A stretch of DNA of 64,000 nucleotides from positions 1-64,000 of the forward strand of contig JAEOSU010000027.1 in NCBI GenBank assembly GCA_016840165.1. Direction: 5' to 3'. The notes under the pieces were generated by a model. The model was not told the origin of the DNA and made no database searches. It was given only the letters and a program-made list of their open reading frames with translations. Source of the DNA: Promethearchaeota archaeon (GTDB taxonomy: Archaea; Asgardarchaeota; Lokiarchaeia; Sigyniarchaeales; SOKP01). Each line of letters begins with the position of its first letter. Within the stretch, counting starts at the first letter, position 1. The translations under genes and the position numbers were made by a program. Below are positions 1 to 64,000 of this stretch, one piece after another.

Positions 1-1
1 A

Positions 2-1108
2 AGTAGTTAACCCTTCCGCGAGCAAGGTTACACTGCCGTCTATTATAGTAATGAAGGATGCTGACTGATATACAGAATAATTATCCGCTCCATTGGATGC
101 GTTCCAATTTAAGTTAAAATCGCCATCTAATTCTGGAGATTCTGCATCTGATCCTAATACGAAATCACTTGGAGGTACTTCTATGTTTGAGTAATTAGTA
201 TCAATTAATGTTAAAGTATAATAAGCTGCTCCATTATCATAATAGAAAATAGCATCCAATAAAATGCCAGTTTCATTATCATAAAAAGCGAGAGCCATCG
301 CTTCAGATAAATCTTCCAATGTCCAAGCGGTATAAGAACCTAAAATAGGTAAGACAACCCCCGTCTGACCCGTTATATTAAATACATGATCCCCCTCTCC
401 ATCAACACCAATATAGACAAGATCACCAAGTTCTTGATTTGCAAAGATCCAATAAACAGGACGACTACCAAAAAAAAGATGTCCATATCCGATATCTGTT
501 ATAAAGCGAGTCTCTTTATTTACATGGTATGCATCTAATGGTCCCACTATAGAACTAGTTTCATTCACTAAAAAGATGTTTCCCGATAAATATGTGTAAT
601 CAATTGTAAGTGTGCCAAGATCCTCACCCATGACATAATAAGAATAAGTGAGATATAATCCATCATAGATGGAGCTGATCCGAGGCGGGCCACTATTTAA
701 TACGTTCACTTGGATACAGTTTGATAAAACTGCACCTTCCATGTTCAAAGCTTCAATGATTAAGTAATAAGTTCCCGTTGGATAATCATTAATAGGATAA
801 TTTGTTTCTGTGTAACCCGTTGCTAGCATAGTCTGAAAACCATTAATTTCAGAAATAAATTCCGTATCAAAATACACTCTATAATAATTCACATTTTCCG
901 AATCAGTCCAACTTAATAAAAAGGTCCCATCTAAGTCAGGATTATCTGCATCTGAGGTTAATGTGAATGCTCCAGGTTGGCTAGTTTTTATTTTAAAATC
1001 TCCATTATTTCGATTAGAAGTTAATAAAGCTTGATTTGAAATATTGATTGCTGGTATAACTAGAGTCAACAGAATTATCGATATTAGGAATACTTTTTTA
1101 ATTTTCAT
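2..1108 (-). CDS. Secreted/surface protein with FN3-like repeats (3' end runs off the window; not in ORF track)
   Basis: Hand translation is open from the ATG at 1108 to the window edge. Signal-peptide-like start MKIKKVFLISIILLTLVIPA. Two related modules, PGAFTLTSDADNPDLDGTFLLSWTDSENVNYYRVY and PPSDFVLGSDAESPELDGDFNLNWNASNGADNYSVY, flank a beta-rich domain ending YDNETGILLD...LIDTN. Confidence 0.8.
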   Translation of the reverse strand, partial: MKIKKVFLISIILLTLVIPAINISNQALLTSNRNNGDFKIKTSQPGAFTLTSDADNPDLDGTFLLSWTDSENVNYYRVYFDTEFISEINGFQTMLATGYTETNYPINDYPTGTYYLIIEALNMEGAVLSNCIQVNVLNSGPPRISSIYDGLYLTYSYYVMGEDLGTLTIDYTYLSGNIFLVNETSSIVGPLDAYHVNKETRFITDIGYGHLFFGSRPVYWIFANQELGDLVYIGVDGEGDHVFNITGQTGVVLPILGSYTAWTLEDLSEAMALAFYDNETGILLDAIFYYDNGAAYYTLTLIDTNYSNIEVPPSDFVLGSDAESPELDGDFNLNWNASNGADNYSVYQSASFITIIDGSVTLLAEGLTT

Positions 1109-1317
1109 ATAATTCACATTATCTAATATAAAAGCGATAACAGATTTGTAATAAATTGTAAGGTAAATCTCAAGAAGATACTTTAAAATAAAAAGCTTTA
1201 CTTTAACTAATCTATTATAGATTTAAAGTATTGAACTCTTAGCTTACTTTTTAGATTAAAACCGTTTTTATTAATTTAATATGATTTAAATAGGATAATT
1301 TTATTATAGAAAATATT

Positions 1318-2409
1318 ATGGCGAACTTAATTAATACTTGCTTAATAGGGATAGGTGACGTCGCGAGTGCTTTGGTACAAGGTACAGAAAATTATAAGAA
1401 AAATCCCGACAATATTATAGGGTTATTACCAGAAATTACTCAATACTCGATTAATGATATCAAGTTTGTTCTGGGGGTGGAAGTAAATGCAAATAAAGTT
1501 GGAAAAGACTTAAGTGAGGCTATTTTTGCTGAGCCAAACTGTAATTTGAAACTATTTGAACCAAGCTTCTTGAATGCTCCCGTGATAAAAGGTCCTATTC
1601 TTGATGGATTAGACAGTAACATTAAAAATATTATTCCTATTGATGAAAATCAGAAAACGACTGAAATTATCGAAGAATTGAAACGATTTGATGTTGATGT
1701 AGTACTTATTTTACTTCCTACGGGATCCCATAAGGCTGTAAAATTCTATGCAAATGCCGCATTAGAGGCAGGTGCCAGTGTGGTGAATGGGATGCCCTCG
1801 TATGTAGCTAAAGATCCCGAATTAGTTAAAAAAGCCGAAAGATTAAGATTGTCCTTAATAGGTGATGATGTAAAATCGCAGATTGGAGCAACTATTATTC
1901 ATCGCTCTTTAGCAAATCTATTTCCTATGAGAGGAGCGATCTTAGACAGAACAATTCAACTTGATTGGGGAGGATCAAGCGATTTTCTTAATTTATTAAC
2001 TCCTATGGAAAATGGAAACCTTCGCTATGAAGAGGGGAAAAGACAATCGAAGACTGAAGCTGTTGTAGCCAATTTACAAAATCGAGACACTGTCGAATGC
2101 CAAATTTCTGCAGTAGATTACATCCCTTTCATAAAAAATCAAAAAGAGGCATATATGCGATTGGAAGGGAGAATTTTCGGAGGTGCTCCAGTCCGTGTAG
2201 ATATTACAATGTTTGTGGAAGATGGCAATAATTCTGCGGGAATATTAGCTGATTGTATTCGAGTCTCCAAAATTGCCAAAGATCGAGGAGTAGGAGGAGT
2301 TCTTAATTCAGCATGTTCATTCTTTAGTAAGCATCCTCCTGAACAGCTAGATGACATTGTTGCTAAAAAGAGACTTGTTGAGTTCATAGAAGGAAAACGA
2401 GAGTGTTAA
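1318..2409 (+). CDS. ino1: myo-inositol-1-phosphate synthase
   Basis: GIGDVASALVQG Rossmann start, GDDVKSQIGAT, DFLNL, SKTEAV and EDGNNSAG motifs of prokaryotic MIPS. Confidence 0.93.
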   Translation: MANLINTCLIGIGDVASALVQGTENYKKNPDNIIGLLPEITQYSINDIKFVLGVEVNANKVGKDLSEAIFAEPNCNLKLFEPSFLNAPVIKGPILDGLDSNIKNIIPIDENQKTTEIIEELKRFDVDVVLILLPTGSHKAVKFYANAALEAGASVVNGMPSYVAKDPELVKKAERLRLSLIGDDVKSQIGATIIHRSLANLFPMRGAILDRTIQLDWGGSSDFLNLLTPMENGNLRYEEGKRQSKTEAVVANLQNRDTVECQISAVDYIPFIKNQKEAYMRLEGRIFGGAPVRVDITMFVEDGNNSAGILADCIRVSKIAKDRGVGGVLNSACSFFSKHPPEQLDDIVAKKRLVEFIEGKREC

Positions 2410-2437
2410 ATAAAAAGTTTAAAATAAGTGAGTTTTC

Positions 2438-3349
2438 TTAACCCTTAATCTTCACTTTTGTTTTATAGTGTTGTTCTCGAATATTAATTAAATTATAGAT
2501 ATGGTCAGATATAAGACTAATACCCTCAGGAATACTTCTAAAACTCGGGAAATCATTAATATCCACTATATAAGAGCCTTCATCAGTTAAAACATAGTCT
2601 ACTCCAAATATAGACATCCCAAATTTTCTTCCTAATCGTTTAATTCTTCGTTTTAAATCTTCTGCGATGGGGACCCGAATATGAACAAGCTCTAAAGGCG
2701 ATAAATTATAATTAAGATTTAAACGGTTATGGGAAACCACAGAAACCACCCATCTACCTATAACATAAACTTTATTAATCATATCATGTCTTCCTAAATA
2801 CTGTTGAAAGAAAAGATCTCTTTCATCATATCCATGGATAAGATCATAGAATTCATTAAAGTTTTTTGCTATTCCTATTATCCTATCGTTTTTTGGTACA
2901 TTGCCAAGATTATGGGAATCTAACTTAATGATGATTTGGTTTTTCTTTAAGAGCGCTTTAACCGCCTCATTAATAGAGTAATAGGTTTGGGGAATTTTTA
3001 ATTTCTTAATTCTTTTTTCTAATAGTTGAAAAGTTTCTTTTCGGCTTTCACACATCTTAACTGAATTGATGCTATTTAATATAGGAATATTAAGATCTAG
3101 TTCTTGAAGTGCTTTGTAAATAACTATATTGTCTTTATGAGTGGTTAGTTTAAGAATAATAAAAGAAATAGGGTATTTCTTTAATTTTTTTACCAAAACT
3201 TTTTTATCAAAGGGTTTCTGCTCATTTTTAAGTAAATCTACAACATAAATATTATAATTTGTCAAGAGGAATTTCTTTATTTTATTAAAAATCTCTCTAT
3301 CTCTATTGACTATAGCTAATATATATGTTTTTTTAATATTGTTAGCCAC
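2438..3349 (-). CDS. ATP-grasp protein, ITPK1-like inositol phosphate kinase
   Basis: IILKLT, QQYL..HDMINKVYVIG and IFGVDYV...IVDINDFPSF match ITPK1 blocks (IIHKLT, QNFINH..LYKVFVVG, LFGIDII...IDINAFPGY). D-x-N rather than the RimK E-x-N. Adjacent to ino1. GTG start. Confidence 0.8.
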   Translation of the reverse strand: MANNIKKTYILAIVNRDREIFNKIKKFLLTNYNIYVVDLLKNEQKPFDKKVLVKKLKKYPISFIILKLTTHKDNIVIYKALQELDLNIPILNSINSVKMCESRKETFQLLEKRIKKLKIPQTYYSINEAVKALLKKNQIIIKLDSHNLGNVPKNDRIIGIAKNFNEFYDLIHGYDERDLFFQQYLGRHDMINKVYVIGRWVVSVVSHNRLNLNYNLSPLELVHIRVPIAEDLKRRIKRLGRKFGMSIFGVDYVLTDEGSYIVDINDFPSFRSIPEGISLISDHIYNLINIREQHYKTKVKIKG

Positions 3350-3593
3350 AGAAAAAACCCTATTAGTTTGATTTCTTTAAAACAAACTAACCTATATAAA
3401 TATATTGATAATAAAGACTTATTAGCGAAATAAATTTCCCCTCAAATATCGTTCTTTATTATAGAAGTTCCAATATTTACTTCTTATTATCATTTTAGTT
3501 AGAATTTATTTATACGAGATTTAATTATAAGATTTAATAGAATCATATCACGTAATAATAAAAGAATCTATTCTGATTAAACGGGCTCAAAAG

Positions 3594-4412
3594 TTGAAAA
3601 AAATAGGACTCATAATAGATAAATATCATTTAGAGAAGAAAGTTCAAGAGTTTATTGCTTATATGAAAAAAGTATGTAAGTTAGCGATCTATATTGAAGA
3701 GGAATATCTATTAACTTTTGATCAAACTAATTACGATGAAGATTTATTTTTTGTCAAAGGAAAAGGAGATTTGATTCTTAGTTTGGCAAAATTGATAGAA
3801 AGAGAAACAGATGTTCCAGTGATTAATTCCTCGAAAGGAATTTGGCTGGCTTATAACAGATTTTTGAATAGTACACTACTAAGAAACGCTGGTATTAAGG
3901 TTCCTAACTTCTCTCTTAATCCAAAAGAAGATTCACCTCCATTTAAAGATTATATTGTAAAAAATGTACGAGATCAAGATAATTATGATTTTGATCCAAA
4001 AATCCAACCATATGATAACTCTATAGAAGTAAAAGATCAAAGAGCAATAGAAGAAGTATATGGAAAACATGCGCAATATACCTTTTTTTATTATCAAGAA
4101 TATATTGAAAGTGAATTTGAATATAAGATCTATGGAGTTGGAGAGGATTTATACTACTTTAAGCAAAAACCAATTTTACGTGATCCGAATAAGATGAAAT
4201 CGCGAGTAAAGATTGATCCTATAGCGGAATTAGGAGAAATTGCTTATAAAGCAATGGAAATATTTAACTTAAGTATCACATCGTTAGATTTTCTAAAATC
4301 AGAAGAAGACATTTTTTATCTGACAGATGTTAATTCTACACCTAATTTCAATTATCTAAAGAATGGCCCCCAGATTGTTGGCAATTACTTATTGCAGCAA
4401 GCAAGAAGGTGA
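3594..4412 (+). CDS. ATP-grasp protein, putative ITPK1-like inositol phosphate kinase
   Basis: YQEYIE, YKIYGVG, SLDFL and LTDVNSTPNF (D-x-N). TTG start. Confidence 0.7.
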   Translation: MKKIGLIIDKYHLEKKVQEFIAYMKKVCKLAIYIEEEYLLTFDQTNYDEDLFFVKGKGDLILSLAKLIERETDVPVINSSKGIWLAYNRFLNSTLLRNAGIKVPNFSLNPKEDSPPFKDYIVKNVRDQDNYDFDPKIQPYDNSIEVKDQRAIEEVYGKHAQYTFFYYQEYIESEFEYKIYGVGEDLYYFKQKPILRDPNKMKSRVKIDPIAELGEIAYKAMEIFNLSITSLDFLKSEEDIFYLTDVNSTPNFNYLKNGPQIVGNYLLQQARR

Positions 4413-4424
4413 TGTGAAGAAATA

Positions 4425-5213
4425 ATGAAAATTGGGATACTCTCAAAGCGAGAAACAGGATTAGTTGAGAAGATTCGCTCCTATTATGCAGAAAGTGGGA
4501 ATAAAGTTACATTATATACCTCAAATAATTTAGAGGTCAACTCTTCGCTTTTTGAGAATGATTTTTATATTTTAAAATCGAAACAATTACTTTTTCTTTA
4601 TGCGGGGTATTTTCTTCATATAAACCATATTCCTGTGATTCCAGATCCAATAATAAGCTATAAGCATAAAAATAGAGTTGAGTCATATTATTCAATTAAG
4701 AATTGTGGACTAAACACACCCAAAATATATATGGGGACACCCCAGACCATTAAAGTAAAAACATCAGCCTCGGATTACCCCTTAATAGTAAAAGATTTAA
4801 TGGGATCGGGCAGTAAGGGAATTAAAATAATTGAGAGTGCTAATGATCTTGATTCTTATACGAATAACATATTATATCTCGAGAAATATATAGAAGGAAC
4901 CCATTATTTAGCATATTTTGTGAATGAAGAGATATGCGTGGGCGAAAAACAGCCACTTGCTAATGAACATTCTGAAGTAAGACTCATTAATCCAGAAAAA
5001 GATATTAAAAAAGCTTTAATGACATGGCGTGTAAAATACAATCTCCTTTTTGGGCATTTAGATATGATAAGAGAAAAGAAGACCAATAAATTAATTGTGG
5101 TAGATCCGGGCACTTTTCCAGAATTTACTAATTGGAAAGCAGATAATAATTTGGTATCAAAAATTTGCAATTTAATCTTAGAAAGATACCAAGAACGGAG
5201 GTATAATGGATGA
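4425..5213 (+). CDS. ATP-grasp protein (ITPK1/RimK-like; degenerate DPG motif)
   Basis: YPLIVK..MGSGSKGI, LEKYIEG, FGHLDMI and VVDPGTFPEF. Confidence 0.7.
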   Translation: MKIGILSKRETGLVEKIRSYYAESGNKVTLYTSNNLEVNSSLFENDFYILKSKQLLFLYAGYFLHINHIPVIPDPIISYKHKNRVESYYSIKNCGLNTPKIYMGTPQTIKVKTSASDYPLIVKDLMGSGSKGIKIIESANDLDSYTNNILYLEKYIEGTHYLAYFVNEEICVGEKQPLANEHSEVRLINPEKDIKKALMTWRVKYNLLFGHLDMIREKKTNKLIVVDPGTFPEFTNWKADNNLVSKICNLILERYQERRYNG

Positions 5214-6172
5214 GTGAAAAAGAGTTAAAAGAGTTAACCTCAAAATATCAAAAAGTAAGGTTATATAAAATAAAACATTTCATTTTTGATTTTGGGGGGG
5301 TTTTAATAGAAAAATCATTTGTCTTAAAGAATTTATTAAATATTATTGAACAAGATTTACACATCAAACTTCCAGATAAAAATGTGGACCCTCATCTTAG
5401 AAAATTACGCAGAAGGCTCTCATCGGGAAGAATTTCTGCAAGAGAGTTTTTAAATCATATTATTGAAAAGTATTATTATCCAAATCAGAATAAGAATGGA
5501 GCCCTACCACCAAAAGAAGTAAATATTGAATATTATTTGGAGTTATGGTTTAATCTATATACGAAAGTTACTAATTTTTCTTATGAAATGGCAGAGATCG
5601 TAGAGCGGTTACATAAAGCGGGATATACTGTTAGTTTAATGTCTAATACCTATGATATTCATGCTAAATCGAATGAATTGAGAGGATTTTACGATATCTT
5701 TGATAATGTTTTTCTTTCTAATGAAATCGGTTACATTAAACCAGATATGGAGAAATACAAATATGTATTGAAAAAGTTAGATACTAAACCCAAAAAGTGC
5801 GTATTTATTGATGATAAATTGGCTAACTTAATTCCAGCTCACCAATTAGGTATAATCGTGATAAGATTCGAATCTTTAGAAAAGTTTAAGGACACTTTAA
5901 AAGAAATTGGAATTGAAAAGATTAAACCAGATCTTCGAAAAGAAATTAAAAAGAAATATAAAAAGTATAAATCCAAGAAAAAAGAATATAAAAAAGCTAA
6001 AAAGGAGTATAAAAAAGCAAAAAAGGAATATTTAAAAAAAAAGCATAAAAAATCTCTGAAAAGAAGAGCTGAATTTCTACATAAGCGATTGATATATAAG
6101 AAAAAAAAAGAAGAATATAAAAAACACAAGAGAAAAAAAAAAGAATTAGTCTCAGAATTCAGAATTGCTTAA
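5210..6172 (+). CDS. HAD-superfamily phosphatase with Lys-rich C-terminal tail
   Basis: FDFGGVL (motif I), MSN, KPD and FIDD motifs. 4-nt ATGA overlap with the upstream gene. C-terminal ~75 aa dominated by Lys. Confidence 0.88.
   Translation: MSEKELKELTSKYQKVRLYKIKHFIFDFGGVLIEKSFVLKNLLNIIEQDLHIKLPDKNVDPHLRKLRRRLSSGRISAREFLNHIIEKYYYPNQNKNGALPPKEVNIEYYLELWFNLYTKVTNFSYEMAEIVERLHKAGYTVSLMSNTYDIHAKSNELRGFYDIFDNVFLSNEIGYIKPDMEKYKYVLKKLDTKPKKCVFIDDKLANLIPAHQLGIIVIRFESLEKFKDTLKEIGIEKIKPDLRKEIKKKYKKYKSKKKEYKKAKKEYKKAKKEYLKKKHKKSLKRRAEFLHKRLIYKKKKEEYKKHKRKKKELVSEFRIA
5978..6040 (+). repeat. Three imperfect 21-bp tandem units encoding KKEYKKA/KKEYKKA/KKEYLKK
   Basis: AAAAAAGAATATAAAAAAGCT / AAAAAGGAGTATAAAAAAGCA / AAAAAGGAATATTTAAAAAAA, in frame within the HAD gene. 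Confidence 0.75.
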
Positions 6173-6190
6173 AGAGGAAACAAATAGAAT

Positions 6191-7300
6191 TTATTCTTTT
6201 TCCTCTGCATTATCCTGTTTTTCAGATTGTTCCTTGTTAAAGTCTTCGACTTTCTGCATTACAGATTCTTTAGGTGTCGCAGGAAGAGGCATTTTCTCAT
6301 AGACTTCAATAAATTTGACATCTTCAATTTCGTCAGCCATATGGGTCTGAAGATCCATCGCCAGGCCAAATTTTACATAAGTAAGGTTCTGAAAAAGGAA
6401 CATCTTAGGAATTGTGATTTCTAAACTCTTATCGTTCTCATTATAGTTAACTTGAAAGTCATGCACATTTTCTTTTGGTATTCCTTTTGAAGTCATAAAA
6501 TATTCGATCTTCTCATTAAAATCCTCAATTTTATCTATAACTTCTAAATTATAGTCTATCGATTGTCCGGCTAATGGATGATTATAATCAACAATAACTC
6601 TTCCTTGAGTGATATTAGTAACAACTCCTCGCTGGCCCGTTCCTTTTTTTACAAATTCTTGTCCATATTCAGGGTTCTTACCATCATTAAGTTTTCGAAA
6701 CTTAGAAATGCCAATTCTTTCAATCTTTTTTGGATCTCTTTTCCCAAATGCCTTGGTAGGAGGGATTCTTACCGATTTTTTCTCAAAATAATTCATTGTT
6801 TCCAGAAATTCCGTTAGACCTTCATTTAAAAAACCTGGTTTTCCAACGATCACAAATTCAGGAGTATAATATCCTTGTTTTGCCTTTTCTTCATCAAATA
6901 TACCCGCCATTTTCGCGTCTTCTTCAGAAGATACTCTAAAGATTGTTCCTCTCTGAGATTTCCCGGTTATTTTTACTAAAACAAAATCATCCTTATTTAC
7001 TTTCTTACCCATAAGCCGTTTCTTTTTTTCTTCAACTTTTTTTAGTTCATCAGCGACTTTTTCTTTTTCTAGCGCATCATCTTGGGTTTCTACTGTTGAA
7101 GCTTTTGCAGGTTGATCTAAACCTAATAACTCCTTAGCGTTTTCAATGAATTTTTCAGCAGAAGTTTTTCCAATTCCCTTAATATCCACTAAATCTTCAA
7201 CTTTAGAATTAGCAAGCTTTTCTACTGAATCAATGCCTGCTTCTTTAAGATTCTCCGCTTTTTTACCTAAACCCTTGACGTCATCTAATTTTAGGCTCAT
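6191..7300 (-). CDS. FKBP-type peptidyl-prolyl isomerase (archaeal long type) with N-terminal helix-hairpin-helix domain
   Basis: PPTKAFGKRD and VDYNHPLAG (SlyD/FKBP). N-terminal VKGLGKK...IKGIGKTSAEK HhH pair. Confidence 0.88.
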   Translation of the reverse strand: MSLKLDDVKGLGKKAENLKEAGIDSVEKLANSKVEDLVDIKGIGKTSAEKFIENAKELLGLDQPAKASTVETQDDALEKEKVADELKKVEEKKKRLMGKKVNKDDFVLVKITGKSQRGTIFRVSSEEDAKMAGIFDEEKAKQGYYTPEFVIVGKPGFLNEGLTEFLETMNYFEKKSVRIPPTKAFGKRDPKKIERIGISKFRKLNDGKNPEYGQEFVKKGTGQRGVVTNITQGRVIVDYNHPLAGQSIDYNLEVIDKIEDFNEKIEYFMTSKGIPKENVHDFQVNYNENDKSLEITIPKMFLFQNLTYVKFGLAMDLQTHMADEIEDVKFIEVYEKMPLPATPKESVMQKVEDFNKEQSEKQDNAEEKE

Positions 7301-7453
7301 CTGACACCAAACTCAAATCAAAATTAGTAAATAGTTGAATGTGAAAATATATCATAGTTTTTAGATTTTTCTATAATATGGCAAAAATTCTCAGATACTA
7401 AGATCAATTATTTACAGCGCGAACGTGAATAAAAATATTTAAAATTCAGAATT

Positions 7454-8566
7454 TCAAGAAACTGGTTCCCATAAGATCCCAAGATTATCAGCATAATTTT
7501 TTACCTCGTGCATTTCTTGCATACTTGGGGTTCGATTTATTTCTTTAAAATTTGAAGCTTTATACATTGGGCGATATTGAGCCATGATATTAACCACACA
7601 GTTCGGTACTTCTTTGCTTATATAATCTAATATAGGTTTACTACAGCACTCAATATGGTTAGGCATTACTAAATGACGCACAATTATTTCTCCACTCCCT
7701 TCATCATGGATTCTCTTAAGATTTCGTGTTATTATATCATAATAGTTTTTAACACCTGAATATTTTTCGGCACATTCATTATTTCCATACTTAAAATCGG
7801 GCAACCAAAAATCCATTAGATCGATAAGAAGCGAAAGTGATTTTGAAGTTAGATAGAAATTTGAATTCCATAGTTGACAGATATTTGATTTCTGATGATT
7901 TAAGCTTCCTAAAATGGTATGAATGTTTGGTATGGGATCCCCACCCACATAGTTTATATTAAATGCTCCTTTTTCTGCTAACCGATCAGCTATATTTGCT
8001 AATTGAATGCAATCAACTTTCTTAGCAATATCACCGATTTTTCGTTTCCCTTTCCATGCTTGAGAGATGTCATAATTTTGACAAAAAACACAACCAAAAT
8101 TACATCCTTGGAAAAATATGGTACCACTGGGTACCAAAACGCTTTCTTCTCCCATGTGAAGAAATGCGGATGATACAAAGGAATCACTTGTTAAATAGCA
8201 ATAACCTTTTTGCTTTTCAATACGATTTATACCGCATTTCCTTTCACAGAAAATACATTTTTCTAGATATTTATTTGCGATAGCTGCTGCTAAATCTAAA
8301 TAGTTAGACTTTTGAATTTTTCGAGAGTCTATTTCTTCTTGATCTAAAGTTAAAAGTTCTCTAAATTCATCACTTTTATCCTCTAATAACCCTTCTAATT
8401 GTTGCTCTGAGAATGATTCGTTAAATTCAGCAAAGATTGTTTTTGCTATAAGGAATCGTGCTACTTTATGTCCTTCCATAATACCCTTATATCTTGAGAA
8501 TCGATTAGCAATCTCTTGAATATTCCAGACTGACTTCGAATCAGGACGTAATAATCTAAATACCAT
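7454..8566 (-). CDS. Radical SAM protein, PflX-like
   Basis: C..C.R.C N-terminal cluster, HMGEE..L.PSGTIFF.GCNFGCVFCQNYDIS, DFKYGN and RHLVMP. Confidence 0.9.
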   Translation of the reverse strand: MVFRLLRPDSKSVWNIQEIANRFSRYKGIMEGHKVARFLIAKTIFAEFNESFSEQQLEGLLEDKSDEFRELLTLDQEEIDSRKIQKSNYLDLAAAIANKYLEKCIFCERKCGINRIEKQKGYCYLTSDSFVSSAFLHMGEESVLVPSGTIFFQGCNFGCVFCQNYDISQAWKGKRKIGDIAKKVDCIQLANIADRLAEKGAFNINYVGGDPIPNIHTILGSLNHQKSNICQLWNSNFYLTSKSLSLLIDLMDFWLPDFKYGNNECAEKYSGVKNYYDIITRNLKRIHDEGSGEIIVRHLVMPNHIECCSKPILDYISKEVPNCVVNIMAQYRPMYKASNFKEINRTPSMQEMHEVKNYADNLGILWEPVS

Positions 8567-8583
8567 AGTAGAGTATAATTATA

Positions 8584-9324
8584 TTATGTTTCAAAACTCA
8601 GCCATTTAAGAATATTTTCTAAAAACTTTATATTATCTCCCGCATCCAGGCCAAAATCTGAATCTTCAAGTAAGAAATCAGAAGATCCGACCGTAACACA
8701 TCTTCCGCTGAAAAATTCAGAAACAACACAAATTGGAACCGACCCTATCGCCCCGGTGTCATCATCCATATAGTATTTGAACTCTGCTTTTTCTGAAGTC
8801 AAAATGATATCTTCAACATCCTCTTCAGTAATAGTGAAGAATGTACAATTTGGGAGGACTAATTCAGTGATACCCTCAGTTATAGGATGGTTAAATAGTT
8901 CATTTACTAGAATATTATCTCTATTAACTAAAAAATTTGATGAAGATTCTTGAATTATCCCATTCCAGAATCTGCGAACTCCGGTAATTTTATATAACAC
9001 TCGAATTGATCCCATTTTCATTGGGATATCCCTATCACCGCCATCACCACTAGTAAAGAAAAGTGAACCGCCTTCGCCAACATATTTCTTGATAGCTTTT
9101 AATTCATCAACTGTAAATTTATCTTCTTTACGATCTTTACTTTGCTGAATATTGCCAATGAAGAGAATATCATAATCCTCAAGAATATCAAAGTCAATAG
9201 GACCTTCATTCTTATCTATGTAATCGATGTCGTAATCTTCTTCATCAAGTACAAACTCCGGAAATTCTTCTATTTTTTCTCTATGAGTGAGATCGACTAA
9301 AATAGAATAACTCATGTTTAACAC
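8584..9324 (-). CDS. Stand-alone GIFT (GldG/IFT52, class I GATase-like fold) domain protein
   Basis: KFTVDELKAIKKYVGEGGSLFFTSGDGG, HPITEG and GRCVTVGSS...DNIKFLENILKWL. No signal peptide. Confidence 0.7.
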   Translation of the reverse strand: MLNMSYSILVDLTHREKIEEFPEFVLDEEDYDIDYIDKNEGPIDFDILEDYDILFIGNIQQSKDRKEDKFTVDELKAIKKYVGEGGSLFFTSGDGGDRDIPMKMGSIRVLYKITGVRRFWNGIIQESSSNFLVNRDNILVNELFNHPITEGITELVLPNCTFFTITEEDVEDIILTSEKAEFKYYMDDDTGAIGSVPICVVSEFFSGRCVTVGSSDFLLEDSDFGLDAGDNIKFLENILKWLSFET

Positions 9325-9528
9325 ACTCCATGTATTATTGATTGAGTATATATAGGCTGGTTTAAATGCTTAATCTAAGTTTCTTGCGTTTTAATTCTTA
9401 CATATTATATGTAATAGATTTTTATAAAGCTTTCTAAATTGTAGCATTTAAACTTTACCCCTATTTAATATTATTAATTTCGTAAAGATAACCAGATAGA
9501 TTAAATATATAAAAAGAGAGGAGATCAA

Positions 9529-10224
9529 TTATTCTTTAATAGGTATGAAGACTCTTTCTGCAGGGGCATCCTTTTTTACAACTGCTATGTCAATTCCATT
9601 GCCGCTTGCCATATCTCTGATGATAGATGATGTTACGGCTTTCATAACAATTTCTTTACCTTCAGCAACCGACAAATTATCTTTAAATTTTGCCTCTAGA
9701 ACACCATATGAGAAATTTTGACCACTTCCAATAGCACAGAATTTATCGGGTAAAATTGAGCCATATGCCCCAATATTCAAGAGGGCTGGCCCTTCTTCCT
9801 CGGTTACTCCCCCTAAAATAAGTCCAACTTGATAAGGAAACATTTTATTTTGATAGAGAATATTACTCAGTAGCTTTCCCGCAGATTTAACTTTAATAGG
9901 CTTTCCTTCTTTATATTGATATAGGTTTGTTTCTGCCTTCAAAACGTCAATTAAATATTGGGCATCAGCAACCCCCCCAGCAATGGTCATATAAAGATGT
10001 TCTTGAATTTTATGGAGTTTTTCGGCAGTTTTACTTGATACAAAATAGGCCATCGATGCTCGCTTATCTGTTCCCAGAATTACAGCATCTTTACATATTA
10101 AACCGACAGTGGTCGTTCCTGTTTTTAATGTATTGGAATCTGAATTTTGTGCATTATAAAGCCGGTTTTCATTATTACGGGAGAAATTTGAATTCATTGG
10201 TTTTAATAAATCTTCGTTTCTCAT
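9529..10224 (-). CDS. psmB: Proteasome beta subunit
   Basis: Propeptide followed by LKTG|TTTVG (catalytic Thr1), DKRAS, AGGVADAQ, GSG and RDMASG. Confidence 0.96.
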   Translation of the reverse strand: MRNEDLLKPMNSNFSRNNENRLYNAQNSDSNTLKTGTTTVGLICKDAVILGTDKRASMAYFVSSKTAEKLHKIQEHLYMTIAGGVADAQYLIDVLKAETNLYQYKEGKPIKVKSAGKLLSNILYQNKMFPYQVGLILGGVTEEEGPALLNIGAYGSILPDKFCAIGSGQNFSYGVLEAKFKDNLSVAEGKEIVMKAVTSSIIRDMASGNGIDIAVVKKDAPAERVFIPIKE

Positions 10225-10308
10225 ACATAACTAATAATTTGATACTTTAAGAATTTTCTGTTAATTTCTTATAAACATAGGAGAAGCAATAGCTTTAATA
10301 TCTTCTAC

Positions 10309-10731
10309 TTAATCGATGATTCGTGATATTCTTGAAAGAGGATGTCCTTTTGCCTTAAGTTCAATTTCATTAAACCATCCAAAAGGGGGTCTAAGTGTGC
10401 TGTATCCTTTTTCCTTCAGATTCATTTCAAGATCCCTTAATGAATTAAAACTATATTCTGGAGTGCTTAATTTTCCAAAAAGGTGAGCAAAGGAAAGGAT
10501 TACAATATTTGTAATTTTAAGCTGATTTGTTATTTTTTCGATTTCGATTAATGCATCTGATATCAAGCTAGAATTATTTTCATCTCTCTTTTCAACGGTA
10601 ATAAACAATACTAAGCAATTTTCAAGTTCTCCAATTCGATTATTATCGGATAAATCTTCTATAAGCTTCGAGCGGCTTTTCTTCTGCACTTCATATCTAA
10701 AAAAAGAACAATGAAAGGATAAAAATCTCAT
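10309..10731 (-). CDS. Free-standing archaeal threonyl-tRNA synthetase editing domain
   Basis: MRFLSFH, FITVEKRD, FAHL and PFGWF...KGHPLS. Confidence 0.85.
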   Translation of the reverse strand: MRFLSFHCSFFRYEVQKKSRSKLIEDLSDNNRIGELENCLVLFITVEKRDENNSSLISDALIEIEKITNQLKITNIVILSFAHLFGKLSTPEYSFNSLRDLEMNLKEKGYSTLRPPFGWFNEIELKAKGHPLSRISRIID

Positions 10732-10797
10732 AAATATTGTCTAGAATAGAATTAATATATACCTTATAGTAGTGAACATAAAAAAAGTTTGAGGAAA

Positions 10798-12015
10798 TTA
10801 TAATTTTAGAATCTCGTCAATTTGACCTTTCCAAGCTCCATCTAAAATAGTTTTTAAAATCGAGTCTCGATCATCTGCGGGTATGGGGCGCGGCATATTA
10901 TCCAATTTCATTTGGTTTTGGGAAGCATCTTTAATCGCTTTAGAAATAAAATCCTCTGGGAAATCTTGATAATCAGATATTTTAGTTGGTTGACCGATAG
11001 TTGCATAAAAATTAAATAGACCTTCCACTATGGATTTAGTTAGATTACTTGTGCTTTTTATGTTCATAAGCTCTGCAATAACTTCTAATTTTTCAGAAAC
11101 CTTTTTACCATAATAAGCAACATAATAAGGAAGCATTAGAGCGGTTGCTTCGCCATGATCCATAATTGAGAACCATGAAAAGGAGTTCATATGCGGCCCT
11201 CCAGTGGATTTAAAAACAATAACAGTACCACCTAATACACACGCAAGAGACATCATCTTCCGCGCTTCGAGATCCTTACCATTATTAACTGCTTTTGGTA
11301 AATAATTAAAAACTAGCCTCATTCCTTCAATTGCTCTTTCATTAGCTTTTGGATCCACATTATCATGGACCATATTAAGATAACCTTCCATTAAATGAGT
11401 AAGTGTATCTAATCCAACTATTCTTGTAAGTTTAGGAGGACATGATATGGTCAATTCAGGATCAACAATAGCTCTCTTGGGAATGATTGAAGGATCAGAA
11501 ATTAATTTTTTAACGCCAACTACCAAATCAGAAACATTACTATATTTTGTAACTTCTGCTGAAGTACCTGAAGTTGTAGGAATTGGAAGCAAGGGCATCA
11601 AAGCACCATCTAATTTCTTTTCAATATTATTAACTCCAAAATAAGGGCGAATGTCATCAGATTTGAGTGTTACCAGTATGTTTGCCGCTTTTGCAGCGTC
11701 TATTACAGATCCACCACCCAAAGCAATGAATCCATCAGAGTGTGATTGAAGTGCCTTTAAGGCAATCCGGTAAATGGTTCCAACAGATGGATTCGGCTCC
11801 ACACCTCTAATAATATCATAATTGATTCCATTTTTATCTAAAGCATTAATTAATGTGGATAAATAACCAAATTTTTCAACAGAACCTCCACCGATACAAA
11901 TTAATGCGTTTTTCATTCCCATATCGTTTGAGAGAGAACCAGCTTTATTTAAAGTCCCCTCACCAAATGTAACATCCGTTAATTTCCAATTTTTTACAAT
12001 ACTTTCTGCACTCAT
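10798..12015 (-). CDS. Iron-containing alcohol dehydrogenase
   Basis: GVEPNP, LGGGSVIDAAK, PTTSGTSAE, DTLTH..E, and His ligands in GPH...HG. Confidence 0.92.
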   Translation of the reverse strand: MSAESIVKNWKLTDVTFGEGTLNKAGSLSNDMGMKNALICIGGGSVEKFGYLSTLINALDKNGINYDIIRGVEPNPSVGTIYRIALKALQSHSDGFIALGGGSVIDAAKAANILVTLKSDDIRPYFGVNNIEKKLDGALMPLLPIPTTSGTSAEVTKYSNVSDLVVGVKKLISDPSIIPKRAIVDPELTISCPPKLTRIVGLDTLTHLMEGYLNMVHDNVDPKANERAIEGMRLVFNYLPKAVNNGKDLEARKMMSLACVLGGTVIVFKSTGGPHMNSFSWFSIMDHGEATALMLPYYVAYYGKKVSEKLEVIAELMNIKSTSNLTKSIVEGLFNFYATIGQPTKISDYQDFPEDFISKAIKDASQNQMKLDNMPRPIPADDRDSILKTILDGAWKGQIDEILKL

Positions 12016-12062
12016 TAATGAATCACTCCAAAATTACACAATTTTATTTAATTTTAAAATGT

Positions 12063-13148
12063 TTATAATATTTTAGATGTTAAATAATCTAATTCTTTTC
12101 CACGACTATTTTTTAATATAGATAATGATTCTGAAACTGTTTTATGTTTATGAATAATCTCAGAGACAGCTAAAGCAACTGCTAATGGATCATCATCTCC
12201 AGGATATAAAATATTTCGCCCTGCTAAACAACCTCTTATATTTTGCCCAGCTAACATACCTTCTTGAAATATATTCAATATTGATACCGGATTCCCCGTA
12301 CTCTCACCTCCTAACATGAGGATTGGATTTGAAGTGCTGAGTGCTACTTGGTCATAGTTATTAGTATAGGGAAGTTTAAGCCACATATTTGCTGAACTTC
12401 CACCTAATGCAGTTGCAACTCCAACAGCTTTTACAATTTCTTTCATTTCCTGTTTCAATTTATAATTACCATTCTGGTCGAGGAATACGGGAAGAGGTTC
12501 AATAAATATCGGGAGATTAACTTTATTGCATTCTCGTATCACCTTAACGCAGATTTCTAACGTTTTTTGCGTATATTTCGCCATTTTCGTCTGAAGGTCT
12601 AATCGTAACATAATCTTGGCACCATCTAATCCTAGATTTACAATATCTTGAATATCATATGCCGTTATAGGATCATACATCTCATAAGGAGAACCAGAAA
12701 GACCTCCACGATTTACACTTCCTAAGAGGATTTTATTGTCAATAAAGCTTTTAGCATCGACTTTTTTTAAGAAATGATCTATAATAAGGAGATCATCGAT
12801 AATGTCAGGGGTCGCCATAATCCCATCAATTTGATCAAGCATAATAATACGAAGAATACGTCCTAAATATTCATATCTATTTGCCATAGCTATTTGATTT
12901 GACCCTACTTTAGTGACATTTCTTGCGGGATGATCTGCAGCTATAATGACCAGATTAGACTCCCATGGCGATTCTTTTTTAATTCTATTTTTACACCCTT
13001 CTCTAATTATTTGACTAGCTCCATGAATCTTAACATCAGTTATTTTAAAAAATAGATTTTTAGGAAAAAATTCTTCAATTTTAAATTTATAAGATCCTAA
13101 ATCATAGCTTTCCGATTTTCCCATATTCTTTACCCAATTTTTTTTCAA
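12063..13148 (-). CDS. Class I aldolase, Cgl0159-like TIM barrel (probable true start ATG at 13124)
   Basis: IIAADHPAR, GS.NRGGL.G, FIEPL, WLKLPY, LMLGG and GRN.LYP. Confidence 0.8.
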   Translation of the reverse strand: MKKNWVKNMGKSESYDLGSYKFKIEEFFPKNLFFKITDVKIHGASQIIREGCKNRIKKESPWESNLVIIAADHPARNVTKVGSNQIAMANRYEYLGRILRIIMLDQIDGIMATPDIIDDLLIIDHFLKKVDAKSFIDNKILLGSVNRGGLSGSPYEMYDPITAYDIQDIVNLGLDGAKIMLRLDLQTKMAKYTQKTLEICVKVIRECNKVNLPIFIEPLPVFLDQNGNYKLKQEMKEIVKAVGVATALGGSSANMWLKLPYTNNYDQVALSTSNPILMLGGESTGNPVSILNIFQEGMLAGQNIRGCLAGRNILYPGDDDPLAVALAVSEIIHKHKTVSESLSILKNSRGKELDYLTSKIL

Positions 13149-13160
13149 TTAATAGTATTA

Positions 13161-13499
13161 TTACTTATCTACTTTAACTTTATCAATAGAATCTATATTC
13201 CACATAGAAGTAGCAAGATCGATTTTAAATTTATCACAAAATTTTACTCCCTCTTTCTCTAATAGTAATTTCTGTTGTTCCTTTTCCATTTCAGCCTTCA
13301 AGGCGATGAGTCCTTTGGAATTTATTACTCGATGCCATGGTAAATTATGTTTTTTGGTAGAGGAATGAAGAATCCATGAAACTTGCCTAGCTGCCTGAGG
13401 ATTACCAGCTAATTTGGCTATGCGCCCATAAGTAAGCACTTTCCCCTTAGGGATGCTTTGAATCAATTTAATAACTTTCTCGGTAAATTGTGTTACCAT
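13161..13499 (-). CDS. Alkyltransferase-like (ATL/YbaZ) DNA damage recognition protein
   Basis: IPKGKVLTYG and PWHRV (Trp replaces the catalytic Cys of MGMT PCHRV). Confidence 0.9.
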   Translation of the reverse strand: MVTQFTEKVIKLIQSIPKGKVLTYGRIAKLAGNPQAARQVSWILHSSTKKHNLPWHRVINSKGLIALKAEMEKEQQKLLLEKEGVKFCDKFKIDLATSMWNIDSIDKVKVDK

Positions 13500-13613
13500 T
13501 CCCCTTCACTTTATACTCAATTTATCTTTACTCATAAACCTATTTTCTTACTAAATAAAAAAAATATCATCCAAAAATTTTTTATTAAAGATAAAATCAT
13601 ATATTTAAGCATC

Positions 13614-14228
13614 ATGAGTCTAAGGTTCAATGATTTTTTTACAAGAATATTTAGCTCCATACCAGGACAATTTTTTGGGATACTTTCAACTCTTATTGGA
13701 TTATCGGGGGATATTATAGCGATCATTTATAATTCAGAATATAATCTTAATCTAATGATAAGCACTTTAGGTACGGGACCCGGAGGGTTTTTCTTTAATT
13801 TTGGAACAATACTTTCAGGGATACTTGCCATACCCTTTTACTTTTATTTAGAAAGAGCACTTTTCAAGGAAAATTTAAACAAAAAGGTGTTAAAAATAGC
13901 GTTGATTAGCGCTTTAATATCATGCATTTTTTTTATAGCTATAGGTCTATTTCCATCATTTGATAATAACATTTTCTTTATGTATGCTCATGGAATATCG
14001 GTATTCCTTTGTTTTATAAGTGGAGCTATATATTTTGTTTTATTTAGTTATTTATTTAGAATCAGTTCTATATTTCCTAAGACTATTGTTTATATTGGAT
14101 ATGTTCAAATAGCACTAATTATCCTATTTTTATTTACCTGGAATCCATTAATAGAATGGTTGATGACTTTTGGTATTATTTTATGGATTTTATTTTTATC
14201 ATTCTATATGAGTTATAAAAATCTATAA
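13614..14228 (+). CDS. DUF998-like membrane protein
   Basis: ISTLG...FFFN, GLFP and multiple TM helices. Start moved to the ATG at 13614 because the ORF-track start overlaps the upstream gene. Confidence 0.65.
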   Translation: MSLRFNDFFTRIFSSIPGQFFGILSTLIGLSGDIIAIIYNSEYNLNLMISTLGTGPGGFFFNFGTILSGILAIPFYFYLERALFKENLNKKVLKIALISALISCIFFIAIGLFPSFDNNIFFMYAHGISVFLCFISGAIYFVLFSYLFRISSIFPKTIVYIGYVQIALIILFLFTWNPLIEWLMTFGIILWILFLSFYMSYKNL

Positions 14229-14273
14229 GCTGTTTAAAATACTTTTAAAGCTATTTAACATAAATCTACCTTA

Positions 14274-15212
14274 ATGAGTGAAATAATTGGATTTATCCTC
14301 ACGATTGATGCCATCTTCACATGGGCAATAGCTTCATTAGTATACAAATGGGGATTAGGTAGAACACAACCAAAAGCGAATATATTCTTTCGATTATGCT
14401 GTGTTAGTTTGAGCACATTTATTATTGCTTTATTTTTTGGAAATATCCTTTTTTTAAGCAATCTGGATTCTACTGGTATAATGTTATTTTTATTAACTTC
14501 TATTATTTCAGGCTTAAGTGTAACCATTGGAGACTTATTTTATTATAAATCATTGAAAAAGATTGATGCCTCTCGAGCATATCCTCTCACTCAATTATCA
14601 TTAATATTTGTATATCCCTTTTCCTTCATCATTTTTCAAGAGGTAGTCACACCTTCGATATTGTTAGGAGGACTTTTAATCTTATCAAGTGTTTTCATAT
14701 TAAGCACTAAGGATAAAGCAGAAAAAGCTTCTAATTTGAAAAGAAGTTTAAAAGACAGAATATCAGAAGATTTAATCATCGGAGTATTGTTTGCGATTGC
14801 AACAGCATTTTTCTGGGCTATATCATATGTTTCTTTTAATCAAGTCAGAGAATTAACAGGGGATATATTTTATGCTAATTTCATTCGAATTTTTTTCGCT
14901 ACGATTACCATCGCGATATTAGGATTATTTCAGAAGGATTATTATTATGGATTCCGAAAAGAGAATCGGAAATATATTAAGTATTTTTTATCAATCGGAA
15001 TAGCTGGATGTTTATCTTTAGGATTAGCAGATGCATTATTTATCAAAGCCGCAGAAATTAACACATTAGTTTTAACCTCTACGATTACAGCTAATACACC
15101 AATGGTTCAACAGATCTTTTCAATTATCTTCTTAAAAGAAAAATTTCGGAAAAGATTTTTACTTGCGGTCGGATTAATTATTGTAGGCAATTATATCATA
15201 ATTTTTCTCTAA
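14274..15212 (+). CDS. DMT/EamA family transporter
   Basis: About 10 TM helices in two repeats, IGDLFYYKSLKKIDASRAYP and FLKEK. Confidence 0.88.
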   Translation: MSEIIGFILTIDAIFTWAIASLVYKWGLGRTQPKANIFFRLCCVSLSTFIIALFFGNILFLSNLDSTGIMLFLLTSIISGLSVTIGDLFYYKSLKKIDASRAYPLTQLSLIFVYPFSFIIFQEVVTPSILLGGLLILSSVFILSTKDKAEKASNLKRSLKDRISEDLIIGVLFAIATAFFWAISYVSFNQVRELTGDIFYANFIRIFFATITIAILGLFQKDYYYGFRKENRKYIKYFLSIGIAGCLSLGLADALFIKAAEINTLVLTSTITANTPMVQQIFSIIFLKEKFRKRFLLAVGLIIVGNYIIIFL

Positions 15213-15228
15213 AGAATACTAATCTCAT

Positions 15229-16251
15229 ATGTTGAAATTAGAAATTATATTACTTACTAATAATGTAGTATTACCTTTTCAGAATCTTCAACGTGATTAC
15301 AATTTAGATTTTCTTGAATTAAATAAACTATTTGCCAGTAAATCATTAGCAGAGCATGGTTTGGGTTTCCTAATAAACGTTTATGAAGTAGATAACGATA
15401 ATAGTCCCTTAAATTTAGAGTTAATAAAACAGATTATCTTTGATACAGGAGGCACTAATCAAACTTTTCTCCATAACTTAGACATAAGGGGATATCCCTT
15501 ATACGATACAGATATGATTGTTCTTTCCCATTGGCATTATGATCACTCTGGAGGTCTTTATAACATACTCGAGAGAATCGATATTCCTGTTAAAATTTTA
15601 TGTCATAAAGATGCTGCTTATGAGCGCTTTTTCAATAGATCTACTGAGATTAATCCTGAAGATCTCTTAAAAAAGAAACGAAGTGATATAAAAGAATATT
15701 TAAATTCCTCGAAAATAGTAAATCAGCTACCAATAGAAGTTGATAGAATTAAGAAATTAGAAGGAAAGCTAGTAATGCATGACAATTTGGAAAATATATT
15801 TACGAGCAATAATCTAAAAGTGATGGTGAGTGGTGAGATAAGAAGGACACATAAGGAAGAGGAATTCTCTAATTTCTTAATAAACAGAAATGAACTTCTT
15901 ATGAAAGATGAGATTTTGGATGATAAATGCTTAATTATTGAATCTGAAAATTCAATTATTTTATTAAATGGATGCTGTCATTCGGGAATAATGAACACAT
16001 TAGATTATGTTAAAGATATTTCAGATAAACCAATTAGTCATATAATAGGGGGCTTTCATATGGCAAATAGTAGTAGAGAAAGATTTAGCTCGACATTAAA
16101 TTATTTGAGTAATTATCAAAAAGAAAAGCTCATTTTGTTTCCTATTCATTGCTCTGGAGAAAGATTTATCGAGAGTATCAATACTTATAAAAATCCAACT
16201 GTTAAAGCATTTAATGCTAGTGTTGGTACAATTTTTAATTTCTCCTTTTAA
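15229..16251 (+). CDS. MBL-fold metallohydrolase (MJ0301-like, pterin-linked family)
   Basis: AEHGLG, FDTG, SHWHYDHSGG, GCCHSG, GGFH and HCSG. Confidence 0.85.
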   Translation: MLKLEIILLTNNVVLPFQNLQRDYNLDFLELNKLFASKSLAEHGLGFLINVYEVDNDNSPLNLELIKQIIFDTGGTNQTFLHNLDIRGYPLYDTDMIVLSHWHYDHSGGLYNILERIDIPVKILCHKDAAYERFFNRSTEINPEDLLKKKRSDIKEYLNSSKIVNQLPIEVDRIKKLEGKLVMHDNLENIFTSNNLKVMVSGEIRRTHKEEEFSNFLINRNELLMKDEILDDKCLIIESENSIILLNGCCHSGIMNTLDYVKDISDKPISHIIGGFHMANSSRERFSSTLNYLSNYQKEKLILFPIHCSGERFIESINTYKNPTVKAFNASVGTIFNFSF

Positions 16252-16355
16252 TTCGTTTCTTTTAAAGGGTCTTAAAAATAGTATTAATCTTTAAATTGTA
16301 GGTTTTAATATATTAAATTAAGATTTATGTAAATAATTTAAAAATTGAAATTAAA

Positions 16356-17468
16356 ATGCCAGAAATACACTTTAATAAAAAGAAAGGATCTCAATTAAAA
16401 CTTTTTACTCCTGGTCCAGTTTACGTTCCGAAAAGAATATTAGACGAAATGAGTAAACCAAATGATACACACCGATCATTAGCTTATAGAGAAATGCATC
16501 AGCTTGTAGAAGAGGGACTTAAAAAATTACTCTATACCTCAAATGAATGTTTAATTTTTACCTCAAGTGCTACTGGAATAATGGAGGCTTGTGTAAGAAA
16601 CTTGTTAAAAAATGATGAAAAAGGATTATTTTTATCCATCGGTGCTTTTGGTGACAGATGGCACCAAATTGGTGTTACTAATGGAAAGATTTCTATTAAA
16701 GAAGGTGTGGAATGGGGAAACGCCATTAAGGCAGATCTTGTTAATGAACTTTTTACTAAGGATCAATATGATGTAGTATTTGTTCAAGCTAATGAAACCT
16801 CTACTGGTGTATATAATCCATTAGAAGAAATTGTGCCAATAATGAAAGATCATAATGCATTAGTCTGTGTGGATGCGACCTCATCAATGGCAGGGATTAA
16901 AGTAGAAGTAGACAAATTGGGAATTGATGTATGTTTAGCTTCGGTGCAAAAATGCTTTACTATACCACCTGGGCTTGCAGTTTGTTCAATTTCTCAAGCT
17001 GCTATCGATAAAGCAAAAGAAGTGAACAATCGTGGTTATTATTTTGACTTTCTCGAGTTGCTTAAGAAAAATAAAGTCCATGAGACCCCTAATACTCCAC
17101 CTATTCCACAAATACGAGCATTAGCTGCTCAGTTGGATTATATTTTAAATCAAGAGGGTTTAGAAAACAGATTTAAACGACATACTCAATTAGGAGAGTT
17201 TACAAGGAAATGGGCAGTGGAACGTGGATTTGAAATGTTTCCAGAAAAGGGTTATGAATCCAATACTGTCTCTACCATTAAAAATAATATCGAAATCGAT
17301 ATCAGTAAAATGGTTTCCACATTGATGGATAGAGGATATAAAATCGTTAATGGGTATGGTGACCTTAAAAACAAGACATTCCGAATCGGTCATATGGGAG
17401 AGATCACTCTAAAGGAGTTAAAAGAAATGTTGGAAGTCCTAACAGGTATTATTTCAAGTATGAAATAG
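16356..17468 (+). CDS. Class V PLP aminotransferase (phosphoserine / serine-pyruvate type)
   Basis: FTPGP, NETSTG, VDATSS, SVQKC..PPGL and FRIGHMG. Upstream of serA. Confidence 0.9.
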   Translation: MPEIHFNKKKGSQLKLFTPGPVYVPKRILDEMSKPNDTHRSLAYREMHQLVEEGLKKLLYTSNECLIFTSSATGIMEACVRNLLKNDEKGLFLSIGAFGDRWHQIGVTNGKISIKEGVEWGNAIKADLVNELFTKDQYDVVFVQANETSTGVYNPLEEIVPIMKDHNALVCVDATSSMAGIKVEVDKLGIDVCLASVQKCFTIPPGLAVCSISQAAIDKAKEVNNRGYYFDFLELLKKNKVHETPNTPPIPQIRALAAQLDYILNQEGLENRFKRHTQLGEFTRKWAVERGFEMFPEKGYESNTVSTIKNNIEIDISKMVSTLMDRGYKIVNGYGDLKNKTFRIGHMGEITLKELKEMLEVLTGIISSMK

Positions 17469-17534
17469 TGAAAAATTAAATTTAACTAACTACTAAATTA
17501 TTTTATCTAAATAAATAAAAATTGGAGATTAACA

Positions 17535-18464
17535 ATGAAAATATTAATAAGCGACAAGCTTCAAGAAGAAGGAATTAAAATATTTGAAGAGAACGGTTTT
17601 GAAGTTGACAGGAAGTTTACAATAACTAATGATGAATTGAAAGAGCAAATTAAACAGTATGATGGGATAGTTGTTCGTTCAAGAACAAAAATTACCGCCG
17701 AGGTTTTAAGTCAAGCAACAAATTTAAAAGCAATAGGGAGAGCTGGTGTTGGGTTAGATAATATTGATCGTGAGAAAGCTTCAGAAATGGGTATAGAAGT
17801 GCTAAATACTCCCGAAGCACCATCAATCACTGTAGCAGAATTTGCTTTAGGAATGATGTTTTCTCTCGCACGATATATTTCAGTTGCAGATAGAACAATG
17901 CATAAGGGAGAGTGGAATAAAAGCCAATATTTAGGATATACTCTTTATGGGAAGAAGCTAGGTTTAATTGGGTTTGGTAATATTGCGAAACAATTAGCAA
18001 CCAGAGCTATGGCCTTAGGTATGGAAGTAGGCGTTTATTCGCGATTTAGTGCTGGTCCTAAAGCAGTTCAAGAGGCAAAAGATATGGGATGTCAAGTGTA
18101 TCCCTCCGTTGAAGAGCTACTAAAAGATGCGGATATTATATCTTTACATTTACCAGCAACTCCACAGACAGAAAATATTATCAATGAAAGTACGCTTAAA
18201 ATGATGAAGAATAATGCAATTTTGATTAATACTGCAAGAGGTCAGCTTATTGACGAGGAGGCTTTAATTACGGCTTTAAAAGAAGAAAAAATAGGTGGCG
18301 CCGCTCTTGATGTTTATAGAAAGGAACCAGTTGATAATGACAATTTATGGAAATTGGAAAAAAACCTTATATTAACACCCCATATAGCAAGTCAATCCAA
18401 AGAAAACCAAGTTGCGGCTGCAACGATGATCGCAGAAAAAATGGTCAAGTTTCTTAAGAAATAA
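17535..18464 (+). CDS. serA: D-3-phosphoglycerate dehydrogenase (short form, no ACT domain)
   Basis: RAGVGLDNID, GFGNIA, INTARG, ALDVY..EP and TPHIA. Confidence 0.82.
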   Translation: MKILISDKLQEEGIKIFEENGFEVDRKFTITNDELKEQIKQYDGIVVRSRTKITAEVLSQATNLKAIGRAGVGLDNIDREKASEMGIEVLNTPEAPSITVAEFALGMMFSLARYISVADRTMHKGEWNKSQYLGYTLYGKKLGLIGFGNIAKQLATRAMALGMEVGVYSRFSAGPKAVQEAKDMGCQVYPSVEELLKDADIISLHLPATPQTENIINESTLKMMKNNAILINTARGQLIDEEALITALKEEKIGGAALDVYRKEPVDNDNLWKLEKNLILTPHIASQSKENQVAAATMIAEKMVKFLKK

Positions 18465-18470
18465 GAGATT

Positions 18471-19673
18471 TTAATTCTCACTTAAATCATAGAGCACTAA
18501 ACCAGATAACACTTTAGGATCAAACCAAGTCGATTTGGGTGGCATTACTCCTCCCGATTCGGCTATGTATTCTAAATCTTTAATGTCGACGGGAAAAAGA
18601 TTAAATAATATCGCATTTTGTTTTTTTTTTATAATTTGCTCTAATAACTCTGGATCTTGAACTCCTCCGACGAAAAAAATGTTATCACTTGCTCTTATAT
18701 CCTTGATATTTAAAATCGGACCAATCACTTTATTCTGTAGTATCGACACATCTAAACCCTCAACTCGAGATTCAAAGGATGAAGTTTTAACTTTCAATTT
18801 GAACCAGTCTCCTCTTAGACACAAAGCAACCTCATGTTTAGCTTTTGGATTGAATGCTTTTTTAACTGGTTCAATCTCATAGGTTTCTTCCAATTTTTTC
18901 AAGAAATTTTTAGGATTCTCATCTAATTTTCGAATCACTCGATTATAAGCCAATATTCTTACTTGTTCATCTGAAGCTAAATAGGATAATAAGTAATTCC
19001 ACGGATAATCTTTTTTACGGTCGATATTTGGATTTGTAAATTGTTGTTCTCTATATTTTGCCGCGCTTGCAGCTCGGTGATGACCATCAGCAATATAAAT
19101 GTTTTTATCTTTTAGAAGTTGAGCTAATTTTTCTATCGTTTTTCCATCGGTCTCTTGCCATAAGATATGGCGATATCCATATAATTTAAAATCAAATAAG
19201 GGTTTACTTTTTTTTATTGTCTCTTGAATCTTATTAATTTCTTCATTTTCTCGATAAACAGACCAGACCAAACCCGCAGCTACTTGAGTATTATTGATAT
19301 GGTTCATTCGATCCTTAAGTGGTTTTTCTCGGGTATGCTCATGTATTACGATATTGCCATCTTCATAATCCCGAAGAGAAATACCTAAAATAAATCCTTG
19401 TTGACTAAAAACAGCAGATTCTTGTCGATAGACAAAAATACTTGGATGATTAATTTGATGAATCACATCTTCTTTCTTATATCTTTGATAAGCTCTCTTT
19501 GCGTTCTCATACTTTTCTTCACCTTGACCATCGGGTAGGATAAGATGTATCAAAGAGTTCGGATTTTTTTTTAACTCTATTTCTTCCTCTTTTTCAATTA
19601 CATCATAGGGATTGGTACAAAATGATACAGGGTCATTTGGAACATAGGGTTTAATACTGGAAATTTTTACCAT
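18471..19673 (-). CDS. DUF1015 family protein (ParB/Srx-like core)
   Basis: PYDVI, HEHT, YIADGHHR and MPPKSTWFDPK..SGL. Confidence 0.9.
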   Translation of the reverse strand: MVKISSIKPYVPNDPVSFCTNPYDVIEKEEEIELKKNPNSLIHLILPDGQGEEKYENAKRAYQRYKKEDVIHQINHPSIFVYRQESAVFSQQGFILGISLRDYEDGNIVIHEHTREKPLKDRMNHINNTQVAAGLVWSVYRENEEINKIQETIKKSKPLFDFKLYGYRHILWQETDGKTIEKLAQLLKDKNIYIADGHHRAASAAKYREQQFTNPNIDRKKDYPWNYLLSYLASDEQVRILAYNRVIRKLDENPKNFLKKLEETYEIEPVKKAFNPKAKHEVALCLRGDWFKLKVKTSSFESRVEGLDVSILQNKVIGPILNIKDIRASDNIFFVGGVQDPELLEQIIKKKQNAILFNLFPVDIKDLEYIAESGGVMPPKSTWFDPKVLSGLVLYDLSEN

Positions 19674-19838
19674 AATATTACTTAGAAGATAGAAACCAAT
19701 AAATTGATTTCCATTTCATTTTCTTTCCTAATCTTTTCCATTTTTATTATCAATTCGATAAATATTTAAATTAAATCTATTATCTCTCTATTAAAATATC
19801 AATAGATATTTTTGACCAACTGAATTGAGTGAAACTAA

Positions 19839-20879
19839 ATGTCTAAAGATTTAAAAAATATGATTGATGGAGTCGAATCAAGTGAAAAGGAAACTGCACA
19901 ACTTCAAAGTAAAATCAATCGATTACAAGAATTAATTGAAAAACAAAAACGAGTAATTAACGAACAAGAGAATTTAATTGAAGAGCAGAAAGTAAAAATC
20001 TCACGGATGTATGACATTCCTGAAGATGTATTAGAATTAAAAGAACTTATTGGAACCCAGAGAGCGCTTCTTAATGAAAAAGAGACTGAATTAGAGCTAA
20101 CCAAAGGTGAAGTAGTCCAATATAAAAGAGAGTTAGAATTGATGAACAAACAAAATTTACCTACTCAGAAAAAATTAGATGAAACATTTGAAGTTATGGG
20201 AAATTTAAAAGCTGAATTAGCTGAGAAAAATTCGGAGTTAATTATGAAAAATGAAAGAATTAAAAATCTTGAGAATAAAGTACAAGAGATGCAAGCTTTT
20301 GCAGATAAACTCCAAGATGAACAGGTTAAAATAGTTAACGAAATGAATCAAAAACTAAAGGAAGAGATGGAAGCTATAAGAAAAGCCCATTTTGAGGAAA
20401 AGAAAGAATTATCTGCTAAAATTTCTGAACTGGACAATTTTCTCTTAGATAGCAAATTAGTTTCAACTGAAGCGACTTCAGAAGCAAAAGATCTAAAATC
20501 ACAATTCCAAGAAATTAGAGATAAACAGGAAGCATTAATTAAAAAAGTTGAAACCTTAAGTGATGAAAAACGTCTAGCTCAAGAGGAACTAAGAAAAGTT
20601 AAATCAGAAATGGAAAGTTTAGCCAAATTTCATCAAGAGAACTTTAAAAAGATCACATATTATGATAAATTGATCCCACTGATGGAACAGGAAAATCAAT
20701 TTAAGGCATTCTTAATTTTGGAAAAAGTTGGTTCAATGTTTATAGACGATTTAAGAAATGCACTTGGAGCACCAATCGTTTTAGTTAGAAAGATCGTTCA
20801 GAACCTACAGGATCATGGTTTATTTGAGATAAATGAAAAAGGTAAAATCGTGGTTAAAGAATTTGAAATTGAAAAATAG
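19839..20879 (+). CDS. Long coiled-coil protein with C-terminal winged helix
   Basis: About 280 aa of E/K/Q/L heptads, then KAFLILEKVGSMFIDDLRNALG...LQDHGLFEINEKG. Confidence 0.75.
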   Translation: MSKDLKNMIDGVESSEKETAQLQSKINRLQELIEKQKRVINEQENLIEEQKVKISRMYDIPEDVLELKELIGTQRALLNEKETELELTKGEVVQYKRELELMNKQNLPTQKKLDETFEVMGNLKAELAEKNSELIMKNERIKNLENKVQEMQAFADKLQDEQVKIVNEMNQKLKEEMEAIRKAHFEEKKELSAKISELDNFLLDSKLVSTEATSEAKDLKSQFQEIRDKQEALIKKVETLSDEKRLAQEELRKVKSEMESLAKFHQENFKKITYYDKLIPLMEQENQFKAFLILEKVGSMFIDDLRNALGAPIVLVRKIVQNLQDHGLFEINEKGKIVVKEFEIEK

Positions 20880-20906
20880 GTAGAAAAATTTCTAATATAT
20901 TTTATC

Positions 20907-21311
20907 TTAAATCTTTGCCAAATCTTTATATAAGTCGGGTAGAACTCTTTTGAATTTACCATCTTGAATTTTATCTAAAATTTCTGCTGCTATAGTCTTA
21001 AGAATTTCCCGATACTTATTTGGTTTTTCATCCCGGCGTAATAACAATGCAACTACGTAATTTTCAGCACTAATGAAATCAGATCCTACCCCAGAGAAAA
21101 AAGAAACAACTTTATTGTTTTTAAGTGAAATACTGGCAAAACCAGGCTTTAATGACTGATATCGGTGGCTAGAATATACTTGGGTAAGTAAATTATTAGT
21201 TATTTTCAAATTTTCGGGATAGAACCCTTCATTAATCGGACCAATCTCATTATCCCATCGTATAACCAAGATCCCTACCGGAATTTTATCCAACACCTCG
21301 TTCTGGGGCAA
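20907..21311 (-). CDS. Longin/uDENN-like small protein
   Basis: ILVIRWDNEIGP...FYP start with a beta-beta-alpha-beta-beta-beta-alpha-alpha pattern. TTG start. Confidence 0.6.
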   Translation of the reverse strand: MPQNEVLDKIPVGILVIRWDNEIGPINEGFYPENLKITNNLLTQVYSSHRYQSLKPGFASISLKNNKVVSFFSGVGSDFISAENYVVALLLRRDEKPNKYREILKTIAAEILDKIQDGKFKRVLPDLYKDLAKI

Positions 21312-21509
21312 GAAACCGACTAAAAGATACGGTTTTGGTTTGTTTCATAGAAGATTATCAAACGTAATTAGTTATAAAAATAATTATACTCTATATTTAT
21401 AATATTTACCTATATTTAATCTTAAATAATACTAAAAGTATCTTTCTCTATTTGAGAAGCCAATTGAAGAGGGCTTTTTAGAACACTTAAGATTTTAAAA
21501 AAAAGGAGA

Positions 21510-21657
21510 TGGCGGGAGGGAGATTCGAACTCCCGAAGGCCTTTGCCACTGGATCTTAAGTCCAGCACCTATATTCGGTCTTGACCCATTTTAAGACATG
21601 ACCATTGACCAGATTCCCGAATAAAGAGAAGCTCTTTTTTCTCTCGGTAATCCCGCC
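21510..21657 (-). tRNA. tRNA-Leu(TAA) with two non-canonical introns (21614-21642 and 21571-21604)
   Basis: Spliced sequence GGCGGGA TT ACCG AGTCTGGTCAA AGGT G CTGGA CTTAAGA TCCAG (variable arm TGGCAAAGGCCTTC) GGGAG TTCGAAT CTCCC TCCCGCC A forms a cloverleaf. No encoded CCA. T-run downstream. Confidence 0.9.
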
Positions 21658-21891
21658 AATCTACAATCCAAATTTCAATTTTAACTTATATTAATTGTAA
21701 TATAGATAAATCCTAACTTCAATTTAAATTTTTATATTCATAAAACTCTCAAATTTCTATAGCTAGTCAATGTATTTCTTATATGAATTTCAAAATTGTA
21801 ACTTCCCTCCTTGATTTTAGAAAACTATTTTAAAATGAGATGATGATATTCTTACAAATCAATGTTATATTATTAAGAAAGTGTAATAAAT

Positions 21892-23196
21892 ATGAAACTA
21901 ACAGATATAATTGGTTTAGAAGAAAAACATGCAAAACTTTTATATAACGCGGGGATTAGGGAAATAGAGGATTTATTAGCATTATCTTACTACCAGATTA
22001 AACAATTAGCACGATCAATTGGAGTATCAGTTAAAACGCTAGATACTTGGCAAGAACATGCAGATTTAATGAGAGTTGAGAGTATCCGTCCTGAAATGGC
22101 AAATGCTCTTAATTTAATAGGAATTGATTCATTAAAGGAATTAGCTTATCGAAATGCCAAGAGTTCCCTTGAAAGGTTAAAAAAATTAAAACAAGAGAAT
22201 CCTAAAGCCTTAGGAAAGCTTCCCACTCTTAAAAACGTAGAAGATTGGATCAGGAGTGCAAAGAGCTTAACAGAAGTACCCTCCAAAGATAAAAAAGAGA
22301 AGAAAAAACCAACACCTCAAGAAGAACCGGTACCAGAAGGGGAATATGGTTCTGAAATTCCAATTATTCCAGATTATAAACCTTTTGAAAAATTTGAGAA
22401 AGATTATGGGGAATATGGTCCGGAATACTGGAATAACAAATGGGAAATGGCACCGATCATTTATACAGGAAGAGCATTAAGGGGAGAGTCCTATAAAAAA
22501 CAAATTGATGCTGATGTTAAAGCATTTATTAAAGATAATGATGCAATTCTCTGGCATGTAATTAATCAAGCAGAATTAAGACAGGATACCCCTAACAATA
22601 CCGCATGGGCAGTACAAAAGTTTGTTTGCAGCTTACTAAAATATACTCAAGATGATGTAGCAGAAGATTGTCCTGAATTCTGGCAGTTTCCCTTTGAAGC
22701 AATTCAATCACAAATAGGTGATTGTGAGGATGGTGCAATTCTAATAGCGAGTCTATTGATTAATGCGGGAATTCCTTCTTGGAGAGTAAAGGTGTGTGCG
22801 GCCCAAGTAGTAGCAGATCCTATATTTGCACCATCAGAGTCGGAACTTGGCGGACATGCATATTGTATTTATTTAGCAGATAGGAATGACACTGAGCGTA
22901 AATTAGAATGGATAATTTTAGATTGGACCTATCTACAAGACCCAGAGACGCCTGTTGAAGAGAAACCTTTAGCGGGAGATGGTGGCCAAGAAGGAGCGTA
23001 TCGAGATATTTGGTTTACTTTTAATGATCAATATTCTTGGGCTCAAAACGCATTTGAAGTGATTGAAAGCAGAATCAGTCAGAACAGAACGACCCAAAAA
23101 GACGAAGTGTTAGCTCCGATGAGTGAGATCATGAAGGGTTTGGCTGCGGAGTCTTTACTAAAGGTCTTCGAAAAATATGATTTCGGAGTCGAGTAG
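21892..23196 (+). CDS. DUF4332 (HhH) domain fused to a transglutaminase-like cysteine protease domain
   Basis: N-terminal IIGLEEKHAKLL..AGI...ADLMRV..I.P..A..L..IG. C-terminal FWQFP.E....IGDCED, GGHAY and ILDW (Cys-His-Asp). Confidence 0.8.
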   Translation: MKLTDIIGLEEKHAKLLYNAGIREIEDLLALSYYQIKQLARSIGVSVKTLDTWQEHADLMRVESIRPEMANALNLIGIDSLKELAYRNAKSSLERLKKLKQENPKALGKLPTLKNVEDWIRSAKSLTEVPSKDKKEKKKPTPQEEPVPEGEYGSEIPIIPDYKPFEKFEKDYGEYGPEYWNNKWEMAPIIYTGRALRGESYKKQIDADVKAFIKDNDAILWHVINQAELRQDTPNNTAWAVQKFVCSLLKYTQDDVAEDCPEFWQFPFEAIQSQIGDCEDGAILIASLLINAGIPSWRVKVCAAQVVADPIFAPSESELGGHAYCIYLADRNDTERKLEWIILDWTYLQDPETPVEEKPLAGDGGQEGAYRDIWFTFNDQYSWAQNAFEVIESRISQNRTTQKDEVLAPMSEIMKGLAAESLLKVFEKYDFGVE

Positions 23197-23380
23197 ACGA
23201 AATAGAAAATTCTAGTTATTTTTATTAATTTTATATTCTTTTTATTGAGATGACTTAAAGGCAATATTGTATTATCTCCATTAGGATTAGAAATTATTAC
23301 TTCTTATATTTTAGATTATGTAAATTTTCGCATAATAGATAATCGTTTATATAAGATAAGAAAAAAAGAAATTGAAAAAT

Positions 23381-24010
23381 TTAATCCGCGGAACTGGAAG
23401 AATATAAAGGTTCACCACATTTTTCACAAAATTTAGCTCCCTCACGATCTAATTCCAGTCCACAATTTTTACAAATGATTTTAAATTCTACTGTCGATGC
23501 GAGATTATCGATTACATTGTTGATGGTTTTTTTTAACATTTCTTGAACATCTCCTATACTTTGTTTTTTTAAATCTTCTGGGAGGGAATGAATATATACT
23601 GAAGAAAGTTCTCTTAAAAAGTTCTCAATAAAAGTTAATTGATCTTGGAAATTTTTATTTACTTTAATTTTTAGGAGTTCTTCACCTGCTTCTGTAAGTG
23701 AATACACTTTCTTTATCGGCCCAACGGGACTTTTTACTTTTTTAATTGCTAAGAATCCATCTCTTTTTAGTTTTGATAAGATAGGGTATATTGTACCTGA
23801 CTGAGCCTCCCAAGTCCCTGCGAAATGATCATTTAGAATGTGAATTAAATCATAGCCAGAGATCTGTTGATTATTAAAAATAGTTTCGATAATGGTAAAT
23901 TCAAGAGGGGTTAATTTACTTTTTTTAATATTAGTAAATATTTGCTTTTCGATTTTTGAGTGTAATTCTTTCATATCTTCCTCCAAATCTAAAAATTTCC
24001 CTAACCACAT
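23381..24010 (-). CDS. PadR-family transcriptional regulator with C-terminal zinc ribbon
   Basis: SGYDL, SGTIYPILSKL, KKVYSLTEAG and CKNC...CEKC. Confidence 0.88.
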   Translation of the reverse strand: MWLGKFLDLEEDMKELHSKIEKQIFTNIKKSKLTPLEFTIIETIFNNQQISGYDLIHILNDHFAGTWEAQSGTIYPILSKLKRDGFLAIKKVKSPVGPIKKVYSLTEAGEELLKIKVNKNFQDQLTFIENFLRELSSVYIHSLPEDLKKQSIGDVQEMLKKTINNVIDNLASTVEFKIICKNCGLELDREGAKFCEKCGEPLYSSSSAD

Positions 24011-24034
24011 CTTTTTTATACCACCATCATACTT

Positions 24035-24538
24035 TTAGGACTTAAATCTTTTTTTCATTTTTTCTAACTCTCTCTCAACTGCCCGTGATTTTTTAGAATC
24101 CACTTTGCCCTGTTCATCAATTTTACTCGAGGAATAATAGATTAAATAGACAATAATATGAAGAATTAATGCGATACCCCAAAAAATAATAGGATATAAT
24201 ACCCAAAGATATTGAGGCAAAGTAACAAGATTGATTAAAGTGAGGAATAGAAGGGTAAAAATATAGGCATCTAAGTGAAAAATAAGTCCCCTTTTTGCCA
24301 TGGGATATACTCCTCTTGCATACAATATGTACGCAATAATATGGATCGATATTCCAATTAACCAACCAAAGAAAGGATACATTACCCATAAAATAAATGG
24401 TGTAAAGATAAGGTTGATTACTAAAAGAAGAATTGAAACAATAATATAAACCCCTAAGTGAATTTTCACTGAATATCTAAAGTTGACTTTTTGTTGAGCA
24501 ATTTTTCGTAAACTTTCTTCTGAAAACCCATTATACAA
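24035..24538 (-). CDS. 2TM-domain protein (duplicated)
   Basis: Two H..Y...L..INL...W..YP...W.I....H units. Confidence 0.8.
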   Translation of the reverse strand: MYNGFSEESLRKIAQQKVNFRYSVKIHLGVYIIVSILLLVINLIFTPFILWVMYPFFGWLIGISIHIIAYILYARGVYPMAKRGLIFHLDAYIFTLLFLTLINLVTLPQYLWVLYPIIFWGIALILHIIVYLIYYSSSKIDEQGKVDSKKSRAVERELEKMKKRFKS

Positions 24539-24820
24539 TTGTTATCGCACCTATAAAATGTTAATTTCATAATAAACAAATTTTTAATTGTTTTTAAATT
24601 TTTGTTGATTCTACATAGTAATTGTTAAATCTATATTTTAATTTTTCTAGAGTCCAATATTTAATCACGGCTTAATTAAGGAAATTTTAACTAAAATCTA
24701 AAAAATGAAGATCCAAATAATCTTAACCATAAGATTAACCATATTAAACTCCTATTATGTAGGAAAATATTTTAATATACAAAATAATATTACTCAACAG
24801 TCCAAGCTATTTTAAGAGCA

Positions 24821-25477
24821 ATGTCAACAATATCAGAATATATCGAAAGATTAGAGGATTGGGATAAGAAAACGTTCCTCAATCTCTATAGGAGTGATTT
24901 TAGCAAGCGAACGAAAAATTTTGCTAAGTTCTTTTCTTTTTTTGGAAGTTTGTATTTCTGGGTGGGTATCTGGTTGGTGTGGTGGTTGTATGGTTACATA
25001 ACAAAGGATTATTATTTATTAGTTATATTTACCAGTGGATTTGAACAATCTATCTTAATTCATATACTTATTCGGTATAAAATCGTGAAAAGAAATCGGC
25101 CTTTCATTGCCCTTAAAGATGAAGGAGTGAAAAAACATGATGATTATATAAGAATTCCCTATGTAATGTCTGATTCAGAGCATAAGTCCTTTCCGAGTGG
25201 TCATGTAACTTTTCTCCTATTTTTTGGCATAATATTTGCCTGGTATTTTGAGGAATATTTTTGGGTAATCTTACTAATTTTTATCGCACTAGATATTATT
25301 ATGGCAGGTTCGCGTATAATTTTAGGGGTTCATTATCCAACTGATGTGCTTTTTGGCTTTTTATTTGCCGTAATCTATGCTTTCTTGTTTCTTGGACTCA
25401 CATATCCCTATTGGGTTGCTTTTTATTATTGGATCGGTCCAATTATATCTGATATTGTGCATCTAAGATTTTTATGA
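24821..25477 (+). CDS. PAP2-family membrane phosphatase
   Basis: K..RNRP, SFPSGH and SRIILGVHYPTDV. Confidence 0.92.
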   Translation: MSTISEYIERLEDWDKKTFLNLYRSDFSKRTKNFAKFFSFFGSLYFWVGIWLVWWLYGYITKDYYLLVIFTSGFEQSILIHILIRYKIVKRNRPFIALKDEGVKKHDDYIRIPYVMSDSEHKSFPSGHVTFLLFFGIIFAWYFEEYFWVILLIFIALDIIMAGSRIILGVHYPTDVLFGFLFAVIYAFLFLGLTYPYWVAFYYWIGPIISDIVHLRFL

Positions 25478-25497
25478 TCTGAAAGATATATTAAAAT

Positions 25498-26184
25498 ATG
25501 AGTAGTAAAAATAATAATAAGCCTACTTGCCATCTATGTAATAGCTTTCAGTATTGCACGTTAGGAAAACCGAATGAGAGTATTGCGAACTGTCCTATGG
25601 TGCATAAAAAGGAGATTGAGGAGGCCGCTTTACAATTATATACTACAGATGAGAAAATTAAAAAATCTACTAAGATTGCATCTATGATTGAAGCGGAAGG
25701 CTATATTGAATGGCCTCGTTTGAAAGATACTATTGAATATACCAGAAGAATGGATTACACTAAAATAGGGATTGCTTTTTGCATTGGTTTATTGGATGAA
25801 GCGAGAAAAATAGCGAAAATCCTCGAAGAAGCTCAATTTGAAGTTTATTCAGTATGTTGTAAAACAGGGAGTCTAAAAAAAACAGACTTAGGAATTCCTA
25901 AAGAATATACTATGGTATCAAAAACGGGTTTTACTATCGGATGGATATCTTGTAATCCAGTAGGTCAAGCCCTTTTACTAAATGATTGTGAAACTGATCT
26001 AAATTTAATAGTCGGGCTATGTGTTGGTCACGATATAACCTTTACTCAGTTATCAAAAGCACCGGTATCTACATTGATTGCAAAAGAGAGATCGAGCCCA
26101 CATAACCCAGCATTAATACTATATTCCCATTATGGTAAGAGTATCACGTCATCCATAAATTTCAGAGAATCTAAGAAGGAATAG
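25498..26184 (+). CDS. DUF1847 family Cys-rich protein
   Basis: GIAFCIGL, SVCCK.G, CNPVGQA and GLCVGHD. Confidence 0.9.
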   Translation: MSSKNNNKPTCHLCNSFQYCTLGKPNESIANCPMVHKKEIEEAALQLYTTDEKIKKSTKIASMIEAEGYIEWPRLKDTIEYTRRMDYTKIGIAFCIGLLDEARKIAKILEEAQFEVYSVCCKTGSLKKTDLGIPKEYTMVSKTGFTIGWISCNPVGQALLLNDCETDLNLIVGLCVGHDITFTQLSKAPVSTLIAKERSSPHNPALILYSHYGKSITSSINFRESKKE

Positions 26185-26203
26185 AAAGATATAATTTAAT
26201 ATA

Positions 26204-26734
26204 TTAAAACCAATCGATAAACTCGTCTAAGGGCCGTCTTTCCCGATCCTCCTGTTCCTCTTTATCTTCCATGGATTTATCAACCACTCCAATTGTAACA
26301 ACACCCATTAATTCGAACTTATCGGTTGAAAGTTTAAAAATCTCATTTATTTTCTCTTTATGCTCTAAGATTTCCCCTATCCAAAGGGTTCCTAAACCTT
26401 TTGCATGTGCTCCCAGTAATATATTTTGAATAAATGCTCCTATAGATTGGAGATCCTTTGTTCTGTCATATCCTCTATCAATATCATAAAAAATGACAAA
26501 GTTGAGAAATGCACTTTCAATAATTCCCCCATACTTAGACTGTTCCGCGATCATACGTTTAACTGTTGGATGAGCAACGATATATACCTTCCATGGTTGC
26601 CTATTTTGACCAGATGGTGCCCATCTTCCGCAATCTAAAATCTCTCTAATGATTTGGTTATCAATTTTTTGATATACAAAATTTCTAACCGATCGTCGTG
26701 ATCGTATTAGATTTATTAAATCATTTGAATCCAT
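26204..26734 (-). CDS. Nitroreductase family protein
   Basis: RRSVR.F, APSGQNRQPW, QNILL.AH..GLG..W. Confidence 0.92.
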   Translation of the reverse strand: MDSNDLINLIRSRRSVRNFVYQKIDNQIIREILDCGRWAPSGQNRQPWKVYIVAHPTVKRMIAEQSKYGGIIESAFLNFVIFYDIDRGYDRTKDLQSIGAFIQNILLGAHAKGLGTLWIGEILEHKEKINEIFKLSTDKFELMGVVTIGVVDKSMEDKEEQEDRERRPLDEFIDWF

Positions 26735-26803
26735 ATTTTACAAATTGGATTATTATTTTTATCTTTATTGGATTATTATATAAAAAAAGATTAAATTTTT
26801 TCC

Positions 26804-28483
26804 TTGATTGAAGAATTTATGCTTCAGAAAGAACTATCATGGTGGCAAAAAACAGTTGTTTATCAAATATACCCCCGCTCCTTTCGAGATACTACAGGGA
26901 ATGGAATTGGAGATCTCAAAGGTATTATTGAAAAATTAGATTATCTGAAAGATTTAGGGGTTGAAACCGTTTGGTTTAGTCCTTTTTTCAAGTCTCCTCA
27001 AAAGGATCATGGATATGATGTATCAGGTTTTCAAGAAATTGATCCTATTTATGGTAGCATGCAAGATTTTGATATTTTACTGGAATCAATGCATGAAAGA
27101 AGCATGAAAATAGTATTAGATTTAGTACTCAATCATACCTCAGATCAACATCCTTGGTTCATTGAATCCGCTTTTAGTCGAGATAATCCTAAGCGTGATT
27201 GGTATATATGGGCTGATGGGAAGAAACCAAACGGAAAAAAACCTCCGAATAATTGGAAAGCGTTACCCGGAGGTCCCGCCTGGAAATATGATGAAAATAC
27301 TGAACAATGGTATTATTTTCATTTTCTTCCCTTCCAACCTGATTTAAATTATCGGAATCCAAAGGTAAAGGAGGAAATGTTTAATACTATACGATTCTGG
27401 CTTGATAAGGGAGTAGATGGGTTTCGTTTAGACATCCTACACTCTATTTACGAAGATGAGTCACTTCGAGATGATGAATTTAGTTGGCATCTCTTACCTT
27501 CGAATAAAAATGTTGCATCGTTGTTCCGTAAGCATAAATATGATCTTAATCTTCCAGAAACAATAGATTTTTCCTTCGAATTACGTGAAGTAATTGATGA
27601 ATACCAACCCGAACGCTTCTTGGTAGGGGAAGTTTTCGGCTCAATTGAAGAGATGAGTAAATATTATGGGCCACAGAATAATGGATTGAATATGTGCTTT
27701 TTATTTGAGTTTATGGATTCAAAACCTACGGTAAAAGTCTATAAAAGGGTAATATCACGAATAGAGAAGGCTTTGCCCTATCCTTATATACCAACGTTTG
27801 TATACGGCAATCATGATAGTATACGCTATATATCACGGTTAAATAATAATCCTCAAAAAGCAAAATTGCTAGCAACTATGCAACTTACTCTAAGGGGCGT
27901 TCCGTTTGTCTATTATGGTGAGGAGATTGGGATGAGGAACGTTAAATTTGATTTGAAAACAAGTGAAGATCCCATTGGAAAAAAGTACTCGAAATTTCCT
28001 TTAGGAACTATAGTAAAATTACTTAATATATCAGTGAGTCGAGATGGTTGTAGAACCCCCATGCAGTGGAACTCAGAACCTAATGCAGGCTTTAGTAGCA
28101 ATGAAACAGTTGAGCCATGGCTACCAGTTCCGGAGTCCTACGAAAAAATTAATGTTGAAAAAGAAAATAAAAATCCCAGTTCTTTACTAAATTGTTATAG
28201 AAGATTACTAAAAGTGCGAAAGGAAAACAAAATTTTATCTGAGGGGTTATTTGAATTCATGAATGGAGATGCCGATAAAGATTATTTAAGCTATAGAAAG
28301 TATATTAATGATGATGAAATCTATATCTATTTAAATTTTTCTAAGAAAGAATTATTACTCAACTGTCCGGTAGAGAGTCCAGATTTATATTTCTCAACAT
28401 TATCCAATAGAGTTGCATTAGATATTGAAGCATATAATGGAAAGATTAAACTAACTCCATTCGAGGGAATAATATTCAAATAA
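26804..28483 (+). CDS. GH13 alpha-glucosidase / oligo-1,6-glucosidase (probable start ATG at 26819)
   Basis: YQIYPRSF.D, DLVLNHTSDQH, QPDLN, GFRLD, GE, NHD and RDGCRTPMQW. Confidence 0.93.
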   Translation: MIEEFMLQKELSWWQKTVVYQIYPRSFRDTTGNGIGDLKGIIEKLDYLKDLGVETVWFSPFFKSPQKDHGYDVSGFQEIDPIYGSMQDFDILLESMHERSMKIVLDLVLNHTSDQHPWFIESAFSRDNPKRDWYIWADGKKPNGKKPPNNWKALPGGPAWKYDENTEQWYYFHFLPFQPDLNYRNPKVKEEMFNTIRFWLDKGVDGFRLDILHSIYEDESLRDDEFSWHLLPSNKNVASLFRKHKYDLNLPETIDFSFELREVIDEYQPERFLVGEVFGSIEEMSKYYGPQNNGLNMCFLFEFMDSKPTVKVYKRVISRIEKALPYPYIPTFVYGNHDSIRYISRLNNNPQKAKLLATMQLTLRGVPFVYYGEEIGMRNVKFDLKTSEDPIGKKYSKFPLGTIVKLLNISVSRDGCRTPMQWNSEPNAGFSSNETVEPWLPVPESYEKINVEKENKNPSSLLNCYRRLLKVRKENKILSEGLFEFMNGDADKDYLSYRKYINDDEIYIYLNFSKKELLLNCPVESPDLYFSTLSNRVALDIEAYNGKIKLTPFEGIIFK

Positions 28484-28515
28484 AAAATATAAAATTAAAA
28501 AAAAAGATATTATTA

Positions 28516-29037
28516 TTAATCTTTTATATCTTCTGCGTCATCTTCAATTTTATCATAATATTCGATGTCCATAAGCCCACCCGATCGCTCTTCCCTCCAA
28601 TGGGCTTTTATGGGCATTCCTACATAAGTGTCTTTTACATCGATATCTGGATGTAATTCGGCAATGCTTGAAGTATCAGTGCCATCATGATGGACTAAGA
28701 CCATCGGTCTTTCGACAACCTCTCCTGTTTCAGAATCTTTCAAATAAGCAATAGCATATGTTGAGACACTTGCAGTATCCCTAATATCTACCCATTTATC
28801 GGGTTTCACCAAGCACTTTCCACATACTAATCGAGGGGGATAAAAGACTCTATTACACCCTGAACATCGATTTGCTACTAATTTTTGCTCTTTTAATTTA
28901 CCCAAAAAGGGTTTCATATGAGTTATGTTGAATTTATATTTGTAACTAGTGAGATGCCAATTTGCAGGCATTGTACGAGTTCTCACATAATCCTTTTTCA
29001 CATAATCTAACGATTTTCTTTGAGTCATTTTTGACAT
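28516..29037 (-). CDS. DUF35/ChsH2-type Zn-ribbon OB-fold protein
   Basis: RCSGC..VFYPPR..CGKC. ATG at 29037 is preceded by GGAGGTGA. Confidence 0.88.
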   Translation of the reverse strand: MSKMTQRKSLDYVKKDYVRTRTMPANWHLTSYKYKFNITHMKPFLGKLKEQKLVANRCSGCNRVFYPPRLVCGKCLVKPDKWVDIRDTASVSTYAIAYLKDSETGEVVERPMVLVHHDGTDTSSIAELHPDIDVKDTYVGMPIKAHWREERSGGLMDIEYYDKIEDDAEDIKD

Positions 29038-29042
29038 CTTTT

Positions 29043-30290
29043 TCACCTCCACTTTCTCTGTGGTTGATCAGACATAGCCATTAATGTGATAAGATTCAAG
29101 CTACCTCCCCATCCTGACCCTATAGACGTATGAACTGTCTTAGGTACTTGATTATCAGCTTTTCCCATAATCTGAAGTGCAGCTACCGCAGGTCTTTCCA
29201 TTGCTGAAGCACCGATTGCATTTGTGGAATTCACACCCCCCGAGCAATTAACGGGCAATTCACCATTCACAGCTGTCACTCCTGTTTCATACATTTGAGG
29301 GGCAGTCGCTTCTTCAAATAATCCCAACTTCTCAGTCCACATCAGTTCCTGATTAGGGAAAGGTGCGTATACTTCAGCATAGTCAATCTCCTTTCTGGGA
29401 AATGAAATACCTGCTTGTGAATAAGCTAGTTCAGATGATCTGATAGCTCCTAATTGCATGGATGGATCGACTTGAGCAGAACCTGATCCGTCATAGCCTA
29501 AGACTGCTGCTTCATTTGCAACGCTTGCTACTCCATTAACGTATACGGGAATATCGCACATGTCTTTTGCTTTTTCTTCTGTGGTAAAAAGCATCGCACA
29601 AGCGCCATCACTGGCTGGACATACCATCCCATAGCGTAAAGGATATTGAACATAGGGTGTATCTAATACTTCTTCAATGGTAAGATTTGGCATTTTTAGA
29701 TGAGCCCACCATGTTTTTGCTGCATTGCGTCGGTTTTGAACAACTACTCTTGCTAAATCTTCTTCTGTAATCTTAGTTTTGTTCATATAGGTTGTGGCTT
29801 GATAAGCTGCTACTCCAATTGCTGCTCCTGCAGAAAGAAGGCGAGTTATTTGATCATACGAAATCCCAAGAGTGTTTAAAATGGAGATTTCACCATATGC
29901 AACGCTCGCTAGTCCGACACTCGTATCACCTTGAGATTGCTGTTCGAAAGCTACTGCTAATACCGTATCAATACCAGGTAATCCAGCAGTTACCGTATAA
30001 TACCCCGCGATAGCCACGCTACCACCAGTAGTTCCCCCAGTTGTTACTCGCATTAATGGTTTATTTCGTGCTCCCATCCAATCGGTCATCCATAGTTCAG
30101 GAATATTTGAACCTTCAAATGCAGGCATATTTCCATTAACGTAGGCATCAATTTCATCGAATCCAACATTTGGTACTTTTTTCAAGCAATCTTCGATTGC
30201 TTCGTGGACTAATTCTCCCATATTTACATCAGAGCGTTTTGAAGCGTGTTCGCTAAACCCTGCAGATACAATTGCTACTTGTCTTCCCAT
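29043..30290 (-). CDS. Thiolase-superfamily (SCP2-type) protein, Ltp3-like aldol lyase subunit
   Basis: RVTTGGTTGGS (no nucleophilic Cys), CPASDGACA, EVYAPF and PVNCSGG. Confidence 0.82.
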   Translation of the reverse strand: MGRQVAIVSAGFSEHASKRSDVNMGELVHEAIEDCLKKVPNVGFDEIDAYVNGNMPAFEGSNIPELWMTDWMGARNKPLMRVTTGGTTGGSVAIAGYYTVTAGLPGIDTVLAVAFEQQSQGDTSVGLASVAYGEISILNTLGISYDQITRLLSAGAAIGVAAYQATTYMNKTKITEEDLARVVVQNRRNAAKTWWAHLKMPNLTIEEVLDTPYVQYPLRYGMVCPASDGACAMLFTTEEKAKDMCDIPVYVNGVASVANEAAVLGYDGSGSAQVDPSMQLGAIRSSELAYSQAGISFPRKEIDYAEVYAPFPNQELMWTEKLGLFEEATAPQMYETGVTAVNGELPVNCSGGVNSTNAIGASAMERPAVAALQIMGKADNQVPKTVHTSIGSGWGGSLNLITLMAMSDQPQRKWR

Positions 30291-30292
30291 TT

Positions 30293-31447
30293 TTAATTAC
30301 CTCCTTCTAATACATATAAAATACTATTTTGAGCACACATCCCAATTTGACCTGAAGCGATAGCCTTTTTGGCACCATTCACTTGATAATCTCCAGCTTC
30401 TCCAGTTAGTTGTTTTGCAGCCTCAATAATTCGAATGAGACCTGTTCCGCATGGGGGATTTCCTCCAATCGCCCCTCCAGAGGGGTTTATTGGGAATTCT
30501 CCGTCTAGATTTGTATTGAGATCGGGAGCTTTACCTTTATCAGCTAATTGTAGTGCCTCAGAAAATATTAATTCCTCGTGAGCATAAGCTTCGTATAATT
30601 CAGCAACCTGGATTTCACTTCTTGGGTTTTTGATCCCCGCAGCGCTATAAGCCATCTTTCCTGCTAATTCAAGCGACTTGCATCCCGATAGATCTCTATC
30701 ACCAAGATAATAGGTATCTTGATTCCAACCCACACCGGTAATCCATACAGGATTATCAGTTATCTTCAGAGCTTGTTTTTCAGGAGCTAATAAAAGTGCG
30801 GCTACACCATCACAGGGTTGCGCTACCATTAATTCAGTAACGGGATCAGCATAAATATCTGATTCTAACACATCTTTAATGGTTAGATTTGGATTTTGAG
30901 CTTCTTCTAGCGCTAATGGGTTTTTTCCAGCATTTTTCCTATTTTTTACGGCAACTTTTGCTATATCTTCTTTAGATACCCCATATCTTTCCATATAGGC
31001 TCTCATTTGGAATCCAGCGGCCGTAATATCGTTTACATATGCTAATGGTCTTTCCCAGGTCGGGTCAGTTTCATAGAGCCTTGTAGTATGATATGGAAAG
31101 CATGACGGCATACTTCCCCCCCATACTACTGCAAGTTTATGATTCCCCGATAATATACGCAATAACCCATATAATACCGCATGGGCCCCATCCATTTCAA
31201 CCTTACTTTCATCGGCTAAATATCCACCCCCGACTTCGACAGTCCAACAATTTGAGATAGTTCGACCATCATAATAATCGTTCGTACAGGAGATTACCGT
31301 TGTAATATCTTTCTTTTTTAATCCTGCTTTATCAATCGCCCCCCTTACCGCTTCAAAGATCATTTCGTATCGTCCATAATTCGCATCGGACTGTAACTTA
31401 ACTTGATTATATCCAACAATTCCTACTTTTTCCACTTTTTTTCTCAC
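30293..31447 (-). CDS. Thiolase-superfamily (SCP2-type) protein, Ltp4-like aldol lyase subunit
   Basis: DYYDGR, ESKVEMDGA (no nucleophilic Cys), DG.AA and INPSGG. Confidence 0.82.
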   Translation of the reverse strand: MRKKVEKVGIVGYNQVKLQSDANYGRYEMIFEAVRGAIDKAGLKKKDITTVISCTNDYYDGRTISNCWTVEVGGGYLADESKVEMDGAHAVLYGLLRILSGNHKLAVVWGGSMPSCFPYHTTRLYETDPTWERPLAYVNDITAAGFQMRAYMERYGVSKEDIAKVAVKNRKNAGKNPLALEEAQNPNLTIKDVLESDIYADPVTELMVAQPCDGVAALLLAPEKQALKITDNPVWITGVGWNQDTYYLGDRDLSGCKSLELAGKMAYSAAGIKNPRSEIQVAELYEAYAHEELIFSEALQLADKGKAPDLNTNLDGEFPINPSGGAIGGNPPCGTGLIRIIEAAKQLTGEAGDYQVNGAKKAIASGQIGMCAQNSILYVLEGGN

Positions 31448-31450
31448 TCT

Positions 31451-31912
31451 CTATGCTTTTATAAAACCCTGTATATCAGAAGGGTCTCCTTTTGGATTTT
31501 CTTCCCATTTTATTTTCATTTTCATTCCGATTTTAACCTCCTCGGGTTCCAAATCCAATAATCTATAGACAAGCCCCGTGCTACTCCCATCAATTTTGAT
31601 TATGCCGATTATTTGAGGTTTCTTTACCTTCCTATCCGATCTATCATTTACTTTATAATGAGTAATAGTATAGTTTATCAATTCTCCTGTTTCCGGCAAA
31701 TCCACCCAGTTTTCTTCGAGAGGAATCACTATATTACATTTTCCACATACTTTTCTCGGTGGTACGAATACATCACCACACTTCGGGCATTTATTTCCAA
31801 CAATCTTTTTATTTTCCAGGTTATCATAGAATTTATCAAGGTATTCTCCAACCCAGAATGCAAATTCTGCTTTCACCAAGCCCTTATTCGCAACAATAAT
31901 TTTCTCGTTCAT
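31451..31912 (-). CDS. DUF35/ChsH2-type Zn-ribbon OB-fold protein
   Basis: KCPKC..VFVPPR..CGKC followed by OB-fold IKIDG...VKIGM. Confidence 0.9.
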   Translation of the reverse strand: MNEKIIVANKGLVKAEFAFWVGEYLDKFYDNLENKKIVGNKCPKCGDVFVPPRKVCGKCNIVIPLEENWVDLPETGELINYTITHYKVNDRSDRKVKKPQIIGIIKIDGSSTGLVYRLLDLEPEEVKIGMKMKIKWEENPKGDPSDIQGFIKA

Positions 31913-31949
31913 GATTTCATTATTTTACTTTTTTAATTATATTAATATT

Positions 31950-31967
31950 ATGAATGATATTATTCAT
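31950..31967. promoter_or_regulatory. Near-perfect 18-bp palindrome, putative repressor operator
   Basis: ATGAATGATATTATTCAT (one mismatched pair), located between a minus-strand TTTATA box (31973-31978) and the operon start at 31912. Confidence 0.5.
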
Positions 31968-32212
31968 GATAGTATAAATAAATTTATGAGTTGGGTTTAG
32001 ACAAAAATGATAAGAGCGATATTACCCATATATTACATGATTTAATGTGGATAAGTGCTCTTTATATTCCTAAATTAAATAAAATTTGATAAGTATCGAA
32101 AATTGGACAATATATTTCGGTGCTATTATCACGATAATTTAATATTTTAAATATGAATTTAGATACAATTTTAACGTGTTTAGATTCAATTTCAGATTGG
32201 TAGTGAGAGAGA

Positions 32213-32554
32213 TTGGGAAAATTTTGGAAAAAAGTGGATGATGAATTATTAAGTTCTGTAGAAGAGACTATGGGGTTTTCTCGAGAGTTCTCTTCCCTTA
32301 CTAATAGTTTTGTTATTAAAAAATATGATTTTTCCTCTATCGAACAAATTGAAGAGATTAAAAATGAGCTATTGAGTAGGAAAATTTTAATTATTAATGC
32401 GAAAGAAATCCTTCAAAACATTGATGTTACGAAACTTAAAAGAGGTATTGAGGATCTAAAAATATTCTTGAGAGAGAACGGTGGTTCAATGGCTAGACTT
32501 GGCGATCAATATCTTATATTAACACCGAATAGACTAGTAAAAATCGCAAATTAG
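32213..32554 (+). CDS. sepF: Archaeal SepF-like cell division protein
   Basis: ILIIN...LKRGIEDLK....GGSMARLGDQYLILTP. Confidence 0.8.
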   Translation: MGKFWKKVDDELLSSVEETMGFSREFSSLTNSFVIKKYDFSSIEQIEEIKNELLSRKILIINAKEILQNIDVTKLKRGIEDLKIFLRENGGSMARLGDQYLILTPNRLVKIAN

Positions 32555-32691
32555 TTCTGTTTTTTGTATGTATATAGAGCAATAGAATTATCACCTCAGA
32601 GTTCAAAGAACTTATTATAAAATAATGGACTCCTTTAATCTTAATAATATTCTATAGTTCTAATAATTTAATCATTTATTCAAGGTTTATA

Positions 32692-34164
32692 TTGATGAGA
32701 GAAGGTAAAATAAACCAAGTTGTAAAAAATCACGATCCAAATTTTAAACAAGAAGAGAATTTCTCTTCAAGTAAAGGTAATCTACTGCAAATTGATATTT
32801 TAAAAGCTATAATGATCTTTTTAGTAATTTTTGATCACTTTGTAGCTTGGAACATTAAACGAGAAATTGGAGTATCTCTATGGGAAAGAATTTCCATTCC
32901 GGTATTTTTAGTAATCATGGGGTTCAATATGGGGCTTTCTTTTCAAAAAGATGGAATATCAACATTAAAAGAATTGTATTCTTGGAAATATTTTAAGAAG
33001 AAAATTCTACGCTATTTAGTTCCCTTCTTTATATTATACCTTGCATCAACTTTTATTGGCTTGTTTATTTATGGGTTTGATTTTGAAGCAATGTATTATG
33101 GTCAATTTTATCCAGAACATGGACCTATAAATTATTTTATAGGGATTTTACCATTTTGGGGTCCTGGGAATTGGTTCATACCTGTTATATTCGGGTCTAT
33201 CTTAATAATTCCATTATTATATTGGATTTTTACGAAAAATAAGGTTTTAGCTTTATTAGCTTGTTTTGTTATCGAGTTTATCATGCAGATGATTATATAT
33301 ATCTTTATCGGAGAAATCACTACGTGGGAAGAATATCATATTCTAACCGTCTTAATGGATAATATTTTGTTTTTACTATCTGGTGTAGGATTAGGATTGT
33401 GGTTCTCTTTTGGTTATAAACTTACAGCTAAAAGAAATGCTTTTATGTGGATATTGTTTCCTATCAGCTTACTCTATCTAATTGGGTATCAATTCTTTGG
33501 TTTTCGTTTACAGATTGATGGAATACCATTTCTAAGGGGTGACTATCATTTTCTTTTCATTCCCTATTCTGCATTCTTAGTGTTAGTGGGGCTTCAATTT
33601 TTACCCAATCGTTCTGAGTTAAGAATATCAAAAGCATTTTCTTTAATAAGTAGAGCGACGTATCATATTCTCCTTACTCAGATCTTAGGATATGGAATAA
33701 TTACTGCATGGTGGGGCACGCATTATGGAATGGATCTTCCTTTTGATCCTTTTGATATCTTAGAATTGATAATACTCTGGATTCTATTTATCAGTTTCGG
33801 GATTTTGTGGTATAAAATTGATCATCAGAGGAATCTTTTACGAAGAATTCTGTATTATTTCAATTTCTTTATTGTATTCTCTAGTATGTTATTCTTTTCC
33901 TTCTGGATCCAAATGTTCTGGGTTCCAATACCATTAATTATAATAATGCTGTATGCGATTATTGCTTTAGCGATTCATTATATCATTAAAAAGCCAATAA
34001 CCACTAAATTATTAGCAATTTGGACTGGTTTTCTGTTAATCACCTTTATCTCGATGATATTTCAAGTAGAAATACCCTCATCCAGTCTGATCTTGGTTCT
34101 AAACACTCTATTAATTATTCTTTTAATTATTAACTTGATATATTGTTTCTATCGAAAAAAGTAA
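32692..34164 (+). CDS. Acyltransferase-3 family membrane O-acyltransferase
   Basis: QIDILKAIMIFLVIFDH, IPVF..I.G, NWFI and TYHI.L.Q. Confidence 0.82.
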   Translation: MMREGKINQVVKNHDPNFKQEENFSSSKGNLLQIDILKAIMIFLVIFDHFVAWNIKREIGVSLWERISIPVFLVIMGFNMGLSFQKDGISTLKELYSWKYFKKKILRYLVPFFILYLASTFIGLFIYGFDFEAMYYGQFYPEHGPINYFIGILPFWGPGNWFIPVIFGSILIIPLLYWIFTKNKVLALLACFVIEFIMQMIIYIFIGEITTWEEYHILTVLMDNILFLLSGVGLGLWFSFGYKLTAKRNAFMWILFPISLLYLIGYQFFGFRLQIDGIPFLRGDYHFLFIPYSAFLVLVGLQFLPNRSELRISKAFSLISRATYHILLTQILGYGIITAWWGTHYGMDLPFDPFDILELIILWILFISFGILWYKIDHQRNLLRRILYYFNFFIVFSSMLFFSFWIQMFWVPIPLIIIMLYAIIALAIHYIIKKPITTKLLAIWTGFLLITFISMIFQVEIPSSSLILVLNTLLIILLIINLIYCFYRKK

Positions 34165-34307
34165 TTGCATATTTTCTTTTATTTTTTTAATTTTTTTTAA
34201 AGGGAAATGGATTTCGATATTGAATTGCTTTTATGAATTAATATATTTAAATGCTGGAAGAGATATTTTATTAGAAATTATTAAAGTCAAATGGTTGAAC
34301 AGAATAA

Positions 34308-35240
34308 ATGATAAATTTCAGTAAAGAGCAGCAGGTTTTAGATATTGGAGGAATCAAACTTGGAGGGAAGGTTGGCCAATATCCTACAGTTTTAATAGGA
34401 AGTATTTTTCATACGGGAGATAAAAAGGTTAAAAATGAAGAAAAAGGTATATTTGATAAGAAAAAAGCAGAGGATCTAATATACAAACAAAAAGAGCTTT
34501 CAGATAAATCGGGAAATCCATGTATGCTCGATATTGTTGGAACAAACGAATTAGCTCTTCAAAAATATGTCCAATTTGTTGCCAAAATATCAAATGAGTC
34601 ATTTTTATTGAATGCGGTGTCGTCGGAGTTGAGAATAAAACTAATGAAATATATTAATGAGATTGGTCTTACCTCGAGAGCTATATATACTTCGATTAAT
34701 TATACGCTTAATGAAGAGGAATTAAAAGGAATTACAGAATGTAGTGTGGATAATGCTATGATACAATCATTTAATCCGAGAAACCCACGAATTTCTGGGA
34801 TGATAGATATTTTAGAAGGAAAAGATACGAAGGAAGGCTTAATTAATAAAACACAAAAAGCAGGTATAAAAAATTTGCTCCTCTTTACAAGTGTTCTTGA
34901 ACTCCCATCCATAGGAGTAGCAGCAGGGGGAATTTATCAATTGAAAGAAAAATTTGGATTTCCTACAGGTACAGCTCCTGTGGGAGTAATTGGAAAATGG
35001 TGTATCAAAAATACTGATTTTAAAGGAAATTACAAAAGTGCTTGCGAGACAGTTGGGATTACTTTGTCATTAGCTATGGGAGCTGATTTTATTATATATG
35101 GTACATTAGAAAAGGCTGAACATATATTCCCATCAACAGCAATAGTAGATGCGATGATAAGTAGAAACTCAAAGATCACATTCAAGAATAAATTTGATTT
35201 GAAAGATCATCCGTTATCGAAATTATATTTTCCAAAATGA
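34308..35240 (+). CDS. mtrH: MtrH-family pterin:corrinoid methyltransferase (stand-alone)
   Basis: EQQV.DIGG..LGG..GQYPTVLIGSIF, SGNP and GADFI.YG. Confidence 0.85.
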   Translation: MINFSKEQQVLDIGGIKLGGKVGQYPTVLIGSIFHTGDKKVKNEEKGIFDKKKAEDLIYKQKELSDKSGNPCMLDIVGTNELALQKYVQFVAKISNESFLLNAVSSELRIKLMKYINEIGLTSRAIYTSINYTLNEEELKGITECSVDNAMIQSFNPRNPRISGMIDILEGKDTKEGLINKTQKAGIKNLLLFTSVLELPSIGVAAGGIYQLKEKFGFPTGTAPVGVIGKWCIKNTDFKGNYKSACETVGITLSLAMGADFIIYGTLEKAEHIFPSTAIVDAMISRNSKITFKNKFDLKDHPLSKLYFPK

Positions 35241-35281
35241 TTCAATTTTCATTGAATCTCAACAAATTTAACCTTGATTTA

Positions 35282-36538
35282 TTATTTTCTTTTTTCTAGA
35301 ATTTCAATGAAAGATTCGATTTGATTGGAGATCTGAGTATCATTAAATTTGCGAGGATCGTTCATATCCGCATTAATTATTAGACAAGGAATATCAAAAT
35401 CGTCCATTAAATGTCGTTTTAAATCATATAACCCACAAGAATTCGGTCGACAAGACAGATTTTCATGCATAATTACGCCGTCGATTTTCCACTCCTTTAC
35501 CGTTTCGGCAAATTTCTTAATTCTGGTTTCCAAGTCATAAATATACCAGAAACTCAACATAAGTTCTGCCATAGCCTCTATTGGATTGTTAAGAACCATT
35601 TCCTTCGTCACATTTGGATTCATATATTTACTAAAAGCATAAGTATAAGGTTCATAAACGATAATAGCACCATACCTTTCTAACATTCCAAAATATTTCA
35701 AATTATACCAAAAAGGAATTCCCTCGAACATTAACCTATATTTCTCATTTTTCAAGGCTCCAATACCTAACTCCACTCGTTCTTTAGCTTCCTTATACAT
35801 TTTTTTATATAATCTAATCGGTGCTTTCAATCCCGGCATGGTAAATAATGGAAAAAGTCCACCAAAAGTATCACGTGTAGAGATTGGGCAGGGTACATTC
35901 TTTCGTAATCTATAAATATCTTGCCAAACCATACTTAGTTCCCATGAATTTTTAGATACTTCTTGCGCTTTTTCTTCATTATATTCATTTCCCGTAACTT
36001 CCTGTATAAAATCTAAAAGTTCATAAAGTTGCTCTGCCACATAATTTTTAAAGTAATTATATTGGCGATTATTGGTATTACTTACTATGTGTGGAACATC
36101 AATTGCATAATGGGGCACATTCAATCTTTCAGCTTGAACTTGAAACCAATTAACATGTGTATCACATATCACATCGGTTGAGAGCATAAAAGTAGGGCTT
36201 CTTGTTCCGCCTTGTATCATTGTCGCATTATTTAAGACAGCTCCTACGTTAGTTTTAAAGTAGGAGCACAAATCATAGGAATATCCCTCCTCTTCTGCTT
36301 TTTCGATAAAATTTTGTGAAAAATGTTGTGCGGCAGATACCGTGGCAGAATTTTCGGGTAGCATTGGTTGTACTCCCATAGCATATAAAACTTCTACAGG
36401 GCTTCCTGAAGTCGCCCAAGCAGTAGGTTTTCCATCTCGAAACGCCTGTTCAATTGCTAAAAAGTGTCGACCCATAATATTTTTTAATCCTTGGGTGGCG
36501 TTTAGCATTTTATTACTAGTTGATTGTTGACTAGACAT
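35282..36538 (-). CDS. 2-hydroxyacyl-CoA dehydratase / benzoyl-CoA reductase family subunit (BcrB/BzdO-like)
   Basis: PEN, DLCSY.K, ICDT..NWF, SCRP and ADM.DPR. Confidence 0.85.
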   Translation of the reverse strand: MSSQQSTSNKMLNATQGLKNIMGRHFLAIEQAFRDGKPTAWATSGSPVEVLYAMGVQPMLPENSATVSAAQHFSQNFIEKAEEEGYSYDLCSYFKTNVGAVLNNATMIQGGTRSPTFMLSTDVICDTHVNWFQVQAERLNVPHYAIDVPHIVSNTNNRQYNYFKNYVAEQLYELLDFIQEVTGNEYNEEKAQEVSKNSWELSMVWQDIYRLRKNVPCPISTRDTFGGLFPLFTMPGLKAPIRLYKKMYKEAKERVELGIGALKNEKYRLMFEGIPFWYNLKYFGMLERYGAIIVYEPYTYAFSKYMNPNVTKEMVLNNPIEAMAELMLSFWYIYDLETRIKKFAETVKEWKIDGVIMHENLSCRPNSCGLYDLKRHLMDDFDIPCLIINADMNDPRKFNDTQISNQIESFIEILEKRK

Positions 36539-36548
36539 GATATCACCT

Positions 36549-37598
36549 CTAAATTATTTCAGCAAATGCTGAAAATCGGGTAGATAATTGCTTATAAGAT
36601 TCTCGATTATAAGTAGCTTCCACAAATAAATAGGGAATCTCGAGTTCTTTGAATTTTTTATTTAAATAAGGATGATCATATAAAACTGGCTCGCAAAATT
36701 TCTGGGCTACATTAATAACCCCCTTTACTTTATAAGTTTGAGCGAGCATTTTTAAAAAATTAAATCGGTCATATGAAGGAAATTTGGTTGAATAAATTGG
36801 CTTTTCGAGATGATACTTAGCCAGGGCTTTTAGTGGTTCCTCATTTTCATCAATCTCATGCCAAAAATATTTCGTTCCCACACATAAATCATCTATGATG
36901 ATATGAAAACCCAGATCTTCTAAATAAATAAGAAATTCAGTATCATCAATATCTGATCCTGTTAGTAACACTCTTTTTTTGTTATCTAAATCAAATGGGG
37001 TTTTATTCTTTATTTTTTCTAAATTTGATTTAAGATTACTATGAACCTCGTTTTTATCTGATTGTAATGCTTTTTTAACTAAGCTATGAAATTCAGATCC
37101 TAATAATACGTTTTTAGCACGGTATTCAGAGAGTTCTTTCAAAAGCCTTCGTATTTTATTTGTCTCAATAATCGCTTCTGTAAGTTTATTATCCGTGATT
37201 TTAATATTAAATGTACTTTCAAGTTGATAAATTAATTCCTTCATATCTTTGATAAAAAATCTTAGAGCAATCTCGTCCCGTTTAAGGGGAGTATTTAAAA
37301 AATATTTAAATTTTAGGTTTAAACACTCATGCCAAATATCGAATTCTCTATTCGTGCGATCACAGCCATGGGCAGTAATTAGTCCTTCAATATCTTTATT
37401 CAAACCCTTTAACGCTTGTTCAAGAAGATTTCTGGTCCAGAGACAATGGGTTGGAGGTATATGTTCATTTGCTTTATCAACTTGAATTGTTGGATCTCCA
37501 AAGAGCCTATAGGGAGTAAATCCAGCGGCTAGGATAATCTCTTCTGGAGTCTCTACACCACTGTCAAAAATTGCGATTTTTTTCATCTTAATTTTCAA
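36549..37598 (-). CDS. 2-hydroxyacyl-CoA dehydratase / benzoyl-CoA reductase family subunit (BcrC/BzdN-like)
   Basis: TPEEIILAAG..P, HC, HGCD, DDLCVG, KFCEP and TRF.AF.E. Confidence 0.85.
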   Translation of the reverse strand: MKIKMKKIAIFDSGVETPEEIILAAGFTPYRLFGDPTIQVDKANEHIPPTHCLWTRNLLEQALKGLNKDIEGLITAHGCDRTNREFDIWHECLNLKFKYFLNTPLKRDEIALRFFIKDMKELIYQLESTFNIKITDNKLTEAIIETNKIRRLLKELSEYRAKNVLLGSEFHSLVKKALQSDKNEVHSNLKSNLEKIKNKTPFDLDNKKRVLLTGSDIDDTEFLIYLEDLGFHIIIDDLCVGTKYFWHEIDENEEPLKALAKYHLEKPIYSTKFPSYDRFNFLKMLAQTYKVKGVINVAQKFCEPVLYDHPYLNKKFKELEIPYLFVEATYNRESYKQLSTRFSAFAEII

Positions 37599-37771
37599 TT
37601 TAATCTTATTTTCTTTAGATAATCTTGGTAATATTAAAAAAATATTGATTATGATGCTTATATAGAAGTCTAATCTTAAAACCCCAAAATATTAATTAGA
37701 TTGAGTTTTAATATTAATAATCTGATCGATGTTTAAATTTTTTTACAACATTAAAAAAGAGGTTCTTAAGA

Positions 37772-38068
37772 TTGGCCATATCTCGAACACTAAGTAAAGC
37801 TATTTTAAAGCCAGAAGTTCGAATAAAATTGAAAATCTGGAATACATACTTGACTGGGAAATTGAAACGATTCGATAATTATATGAATTTAATTGTAGAG
37901 GATGCCAAAGAAATTTATTTCGGACGGGGTGGCAAAAGAAGTAAAGATTTAGGAACTGTCATGATCCGAGGTGCCTCTATTATCTTTATTGGGCAAGATC
38001 GGGAAAAACTGATTTTTACAGATAATGAAGATTCACTTATGTATCGCGAAGAAGATGAGTCATCATAG
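37772..38068 (+). CDS. Sm/Lsm-like archaeal protein
   Basis: G.L..FD.YMNLIV.DA (Sm1) and IRG.SII.I (Sm2). Upstream of rpl37e as in other archaea. Confidence 0.9.
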   Translation: MAISRTLSKAILKPEVRIKLKIWNTYLTGKLKRFDNYMNLIVEDAKEIYFGRGGKRSKDLGTVMIRGASIIFIGQDREKLIFTDNEDSLMYREEDESS

Positions 38069-38086
38069 ATAAGGGGTTGAATAAAT

Positions 38087-38287
38087 ATGGGAAAAGGTAC
38101 ACCAAGTAAAGGTAAGAAAAATAAAGCAGCTAGTCATAAAACTTGTCGAAGATGTGGAAAACACTCTTATCATCGTCGAAAGCGTTATTGTGCGAGTTGT
38201 GGTTTTGGTAAGTCAGCAAAATTACGTAAACCTAGTTGGAGAAACCGATATAAAGCTTTTAACGGTAATAAGGGTTTTTATAGGTAA
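38087..38287 (+). CDS. rpl37e: 50S ribosomal protein L37e
   Basis: MGKGTPS.GK, CRRCG...YH....CASCGFG. Confidence 0.96.
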
Positions 38288-38400
38288 TTTCTCGTTATAA
38301 TTTAAATTGGAACCACTTTAAACCTATATTGAGTTATACATCGCAATTTATTTTTACGTCTTAAATATCTTTTTATTTTCAGTTTTCTTTATTCTAAATT

Positions 38401-38772
38401 ATGGATTCATTGCAAGTTGAAGGAATTGATAAAGAATTAGCTAAGTTTGAGAGTATTGGGGGAATCTTGGGTTTAGCAGTCGTTGATGATAATGGTCTCA
38501 CTATTCTTTCACGGTTACCACGTGCAATTGAAGAGCGTAAATTTGGAGCAATGGCTGCTACGATTTTAGGTGCAATGGAAACTGCAATAATCCCCTTTGG
38601 CGAGGATTTAATTAATTTAACAATCGAGTTTGAAGAGTCTCAATTAATTATTATGAGTTCAGAGAATAAAATTATACTAGTCGTATTAATGGAACTTGAA
38701 ATTGATTTAGGATTTATGCTATTAGAGATAGAAGAAATATTACGCAATATTAAAAATATTTTAAGAGGTTAA
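38401..38772 (+). CDS. Roadblock/LC7 domain protein
   Basis: GILGLAVVDDNGL.I.S and FGAMAATILG. Confidence 0.85.
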   Translation: MDSLQVEGIDKELAKFESIGGILGLAVVDDNGLTILSRLPRAIEERKFGAMAATILGAMETAIIPFGEDLINLTIEFEESQLIIMSSENKIILVVLMELEIDLGFMLLEIEEILRNIKNILRG

Positions 38773-38779
38773 AAATAAT

Positions 38780-39520
38780 ATGTTGACCAAGGAAGAACGA
38801 GAAAGATATAACAGACAAATTATCTCTCCTTCAATAGGAGAAGAGGGCCAAGAAAAATTAGGAAAAATAAGAGTACTACAAATTGGGGCAGGAGGTTTAG
38901 GTTCTCCTTTCGCTTTGTATATAGTTGCTGCAGGAATTAAAGAATTAACGATTATTGATAACGATGTTATCTCTCTTTCGAATTTACAACGTCAAATTCT
39001 TTATAATGAAAGCCAAATAGGCATGGCTAAAGTTGTTGCGGCTAAGAAACTGCTGGAAAGTAGAAATTCTAATGTAAAGATTAATATTCATCAAGATTAC
39101 ATCAATGAGGCCTCCATTGAAAAATATGCGAGCGAAAAGAACTATGATTTTATCGTTGATTGTAGTGATAATTTCAAAACTAAATTTTTAGTTAATCGAA
39201 CCGCAATTAAATATAATATGAAATGTGTCATAGCAGGGATTAAAGATTTCTTTGGTCAAATAATGACCATAGACCCAAAAGTCTCTGCCTGCTATCAATG
39301 TGTTTTTAATGAACCTTTGGAATCTCAGAATAGCTTAAAACCATTACCTGTGATTGGAGTCACTCCAGGAGTTTTAGGAACATTAGAAGCATTAGAGGTT
39401 ATTAAGACGACTTTAGGTTTACCAAATCTCGAGAATAAGCTATTAATGGTCAATTTACTTAACTTAATGTTTGACGTAATAGATTTAGTAAAAAATGAGA
39501 AGTGTATTTGCTCAAAATAA
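38780..39520 (+). CDS. ThiF/MoeB/UbaA (E1-like) adenylyltransferase
   Basis: RY.RQI, GAGGLG, D.D.ISLSNLQRQ, DCSDNF and CYQC. Confidence 0.92.
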   Translation: MLTKEERERYNRQIISPSIGEEGQEKLGKIRVLQIGAGGLGSPFALYIVAAGIKELTIIDNDVISLSNLQRQILYNESQIGMAKVVAAKKLLESRNSNVKINIHQDYINEASIEKYASEKNYDFIVDCSDNFKTKFLVNRTAIKYNMKCVIAGIKDFFGQIMTIDPKVSACYQCVFNEPLESQNSLKPLPVIGVTPGVLGTLEALEVIKTTLGLPNLENKLLMVNLLNLMFDVIDLVKNEKCICSK

Positions 39521-39559
39521 AAAAGAAAAAAATAGAAAAAAATGAAATTTATTTGAATT

Positions 39560-40087
39560 TTAAATCCATTTATTTGCTAATAAAAGCGAAATGCTTCCAT
39601 AGAAAAAACCATTTACAACTCCAGCAATAAAAACTGAAATGATTGTTCCTACCTCTCCAAATGAATTAACCATATCAAACCAAACCACACCAAGATTAGC
39701 AGAGTAGATTTGTCCTATTCCAAATAAGATAGCATATACCCCAGAAGCAAGTAGTGCTGTTGTAAACCATGCACCAAATCCCGTTTGATTATTATCTCCC
39801 AATCTAGCCCCAACGATAATTGCAACTAAAGGGGGAATAATAAGTCCAAGGAAAATTATAAGTATAGATACTATTTCTAATGGAGCAGCATTGATTAATC
39901 CAACAATCCCATTATCTGTCCAAGCAACACCAGGTATTATAGCAATAGGAGAGAAAAATCCTGCAATAATATAGAAAACATCTGTTGCGGGATAACCAGC
40001 TACAAGAAATATAGCAAGTAATACAAATAATGCATTTAATCCAATATATATTACAAGTGTTATAAGAAACGTTTTTAAGAAATTCAT
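39560..40087 (-). CDS. Hypothetical membrane protein
   Basis: 175 aa with 4-5 hydrophobic helices. Confidence 0.7.
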   Translation of the reverse strand: MNFLKTFLITLVIYIGLNALFVLLAIFLVAGYPATDVFYIIAGFFSPIAIIPGVAWTDNGIVGLINAAPLEIVSILIIFLGLIIPPLVAIIVGARLGDNNQTGFGAWFTTALLASGVYAILFGIGQIYSANLGVVWFDMVNSFGEVGTIISVFIAGVVNGFFYGSISLLLANKWI

Positions 40088-40288
40088 TTATTTCAAATCC
40101 ATATTTTTGTGTTTAAGATTTCTATATGTTATACTAAGTTCTTTCAAATATATAAATTTTTTAGAGATTTGTAATTTTTATCAATTTGATCCCCTCATAT
40201 AACAACTTATTTTTAAAATCGGACAAATTAAGAGCATCATATCAATAATTTTATACTAAAAATTTATCAAACCTTTACGAAATATTAC

Positions 40289-40834
40289 TTATAATTTAAA
40301 TTGAGGATTTTTTTCAAAAGCTTCCTTAAATATAGCACCATTTTCAACATACTCACCAGAAGTCATCTCTCCTATAAGTTTACCTTGTGTTTCTAATTCT
40401 TTTTTGATTTTAGCAGGAATCCCAACTGCTAAAGTTCGAGGGGGTATAACTTTATTGACCAATACAGCTCCAGCGCCAATCATTGCACCCTCACCTAATT
40501 TCGTATTATGTAATACTTTCGCACCTATTCCAACTAAACAACCGTTATTTATTGTAGTTGGTCCATGAATCATAGCATGATGTCCGATGATACAATTATC
40601 ACCAATAATAACGGACTTACCCTTCTCAATATGAATAGCAACATGTTCTTGAATACTCGTATTTTCTCCTATACGAATTGTACCCCAATCTCCTCTCAAG
40701 ACTGCGCCAAACCAAATGTTAGAACCTTTTCCTATGGTTACGTCTCCAATAATCACCGCTGTGGGAGCTATAAAAACTGAATCATGAATTTGGGGTTTTA
40801 TTCCGGTTACTGGACTTGGGATTATTATTACCAT
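40289..40834 (-). CDS. Gamma-carbonic anhydrase-like hexapeptide repeat protein
   Basis: IGDV.IG...IWFGAVLRGD, with His ligands in IH and IGH.AMIHG. Confidence 0.9.
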   Translation of the reverse strand: MVIIIPSPVTGIKPQIHDSVFIAPTAVIIGDVTIGKGSNIWFGAVLRGDWGTIRIGENTSIQEHVAIHIEKGKSVIIGDNCIIGHHAMIHGPTTINNGCLVGIGAKVLHNTKLGEGAMIGAGAVLVNKVIPPRTLAVGIPAKIKKELETQGKLIGEMTSGEYVENGAIFKEAFEKNPQFKL

Positions 40835-41031
40835 TTATTACCACTTTCAAACTTAAGATTTTAAAATAAGAAATTAATAAATCTTTATTAGAATTTTTAT
40901 TATGTTTTAATAGTATTTAATTAAAGCAAAAGAGGGGTTATTCACTCCAAAATTCTTGATTAAATTCCTTTAAATCATAGGGCGACCATGCTTTGGGTGG
41001 CTCAGCATTTTTAACAAATTTATGAGTAAAA

Positions 41032-41604
41032 CTATAATAAATAATCATCAAGTTCTTCAAAACCAAGACTCTTGATAAATAGATAAGCCTTTTTGTTGTC
41101 TCTAGAGACTCTACATCTTAATTCGTCTATTCCTTTATTCTTAAAGTAATTCCATATTTCTAGCCCCAGAATGGTGCCAAAACCTCTGCGTTGAAGTTCA
41201 GGAAGGACACCTAAAGCAGAGATCACACCTATTTTATTTTCTTCTCCAGTGTAATGAACAATCGCGAATCCAACATATTTATCATCCAGATTTGCGAGCA
41301 AAAATATAATATTAGGATCCTTAATTAATTTTGTTAATAATTCATTAGAAAAAGGTTTATAGGGCATTTTTGTTGATGACCAGATATTTTTATGTAATTT
41401 GATAAAGATATTAGCATCTAATATAGTAGCTTCACGAATTTGTATTTTTTTTATTGGCCTTTCAATTTTTCTTTTTAACTTCTTTTCAAATTCAGTCGAA
41501 ATTTTTTTAATAGGAAGACTCATATGAATATAATTCTCATCCTCTTTCAAAAGATCTAATGTGTCTCCTAATGAATGTAAAATAATTGATCTAAACCATT
41601 CCAT
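41032..41604 (-). CDS. GNAT acetyltransferase
   Basis: GVLPELQRRGFG (motif A) and N.KA..F..SLGF. Confidence 0.85.
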   Translation of the reverse strand: MEWFRSIILHSLGDTLDLLKEDENYIHMSLPIKKISTEFEKKLKRKIERPIKKIQIREATILDANIFIKLHKNIWSSTKMPYKPFSNELLTKLIKDPNIIFLLANLDDKYVGFAIVHYTGEENKIGVISALGVLPELQRRGFGTILGLEIWNYFKNKGIDELRCRVSRDNKKAYLFIKSLGFEELDDYLL

Positions 41605-41763
41605 ACTAAAATCTCAAATTTAATTTTTATTTAGAAATTTCAAATTTCCCTACAAACCATTTAGATAATTGCGAAAAATCTTTAATATAATTAAAGAATT
41701 GTTAAATAATTTAATTATTCAGCATTCCTTTTAATTAATAGAAATAATTAGAGTGCATCTCAT

Positions 41764-42708
41764 ATGTCAGTAAAGCAACTCCAAGAAGAGATTTTAAAGT
41801 TGAAGAAAAAAAATGATGTTACTATCCTTGCTCATTATTATCAATCAATTGGTATACAAGACATTGCAGATTACTTAGGAGATTCTCTTGGTTTGTCAAG
41901 AATCGTTAATGAAAAAGTAACTTCCGAATATGTAATTTTTGCTGGTGTGCTTTTTATGGCAGAAACCGCTTCAATCTTAAATCAAGAGAAGCATATTTTA
42001 ATGCCTAATAAGAATGCTGGATGTTCATTAGCAGACTATTTAACTCCAGATCTAATTTATAAGTTTAGAAAGATGCACCCTGAACTTCCTGTAGTGACCT
42101 ATGTCAATAGTACTGCTGCTGTCAAAGCTGTTTCTGACATTTCATGTACCTCTTCAAACGCCGTAAATATCGTCCAAAAGATCAGTCACGAATTCAATGT
42201 TAATAAAGTTTTATTCGGTCCAGATTCAAATTTAGCCGATTTTGTAGAGCAAAAATCAAATATTAAAACTATTAAAATGCCCGAAAACGGTCATTGTGCT
42301 GTACATTCACAAATTACTCCTAAAGATGTATTTGAATCCCGGAAAAAATATTCTGATGCTTTGGTATTAGTTCATCCTGAATGCATTAGAAAAGTAAGAG
42401 ATCTAGCTGATTTTGCTGGATCAACAGCACAGATGTATAATAGAGTTAAAAATAGTCGATCAGATGAAAAAAAATTTATCATTGGTACTGAATGTGGAAT
42501 GCTAGAGCGTATGGCAAAAGATTTTCCCGAGAAAGAATTTTACTTGTTGAAAGATGAGATTACGTGTTTTGATATGAAAAAAAATAATTTATCTCAAATT
42601 AAATATCTCCTAAATAATTTAGATGATAAAGATTTTGAGGTGCGAGTTCCTCCCAAAATTGCCGAGCAAGCCTTAAAACCCATTAATAAGATGTTAGAAT
42701 TTTCTTAA
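41764..42708 (+). CDS. nadA: Quinolinate synthase
   Basis: LAHYYQ, GDSL, FMAETA, AGCSLA, YVNS, HPEC and C..MK. Confidence 0.95.
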   Translation: MSVKQLQEEILKLKKKNDVTILAHYYQSIGIQDIADYLGDSLGLSRIVNEKVTSEYVIFAGVLFMAETASILNQEKHILMPNKNAGCSLADYLTPDLIYKFRKMHPELPVVTYVNSTAAVKAVSDISCTSSNAVNIVQKISHEFNVNKVLFGPDSNLADFVEQKSNIKTIKMPENGHCAVHSQITPKDVFESRKKYSDALVLVHPECIRKVRDLADFAGSTAQMYNRVKNSRSDEKKFIIGTECGMLERMAKDFPEKEFYLLKDEITCFDMKKNNLSQIKYLLNNLDDKDFEVRVPPKIAEQALKPINKMLEFS

Positions 42709-42719
42709 AACTACCATCT

Positions 42720-44213
42720 TCATTTTGATTTAAGAAGAAACTGGGTAATTTTCAATTGTTTTCTGTCATCGAGATATTTTAAGAATGCTCTAGTCGGTTT
42801 TCCGGTTGGAATTGCACTAGATTTAGTTTTCGTTTCGTATCTCTGAATATCACGATGAGAAAATTGATGTTCATTCATTTGATCGTTGAACTTGAATAGC
42901 CATTTAACAAAATTTTTATATAACCTTCCGTTAATTCCAGCTTTTGATTTATGGTATTTCTCATAATATTCAACGTCTTTATCAGAGTATTCGGTATAAT
43001 AACGATAATTCTGGCCCATCCAAAAAATATGAGAAACAGAATCTGGAAAATCACTAATTCTACAGTTTGTTAATTTTACTTTCTTTAAGGACTCCATATC
43101 TGCTAAAAATTCGGGAATCTCGTGTATATCCATATTTTCCGAAAGATCGAGAGTTTCTAAATGCTTTAATCCTTTAATACCTTCAATTTTTTTAATATAA
43201 TTATTCTTTAAATTTAATTCTTTTAAATTTATTAAATTTTCAAGACCGCTTATCATTGATATTCTATTATTACTCAAATCTAATTTCTCTATAGACTTGG
43301 AAATATTATTTATTCCTTGAATATCTAGAATGTTATCTATCATTTTATTCGACAAATTAAGTGTTTTGTCAATTAAAAGTCCAATTAGATTATCATGATA
43401 CTTAACAAGATTAAAATCTAAATCCTCATAATTTATTTGGGCTTTATTTAAAAATTTTAAAAGAGGAAACCCCCGGTGATTTTTATATTTATTATAAATA
43501 AATTCCACATAAGTTCGCAGAAACTCAATAGGTATTTTTTCCATAGCCTTAATAAGGATTAAATATTTGTAGGAAAAACGAAAGTTGCCCAAAAATTTGG
43601 ATGTAGATTTTTTAGCGTTGTTAACTGCATCTTGATTATGAAAATCCTCCAGATATGCAATTATTTTACGTGAATATTCATCAATTGAGGGAAAATCAAT
43701 ATCCACTAAAACACTTTCAAATTCTTCTTCATTAAGATAGTATAAGTATCCATTTTGAGTTAAAAAGCGAACAACACTCGGATGGCCAGTAGCATAACGA
43801 ATTGCGATCTCTTCTTTGAATCTACTATTAGCTAATGGATCTCCTGAATCTGATAGCGCCTTCAGTAATGGAAATGCTAAGTTGCGATGTAATATTCGAG
43901 TATCGTAGTTATTATCCACCCAAGCTTGAATATTTGAACAATGTCCCCAAAACTCGGTTTCAGGGGGGATTAAATTATGATTACGCTCCATCTTACGATC
44001 TAACTTTGACGCAGCTTCATCTATTGATCTAATCTCGTCATATTCCTTTATCTTGTCTACAGGAATGTTTAGTAAAAGATACATACATTGTCGAAAAGGT
44101 CGATTATTGACGTATATGACTGTCCTTCGATTCTCTAATCTTAAGCTTAAGTATTTATTTATTTTAAACTCATTATTAATTGGCCTTTTATCTATAGATG
44201 GATTGACAAACAT
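42720..44213 (-). CDS. Leucine-rich repeat protein with Lokiarchaeal N-terminal domain and C-terminal PIP-box-like motif
   Basis: LxxLxLxxN repeats (LDLSNNRI, LNLKNNYI, LDLSEN). N-terminal EFWGHCSNIQAW. C-terminal QLKITQFL. Confidence 0.85.
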   Translation of the reverse strand: MFVNPSIDKRPINNEFKINKYLSLRLENRRTVIYVNNRPFRQCMYLLLNIPVDKIKEYDEIRSIDEAASKLDRKMERNHNLIPPETEFWGHCSNIQAWVDNNYDTRILHRNLAFPLLKALSDSGDPLANSRFKEEIAIRYATGHPSVVRFLTQNGYLYYLNEEEFESVLVDIDFPSIDEYSRKIIAYLEDFHNQDAVNNAKKSTSKFLGNFRFSYKYLILIKAMEKIPIEFLRTYVEFIYNKYKNHRGFPLLKFLNKAQINYEDLDFNLVKYHDNLIGLLIDKTLNLSNKMIDNILDIQGINNISKSIEKLDLSNNRISMISGLENLINLKELNLKNNYIKKIEGIKGLKHLETLDLSENMDIHEIPEFLADMESLKKVKLTNCRISDFPDSVSHIFWMGQNYRYYTEYSDKDVEYYEKYHKSKAGINGRLYKNFVKWLFKFNDQMNEHQFSHRDIQRYETKTKSSAIPTGKPTRAFLKYLDDRKQLKITQFLLKSK

Positions 44214-44358
44214 GACTAAATAGATGATGTACAGAGATGAAAGGAAGGATTTTTGTTATTTCAAAAATAATAAATTAAACTATATAAAACCAAGGGCTAT
44301 ACAAATTTTTAAAAAAAATAAAAAAAAATATCAAAAAAAGCTGTTAAGAGATTCCTAT

Positions 44359-44613
44359 TTAGGCTCCACCAGCTTGGGTTGCCATTACGGTTATTACATC
44401 TTTTTTAGGATGGATACCGACCTTAGCGAACTTTAGATTGTCGGGTAATACTTTTCCTTTGAAAATAAATTGGATCGCTAAAATTGGATTAAGTTTATAC
44501 TCTCTTTGAACAGTTTTCTTAATTTCTGCTATAGATTGATTAGGATCTACCTCAATAAGCTTAATTGCTTGATCGGGTGGAACACCAGTAAGTCTAAATC
44601 GATATTGGGTAAT
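44359..44613 (-). CDS. Ubiquitin-like protein (84 aa, C-terminal GG-A), ATT start; not in ORF track
   Basis: Hand translation: ITQYRFRLTGVPPDQAIKLIEVDPNQSIAEIKKTVQREYKLNPILAIQFIFKGKVLPDNLKFAKVGIHPKKDVITVMATQAGGA*. Beta-grasp pattern, IFKGKVLPD motif, di-glycine. SD-like AAGGTGA 6 nt upstream. Confidence 0.85.
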   Translation of the reverse strand: MTQYRFRLTGVPPDQAIKLIEVDPNQSIAEIKKTVQREYKLNPILAIQFIFKGKVLPDNLKFAKVGIHPKKDVITVMATQAGGA

Positions 44614-44768
44614 CTTTTTTCACCTTGAGTTTTTTTATAATTTGATAATTTTATCTTAATTTAATAATTAGTCTTGTAATTAAGATATAAGGTAAACGGT
44701 CTAACAGAGTATACTTTAGTATGAGTATTATGCTCATATATAAAGAAAAATTGAGATTCTCACTAATT

Positions 44769-44954
44769 TTAAAATCGAAACGGTTCTGGGGGCGGAGTAG
44801 GTGGACCAGGTGGATAAGGTCCGGGAGATGGACCTGGTCTCGATGGACCACGTCCTATTCGGTTTTCGATTTGTGAAATTCTTGCTTCTATTTTGCCTAG
44901 TCTCTCTTCTATTCTTTTTATTCTTTCAATTATATTTGGAGTGTCTATTCCCAT
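44769..44954 (-). CDS. Small coiled-coil protein with proline-rich C-terminus
   Basis: IERIKRIEERLGKIEARISQIENRI heptads followed by GPSRPGPSPGPYPPGPPTPPPEPFRF. GC-rich codons stand out from the AT-rich flanks. Confidence 0.65.
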   Translation of the reverse strand: MGIDTPNIIERIKRIEERLGKIEARISQIENRIGRGPSRPGPSPGPYPPGPPTPPPEPFRF

Positions 44955-45173
44955 TATTTAAATTCACATTCTTTTTACATTTTTATATTTTGATTATATT
45001 GATTAATTAAAATCTTCAAGATCAATTTATATCTAAGAAATCCCGACTTTAATCATTACTTAAAGATTAAGGTACTATACCAAATCTATAGTAAAATGTG
45101 TCATTATTAAAAATAAGTCTAAGTATAGGAAAAAAGTACAACTTTATATATTAGAAAATGATATTAATTTTGT

Positions 45174-46265
45174 ATGGAAAGCTGGAATATTTCGAAAAAA
45201 TTGAAAAATGACATGTTAAAGAAATCTGCTAACATTGAAGATAATAGCCGACGAATATTATTTATCTTAAGAAATTTAGGGCCGCAGAGGTTTACCAATT
45301 TAGTAAAATATTCAAATTTAAGCCGATCCACGGTTTCTAAATATCTTAAGCTTCATAGTAAGAATAATAACGTCGAACAGAAATTAATTACTGATAAAGA
45401 TACCAATAATCAGTATCAAGGTTATGTCATTACCGAAAAAGGAATAGAGAAATTGGGCGAGGGTCCATTAAGACTAAAAGATGAGCTTTTAATTATCAAT
45501 GAATTAAAGGAAAATGTACGTAGACTTGAGGAACTAATAGCCTTTTTCAAAAAAATTAATTTGGAAGACCCTTTTATCATCCATATCATAAGAATAGTAT
45601 CGAAAATAGGAGATAATTTTTTTGAACTACAGCAAGATAGAGATTTGTTTTTATCATTGTTTTACATCTTTTATAATTCAATTCTCGGTCAGGGTGCATT
45701 AGCAAATAGATATTGGCGTTTTTATAAAGATGGAAGTCAAAAATTTAAAGGATATAAATTAAATATTGACCAGTTCTGTAAACTTTTTGAAGTGAGAAAG
45801 GAAGCAATAAATTATTTAGCTCGATTAAAATTAATTCAAAGCGATTTTGGATTTTATTTAATTAAACGTGAGAATAGTGACTTCTATTTTCATGAAGAGG
45901 ATCTACTCGGCACTACAACTTTAAGACTTATTAGGGATAGGTTGTTTGATGAGATAATAAATTTACAGGAAGGTATATCAGAAGCAATATTTAACTTAGA
46001 CATCATGTCTGAAGAAATAGCGGAACAATTAAGTGAAATGGGTCTAATCTGGGGAGCAATTAAACACCAATTTCAGTTATTATTAGTAAATCTAATAGTA
46101 AAAATAGCGATTGATATGGGTTTTTTAGATATAGAACGAGAAAAACTAATGAATGCAGTTGCTCAATCGAAAATGCTCACTCTCTCTAATGAAGGTAAAA
46201 TGCTGCAGGAATCAATAGAAGAGGGGAAAATTTTACTTTCAAATTTAAATATTCTTACAACGTAA
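45174..46265 (+). CDS. Winged-helix (ArsR/MarR-like) DNA-binding protein
   Basis: RILFIL...RFTNL....LSRSTVSKYL...YVITEKG. Confidence 0.75.
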   Translation: MESWNISKKLKNDMLKKSANIEDNSRRILFILRNLGPQRFTNLVKYSNLSRSTVSKYLKLHSKNNNVEQKLITDKDTNNQYQGYVITEKGIEKLGEGPLRLKDELLIINELKENVRRLEELIAFFKKINLEDPFIIHIIRIVSKIGDNFFELQQDRDLFLSLFYIFYNSILGQGALANRYWRFYKDGSQKFKGYKLNIDQFCKLFEVRKEAINYLARLKLIQSDFGFYLIKRENSDFYFHEEDLLGTTTLRLIRDRLFDEIINLQEGISEAIFNLDIMSEEIAEQLSEMGLIWGAIKHQFQLLLVNLIVKIAIDMGFLDIEREKLMNAVAQSKMLTLSNEGKMLQESIEEGKILLSNLNILTT

Positions 46266-46296
46266 TAATTTTAAATTTTTAAAGATAAGATGTCTT

Positions 46297-47514
46297 ATGC
46301 TCAAAAGTATCGTTGCGATTCAAAAGATTAATAACGATGATGCAAAGAGTGCAGTGTTTAAAGCTCTCAATATGATTAATGCTGAAAAGCTCATGAATAA
46401 GGACAATATGTTGGTAGTTTTAAAACCAAACCTTTTAATTGGAAAACCTCCTGAAAGAGCGGTATGTACCCACCCTGAGATTGTTCGTTCCGTTATTCAA
46501 TGGGTTAAGCAATTTAACCCATCAAAAATTATAGTATGTGATTCAGCAGGAGGTCAAAAACCAGGAGTGACCGAAGCTGCAATGAGAGACAGCGGAATTG
46601 ATAAAGTCTGTGAGGAAGAGGGCGTAGAATGTATCCCTTTCGAAAAAACGGAAAGAATTATTTATAAGGTTGAGAATCCCCTTGAACTTCAGGAATTTTC
46701 AAGTTCTCATCTACTAAAAGATGCAGATCTCATAATTAATCTTCCTAAAATTAAAACTCATGGCCAATGTAAGCTTACTTGTTGTATTAAAAATATGTTC
46801 GGAACCGTATTACTCGCAAATAAACCTAAAACTCATGCTCAAGCGGCGACATTAGATCGATTCACTTCAGCACTAGTCGACATTTATTCCGTTTCGAAAC
46901 CACAATTAACAATAATAGATGGATTTTATGCGATGGAGGGACAAGGGCCCTCGAGTGGCGATCCTGTAAAATTAGACTTAATTTTAGCAGGTTATGATGG
47001 CGTAGCATTAGATAGAACAGTATGTGAAATAATTGGGTTTAATCCTAATGAAATTCTCTATTTAGCAAAAGCCGAACAAAAAAATCTTGGAACAACTATT
47101 CTATCTCAAATAAAGTTTATAGGCGAATCCATTGAGAATGTTAAAAGAAAGTTTAAACCTCCAAAGATTAGGCCCGTTTCGATGCCATTACCAAAATGGC
47201 TAGCGGATTACGTCGGACGGACAATTTTTAAAGCAAGAGTAAAATTTAATCGTGATAAATGTAGATTATGTTCTACATGCTGGACTAACTGTCCAGTAGG
47301 TGCTATCACACCTCCGGAGCTAATTAAGAAGGGAAATATCCCTGAATGGAATAAAAGTAAATGCATAACCTGCTTTTGTTGTGTTGAGCTGTGTCCTTAT
47401 GAAGCTGTTAAGTTTAGTATAAATTATATAAAAAATGCTTTATTCTCGTGGATGGGCTTAGGTTTAGTTGGATTTGTAGTTTTATTATCATTAATTATTT
47501 TATGGATAATTTAA
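46297..47514 (+). CDS. DUF362 protein with 2x[4Fe-4S] ferredoxin domain and C-terminal TM helix
   Basis: LKPNL, THP, NLPKIKTH, KNMFG, MEGQGP and two CxxCxxCxxxCP motifs. Confidence 0.9.
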   Translation: MLKSIVAIQKINNDDAKSAVFKALNMINAEKLMNKDNMLVVLKPNLLIGKPPERAVCTHPEIVRSVIQWVKQFNPSKIIVCDSAGGQKPGVTEAAMRDSGIDKVCEEEGVECIPFEKTERIIYKVENPLELQEFSSSHLLKDADLIINLPKIKTHGQCKLTCCIKNMFGTVLLANKPKTHAQAATLDRFTSALVDIYSVSKPQLTIIDGFYAMEGQGPSSGDPVKLDLILAGYDGVALDRTVCEIIGFNPNEILYLAKAEQKNLGTTILSQIKFIGESIENVKRKFKPPKIRPVSMPLPKWLADYVGRTIFKARVKFNRDKCRLCSTCWTNCPVGAITPPELIKKGNIPEWNKSKCITCFCCVELCPYEAVKFSINYIKNALFSWMGLGLVGFVVLLSLIILWII

Positions 47515-47532
47515 TTATAGAGGTGAAATAGT

Positions 47533-47718
47533 GTGGCCTGGGGTGGATCTTTAAATAAAGATGGGTCTGATTATATTCGGAAATTAAAGGAAATAGAAAA
47601 GATCCTTAATTTTTTAGATGATTTTAAAAAATCACTAAAAGATGAGGAGAAAAAGAAAGTTGCTGAAGTAATAGATATCATTACAGATCATTTTAAAACT
47701 CTTTTCCAGGATAAATGA
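47533..47718 (+). CDS. Small hypothetical protein
   Basis: 61 aa, helical. AGGTGA SD 6 nt before the GTG start. Confidence 0.6.
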   Translation: MAWGGSLNKDGSDYIRKLKEIEKILNFLDDFKKSLKDEEKKKVAEVIDIITDHFKTLFQDK

Positions 47719-47721
47719 AAT

Positions 47722-48294
47722 TTATTTTAGCGATTCTAATACCTTTTTTATAATTTGGATAACAATATCAGCGGATCTTTGCATCGGTTCTGTTAAATGA
47801 ATTTCAAAAAAAGGGAGATCAATATTATTACTTAAATCTTCTAAATTTAATTCATCTTTTTTATATTGACGAAGCTCTGTAAATCCTTCAAGACTTTCGG
47901 GTACAAAACCTATCATAAAAACTTGCAGAGTCTGTATCTTATTGGTTAACAAATCAATAACGATATGAACTGGAATAGTATGTGAAGAAATAGGAATGTA
48001 ATTGCACATATTATCTCGTTCAAGGATACTTATTGTACCTGGTTCTTGCTTTAAAGTACAAGTATCGAAAAGAACCAAATGGGAAGGATGAAAGTTTAAA
48101 ATATCATCTATTCTTGCCATAGGATCAATTCCAGCGTTTATAAAGAGAAATTTATGATTTGATAGATGAAGTAATTTACTGATGATATAGGGGCCGACGC
48201 CATCATCAGTTAATTTCTCTTCTCCAATCCCCATAAAGACAATTTTCAAAGCATCTTTAAGTTTTGAATAAATTTTGTTAAATAACTCTTCCAT
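47722..48294 (-). CDS. Hydrogenase maturation protease (HycI-like)
   Basis: GIG....DDGVG, LFD, PG and SSH.IP. Confidence 0.82.
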   Translation of the reverse strand: MEELFNKIYSKLKDALKIVFMGIGEEKLTDDGVGPYIISKLLHLSNHKFLFINAGIDPMARIDDILNFHPSHLVLFDTCTLKQEPGTISILERDNMCNYIPISSHTIPVHIVIDLLTNKIQTLQVFMIGFVPESLEGFTELRQYKKDELNLEDLSNNIDLPFFEIHLTEPMQRSADIVIQIIKKVLESLK

Positions 48295-48427
48295 TCCTTT
48301 TTAAGAAATTTAGCATCCCAAATTAATTTTGAGTTATTTCATATATAGTTAATCATATCCCAAATTAAGATCTCATTTATTAGAACACCAAGGAAAATCT
48401 TTTATTTTACTAAGGGTTGATTTTATT

Positions 48428-49309
48428 ATGTTATTAAAGGGAAAAAATATTATAATTACTGGCGCTGGAAGAGGTATCGGGAGGGCAATTTCCATTGCTT
48501 GCGCAAAAGAAGGTGCTAACCTCGGATTAATCTCCCGAACTCTGGAAGAAATAAGTGAAACTAAAGATATTATTCAATCTCAAGCAAGCTCTTCAAAAGT
48601 GGTTATAAAGGTGGCAGATGTGACGAAATACGATGATTTATCAAAAGCATTTAAGGAATTCTACGATGAATTAGGACAATTTAATGGAGTTGTTGCAAAT
48701 GCGGGATATTCTCGAATGTGGGCAACACACGAGTTTATTAATGAGAAGTTTTCCGAGATTTTAGATATTAATGTTTTGGGGGTGTTTTATACTTTCAAAG
48801 CCGCTTATGGATTCATGAAGAAGGATGATAAAAAGGATAAGGCACGGTTTTTAATAACTGGTAGTGAGGCTTATCCCTATGCACCCCAAAGATTGACAGC
48901 ATATGTTGCTAGTAAGTATGCTGTGGTTGGTATGCAAAAGGCGATGGCTACTGAGTATAAACGAGAAAATATCACATTTAATATGGTTTTGCCAACACAG
49001 GTTGATACACGATTGCTAAGAGGGAAGAATGCAGGAGATGGGAATAAACCTGATCACGTTTTAAATCCAACGGAGTTAAACGATTACTATCTCTTTTTAC
49101 TTAGTGATGATGCCAATAAAGTTGATGATACGCTTATTTTTACATATGATATCCAGGATATAAAAAAGCTTTTACATGATGCTCCAGTAGATAAAAATGA
49201 TAGTTGGGATAATTTTAAAGATTATTTAAAAGAAAAGTCATCAGAATTGTATGAGAAAGTCAAAAACCTAGGAAAGTTAATTGACTTCATAATTTCGCGG
49301 GAAAAATAG
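48428..49309 (+). CDS. Short-chain dehydrogenase/reductase
   Basis: TGAGRGIG, NAG and YVASK. Confidence 0.92.
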   Translation: MLLKGKNIIITGAGRGIGRAISIACAKEGANLGLISRTLEEISETKDIIQSQASSSKVVIKVADVTKYDDLSKAFKEFYDELGQFNGVVANAGYSRMWATHEFINEKFSEILDINVLGVFYTFKAAYGFMKKDDKKDKARFLITGSEAYPYAPQRLTAYVASKYAVVGMQKAMATEYKRENITFNMVLPTQVDTRLLRGKNAGDGNKPDHVLNPTELNDYYLFLLSDDANKVDDTLIFTYDIQDIKKLLHDAPVDKNDSWDNFKDYLKEKSSELYEKVKNLGKLIDFIISREK

Positions 49310-49381
49310 CTTTTCAACACAACGTTCTATTCGTAATATAATTAAGTTCATTAGAAATCAATGATTGTATACTAATAGAAA

Positions 49382-49999
49382 ATGACCGAAAAAGCGAATG
49401 ATAACAGCGAGAAAACGCAATTTGAGGGGATCATTGAAAAGGATAAAGTAATCCTTATTGATAAAAATGCAATTGATGAGTTTTACTATAATTCCTATAT
49501 CGGAACACTAGAAGAGTCTAGTAAGAGTGAAATTAAGTTAATTTTGGATCCTATTGAAGTACTTTTATTGAGCGAACGTAATAGAATTTTATTATGGAAA
49601 GATAATGTTAAAAAAAATCAATTATATGATTTTGAAAGTCTACTAACATATTTTACCAAGTTTGATCAACGATTATGGCAGAAGTACATTATTTATATGG
49701 ATTTAAGAAAACGTGGATATATCGTTAGACCTGGATATGGTGAGGGAATCGATTTTCTCGTATATAAACGTGGATCGGACTTTGAAAATGATTCTGCTAA
49801 ATATTTGATATATCCAGTATTTGAAGGAGATCCTGTTGAGTTAAAGGAGTTAGATAGAATGTCACGAGTCGCTTTAAGCTCTCGGAAAGATTTAATTGTT
49901 GCAACTGTCGATAGATTAAGTAAACCAATTTACTATAGCGTAAACAAATTTGAAATAATTAATAAAATTAATTTAGATGAAAGAGAATATGCCCGATAG
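49382..49999 (+). CDS. endA: tRNA splicing endonuclease subunit, probably non-catalytic (structural)
   Basis: L.PIE.L.L, Y.DLRKRGY.V..G...G.DF.VY and R.A.S.RK.LI.A.VD. Catalytic Tyr and His positions appear substituted. Confidence 0.85.
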   Translation: MTEKANDNSEKTQFEGIIEKDKVILIDKNAIDEFYYNSYIGTLEESSKSEIKLILDPIEVLLLSERNRILLWKDNVKKNQLYDFESLLTYFTKFDQRLWQKYIIYMDLRKRGYIVRPGYGEGIDFLVYKRGSDFENDSAKYLIYPVFEGDPVELKELDRMSRVALSSRKDLIVATVDRLSKPIYYSVNKFEIINKINLDEREYAR

Positions 50000-51641
50000 A
50001 TTTGCTTGTGATACTTCCGTCATATTTAACGGATTAATCATTGATCTAATAGAAGATGGTGAATTAGGAGATCATCCTGAAATCTTCATTTCAAATATAG
50101 TTGTAGCCGAAGTCGAATATCGTACAAACATTCAAAAAGAAATCGGATTCTATGGATTAAATGTATTAAAAAAATTGCGACAATTCCATAATGAAGGAAA
50201 GATAACTCTAAATGTTATTGGTCACCGCCCCACTCGAGAAGAAATAAAGATGGCTCCGGGAGGAGAATTAGATGCCCTGATTCGAGAAAATGCAGGTGAA
50301 AATGATGCAATTTTGATAACTGCTGACAAAATCCAAGGAGATGTAGGCGTTTTTGAAGGCATTGAAGTAATGCTAGTAAAGGAAAAAGTACTCCATAAGG
50401 AAATCACTCCAGATTCCTTAAGAATCATGACTTTTTTTGATGAAGATACGATGAGCATCCATTTAAAACGAGGATTACCTCCATATGCAAAAAAAGGAAG
50501 TCCTGGAAATTGGTATATGGAGCAAGTAGGAGATGAGATAATTGATAAGAAGAAAATTGAAGAGATTGCATTAGAAATCATAGAATATGTACGAGAAGAC
50601 CCACATTCTTTTATAGAAATAGAAAAATATGGTGCAGTGGTCACCCAATTACGAGATTTACGTATTGTAATCACTCGACCACCGTTTTCGAATGATGTAG
50701 AAATAACCGCTGTCAAACCTCTTGTTAATTTGACTTTAGACGATTATTCATTAGATATGCGAATTCGAAAGAGGTTAGAAAAAGCAGAAGGGATATTAGT
50801 TTCTGGTTCTCCAGGAGCAGGAAAAAGTACTTTCTCAGCAGCCTTAGCAAATTATTATTCACAAAAAAATATGGTAGTGAAAACATTAGAAAGTGTAAGG
50901 GATTTACAAGTTAATCCTAATATTACCCAATATACTAAGTTGGAGGGTAGCTTAGAGAAATCTGCCGACATTCTCTTGCTTGTGAGACCTGATTTCACTA
51001 TTTTTGATGAAGTCAGAACAACTAAAGATTTTCAAATTTTTGCAGACTTTAGATTGTCCGGAGTAGGAATGGTAGGGGTTGTTCATTCTTCATCTGCTAT
51101 AGATGCTGTCCAAAGGTTTATAGGTCGTGTTGAGCTTGGGATGCTTCCCTCAATAATCGATACCATTATTTTTATTGAGAATGGCGATGTTTCCACAGTT
51201 CTCGCATTAAAAATGACTGTCAAAGTCCCCCATGGATTTCGGGATAAAGATTTGGCTAGACCAGTAGTGGAGGTTAGAGATTATTTAACTAAGAAATTAG
51301 AATTCGAAATGTATTCTTTTGGACAAGATATTGTTGTTAACCCGATAAACCCTTCAAAATCAAAAAGTGAACGACGTAATTTCGATTTCAATCTTGATAA
51401 ATGGCAAAAAAGTGGTAAAAGAATTTCCTTAGATATTATCGAATTCAAGAAAAAGTTAATTATACGTGCTGATGAAGATTTTGCTAGCAGGAATATAGAT
51501 GTGTATGCTGGTAATCATATTATCTTCAGCGGTTCCTTAAGTAGGAATGCAGAAATATCACTCTCAATGCCTAACCGAGAGGCGAAACAAATACAAAAAG
51601 AATTAAGAAAAAATTCTGATATCTATGGAATTTTAAAATAA
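49989..51641 (+). CDS. PINA (PIN domain + P-loop ATPase)
   Basis: DTSV PIN start, GELDALIR, GSPGAGKST, RDLQ, LVRPD..IFDEVR and GRVELG. The ATG at 49989 overlaps the endA stop region. Confidence 0.92.
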   Translation: MPDRFACDTSVIFNGLIIDLIEDGELGDHPEIFISNIVVAEVEYRTNIQKEIGFYGLNVLKKLRQFHNEGKITLNVIGHRPTREEIKMAPGGELDALIRENAGENDAILITADKIQGDVGVFEGIEVMLVKEKVLHKEITPDSLRIMTFFDEDTMSIHLKRGLPPYAKKGSPGNWYMEQVGDEIIDKKKIEEIALEIIEYVREDPHSFIEIEKYGAVVTQLRDLRIVITRPPFSNDVEITAVKPLVNLTLDDYSLDMRIRKRLEKAEGILVSGSPGAGKSTFSAALANYYSQKNMVVKTLESVRDLQVNPNITQYTKLEGSLEKSADILLLVRPDFTIFDEVRTTKDFQIFADFRLSGVGMVGVVHSSSAIDAVQRFIGRVELGMLPSIIDTIIFIENGDVSTVLALKMTVKVPHGFRDKDLARPVVEVRDYLTKKLEFEMYSFGQDIVVNPINPSKSKSERRNFDFNLDKWQKSGKRISLDIIEFKKKLIIRADEDFASRNIDVYAGNHIIFSGSLSRNAEISLSMPNREAKQIQKELRKNSDIYGILK

Positions 51642-51698
51642 TGTGAGTTTGGTAAAAATTTATAATTATTGTTGAGCCTAAGTATTATGATTTTAAAT

Positions 51699-52346
51699 TT
51701 AGAGTTTAAAATCTTCTTCTAAATTTAAAATAATAAGATTATCCATGATGAAAAAGACATACTTTAGATTTTTAAAATTCCTTAATGATAAACCAAATTC
51801 ACTTAAATAAAGACCAGATCTCATTATACCGTTTAATGCAAGTAATAGAAGCAAAGATGCTAAAGATAACACAAAATTTAGTTCTACAAAATAGATTGCT
51901 AAGAAAGTAATAACCAATGTGGTACAACCAATTAATACATTTAGCTTTCTATAAAATGGAGAATAGACTTTTACAATTGAACCTTTTAAAATAGCAGCCA
52001 ATCCTATTAGAAGCACTGGAATTGAGACAAAAAAAACCACATAACTTAAAGTAACATGTGGATATGAAAAGATCAACCAAAACATAAAAGCGGAGAATAA
52101 CATATAAAAAGTACCTAGAATTGTTTTGACGACTTTCATGATAATAGTCCTATCTTTATTAGTAAAAAGTCTATAAAAATAATATAACCCATATATGAAA
52201 AGGGAGGAGAGTGGGTAAATTATAAGCGACATAATCAAAAATAGTCTAAAATATATAAATAAAAATATAATACCGATAATTAATATCCCAGATATTATAT
52301 TATCGCATCGTAATTTTCTTTTATTCACTAATTCGTTAATATCCAT
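51699..52346 (-). CDS. Hypothetical membrane protein (about 6 TM; HdeD/DUF308-like)
   Basis: Hydrophobic helices throughout. Confidence 0.65.
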   Translation of the reverse strand: MDINELVNKRKLRCDNIISGILIIGIIFLFIYFRLFLIMSLIIYPLSSLFIYGLYYFYRLFTNKDRTIIMKVVKTILGTFYMLFSAFMFWLIFSYPHVTLSYVVFFVSIPVLLIGLAAILKGSIVKVYSPFYRKLNVLIGCTTLVITFLAIYFVELNFVLSLASLLLLLALNGIMRSGLYLSEFGLSLRNFKNLKYVFFIMDNLIILNLEEDFKL

Positions 52347-52461
52347 GATAAGAATTGAGTGCTATTATATTTATATTTAGCATGGAAATTTATATATTTT
52401 TTTATTTATCACTTTGAAAAAGTGAATTGATGAAAGAATATTTGATTTAAGGTACGCTAAT

Positions 52462-53214
52462 TTATTTCTTTTCTAATTCTTTTAATTTTTCTACAATTGG
52501 AGGTAGAACATTAATAATATCTTCGTTAAATCGTAGATCAGGATTATATCTTGGCGGAATCTCCCCACGATTGAGAATAATGAGTTTTGCGCCGTTTTGT
52601 TTTGCATATAAGGGTAATTCAGCTGCAGGATAGACCACTAATGAAGATCCAATTACAAAAAATACATCTGAATCGATTGATCTCCTTATTGCCTCATTGA
52701 GTTCATCTGCGGGCAATGGATCATTAAAATTTACAATGCTTGATACTAATCTTCCATTACATTTAGGACATTTTGGTTGGTCTTTATGAGGTGTATCTGT
52801 GAGATAACCATTTCCCCAGATATTTTTATCCCAACCTACCTCAGTAAAAGAGAATTTTGTATTGCAATTAAGGCATTTCATAAAGTGTCGGTTACCATGC
52901 AATTCCGCCAACATTTCAAAAGGAATACCCGATTTAGCATGTAGTCCGTCTACATTCTGAGATATAACATAATCTAATTTTCCGAGTTTTAATAACTCGA
53001 CCACAGCATAATGAGCCGCATTAGGTTTAACTTGATTCCATGGTACTGATTTGGGAGGTGGAAGATTCTTCTCTCTTCTAGTCCAGACACCGTCGGGACC
53101 TCGGTAATCAGGTAATCCCGAATGAGTTGAAATTCCAGCGCCCGTAAAGACAACTAATTTTTTTGATTCAGAAATCCATTTAACTGCTAATTCTATTTTC
53201 TCATGTAATTCCAT
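52462..53214 (-). CDS. Sir2-family NAD-dependent deacylase (class IV, SIRT6/7-like motifs)
   Basis: GAGIST.SG.PDYRGPDGVWT, SQNVDGLH, LAELHGN, CxxC...CxxC and GSSL.V.PAA. Confidence 0.93.
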   Translation of the reverse strand: MELHEKIELAVKWISESKKLVVFTGAGISTHSGLPDYRGPDGVWTRREKNLPPPKSVPWNQVKPNAAHYAVVELLKLGKLDYVISQNVDGLHAKSGIPFEMLAELHGNRHFMKCLNCNTKFSFTEVGWDKNIWGNGYLTDTPHKDQPKCPKCNGRLVSSIVNFNDPLPADELNEAIRRSIDSDVFFVIGSSLVVYPAAELPLYAKQNGAKLIILNRGEIPPRYNPDLRFNEDIINVLPPIVEKLKELEKK

Positions 53215-53424
53215 ATTAAAATTAGAAATTAATTATATATAAAAATATACTGATTAAACGTAGTAAACTAATCCACTTATGCTTTAAATAAACTTTTAAA
53301 AAATTTAAATCATTAAACAATCCCTTTTTAAAGGTAAAGAATTATACATAATTGGACAATATTAACCTAAAGTTTTTATGTTCATACGTTGAAATATTAA
53401 TCAATAGTTAAAGGTTGAGTGTAA

Positions 53425-53817
53425 TTGACGTTTGCAATTCAATTTAAAGAAGATGCTATTAGAAGTATTCAGAGAGACTATATTCAAGTTAAATGTAATC
53501 CTTTACAATTAATGTTGATAAAAAAAATCTCGGAGGCTATATGTGAACAGATCGATATTCCAATTTTAGCCATAAGAGCAGCAACTTGGTATGCTTTAAA
53601 AGAATGGCAGTTGAAATATAATAAATCCATCTCCGAGTTAAACTCTTCGGATATTAAAAGTAAAATTATCGCTGGAAAAGACATTTTCGATATAGGAAAG
53701 AATATTCTGAAGCAGTTTTTAAAAGAGCCAAAAAATGAAAATGAAATAAAATTGGATATCGTATATGAAAAAGCATTTAAAATATACTTAGAAATTATTA
53801 ATCGAATGAATGGCTAA
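53425..53817 (+). CDS. Hypothetical protein
   Basis: 130-aa helical ORF filling the gap. TTG start. Confidence 0.55.
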   Translation: MTFAIQFKEDAIRSIQRDYIQVKCNPLQLMLIKKISEAICEQIDIPILAIRAATWYALKEWQLKYNKSISELNSSDIKSKIIAGKDIFDIGKNILKQFLKEPKNENEIKLDIVYEKAFKIYLEIINRMNG

Positions 53818-54566
53818 TGATTTCTTTTTTCTAGTTTTTTGATAAATCTTGCGAAATTTAATTCTAAATCGTAAATTTGAATCCTTTGTAATGGTTCATC
53901 AAAATTAGCTAAGGTAGATAAATCATGAGAATCGCAACCAATTGAAACCAAAATATCATTAGTTTTTAATTCCTTGAAAAAGAATTTATAACGTTGAGAA
54001 TAAAAATCTGGATAGCTTGAATTGAATTCAAAATAGATATCGTATCTTTTTAAGAAGCTGATTAAAGTCCCTAATGAGCTATATTCAAAAAAAGAGGGGT
54101 CAAAATGCGCTAAGCCAATAAGACATTCATCATAATTTTTACCATATCTTTGCTCCCAGTTTAATAAAATATTCTTCACGAAGCCTATTCCCTCAACATT
54201 TTCAAGATATTCAAATAAGATGATATCAAAATTTTCTGGAACGATCATCTTCGTGATATAGTCATAAGAACTACTAATGTCAATTTCAATTCCCTTTAAT
54301 AAGGTTAATTGTCCCCCATAATCGATTAATTCTTGTTGCAAATCTGACAATTCCGTTATATATTTTTCAATTTTAGCTTTTGTATTTAGATTAGGTATAA
54401 CATTCGCTTTCCATGAATTTGTAAAATGATCAGTAATGCATATATAGTTTAATCCTAAGTTTAGCGCCTTCTCAACAATATCTCTTATTGAATTTTTTCC
54501 ATCTGAATATATTGAATGAATATGTAAATTTATCTTAGGAAAGGGCATCATTAAAGCAAAGTTCAA
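53814..54566 (-). CDS. PHP-domain phosphoesterase
   Basis: NLHIHSIYSDG, ITDH, GIE, AH and GCDSH. Confidence 0.9.
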   Translation of the reverse strand: MNFALMMPFPKINLHIHSIYSDGKNSIRDIVEKALNLGLNYICITDHFTNSWKANVIPNLNTKAKIEKYITELSDLQQELIDYGGQLTLLKGIEIDISSSYDYITKMIVPENFDIILFEYLENVEGIGFVKNILLNWEQRYGKNYDECLIGLAHFDPSFFEYSSLGTLISFLKRYDIYFEFNSSYPDFYSQRYKFFFKELKTNDILVSIGCDSHDLSTLANFDEPLQRIQIYDLELNFARFIKKLEKRNH

Positions 54567-56428
54567 TATGATTTTGATTCCTTGTAATTAAACCACATTA
54601 AAATTGAACTAAATATCATTGTAAATTCAAGAAAGATTAAAAGACCGCTAAATATGAATTTACTAGCTAATTGAGGTATAAGTGTTGCACCAAGAGAGAT
54701 TTCTTGGATGACTACGATATCATTTAATATAATAAGGATAATGAAGAAGTTAACTACTATAAAAATTAATTCTAAACTTATTAGTAAAGAAGTCACAAAG
54801 AGTAGGATCTTTGACTTTTTCTTTCCTAGTTCGATTATCTGAGCCTTACCTAAATTAATAGCAACTACTTGTTTATCTACTTTTTTTACAAAATAATAAA
54901 CCATTTCTCGAAGTGATATAACATCAAAAACTAACAATCCAATATTAAATATACAAATTAAGATTAATATTCGATTCAATAAAACCATCGAAGGATTGAT
55001 TATGGAAAAGTTATTAATTAACCAAATAAATATGGCTAAAATTAGAATGAGAGAAATTTTGATGCCCGCTAATGTCAATCTGACTGAGTGGCGATCTGTA
55101 ATCGTTAATAAGTAATAAGTAACACCTACTATGGAGATAATGAAACCAAGGAGAATTGCGGTTAAAGATAAGAATAAGGAGAAGAACAAAAATAAGATAC
55201 TAATAAGTATTGGTAAAAAAGGAAAAAATGGTGCTTTAAAGGGACGATCTAAAGATTTTCTCTTTCTTCGGAGTTTAACGGCAGCATAATTTACTGTAGC
55301 TAAGCCAAAGAAAAAAATAAAACTCACTGTTTCTGCCGTTAATCCAATTTCAGCAAAAAAGGTAAAGATACTAACAATTATTACAGTAATTATCAAAGCA
55401 ATAGGAGGAAAATTAGATACTTTTTTCTTTTCTTTTATTTTTGCAGGTAGATAGCGATCTCTTGCTAATGCAGTTATTATACTTACTCCCGAACCTAATG
55501 AAGCATTTATAGCTATTAACGTGGAAATAAGAATTGCTAAAGCCATAATAAAAAATCCAATCATCCCAAATGGACCTAAAATATTCATTAAAATATTGCC
55601 TAAAAGAATTGGACTGTCATTTAGAGTACTTGCATCATTTCCAATATTGATTAATACTACCACAGTTACTAATAGGTAAATTCCTAAAGCAATCAATATT
55701 GCTAGCATGTATATTCTTGGTATGGATTTTGAAGGATTTTTTAGATTTACACTCAGATATGCAAGATTTGACGTAATCGAGGTATAACATATAAATAAGA
55801 GGGAAAAGATCGAAATAACACTAAAAAAGTCCGTACCACTCAAGAGAAATTCAGGATTATAAGTAGGAGGCCTAATAATTGGTGAGATAATAAGTCCGCA
55901 AACAATAAAGAACCCCAAAATACCAATTAGACTTATAGTTAAATAAATTAAAGCCTTTATTGCAATGTGTTGAGCACGAAAAATGACCACACTCGTAAAA
56001 ATTATCGCAATTATTGCAATTGGAGCCGTAAAAGGAGAAATTACGCTAATTCCAAATTTCTTGAATACTTCATCAAAAAGTAAAGCGAATATTTGTGCAG
56101 AGAACGAACAAGACGCTATATTAGCAATCCATAAAAAGAAGCCGATAATAAACGCTAAAAATCCGCCTAAGCCTTCTTTACTGAAATTATAGGCACCACC
56201 GGCGATTGGAAGGCTTGTAGATAGTTCAGCGTAATTCAGAGCAGTAAAAAAGATTAATATTCCTCCCAGAAGCAGACTTATAAGCACACCTGGACCAGCA
56301 ATTCTTATTGCATCACCTAATAGGATAAAAATGGAGCCACCAATCCCACATCCAATCCCATAGAGGACTCCTTGAGAAGATTTTACGCCTCTTCCTGATA
56401 AAATTTCTTCTTGTTTAGTTTCATTCAT
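54563..56428 (-). CDS. APC-family amino acid permease with extra C-terminal TM helices
   Basis: IGGSIF, AGP, YAEL....P.AGG.Y, ALARD..LP and RPFKAP. Confidence 0.88.
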   Translation of the reverse strand: MNETKQEEILSGRGVKSSQGVLYGIGCGIGGSIFILLGDAIRIAGPGVLISLLLGGILIFFTALNYAELSTSLPIAGGAYNFSKEGLGGFLAFIIGFFLWIANIASCSFSAQIFALLFDEVFKKFGISVISPFTAPIAIIAIIFTSVVIFRAQHIAIKALIYLTISLIGILGFFIVCGLIISPIIRPPTYNPEFLLSGTDFFSVISIFSLLFICYTSITSNLAYLSVNLKNPSKSIPRIYMLAILIALGIYLLVTVVVLINIGNDASTLNDSPILLGNILMNILGPFGMIGFFIMALAILISTLIAINASLGSGVSIITALARDRYLPAKIKEKKKVSNFPPIALIITVIIVSIFTFFAEIGLTAETVSFIFFFGLATVNYAAVKLRRKRKSLDRPFKAPFFPFLPILISILFLFFSLFLSLTAILLGFIISIVGVTYYLLTITDRHSVRLTLAGIKISLILILAIFIWLINNFSIINPSMVLLNRILILICIFNIGLLVFDVISLREMVYYFVKKVDKQVVAINLGKAQIIELGKKKSKILLFVTSLLISLELIFIVVNFFIILIILNDIVVIQEISLGATLIPQLASKFIFSGLLIFLEFTMIFSSILMWFNYKESKSY

Positions 56429-56488
56429 TATTAATCTTTTAGAGCAATTTTTAGGAGAAAAGATTTATATAGATATTAAGATCATATA

Positions 56489-57982
56489 TTAAGATTTTTC
56501 TAAATGAAAGATTCCCGAAATAATCATAAATCCCGCACTAATCAACAATAATAAACTAATAAAGCTCATATTAAAATCTCCAATTTCAATTAGAGGAACT
56601 CCACCAAAATCAATGAAATTAAATATATCACCAATTGCTAAGATAATGAAGAAGATCCCTACCCCTATTAATATCCCACCAAAAAATTTGGAAAGCCTAT
56701 AAATTAATGAAAGTGTCTCCAATCGATTAATTCGGCTTTCTTTATCTCTTATTTCTTCTTCTTGGTTTTCTAATTCGGTTTTCAGTTTCTGAAGGAGAGC
56801 TTTTGCATCATTCGTACTCTCATCAATAAGTTCCTTTGATTTTACTAATTTTTCATTCTCTTTTTGCATGTCTTCAAATTTTTCTGATAAAGAATTCAAT
56901 CTCTCCTCTCGTTCGATATATTCATTATTGGTATTTTCAATATTTGCTTTTAAATCTTCTAAACGTTTTTCATTTACTTCTATTAGATCTTTCTGTTTCT
57001 CGATTTGACTTTTTATAGTATCAGATGATTCATTTAAGCTTTGAATTTTTGATTCCATTTCAATTAATTTCTGCTGTTTTTCAGAAAGCTGAACTTTATA
57101 TTTAGCAAGTAATTCCTCATAAGTTTCTCTTTGCTCTTCCATCTCTGGGAATCCTTCTTTATAATCCTGAATTTGTTGTTCAATTAATTTGATCCGTGAT
57201 TCGCGTTTTTCAATTTGTTCTGTTAATAATTTTTTCTCTTCTTCTTTTACCTCTATTTCTTTGTTAGTATGATCTAATTCAAATTTATTTTTTTCAATCG
57301 TGGCTTTCATTGTTTCATTTTCTGCTTTTAAGCTTTTAATTTTCTTTTCTAAGGCTTCAGTCTCTTCTTTTTGATTTTCAATGAGATCATTATTTTCTTG
57401 GATATTTTTTTTCAATTTGGAAAGTCCATTCCTAAGTTCTTCTTGAGAGGTTACTTTTTCTTTTACACTGTCGGTAAGGACTATTAAATCCACTTGTCTT
57501 GCTTCGTATGTTTTCACTAACTGTTCATTTTGTTTTAACAGTTCTTTATATTCCTCTTCAAGATTTTCTTTACTTTCTTTAATTATATTAAGACTCTCTT
57601 CTAGATTCTGCATCTCTTTATTTTTCTTATTGTATTTCTCTTCCAAAATTCTAGTAGTCTCTTCTAACGCGGATAAATATTCATCTTTAGCATTAACTTT
57701 TTTATTAATTGTACCCAGACGCTCTTCTGCTTCAAGAATTTCTTGATTAATCTCCTCAAGTTCTTTCCTTTCTTTTACTTTAATCTCTTCATCTGAACCA
57801 TTTTCTTTGATTGTTTCCGAGATGTCTTCTATGCTATTCTCAGAGGTTCGTATTTTTTTATCTATCATATCTCTAGAATTTTTTGCTTTAGATAAAAATT
57901 CTTTATCAACTCTCTCGATATCCTTCTCTAATTTACTGTCTGCTTTACTATCCTTCTCTTCTTCTTTTAAATCGTCGGTCAT
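56489..57982 (-). CDS. Long coiled-coil protein with C-terminal membrane hairpin
   Basis: About 425 aa of E/K-rich heptads followed by two hydrophobic helices. Confidence 0.8.
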   Translation of the reverse strand: MTDDLKEEEKDSKADSKLEKDIERVDKEFLSKAKNSRDMIDKKIRTSENSIEDISETIKENGSDEEIKVKERKELEEINQEILEAEERLGTINKKVNAKDEYLSALEETTRILEEKYNKKNKEMQNLEESLNIIKESKENLEEEYKELLKQNEQLVKTYEARQVDLIVLTDSVKEKVTSQEELRNGLSKLKKNIQENNDLIENQKEETEALEKKIKSLKAENETMKATIEKNKFELDHTNKEIEVKEEEKKLLTEQIEKRESRIKLIEQQIQDYKEGFPEMEEQRETYEELLAKYKVQLSEKQQKLIEMESKIQSLNESSDTIKSQIEKQKDLIEVNEKRLEDLKANIENTNNEYIEREERLNSLSEKFEDMQKENEKLVKSKELIDESTNDAKALLQKLKTELENQEEEIRDKESRINRLETLSLIYRLSKFFGGILIGVGIFFIILAIGDIFNFIDFGGVPLIEIGDFNMSFISLLLLISAGFMIISGIFHLEKS

Positions 57983-58480
57983 TTCATTATATTTGTATTG
58001 AATTGGTTTTAATTTTTATTAAATAGGAAGTAGTATTAGAAATTTAAAGTTTAATTTTTATTTAAATATGAAAAATAATTTTGCTTTTGTACAAATATGC
58101 TTTTAATAAAATCAATTAATATTTTATTATTCATCGATTACACTTCCTTAGTAAATATACGTAATTAATATTTTTAAGCTTTTGACATTTTCTTTCAATT
58201 CATAAGTTAGGGTAAAAATTTAAACGATAGATTTAAATATGAGTATGACTTGGAAAAAAATTTTATTATGATTTCATTCTATAAAAATTTGAATGATATT
58301 AAATCGTTAAAAGAGTAAATATATCATATAGTTGAGAGTAAATAAATTTTCGCTCAAAAAATAATCATGGAAAACATTATCAATTTGGCTTAGCATATTT
58401 GTCAGGTTTTTCATCAAAATTTTCATACGTTGCTCTAGGATCCGATATACCTAACTAATTTAAGGGATTTTTTCTTGTTT

Positions 58481-59968
58481 TTAGTTTTCTTTGAATAGTT
58501 TTATTTGTATAAATATATCGAGAGTCCTTGGACCGAAAGTGGCTAATATGTAAAAATTTTCCCTTGAGCCGAGTTCTAATTTTCGATTTCTGATAGGAAT
58601 TACTATCTGCTTAGATCCGTAAGTGCTAGCGATTCTATGATCAGGGTGATTAAAATCAGGGCGATTTTCTTTTGCGAAAACAGTATGCATATAATCAGAG
58701 CTATCTTTTGTACTTAATTCTGCAAAGTAATAATGTAAATCAAGATAGTTACCTATTTCATGCTCATTTATGATTAGTGTAGTTGTTGTATGGTAGGAAC
58801 GTAAAAGTATTTCCCCATCGTTTAATTCTGGATATTTTTTTATGGTTTTATCAAAGATATTTTTAATGATATCAGTCAAAAAGAGTAACTGAGTAATACT
58901 ATAACTTCTTAATTTTATTATGTGAGTAGATATGATTTGATTTTTATAGAATTTGTCAGAACTTTCTTTTATATTTAGAAAGGTATTAGAGGTTAGCTTA
59001 TAAATAGGTTTGAATATGGTAGCATTCAATCGGTTTATATTTCGAAATGTCCAAGTTCTTAATAAGTTTTTTTGAGTAAATTTTAATTGATCCGTTGCTT
59101 CTATAAAACCTCTTACCATTTGAGAGATCTCTAATGTTGGAGTAGCACTCCCAATTGAAATTCTATGCCAGAAATTTTGAATAAAACCTTGTATTTTAAA
59201 TATTTTAATAAATGTTTCAGTTGGAGTCATTCCTCCAATATATCTTGGGTCAATTTCTATCCAAAAATTAGTATTTTTTTTTAATCGGTCCACAATACTT
59301 TCCATTTGTCCATAACTGAGACCGCTAAGTATAATGTTATTCCTAGAATAACTTGATATAAAACTCTCGATTTTTTCTAGTGTTACAAATTCAGAATAAT
59401 TATCAGGAATGCTTAAATTACACATTTCTAATTTAATAAAAAGAGCCTTTTTACGACAATATTTCATCATATTGACTAATTGCTGATTATTCGGATTATT
59501 TAAATCTAATTTAGTAAGGGAAGGATATATTGCAACTCCACAAACTGGGATTTGTTCTTGAATTTTCCCAATTTTATTTATAATATTTTGTTCTTTTGAT
59601 TTTTCAGAAAGATCGAATGAAAGAATACCTTTAAAAATAGTTGGTTCTCTTTTTACCACTTCAACAACGTCCGAATTCGAGATTCCGTATGATTTTCCAG
59701 TATCCATAGCCTGGATAAGCCCTAAATGGATATCAGAACAATTTAACTCTATTTTTTCATCTTCAATACTTATCTTTCTAGTATAAAATAGAAAATTTCC
59801 CGAATCATCTTTTAATTTTAAAAGATTTTTAAGAGGAAGGGAATTTTCTATATCAGAAAAAATAGGCCATATTAAACTATCGATTTTACTATAGGAAAAT
59901 GCATTACCATATTTATCTCCAAAAATGCATGTAAAATCAGGTTGATATAATCTTTCCATGATAATCAA
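58481..59968 (-). CDS. Degenerate amidohydrolase-like domain fused to a YjbQ/UPF0047 domain
   Basis: C-terminal HTTTTLIINE...YMH...NHPDH...IPI....LELG...GPR matches YjbQ. The N-terminal assignment is tentative. Confidence 0.7.
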   Translation of the reverse strand: MIIMERLYQPDFTCIFGDKYGNAFSYSKIDSLIWPIFSDIENSLPLKNLLKLKDDSGNFLFYTRKISIEDEKIELNCSDIHLGLIQAMDTGKSYGISNSDVVEVVKREPTIFKGILSFDLSEKSKEQNIINKIGKIQEQIPVCGVAIYPSLTKLDLNNPNNQQLVNMMKYCRKKALFIKLEMCNLSIPDNYSEFVTLEKIESFISSYSRNNIILSGLSYGQMESIVDRLKKNTNFWIEIDPRYIGGMTPTETFIKIFKIQGFIQNFWHRISIGSATPTLEISQMVRGFIEATDQLKFTQKNLLRTWTFRNINRLNATIFKPIYKLTSNTFLNIKESSDKFYKNQIISTHIIKLRSYSITQLLFLTDIIKNIFDKTIKKYPELNDGEILLRSYHTTTTLIINEHEIGNYLDLHYYFAELSTKDSSDYMHTVFAKENRPDFNHPDHRIASTYGSKQIVIPIRNRKLELGSRENFYILATFGPRTLDIFIQIKLFKEN

Positions 59969-60071
59969 TCCATTGAAATTTAATAAAATTTAGATATATT
60001 AATTTAATTACGATAATAAAATAATAATTATAAATTTACTTTCAACTAAATCTCCACCGAATTTTGGTATC

Positions 60072-62057
60072 ATGCTTAATCTCGAACAAGGAATATTCCC
60101 TATCATAATAAAACCAAACTTGGGTCAACCAATATTAATCAATTTAAGAGAATATCGTGATATGGATGGTCTTCTTATTAGTAACATAACGTTTGATGCG
60201 ATTATAATTACATTGCCAGATTATCCAACCCAAAAAATATTAGAATCATTTTATTCAAACCTTTTTATCCAGGTAATTTTAAAGGATGAGGGAGAGTTTT
60301 CAGAAAGAAGAGGAGAGAAAATAGGATTACAACCAATTGAAATTGAAAAGTTAGAGGAGTTTGATTTTAATAAGGTAAAACTTTTAGAAGAAGAAAATGG
60401 TATAGTCTGGGATATTTATAATTCTTTACTCGAGGTAGAAGAAGTCTTTGGAAAACGGAAAGAGTTGCATAAGATCACCTTCAAAATTGAAAATGTTAAT
60501 ATTATTGAACATTTAATGAAATCTTTAAAGAGAGATTTTTTATTATTTGATCTCGTTCATGACATCCCAAATATGATGGAATCCAAAATAAATTATCATA
60601 GTATTGCTATTTATGATAAATTATGGAATAATTTTAATTTCATCCATTCCACCGATTTTCATATTGCTCGTAGAAATGATTTTATAATTAATTTTATGAA
60701 AAATAAAGTAAAAATCAAAGTAAAGAATCGTGCTAAGCATCCAAAAAAGTCGAAGAAAGTTGATGATTTCATCCTTAATCGAAAGTTTGAATATAAAATA
60801 GGATTTCAAGAAGATAAGTTGGATGAAATAAAAAAGGGAAAACTAAATTTTAACTACAGTCTTAGAAAATTAATTGATTTTATAAATCAGCGAGTTTCTA
60901 ATAATGAATTAGATTTTGTTCTGATGACAGGAGATTTAATTGACTATCTTAATATAGCACGCGGAAATTATCAATATAAAAATAATATTGAAGTATTTCT
61001 GGATATTTTACTCGGAAGAAATAGAGGATTAGATAAACCTCCTTACTTAGGAAAAGACGAAGAATTCATTAACAAAAAAGAGATTTTAGCACCAATATTT
61101 ACTACCGCCGGAAACCATGACTATAGAAGCAATCATTATGGAATGAGATTTGGACAAATTCATAATATTTTCGGGATGACTCATTCAGATATAAAGGGAT
61201 ATTATGATATTAAGTTTTTTAACTATTTCACAGCATTACGCTCTCGGCTTAAATATTTGAAAGACTATTTCAGATATATTAATCCAAATCTTAATTATCA
61301 ATTGAATATCGGTAATTCATATAGTTTTATCTTTCTCGATACAGGAGAGGATTCCATAGCAGATTTACATGATCTTCTAAAAGGGGGACCTAGCACTAAG
61401 GGAATTAAAGATTATCAAATAGATCTGCTTCGAGCCTATATTAAACTAAGCTATGATAAAAAAATTGTTATTATTATGCATACTCCTCCCATAGCCCCAA
61501 ACTTAACATATAAGAAAAGAAAGAAATTTGCTAAGCAATTTGGAGTGAAAAATAAAGATTTAAAATGGGATCATTTCTATGAAGAAAATCTAAGAAAATT
61601 TAATGAAACAGGAAGGTTGGATCAGATTTTAAATATGAAATACCAAACCATTATGTACAATTGGAGCACAATTCTCAAAATCTTTACGGGTTCTGACAAG
61701 GAGATTAGAAGGAAAGTAGATATTGTTGCCTGTGGACATACTCATACATTAAGAGAATATCGGCTTAAAGAAGCAAAAGAGACGGAGATAATTAACTTTG
61801 GTTTCTGGCTATTCCCTATCTATATCAAAATTCCCTGTGAAATGTACACATCAAATTATAGTGAAAAATTTAGTGAATTTACTGAAGATGAATTTAAGAT
61901 CTGGTTTGATGTTAATAAACCATTCATATTCCAAACACAAGCAACCGGTCCAATCTCGGCTAAAAGTAAATTTAAACCTCCTGGTTTTCGTTTCTTCAAA
62001 GTTAAAGATAATCAAGTCGTATCTGCAGATATATATTCAATCCATTTAAAGTACTAG
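60072..62057 (+). CDS. Large calcineurin-like metallophosphoesterase
   Basis: TDFH, TGDLID, GNHD, MHTPP and GHTH. Confidence 0.88.
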   Translation: MLNLEQGIFPIIIKPNLGQPILINLREYRDMDGLLISNITFDAIIITLPDYPTQKILESFYSNLFIQVILKDEGEFSERRGEKIGLQPIEIEKLEEFDFNKVKLLEEENGIVWDIYNSLLEVEEVFGKRKELHKITFKIENVNIIEHLMKSLKRDFLLFDLVHDIPNMMESKINYHSIAIYDKLWNNFNFIHSTDFHIARRNDFIINFMKNKVKIKVKNRAKHPKKSKKVDDFILNRKFEYKIGFQEDKLDEIKKGKLNFNYSLRKLIDFINQRVSNNELDFVLMTGDLIDYLNIARGNYQYKNNIEVFLDILLGRNRGLDKPPYLGKDEEFINKKEILAPIFTTAGNHDYRSNHYGMRFGQIHNIFGMTHSDIKGYYDIKFFNYFTALRSRLKYLKDYFRYINPNLNYQLNIGNSYSFIFLDTGEDSIADLHDLLKGGPSTKGIKDYQIDLLRAYIKLSYDKKIVIIMHTPPIAPNLTYKKRKKFAKQFGVKNKDLKWDHFYEENLRKFNETGRLDQILNMKYQTIMYNWSTILKIFTGSDKEIRRKVDIVACGHTHTLREYRLKEAKETEIINFGFWLFPIYIKIPCEMYTSNYSEKFSEFTEDEFKIWFDVNKPFIFQTQATGPISAKSKFKPPGFRFFKVKDNQVVSADIYSIHLKY

Positions 62058-62073
62058 CACTATTTCTTATTAT

Positions 62074-63033
62074 TTATGACTTTTTCATAAATTCTAAAAC
62101 TTGTTCGTAGGATGTATCGGGCATTGGACCAAAATGGGTCACTTTTAGCGCACCTACAGCATTTGAAAAGCGAGCAACATCCAATAGATCGTTTCCAGCT
62201 AAATAAGCAACGATAAATGCGCCCCCAAAGCAGTCTCCTGCACCGGTTGGATCGATCTCTTCCACAGTATAACTCGATACATGGATAGGATCGCTTTTTT
62301 CTTTCGTATAAATAGTACAACCATTTTTTCCTTCTTTAAGAATAATAAGTGGAATATTTCTTTTTAAGAAATATTGGCAAGCCTCTTCAGGACTTTGTTT
62401 TTGGGCTAACATCATAGCTTCTTCTACACTAGGCAATAAGATATCTGTATGTTTTAGGACAGGGTCGCAAATTTTTAAAATTTCCCTAATATTTAGCATT
62501 TCTGGACGCAAATTGGGATCAAAAGAGATAATAACTTTTGGATTCACTTCTCTCGCTATTTTTATTGCCTCATAACATGCATCACGGGAGCTAGAACTAA
62601 TTGCTAGGCTACTGCCCATTATATGAAGTACTTTTACTTTAGAAAAATATAGTTGCTTTAGATCATCAACTGAAAGATCTCCAGCAGCTCCAGGCGCAAA
62701 TATGAATTTTCGAGAACCATTAGAATTATATTGATTAAATGCAATTCCTGTTGTTTTCTGTTTATCAATTCGGATTTGAGAGATATCAACTCCATCTAAT
62801 TTAAGTTTATTTAAAATACTTTCTCCAAATTCATCATTTCCTACAACACCAATGCACCCCGTAGAAAATTTAAAAGGTTTTGACATTCGTGCAGCTGAAT
62901 CTATAAAGATAGCTGGGGCTCCACTTGGATATGGTCCTCGATAGAATTCACCCACTACACCATGGGGAGTATCTACATCTCCACGCATAATTTCAACTAA
63001 TAATTCTCCAAATGAAATAATATCTGGTGGCAT
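62074..63033 (-). CDS. PfkB-family sugar kinase
   Basis: GPYPSGAPAIF, SFDPNLR and DPTGAGDCF. Confidence 0.92.
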   Translation of the reverse strand: MPPDIISFGELLVEIMRGDVDTPHGVVGEFYRGPYPSGAPAIFIDSAARMSKPFKFSTGCIGVVGNDEFGESILNKLKLDGVDISQIRIDKQKTTGIAFNQYNSNGSRKFIFAPGAAGDLSVDDLKQLYFSKVKVLHIMGSSLAISSSSRDACYEAIKIAREVNPKVIISFDPNLRPEMLNIREILKICDPVLKHTDILLPSVEEAMMLAQKQSPEEACQYFLKRNIPLIILKEGKNGCTIYTKEKSDPIHVSSYTVEEIDPTGAGDCFGGAFIVAYLAGNDLLDVARFSNAVGALKVTHFGPMPDTSYEQVLEFMKKS

Positions 63034-63183
63034 AATAAGTATAAGTGAATTATAACTTTAATTTCTTCTAAACCAATATAAAAAGTCATTTTGATTCATC
63101 TTCTTTTATATTAAAACAAAATAGCTTTAAATTCTCCAAAATTCAATATTATATTAAAAATTTATATTTTAAGGGTTTTAAAA

Positions 63184-64000
63184 GTGGTATTAAAGACAAA
63201 ATTAACATCATTGTTTGGTATTCAACACCCTATAGTCGCAGCACCAATGGGACCTTTTTATACTACTAAATTATGTGTAGCAATCTCAGAGGCAGGCGGC
63301 TTAGGTGTTTTAAGCCATACTAATCTATTTGGCAAAAGTAGTCTTCAGGAAATGAAAAAAAATATGGAATATGTAGTGGAACATACAGATAAACCATTTG
63401 GTTTTAATATTCGAACCTCAAGACTCCAAATTGACGCACCTACTCTGTGTAGAGCAATTCCGAAATTTATCAGCAAAAATCCTAAATTAAGAGAGCAATG
63501 TTTATATGCAGTTACAAGTGCTGGTACTCCCAAGATGTTTCAGAACAATTCATTAAAACGATTAAGAGAAACAGGATCACAAATAAAACACTTTCATGTG
63601 GCTCCAGCACTTTGGCTTTCAGATAAGTGTGTGAGTGCAGGAGTTGATGGGATAGTGGTAACGGGTTGGGAAGGAGGCGGTCATCAATCTTATGAAAAAA
63701 TAAGTACTTTGGTACTACTTCAACAGATTAAGCAGAAGCATCCTGACATTCCATTAATCGCTTGTGGTGGTTTTTCTACAGGAGAAGGTTTAGCTTCGGC
63801 TTTGTCGATTGGAGCGGATGGAATTGCTATGGGATCACGATTTATTGCATCAAAAGAAAGTGAATTTCATGAAAAATATAAAAATATTGTTCCGAGTGCT
63901 AAAGCAAGCGATACAATATACGTGACGGGAGTTTTAGGACCAATTAGATTGTGGAAAAACAATTATTCATTGCATCATGGGGTTATATCAAGTAAAGAAG
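63184..64000 (+). CDS. Nitronate monooxygenase / FabK-like flavoenzyme (3' end runs off the window; not in ORF track)
   Basis: Hand translation from GTG 63184: VLKTKLTSLFGIQHPIVAAPMG...SEAGGLG...TDKPFGFN...GWEGGGH...ACGG...GADGIAMGSRF. Confidence 0.88.
   Translation, partial: MVLKTKLTSLFGIQHPIVAAPMGPFYTTKLCVAISEAGGLGVLSHTNLFGKSSLQEMKKNMEYVVEHTDKPFGFNIRTSRLQIDAPTLCRAIPKFISKNPKLREQCLYAVTSAGTPKMFQNNSLKRLRETGSQIKHFHVAPALWLSDKCVSAGVDGIVVTGWEGGGHQSYEKISTLVLLQQIKQKHPDIPLIACGGFSTGEGLASALSIGADGIAMGSRFIASKESEFHEKYKNIVPSAKASDTIYVTGVLGPIRLWKNNYSLHHGVISSKE

Follow-up and report, generated by a model that had tools for sequence, protein, structure and literature searches.

An Asgard archaeal copy of the inositol-phosphate synthase–ITPK locus with an adjoining pair of divergent ATP-grasp genes

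A published synthase–ITPK cluster and its counterpart in the window

Enzymes of the myo-inositol-3-phosphate synthase family (MIPS, also IPS) convert glucose-6-phosphate into Ins3P. In Lokiarchaeum, ITPK1 homologues named LcIKA-LcIKD flank IPS genes; the IPS-adjacent homologues were proposed to phosphorylate Ins3P, and LcIKC gave partial InsP6 rescue in plc1-delta yeast (Desfougeres et al. 2019 PNAS, PMC6900528). The core idea, an ITPK homologue beside an inositol-phosphate synthase, has therefore been in print since 2019. Here we describe a related locus in the window, a 64,000-nucleotide stretch from a Promethearchaeota archaeon, in which MIPS lies only 1.3 kb from the contig end. An earlier note on this DNA had given the coordinates of the five genes, and the open reading frames match them exactly. 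The features are as follows.

1318-2409, plus strand: MIPS/IPS, myo-inositol-3-phosphate synthase (PF01658, TIGR03450)
2438-3349, minus strand: AG1, ITPK-family ATP-grasp protein, GTG start (PF05770, motifs)
3353-3409, minus strand: conserved element upstream of AG1 (alignment of 17 intergenic regions)
3594-4412, plus strand: AG2, divergent ATP-grasp protein, TTG start, first gene of the AG2-AG3-HAD operon
4425-5213, plus strand: AG3, ATP-grasp paralogue whose metal site is degenerate (PF02655, motifs)
5210-6172, plus strand: HAD-IA phosphatase with a Lys-rich C-terminal tail of ~90 aa (PF00702, PF13419)

The earlier note had pointed to ITPK1-like genes near MIPS in Lokiarchaeum; these are the LcIK/IPS locus of PMC6900528. 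On the Lokiarchaeum GC14_75 contig JYIM01000498, the order is FKBP-HAD-AG3-AG2-AG1-MIPS-AG4, which the present locus shares apart from AG4, and AG1 and MIPS are 61% and 76% identical to their counterparts there, respectively. AG4, a fourth and more ITPK-like paralogue in relatives, was not found in the present assembly. The available text of PMC6900528 names only PF05770-type genes flanking IPS, which are the AG1 and AG4 types on the GC14_75 contig, and makes no mention of the AG2-AG3 pair or the HAD gene. Since Arg occupies position 156, invariant among AG1 orthologues, in both paralogue types, this residue does not assign LcIKC to either. Judged by sequence and gene order, the present locus is an Asgard archaeon's own copy of the published synthase-ITPK cluster.

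MIPS scores 75.6 bits against PF01658 (cut-off 27) and 294.6 bits over its full length against TIGR03450 (E 1e-87), under that equivalog's cut-off of 638. It is the single match, and hence the only copy found, in its genome, and orthologues in relatives occupy the same position at 76-83% identity. AG1, which adjoins MIPS as claimed, exceeds the Pfam gathering cut-off for PF05770 barely (24.9 bits versus 23; 26.4 bits in an own-genome family search that included the neighbours), and the match is confined to its C-terminal third (residues 225-285, ~60 residues). The motifs that had been quoted for it, IILKLT, KVYVIG, FGVD and DINDFPSF, are all present. K193 in KVYVIG, equivalent to K199 of HsITPK1, together with D251 and D263-I-N265, is invariant among 20 orthologues. 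A profile of the AG1 family retrieves nine ITPK sequences from the PDB at E 9e-6 to 6e-3, whereas the first RimK appears at E 0.099. With eukaryotic ITPK1 (PDB 2QB5, 2ODT, 1Z2N, 7TN5, 8OXE), AG1 and the relatives' AG4 share a Q-x-F...K-V-Y-V-x-G strand and the C-terminal block FG-x-D...D-x-N-x-FP-x-F, a likeness that in AG1 covers about 60-110 residues, and no match to the N-domain PF17927 was seen in AG1. By family model, nearest solved relatives, and the strand Lys and D-x-N motif, AG1 is thus assigned to the ITPK family.

Across a survey of 80 species-level genomes, the linkage to MIPS on which the earlier note leaned is conserved (AG1 at the locus in 67/67, MIPS in 66/67). Such an order could nevertheless be inherited collinearity with no functional module behind it, MIPS then serving the synthesis of inositol lipids or solutes, with roles elsewhere for the ATP-grasp genes. 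The flanking genes for an FKBP26-like protein, a radical SAM protein, a GIFT-domain protein and a proteasome subunit match the inositol genes in synteny, and because the whole region, FKBP, radical-SAM and proteasome genes included, is collinear across the clade, gene order alone is weak evidence for joint function. MIPS and AG1 are also convergent, separated by a 28-nt spacer, and therefore not co-transcribed, and in a phylum sample the AG1 family occurs in 15/25 genomes of one family-level clade and 0/125 elsewhere; distant AG1-like genes of other lineages do not adjoin MIPS. Set against this reading is the joint presence or absence of AG1, AG2, AG3 and the present MIPS type across genera: five near-complete genomes from three sister genera that lack AG1 have no orthologues of AG2 or AG3 either, and their MIPS genes are only 39-47% identical. 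Moreover, MIPS lies between two PF05770 genes in Lokiarchaeum and many relatives, and a Lokiarchaeum homologue acted on the yeast inositol pathway (PMC6900528). We consider the absence of any module very improbable.

Upstream of AG1, a TATA-like TATATAAAT(N)TATT lies 44 nt from the start codon (3393-3409), and the leader contains AAAAACCCTA (3353-3362). Both belong to an upstream element that recurs in an alignment of 17 intergenic regions drawn from several genera; the half of these regions nearer AG2 shows no such conservation. We infer a promoter role for this element.

AG2 and AG3, a pair of divergent ATP-grasp proteins

Two described groups bear on AG2 and AG3. The LysX/ArgX/RimK ligases (PDB 3VPD, 3VPB, 5K2M, 4IWX, 7QYS) are closest in fold and similar in size (260-280 aa), and the PPIP5K/Vip1/Asp1 kinase domain (PDB 3T9C, 8E1V, 9GR8) is a RimK-like ATP-grasp that is itself an inositol-phosphate kinase. 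Of the three ITPK1-like kinases proposed in the earlier note, only AG1 stands as such, passing PF05770 and matching ITPKs rather than RimK/LysX by profile; neither PF05770 nor PF08443 matches AG2 or AG3, whose predicted folds resemble LysX/ArgX/RimK most.

AG2 matches no Pfam family at E <= 0.01. Its best NCBIfam matches, rimK_fam, MptN and LysX, all fall under their cut-offs (rimK_fam, TIGR00768: 40.8 bits for AG2 and 20.3 bits for AG3, cut-off 143.4), and its profile finds ArgX best in the PDB (4e-5), with E. histolytica ITPK only at E 0.13. Yet K178 (in YKIYG), D232 and D245-V-N247 are invariant, and KNVRDQ replaces the Gly-rich loop. The claim that AG2 has D-x-N rather than the E-x-N of RimK is borne out by the genome's own true RimK, which has E-V-N; AG2 further has the ITPK-like K-I-Y strand motif, unlike RimK. 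K-[IV]-Y, D-x-N and the absence of the Gly-rich and WxTN..GG loops are common to AG2, AG1 and AG4. By its motifs, AG2 therefore has the ITPK-type active-site pattern of eukaryotic ITPK1 while falling outside the ITPK family model.

AG3 has a single Pfam match, PF02655 (29.5 bits). Its D227-P-G229, invariant in 57 sequences, indicates loss of the Asn metal ligand, Leu occupies the strand K/R position, the ligase-type Gly-rich loop is kept, and an S-N-E-H stretch resembles S-N-L-H of RimK. Lacking both the Asn ligand and the strand Lys, AG3 does not bear out its description as an ITPK1-like kinase; by sequence it fails both the ITPK model and a complete metal-binding triad.

The AlphaFold2 models of AG2 (pLDDT 88.6) and AG3 (pLDDT 93) both find LysX/ArgX/RimK as top matches with VIA and Foldseek (TM 0.73-0.80, Z 22-24.7, rmsd 2.6-3.4 Å over about 250 residues), so the overall predicted fold of both is of LysX/ArgX/RimK type. 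For AG2, VIA Z scores are 22-23.5 with LysX/ArgX/RimK, 21.0 with PPIP5K2 and 19-19.7 with ITPK1; for AG3, LysX/ArgX reach 23.7-24.7, and no ITPK and no PPIP5K is among the 50 best VIA entries.

These matches raise the alternative that AG2-AG3 is a RimK/LysX-type carboxylate-amine ligase, leaving AG1 and the relatives' AG4 as the only inositol-phosphate kinases. The acceptor of the amino acid ligated by such an enzyme would be a protein tail, a cofactor or an inositol-derived solute, and HAD would finish the route as in compatible-solute pathways. Besides the structural matches, the NCBIfam and ArgX matches of AG2 and the Gly-rich loop and S-N-E-H stretch of AG3 favour it. However, neither protein reaches PF08443 or the NCBIfam cut-offs, whereas the genome's own RimK (at C54), our positive control, scores 132.5 bits for PF08443. 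That RimK has D-I-R, E-V-N, the Gly-rich loop and the WxTN..GG loop; in a MAFFT alignment of these distant sequences, whose exact columns are approximate, AG2 has none of the four, strand Arg included, and AG3 only the Gly-rich loop. The missing Asn ligand of AG3 and the lack of a LysW-like carrier protein gene within the locus also speak against a ligase. Finally, PPIP5K, a genuine inositol-phosphate kinase, lies near RimK in its Z score against AG2 (20-21 over about 259 residues), so a RimK-like fold is compatible with kinase chemistry, although AG2 has no sequence-level match to PPIP5K and no fused histidine-phosphatase domain. We regard the ligase as possible but rather unlikely.

AG2 adjoins AG3 in 74/74 species-level genomes. 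The predicted AG2-AG3 complex reaches ipSAE 0.90, 0.90 and 0.89 in three runs, against 0.00 for the best control, with at least 97% of contacts agreeing across runs and a partner pLDDT of at least 89; in calibration, 58/80 solved complexes and 2/110 mismatched pairs reach the mark. AG2 and AG3 are thus a conserved and probably heterodimeric pair, though the score may reflect memory of LysX/RimK homodimers. The predicted interface involves the N and central domains, through which LysX/RimK dimers also make contact, whereas the kinase domains of ITPK1 and PPIP5K are monomeric. This modelled dimeric architecture is ligase-like and counts against the kinase reading.

The HAD phosphatase and the proposed write/erase cycle

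Signals for translational coupling connect AG2, AG3 and HAD. The AG2 stop lies 12 nt from the AG3 ATG, which is preceded by GGTGAT; the HAD start overlaps the AG3 stop as ATGA, with GGAGGT 10 nt upstream, in agreement with the coupling described earlier.

HAD scores above the cut-offs of PF00702 (54.1 bits) and PF13419 (45.5 bits), and matches TIGR02247 (5e-25) and the YihX-type PRK09456 (1.3e-15). Its nearest sequence relatives over the core are YihX, an alpha-D-glucose-1-phosphatase, and the sEH N-terminal phosphatase domain (PDB 8PNO, 2B0C, 5MWA; about 3e-10). Only HAD families were matched, with no match to the IMPase, MINPP/histidine acid, PTP-like, NUDIX or 5-phosphatase families. D27 (motif I), K178 (motif III) and D200-D201 (motif IV) are conserved in 16 orthologues, in all of which motif I reads D-F-G-G-V, without the Asp+2 general acid of DxD. 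YihX, an active enzyme, likewise has Gly at Asp+2, so HAD may still be active. Unlike YihX and sEH-N, HAD sits in an ATP-grasp operon and adds a Lys-rich, helical tail of ~90 residues whose KKEYKKAKKEY is conserved among orthologues. On these features, HAD is a YihX/sEH-N-type HAD-IA phosphatase, tied to inositol phosphates by position alone.

The earlier note went further, proposing a complete eukaryote-type write/erase system for soluble inositol phosphates in which three ITPK1-like kinases split the steps and HAD is the dedicated eraser. The tight coupling of AG2, AG3 and HAD, the ITPK-type motifs of AG1 and AG2, and the polybasic tail, which could bind polyanions, would suit it; no IPK-family kinase was found in the genome, so extra phosphorylation steps would need other enzymes. 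However, AG3 lacks key catalytic residues, and HAD, which is present at 59/75 loci and dispensable at 16/75, belongs to a sugar/lipid-phosphate phosphatase group, not to a known inositol-phosphate phosphatase family; its assignment as the module's eraser is not supported. IPPK and SPX were not found in the genome, in searches without a positive control, and no measurement of higher inositol phosphates in archaeal cells appeared in the literature consulted. Because AG2 and AG3 fall outside PF05770, AG3 has lost its residues, HAD has no specific inositol-phosphate link and two ordinary IMPase genes lie outside the locus (on C77 and C30), the complete cycle and its division of labour are conjectural, and we judge this model quite unlikely.

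A working model of the locus

On balance, we favour the view that this is the genome's copy of a conserved Lokiarchaeial IPS/ITPK locus, with AG1 an inositol-phosphate kinase, AG2-AG3 a heterodimer and HAD an accessory. In this model, MIPS would supply Ins3P from glucose-6-phosphate, and AG1 would most likely phosphorylate Ins3P or other low inositol phosphates, a role suggested by its family membership and by the complementation of yeast published for a Lokiarchaeum homologue. AG2 and AG3 would be co-transcribed and form a LysX/RimK-shaped heterodimer in which AG2 bears the ITPK-style catalytic motifs and AG3, its metal ligand lost, probably has a non-catalytic or regulatory role; our most likely guess for the step of the pair is further phosphorylation of inositol phosphates. 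HAD, which many but not all of the operons retain, would play an accessory part as a polybasic-tailed phosphatase of the sugar-phosphate type.

A more specific proposal, which we put forward as rather doubtful, is that AG2-AG3 is a heterodimeric kinase, not described before, for inositol phosphates or inositol pyrophosphates, in which a degenerate partner joins a catalytic subunit with ITPK-type residues on a scaffold of the LysX/RimK kind. If true, such a kinase would stand as an intermediate between ATP-grasp ligases and the ITPK/PPIP5K kinases of eukaryotes, and would give Asgard archaea steps that in eukaryotes are performed by IPK, IPPK or PPIP5K.

Gene organization at the start of the contig

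The five genes that the earlier note had grouped as an inositol-polyphosphate module all lie where it placed them, within the first 6.2 kb of the window, and every motif it had quoted for the ATP-grasp proteins is present.

Genes of the locus
1318-2409, plus strand: MIPS (myo-inositol-3-phosphate synthase, also IPS or ino1), PF01658 at 75.6 bits, TIGR03450 at 1e-87
2438-3349, minus strand: AG1, ATP-grasp, PF05770 (the ITPK model) at 24.9 bits
3594-4412, plus strand: AG2, ATP-grasp, first of three co-directional genes
4425-5213, plus strand: AG3, ATP-grasp, generic ATP-grasp_3 model
5210-6172, plus strand: HAD phosphatase, HAD-IA

MIPS and AG1 point towards each other, their stop codons 28 nt apart, and therefore do not form one transcript. 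AG1 and AG2 are divergent across a 244-bp spacer. The AG3 ATG, preceded by GGTGAT, lies 12 nt past the AG2 stop, and the HAD ATG, preceded by GGAGGT, overlaps the AG3 stop (ATGA); given this spacing, overlap and pair of signals, the coupling of AG2, AG3 and HAD holds, including the proposed coupling of the phosphatase gene to the ATP-grasp gene before it. The region upstream of AG1 holds two elements conserved across 17 loci: TATATAAAT.TATT (3393-3409), which is TATA-like, and AAAAACCCTA (3353-3362), a motif of the leader. The AG1 start codon is GTG here (3347-3349) and ATG at the same aligned position in relatives, while the TTG start of AG2 (3594-3596) is shared by most orthologues, in line with the use of weak start codons in this lineage.

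The assembly comprises 3.6 Mb in 105 contigs, and the window opens its contig, so that the contig end lies 1.3 kb upstream of MIPS (1-1317). On the other side, the operon is adjoined in all relatives by a gene for an FKBP26-type peptidyl-prolyl isomerase (6191-7300) with an N-terminal helix-hairpin-helix domain (PF14520, PF18046, PF22199, PF00254). Further along, a 246-aa protein (8584-9324) matches the IFT52 GIFT-domain model PF23355 at 27.5 bits, barely above the cut-off of 27.2; the syntenic position of its gene is strictly kept across the clade, a radical-SAM gene lying on one side and a gene for a proteasome subunit on the other.

ITPK-type kinases and the Lokiarchaeum precedent

Of the three ATP-grasp proteins, AG1 alone reaches PF05770, over its last ~60 residues and against a cut-off of 23 bits. 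A profile of 20 AG1 orthologues retrieved nine ITPK sequences from the PDB at E-values of 9e-6 to 6e-3, the first RimK following at 0.099. The proposal of three ITPK1-like kinases is thus supported for AG1 but not for AG2 and AG3, which fail PF05770 and whose folds are nearest LysX, ArgX and RimK. Two distant AG1-like proteins of other lineages (P0370 and P0376) are encoded away from MIPS; P0404 lies on a contig too short for this comparison.

A fourth paralogue, AG4, scores higher on PF05770 than AG1 (54-61 bits) and lies beyond MIPS in Lokiarchaeum and many relatives. Searching the present 99.7%-complete assembly with 11 AG4 orthologues returned only cross-matches to AG1 and AG2. Either the gene has truly been lost or it may fall in a gap of the assembly, perhaps because the contig ends near MIPS.

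Desfougeres et al. 2019 (PMC6900528) describe four ITPK1 homologues in Lokiarchaeum, LcIKA-D, two pairs of which flank two IPS genes, in agreement with the earlier note, which had ITPK1-like genes near MIPS as already reported there. From this adjacency, the same paper proposes that ITPK1 phosphorylates Ins3P, and it reports that LcIKC partly restored InsP6 in plc1-delta yeast. The LcIK/IPS point is repeated in later reviews and in a 2026 preprint (bioRxiv 10.64898/2026.05.08.723234); that preprint and PMC6900528 place ITPK1 among the few metabolic regulators apparently inherited by eukaryotes from an Asgard ancestor. PMC6900528 was the sole paper that a full-text search on Asgard inositol phosphate and ATP-grasp brought up.

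In the Lokiarchaeum assembly GC14_75, contig JYIM01000498 carries the order FKBP-HAD-AG3-AG2-AG1-MIPS-AG4-BacA, in which two PF05770 genes, of AG1 and AG4 type, flank IPS, in keeping with the pair described in PMC6900528. AG2, AG3 and HAD are present there without an ITPK annotation, and no mention of them was found in the text of the paper that was consulted. The window locus differs in that one of the two canonical kinases, AG4, was not found in its assembly. Arg156 of LcIKC was considered as a marker of which paralogue was assayed in 2019 and proved useless, since Lokiarchaeum proteins of both AG1 and AG4 type carry Arg at 156.

Conservation of the locus

Of 25 genomes sampled from the organism's own GTDB family, 15 carry an AG1 orthologue, against 0 of 125 genomes from the phylum's 26 other families; counted over the family alone, 71 of 100 genomes and 7 of 13 genera have one. 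Genome contigs scanned for AG3 patterns yielded 80 species-level loci, all on Promethearchaeota-type contigs, one of them labelled Nanopelagicaceae. That one (DATKTW010000070.1) bears a complete Asgard-type locus under the name "Candidatus Nanopelagicaceae bacterium" and probably belongs to a mislabelled or contaminated bin.

Features of the surveyed loci, each counted over loci with room to see the feature
AG2 directly upstream of AG3: 74/74
AG1 present: 67/67
MIPS present: 66/67
HAD present: 59/75, doubled in 3
PF05770-type AG4 within 6 kb beyond MIPS: 32/57

The linkage of AG1 with MIPS is accordingly kept across these loci. Synteny is just as strong for the neighbouring FKBP26-like, radical-SAM, GIFT-domain and proteasome genes, so that conserved order within one family is by itself weak evidence. 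Five near-complete genomes from three sister genera are without AG1, AG2 and AG3 orthologues and have a MIPS only 39-47% identical, which argues that the four genes come and go together. Because of this co-absence, and of the yeast result reported in PMC6900528, we regard pure collinearity without a functional module as highly unlikely. In one relative (L052:6481-9950; also in L080), three tandem MIPS-family genes with 34%, 39% and 79% identity to the window MIPS lie upstream of AG1, a hint that some of the genomes encode additional inositol-type cyclases.

The AG2-AG3 pair, the HAD phosphatase and a possible pathway

AG2 has no Pfam match; its best NCBIfam matches (rimK_fam, MptN and LysX) are all far under cut-offs, and the best solved relative of its profile in the PDB is ArgX (4e-5). 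AG3 matches only the generic ATP-grasp_3 model in Pfam. The two are not ordinary RimK proteins, since a genuine RimK of the same genome (contig C54:298458-299423; L003:6459-7424), our positive control, scores 132.5 bits on the RimK model PF08443, which neither matches. Next to this RimK-family gene lie a Maf-like gene and several without annotation. Single-sequence PDB searches gave chance-level matches only (14-3-3 and VanA, E about 0.06-0.1), and an Atlas feature search did not discriminate, both proteins falling among mixed RimK/PF05770 clusters together with some hypothetical proteins from Bacteroidota. Comparison of the family profiles was weak (AG1-AG2 62% probability, AG1-AG3 1%, AG2-AG3 84%); it supports AG2-AG3 kinship and no family assignment. 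The AlphaFold models are confident (pLDDT 88.6 for AG2 and 93.0 for AG3).

Structural matches of the AG2 and AG3 models
LysX/ArgX/RimK: AG2 Z 22-23.5; AG3 Z 22-24.7
PPIP5K2: AG2 Z 21.0; AG3, not among the matches listed
Synapsin: AG2 Z 19.1; AG3 Z 21.4
ITPK1: AG2 Z 19-19.7; AG3, not among the 50 matches listed (VIA-align)

As LysX, ArgX and RimK rank above ITPK1, the fold does not back an ITPK1-like label for either protein. Kinase chemistry is nevertheless compatible with it, since the inositol-phosphate kinase PPIP5K is itself RimK-shaped. We aligned the four paralogue families AG1-AG4 with the genome's own RimK, which has a D-I-R strand, a W-K-T-N-I-H-A-G-A loop, E-V-N and a Gly-rich ATP loop. 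AG1, AG2 and AG4 share a K-[IV]-Y strand and D-x-N, the latter as the earlier note had read for AG2 against the RimK E-x-N, and lack both RimK loops; these features give AG2 the look of a LysX-like scaffold fitted with an ITPK-style active site. AG3 retains a Gly-rich loop (KDLMGSGSKG), has Leu at the strand position and reads D-P-G, without variation in 57 sequences, where the others have D-x-N; it thus looks catalytically compromised.

A complex of AG2 with AG3 is predicted with ipSAE values of 0.90, 0.90 and 0.89 (best of three controls, 0.00), at least 97% of contacts agreeing between runs and partner pLDDT at least 89; at the mark used, 58 of 80 solved complexes pass, as do 2 of 110 mismatched pairs. 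The predicted interface is pseudo-symmetric and involves the N-terminal and central domains. LysX/RimK homodimers pair via the same domains, so the prediction may partly reflect memory of those structures. The main rival reading, that the AG2-AG3 pair is a ligase, draws on the same LysX/ArgX/RimK fold, and the ITPK-style residues of AG2 point the other way; we consider it rather unlikely.

The HAD protein is a HAD-IA enzyme, most closely related to YihX, a glucose-1-phosphatase, and to the phosphatase domain of soluble epoxide hydrolase. Its motif I reads D-F-G-G-V in 16/16 orthologues examined, and the Asp+2 residue is therefore missing. A Lys-rich tail of ~90 residues with KKEYKKAKKEY-type repeats (5930-6172) keeps both its sequence and its length from genus to genus (orthologues in L024-L052), which argues for a selected feature rather than random low complexity. 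The HAD sequence has no feature indicating inositol phosphates, and two ordinary IMPase genes lie elsewhere in the genome. Genome searches for IPPK (PF06090) and SPX (PF03105) gave no match here or in any control genome and thus carry no information. The complete write/erase cycle put forward earlier needs HAD as an inositol-phosphate phosphatase and AG3 as an active kinase; neither is supported, and we hold it to be quite unlikely.

The tail-to-tail genes and the operon are seen directly. Onto them we would place, as a modestly favoured picture, a route in which MIPS supplies Ins3P, AG1 (and AG4 where present) phosphorylates it, an AG2-AG3 heterodimer with AG2 as catalytic subunit probably adds another phosphoryl group to an inositol phosphate, and HAD may trim a phosphorylated product or intermediate. 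The doubt sits mostly with AG2-AG3 and HAD.

Collectively, the observation is confirmed and its interpretation partly supported; the core is already known, the locus being a further copy of the published arrangement, and the window brings no new principle to the story of ITPK1 in Asgard archaea. The published kinase/synthase pair is accompanied by two ATP-grasp genes that are unannotated and strictly conserved as a pair and, in most loci, by a polybasic HAD phosphatase. AG2-AG3 is the sole potentially interesting element. If it acts on inositol phosphates, the archaeal pathway would be richer than the single-enzyme model and the pair would document a transition from ligase-type ATP-grasp to inositol kinase; if it is a ligase, the picture of archaeal inositol-phosphate signalling should stay minimal.

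Follow-up and report, generated by a model that had tools for sequence, protein, structure and literature searches.

A Lokiarchaeal ubiquitin gene with a predicted AUU start behind a Shine-Dalgarno motif

Within a stretch of 64,000 nucleotides from a Promethearchaeota archaeon of the Lokiarchaeia (contig JAEOSU010000027.1, positions 1 to 64,000; hereafter the window), we found that the minus strand carries the gene for the Lokiarchaeal ubiquitin in a frame that opens with ATT rather than with ATG, GTG or TTG. The explanation that we consider likely as a whole is that this ubiquitin is made from an AUU codon lying behind a Shine-Dalgarno (SD) motif, and that the precursor is then trimmed and conjugated. 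The coding sequence spans 44359..44613 and consists of 84 sense codons followed by a TAA stop (44361-44359); its assignment draws on the translation, a PF00240 match, an AlphaFold2 model and the orthologues. Translated from the near-cognate ATT at 44611..44613, the product reads ITQYRFRLTG...VMATQAGGA. An in-frame TGA (44622-44620) lies three codons 5' of the ATT, where it forms the last three bases of the SD motif AAGGTGA, and the only ATG, GTG or TTG in the ubiquitin frame is the codon of Met77, so that the frame is missing from an ORF list restricted to these canonical starts. An earlier note, made from the letters of the window, had pointed to an 84-codon minus-strand ORF with a ubiquitin-like pattern, to the TGA three codons upstream and the absence of a canonical start, and to the likeness between the sequence in front of this start, AAGGTGAAAAAAG-ATT, and that of the minus-strand gene starting at 29037, GGAGGTGAAAAAG-ATG. 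The TGA and the missing start were verified in the sequence, both start contexts read as quoted, and the observation is accurate in every detail.

The ubiquitin-like pattern itself was borne out by several searches. The product matches the Pfam family PF00240 with 40.4 bits (cut-off 25.4; E 2.5e-10) over profile positions 11-71 of 72, and a sequence search of the PDB returned ubiquitin chains and UBL domains. A search of a large protein database gave 190 homologues, several of them named ‘ubiquitin-like protein’ of Promethearchaeota or Lokiarchaeota and one originating from Ca. Lokiarchaeum ossiferum, and 54 of the 61 genomes searched (the window's own genome, G000, and 60 relatives) have a match, the orthologues being 66-98% identical. 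In its own genome, which is 99.7% complete, the gene is the sole close copy. The AlphaFold2 model, for which 44 homologues were aligned (pLDDT 92.7, pTM 0.81), adopts a beta-grasp fold with the order beta-beta-alpha-beta-beta, in which beta-strand 1 corresponds to residues 2-8. When this model was compared with the PDB using Foldseek, 428 matches were obtained at E<=0.001, the best of which were ubiquitin, SUMO, NEDD8 and the Caldiarchaeum ubiquitin 6fnn_C, with TM-scores to 1ubq of 0.76/0.83. The family signature of the SAMP/MoaD/ThiS modifiers is absent from the protein, no ThiS or MoaD family appearing among its Pfam matches even at E<=10. The reading of the gene as a eukaryote-type Ubl, as opposed to a SAMP/MoaD-like one, thus holds for the family match, for the predicted fold and for the best structural matches alike.

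The suggestion that the gene encodes a hidden new modifier fared less well, since the protein is an orthologue of a ubiquitin that has already been published. Hatano et al. 2022 (Nat Commun, PMC9192718) printed the sequence ‘Lokiarch_37670|Ub’ in their Supplementary Data 1, with the end GG-ISIIH, and in the same study Lokiarch_37670, as the Lokiarchaeal ubiquitin, bound UEV-domain proteins in a yeast two-hybrid assay. Counted by eye, 76 of 82 residues (~93%) are identical to the printed sequence, six of residues 2-83 being different. Judged by sequence, the gene is the Lokiarchaeal ubiquitin, a single-copy orthologue of Lokiarch_37670. The two proteins (the latter from Lokiarchaeum sp. GC14_75) are alike in length class, in sequence and in the ...VMATQAGG end followed by a tail, but Lokiarch_37670 starts with ATG (MTQ...) and carries ISIIH after GG, whereas the window's gene starts with ATT and its tail is a single Ala. 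With eukaryotic ubiquitin, NEDD8 and SUMO the protein shares the beta-grasp fold and the C-terminal Gly-Gly; however, it is only ~22% identical to eukaryotic ubiquitin and has eight extra residues around beta-strands 1 and 2, and its gene is a single unit rather than a polyubiquitin or a ribosomal-protein fusion.

We compared the start codon by reading 53 orthologous and paralogous copies as DNA, and found that the ATT aligns codon for codon with the ATG, TTG or GTG of relatives. Most copies have ATG at the aligned codon. Within the window's genus, TTG (one copy), GTG (one), ACG (five) and ATT (four, namely the window's gene, two orthologues and one paralogue) also occur at this position, and the copies sampled outside the genus all have a canonical start. 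The open frame upstream holds no canonical codon in two of the ATT genes and in all but one of the five ACG genes. In the AlphaFold2 model beta-strand 1 begins at residue 2, so a start 3' of the ATT would not be expected to yield a whole domain. From the alignment and the model together, we infer that translation of this ubiquitin would have to begin at the ATT. Pairwise comparison of the five ACG-start species gave 8-33 synonymous and 0 non-synonymous changes, from which it follows that selection continued after the start codon changed. As for how often such changes arose, a single origin was not rejected by AU tests, either for the ATT starts (p 0.15) or for the ACG starts (p 0.26), on a gene tree of 246 columns that is poorly resolved. 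The ATT paralogue, a second and diverged ubiquitin copy in one congener (L035; G020:C18:14968-15816), is 88% identical; its ATT start comes with no canonical alternative, the protein has a long C-terminal extension, and the SD motif is the strongest of the set (-10.3 kcal/mol).

The SD motif of the window's gene, AAGGTGA, lies 6 nt before the ATT on the minus strand (44620..44626). It is complementary to the 3' end of the 16S rRNA of the same genome (GGATCACCTCCT), with a predicted duplex of -8.5 kcal/mol. A motif of the (G/A/T)GTGA type precedes the start of every orthologue by 5, 6 or 7 nt. Because the spacing between GTGA and the start varies in this way, the frame of the GTG inside the motif differs among the orthologues, all three frames being represented, and in the window this GTG is one base out of frame; both a start at this GTG and a frameshift from it are therefore disfavoured. 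The mean predicted SD duplex is -8.4 kcal/mol for genes with near-cognate starts (n=9) versus -4.8 kcal/mol for those with canonical starts (n=25), the genomes being related and hence not independent. On the 3' side, three oligo-T runs (T7, T8 and T8), read from the sequence, follow the stop codon at 44311..44339 on the minus strand; oligo-T terminates archaeal RNA polymerase, and these runs are a probable archaeal transcription terminator.

The same kind of start recurs elsewhere in the genome. A plain genome-wide count of start codons was set aside as confounded, because GTG and TGA both occur within the SD motif. Instead, in open frames of at least 100 codons, we counted the codons found 5-8 nt after GGTGA where no canonical start follows for at least 10 codons. 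Across the whole genome, ATT was found 13 times and ATA 10 times in this position, while every other non-canonical codon occurred at most twice, and no comparable excess was seen after control pentamers. Moreover, six housekeeping genes (loci L056-L061, on contigs C50, C54, C102, C58 and C51) need an ATT, ATA, ATC or ACG start, since in each of them the Pfam domain begins ahead of every canonical start, and all six have strong SD motifs. In the HisA-type gene (ATT) the domain runs from residue 6 and the first canonical codon comes 15 codons after the start; in the gene for imidazoleglycerol-phosphate dehydratase (IGPD, HisB; ACG) the corresponding figures are residue 32 and 98 codons, and in that for a GFO/IDH/MocA oxidoreductase (ATT) residue 2 and 42 codons. 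The domains of NAPRTase (ATT), glycerophosphodiester phosphodiesterase (GDPD; ATC) and an ABC ATPase (ATA) likewise begin before the first canonical codon.

A further gene with such a start encodes aIF1 (SUI1), located on the minus strand of contig C49 (34399-34737, locus L079; relatives L080-L108). No ATG, GTG or TTG precedes the codons of its N-terminal zinc knuckle, and the start region reads GGTTGTGA-N9-ATT AAA GA in each of the 18 genomes of the genus that gave a match. The start is ATA in two genomes belonging to another genus, and most other genera searched have TTG, GTG or ATG. In archaea, aIF1 rejects non-AUG codons (PMC6237735); the start-codon fidelity factor itself thus appears, from these alignments, to start at AUU. 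We also observed that the frame of threonine synthase, just beyond the window (contig C4 at ~65111, plus strand; L075:72-1259), opens with GAGGT-N6-ATT ATT, and that its CxxC...CPxC zinc ribbon is encoded ahead of codon 66, the first canonical start, an arrangement that fits an ATT start, though Pfam matches alone are not decisive. No paper on near-cognate starts in Asgard archaea turned up in literature searches. With regard to the initiator tRNA, none of the 11-13 tRNA genes that ARAGORN recognised in this 99.7% complete genome has a CAU anticodon, and a pattern search of the genome for the initiator anticodon arm found nothing. As Lokiarchaeial tRNAs are often intron-rich, the missing CAU tRNA says nothing about an unusual initiator, and the low tRNA count is presumably due to unusual introns.

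One alternative to an SD-led start is that transcription from a TATA-like sequence, TTATAAAA, located ~25 nt upstream of the ATT, yields a leaderless or near-leaderless mRNA, in which case the SD-like motif would be promoter-proximal DNA that lies outside the message. The spacing of TTATAAAA to the ATT is indeed close to the usual distance between an archaeal TATA box and the transcription start, and SD motifs are, according to a review (PMC7531240), not widespread in the one annotated Lokiarchaeon that was examined. However, a GTGA-type motif persists at 5-7 nt from the start in orthologues whose upstream A/T tracts differ, and this motif is stronger in front of near-cognate starts. Throughout the genome, moreover, the enrichment of ATT and ATA is specific to positions behind SD motifs, and a better TATA consensus, TTTATATA, lies ~125 nt upstream of the ATT. 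We therefore regard a leaderless message as improbable.

Less probable still is that ribosomes initiate at the out-of-frame GTG within the SD motif and then enter the ubiquitin frame by a +1 ribosomal slip, or that transcriptional slippage on AAAAAAG has the same outcome. The arrangement of the letters would allow it, since after GTG AAA AAA G the ubiquitin frame lies one base on, and the Lys-tRNA could re-pair from AAA to AAG. Yet the A-run is not conserved: the spacers of one orthologue (L008) and of the ACG-start genes hold no slippery run. The GTG inside the motif, moreover, is not itself preceded by an SD at a suitable distance, and the simpler AUU start is common to many genes that have no such A-run, all of which leaves this route with very little to recommend it over direct initiation at the AUU.

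Whether the ATT is real and the gene alive was assessed by comparing the ubiquitin region with Logan contigs of four studies. Contigs of the likely source sample match the region exactly. Three other studies, P2, P3 and P4, provided contigs of 151, 2,087 and 574 bases, respectively. The P2 contig covers 44599-44749 with zero differences. The other two both span the start region: the P3 contig has 26 differences and no gap over 1,195 bases, and the P4 contig has 17 differences and one gap at an unplaced position (X11), and in neither is any change listed within 44527-44646. The ATT and the run of six A's are thus common to diverged strains from other places, which largely answers the point, raised earlier as a matter for raw reads, of whether the codon is ATT or ATG and how long the A-run is. 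Compared with the window, the P3 and P4 contigs have 3 and 10 differences within the gene, and these 13 are synonymous without exception, so that both a sequencing error and a dead gene are disfavoured. In comparisons with relatives, dN/dS of the ubiquitin gene is ~0.01-0.04. The ATT is present in the DNA, and the gene is intact and under strong purifying selection.

These data bear directly on the two remaining alternatives. A ubiquitin frame that has no canonical start could be a pseudogene that lost its ATG and is no longer translated, but this is the sole close copy in a nearly complete genome, the strain variants that carry the ATT differ from it only synonymously, its dN/dS versus relatives is as low as given above, and the same start habit is seen in essential genes, e.g., those for aIF1, HisA and HisB; we thus see only a slight chance of a dead gene. 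The slimmest chance of all falls to a sequencing or assembly error, be it of a true ATG or of an A-run that is in truth one base shorter, whereby GTG at 44623-44621 would start the gene (with five A's, GTG AAA AAG ATT would be in frame, and an in-frame GTG does occur three codons upstream in some orthologues, e.g., L023 and L026-L028), as the ATT and the A-run are identical in the contigs of three other studies (X5, X6 and X11) and in the likely source sample, with no substitution or indel listed there, and the GTGA-to-start distance of 5, 6 or 7 nt in relatives places this GTG in all three frames, i.e., makes it non-coding.

The ATT start does not, however, single out ubiquitin. The idea that the ATT tunes the translation of ubiquitin in particular was weakened by the comparison, as near-cognate starts occur genome-wide and genus-wide and the ATT and ACG orthologues have stronger SD motifs than the ATG ones. 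A stronger SD before a near-cognate start looks more like compensation than down-tuning and, together with the genome-wide spread of such starts, it makes a general property of the lineage likelier than a device specific to ubiquitin.

At the other end of the protein, the codons for Gly82 and Gly83 and for the one-residue tail Ala84 occupy 44362..44370 on the minus strand. Both glycines are invariant in the 44 aligned homologues, GG is found in nearly all orthologues, and what follows it is either a stop, one varying residue (A, V, I, L, N, C, S, F, Q, K, Y or R) or sometimes a longer tail. Such constancy of GG, next to a tail that may be missing or may vary freely, suits a precursor that would be trimmed, consistent with the description of the GG-Ala end in the earlier note, which had named a loss of GG in orthologues as one observation that would count against it. 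In eukaryotes, the last repeat of polyubiquitin genes similarly carries one or more extra residues after GG.

Candidate enzymes for processing and conjugation are encoded elsewhere in the genome. Contig C58 (97300-104800, locus L077) holds a ubiquitin operon with the order Ubl (114 aa), E1 (410), E2 (175) and JAB (277), upstream of which lie two further genes for Ubl-domain proteins; a second E1/E2 pair is found on contig C53, and the genome has four more JAB matches. The Ubl within the C58 operon ends in AG-RLI and not in GG. Among the Ubl-domain proteins of the genome whose C-termini were read, the window's ubiquitin is the only PF00240 protein found to end in GG.

The ubiquitin gene itself sits apart from this machinery. 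A co-oriented minus-strand gene 155 nt upstream (44769..44954) encodes a mini-protein of 61 aa with a coiled coil and a proline-rich part, for which no Pfam match was found; by tblastn, it adjoins ubiquitin in 16 genus loci. Beyond it lies a divergent winged-helix (wHTH) gene of 363 aa (45174-46265, plus strand), which is kept beside ubiquitin in nearly all genus loci (tblastn). Downstream, an LRR protein is encoded at 42720-44213; we considered it as a part of the ubiquitin system and rejected it, the LRR gene not being a conserved neighbour. Some 5 kb from ubiquitin, genes for an LSm protein, a Roadblock/LC7 protein and a 246-aa ThiF-family protein (E1-like/MoeB-type) stand in a row on the plus strand (37772-39520). 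The ThiF-family gene (38780-39520) was likewise considered as a partner of ubiquitin, but no link was found, and it sits among unrelated genes.

The sequence of events that we propose, in which initiation at AUU is put forward from the comparative data and trimming and conjugation are what we infer for the protein once made, is as follows. The AAGGUGA of the message would pair with the 3' end of the 16S rRNA and thereby place the small ribosomal subunit, and the initiator Met-tRNA would start at the AUU 6 nt downstream with one mismatch. The same SD-led mechanism would serve the many other genes of the genome that start with AUU, AUA, AUC or ACG, including that for aIF1. The product would start with Met, which, given the specificity of methionine aminopeptidase, would probably be removed before Thr. 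The C-terminal Ala would probably be trimmed as well to expose Gly-Gly, and the likeliest enzyme for this is a JAB/MPN+ protease, by analogy with Caldiarchaeum Rpn11. The trimmed ubiquitin would then be activated and transferred by E1-like and E2-like enzymes such as those of the C58 operon and the C53 pair.

The closest precedent for the processing step is the ubiquitin of Caldiarchaeum subterraneum, for which, according to Fuchs et al. 2018 (PMC6043591), the precursor is processed by a JAB/MPN+ (Rpn11-type) protease that exposes GG. It is an archaeal ubiquitin made as a precursor, as is predicted for the window's, and its structure (PDB 6fnn) was among the structural matches of our model (6fnn_C); JAB genes are likewise present in the window's genome. 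In Caldiarchaeum, however, ubiquitin sits in an E1-E2-RING-Rpn11 operon, whereas the window's ubiquitin stands alone beside the wHTH and mini-protein genes.

For the initiation step, the precedents are bacterial: infC and pcnB of E. coli have AUU starts behind an SD motif, and NCBI table 11 lists ATT, ATC and ATA as initiators. There, as proposed for the window's ubiquitin, a near-cognate AUU at normal SD spacing is read by the initiator tRNA. In bacteria, though, this concerns one or two genes, while here it would concern many genes and an archaeal machinery (aIF1, aIF1A and aIF2). A further parallel is that in infC the discriminating factor itself starts at AUU, as aIF1 appears to do here, autoregulation of the latter being suggested by analogy. 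Extending this analogy to bacterial IF3, we tentatively raise the idea, which we hold to be rather doubtful, that the AUU start of aIF1 may set the stringency of start-codon selection by feedback, and that genes starting with AUU, AUA or ACG, among them that of ubiquitin in about a quarter of the species, may be translated in proportion to its relaxation. If true, how much ubiquitin is supplied would depend on the condition of the initiation machinery.

As this ubiquitin was itself already known, the value of the finding lies mainly in annotation and in what it says about near-cognate initiation in the Lokiarchaeia. The gene is invisible to gene callers restricted to ATG, GTG and TTG; that standard callers would miss it was anticipated, and is seen both in the canonical-start ORF list, which omits the frame, and in mis-called orthologues in the database. 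Some of the latter, from genomes with ATT or ACG starts, are truncated to a start at Leu8 or Val11 and thereby lose beta-strand 1, while others are extended from stray upstream codons. Because ATT- and ACG-start genes are missed or mis-called in this way, surveys of Asgard ubiquitin can wrongly score genomes as having none. Beyond annotation, the gene adds one more well-supported case to the evidence that Lokiarchaeia tolerate near-cognate starts on important genes, including that of aIF1, and such starts bear on how eukaryote-like start-site selection evolved.
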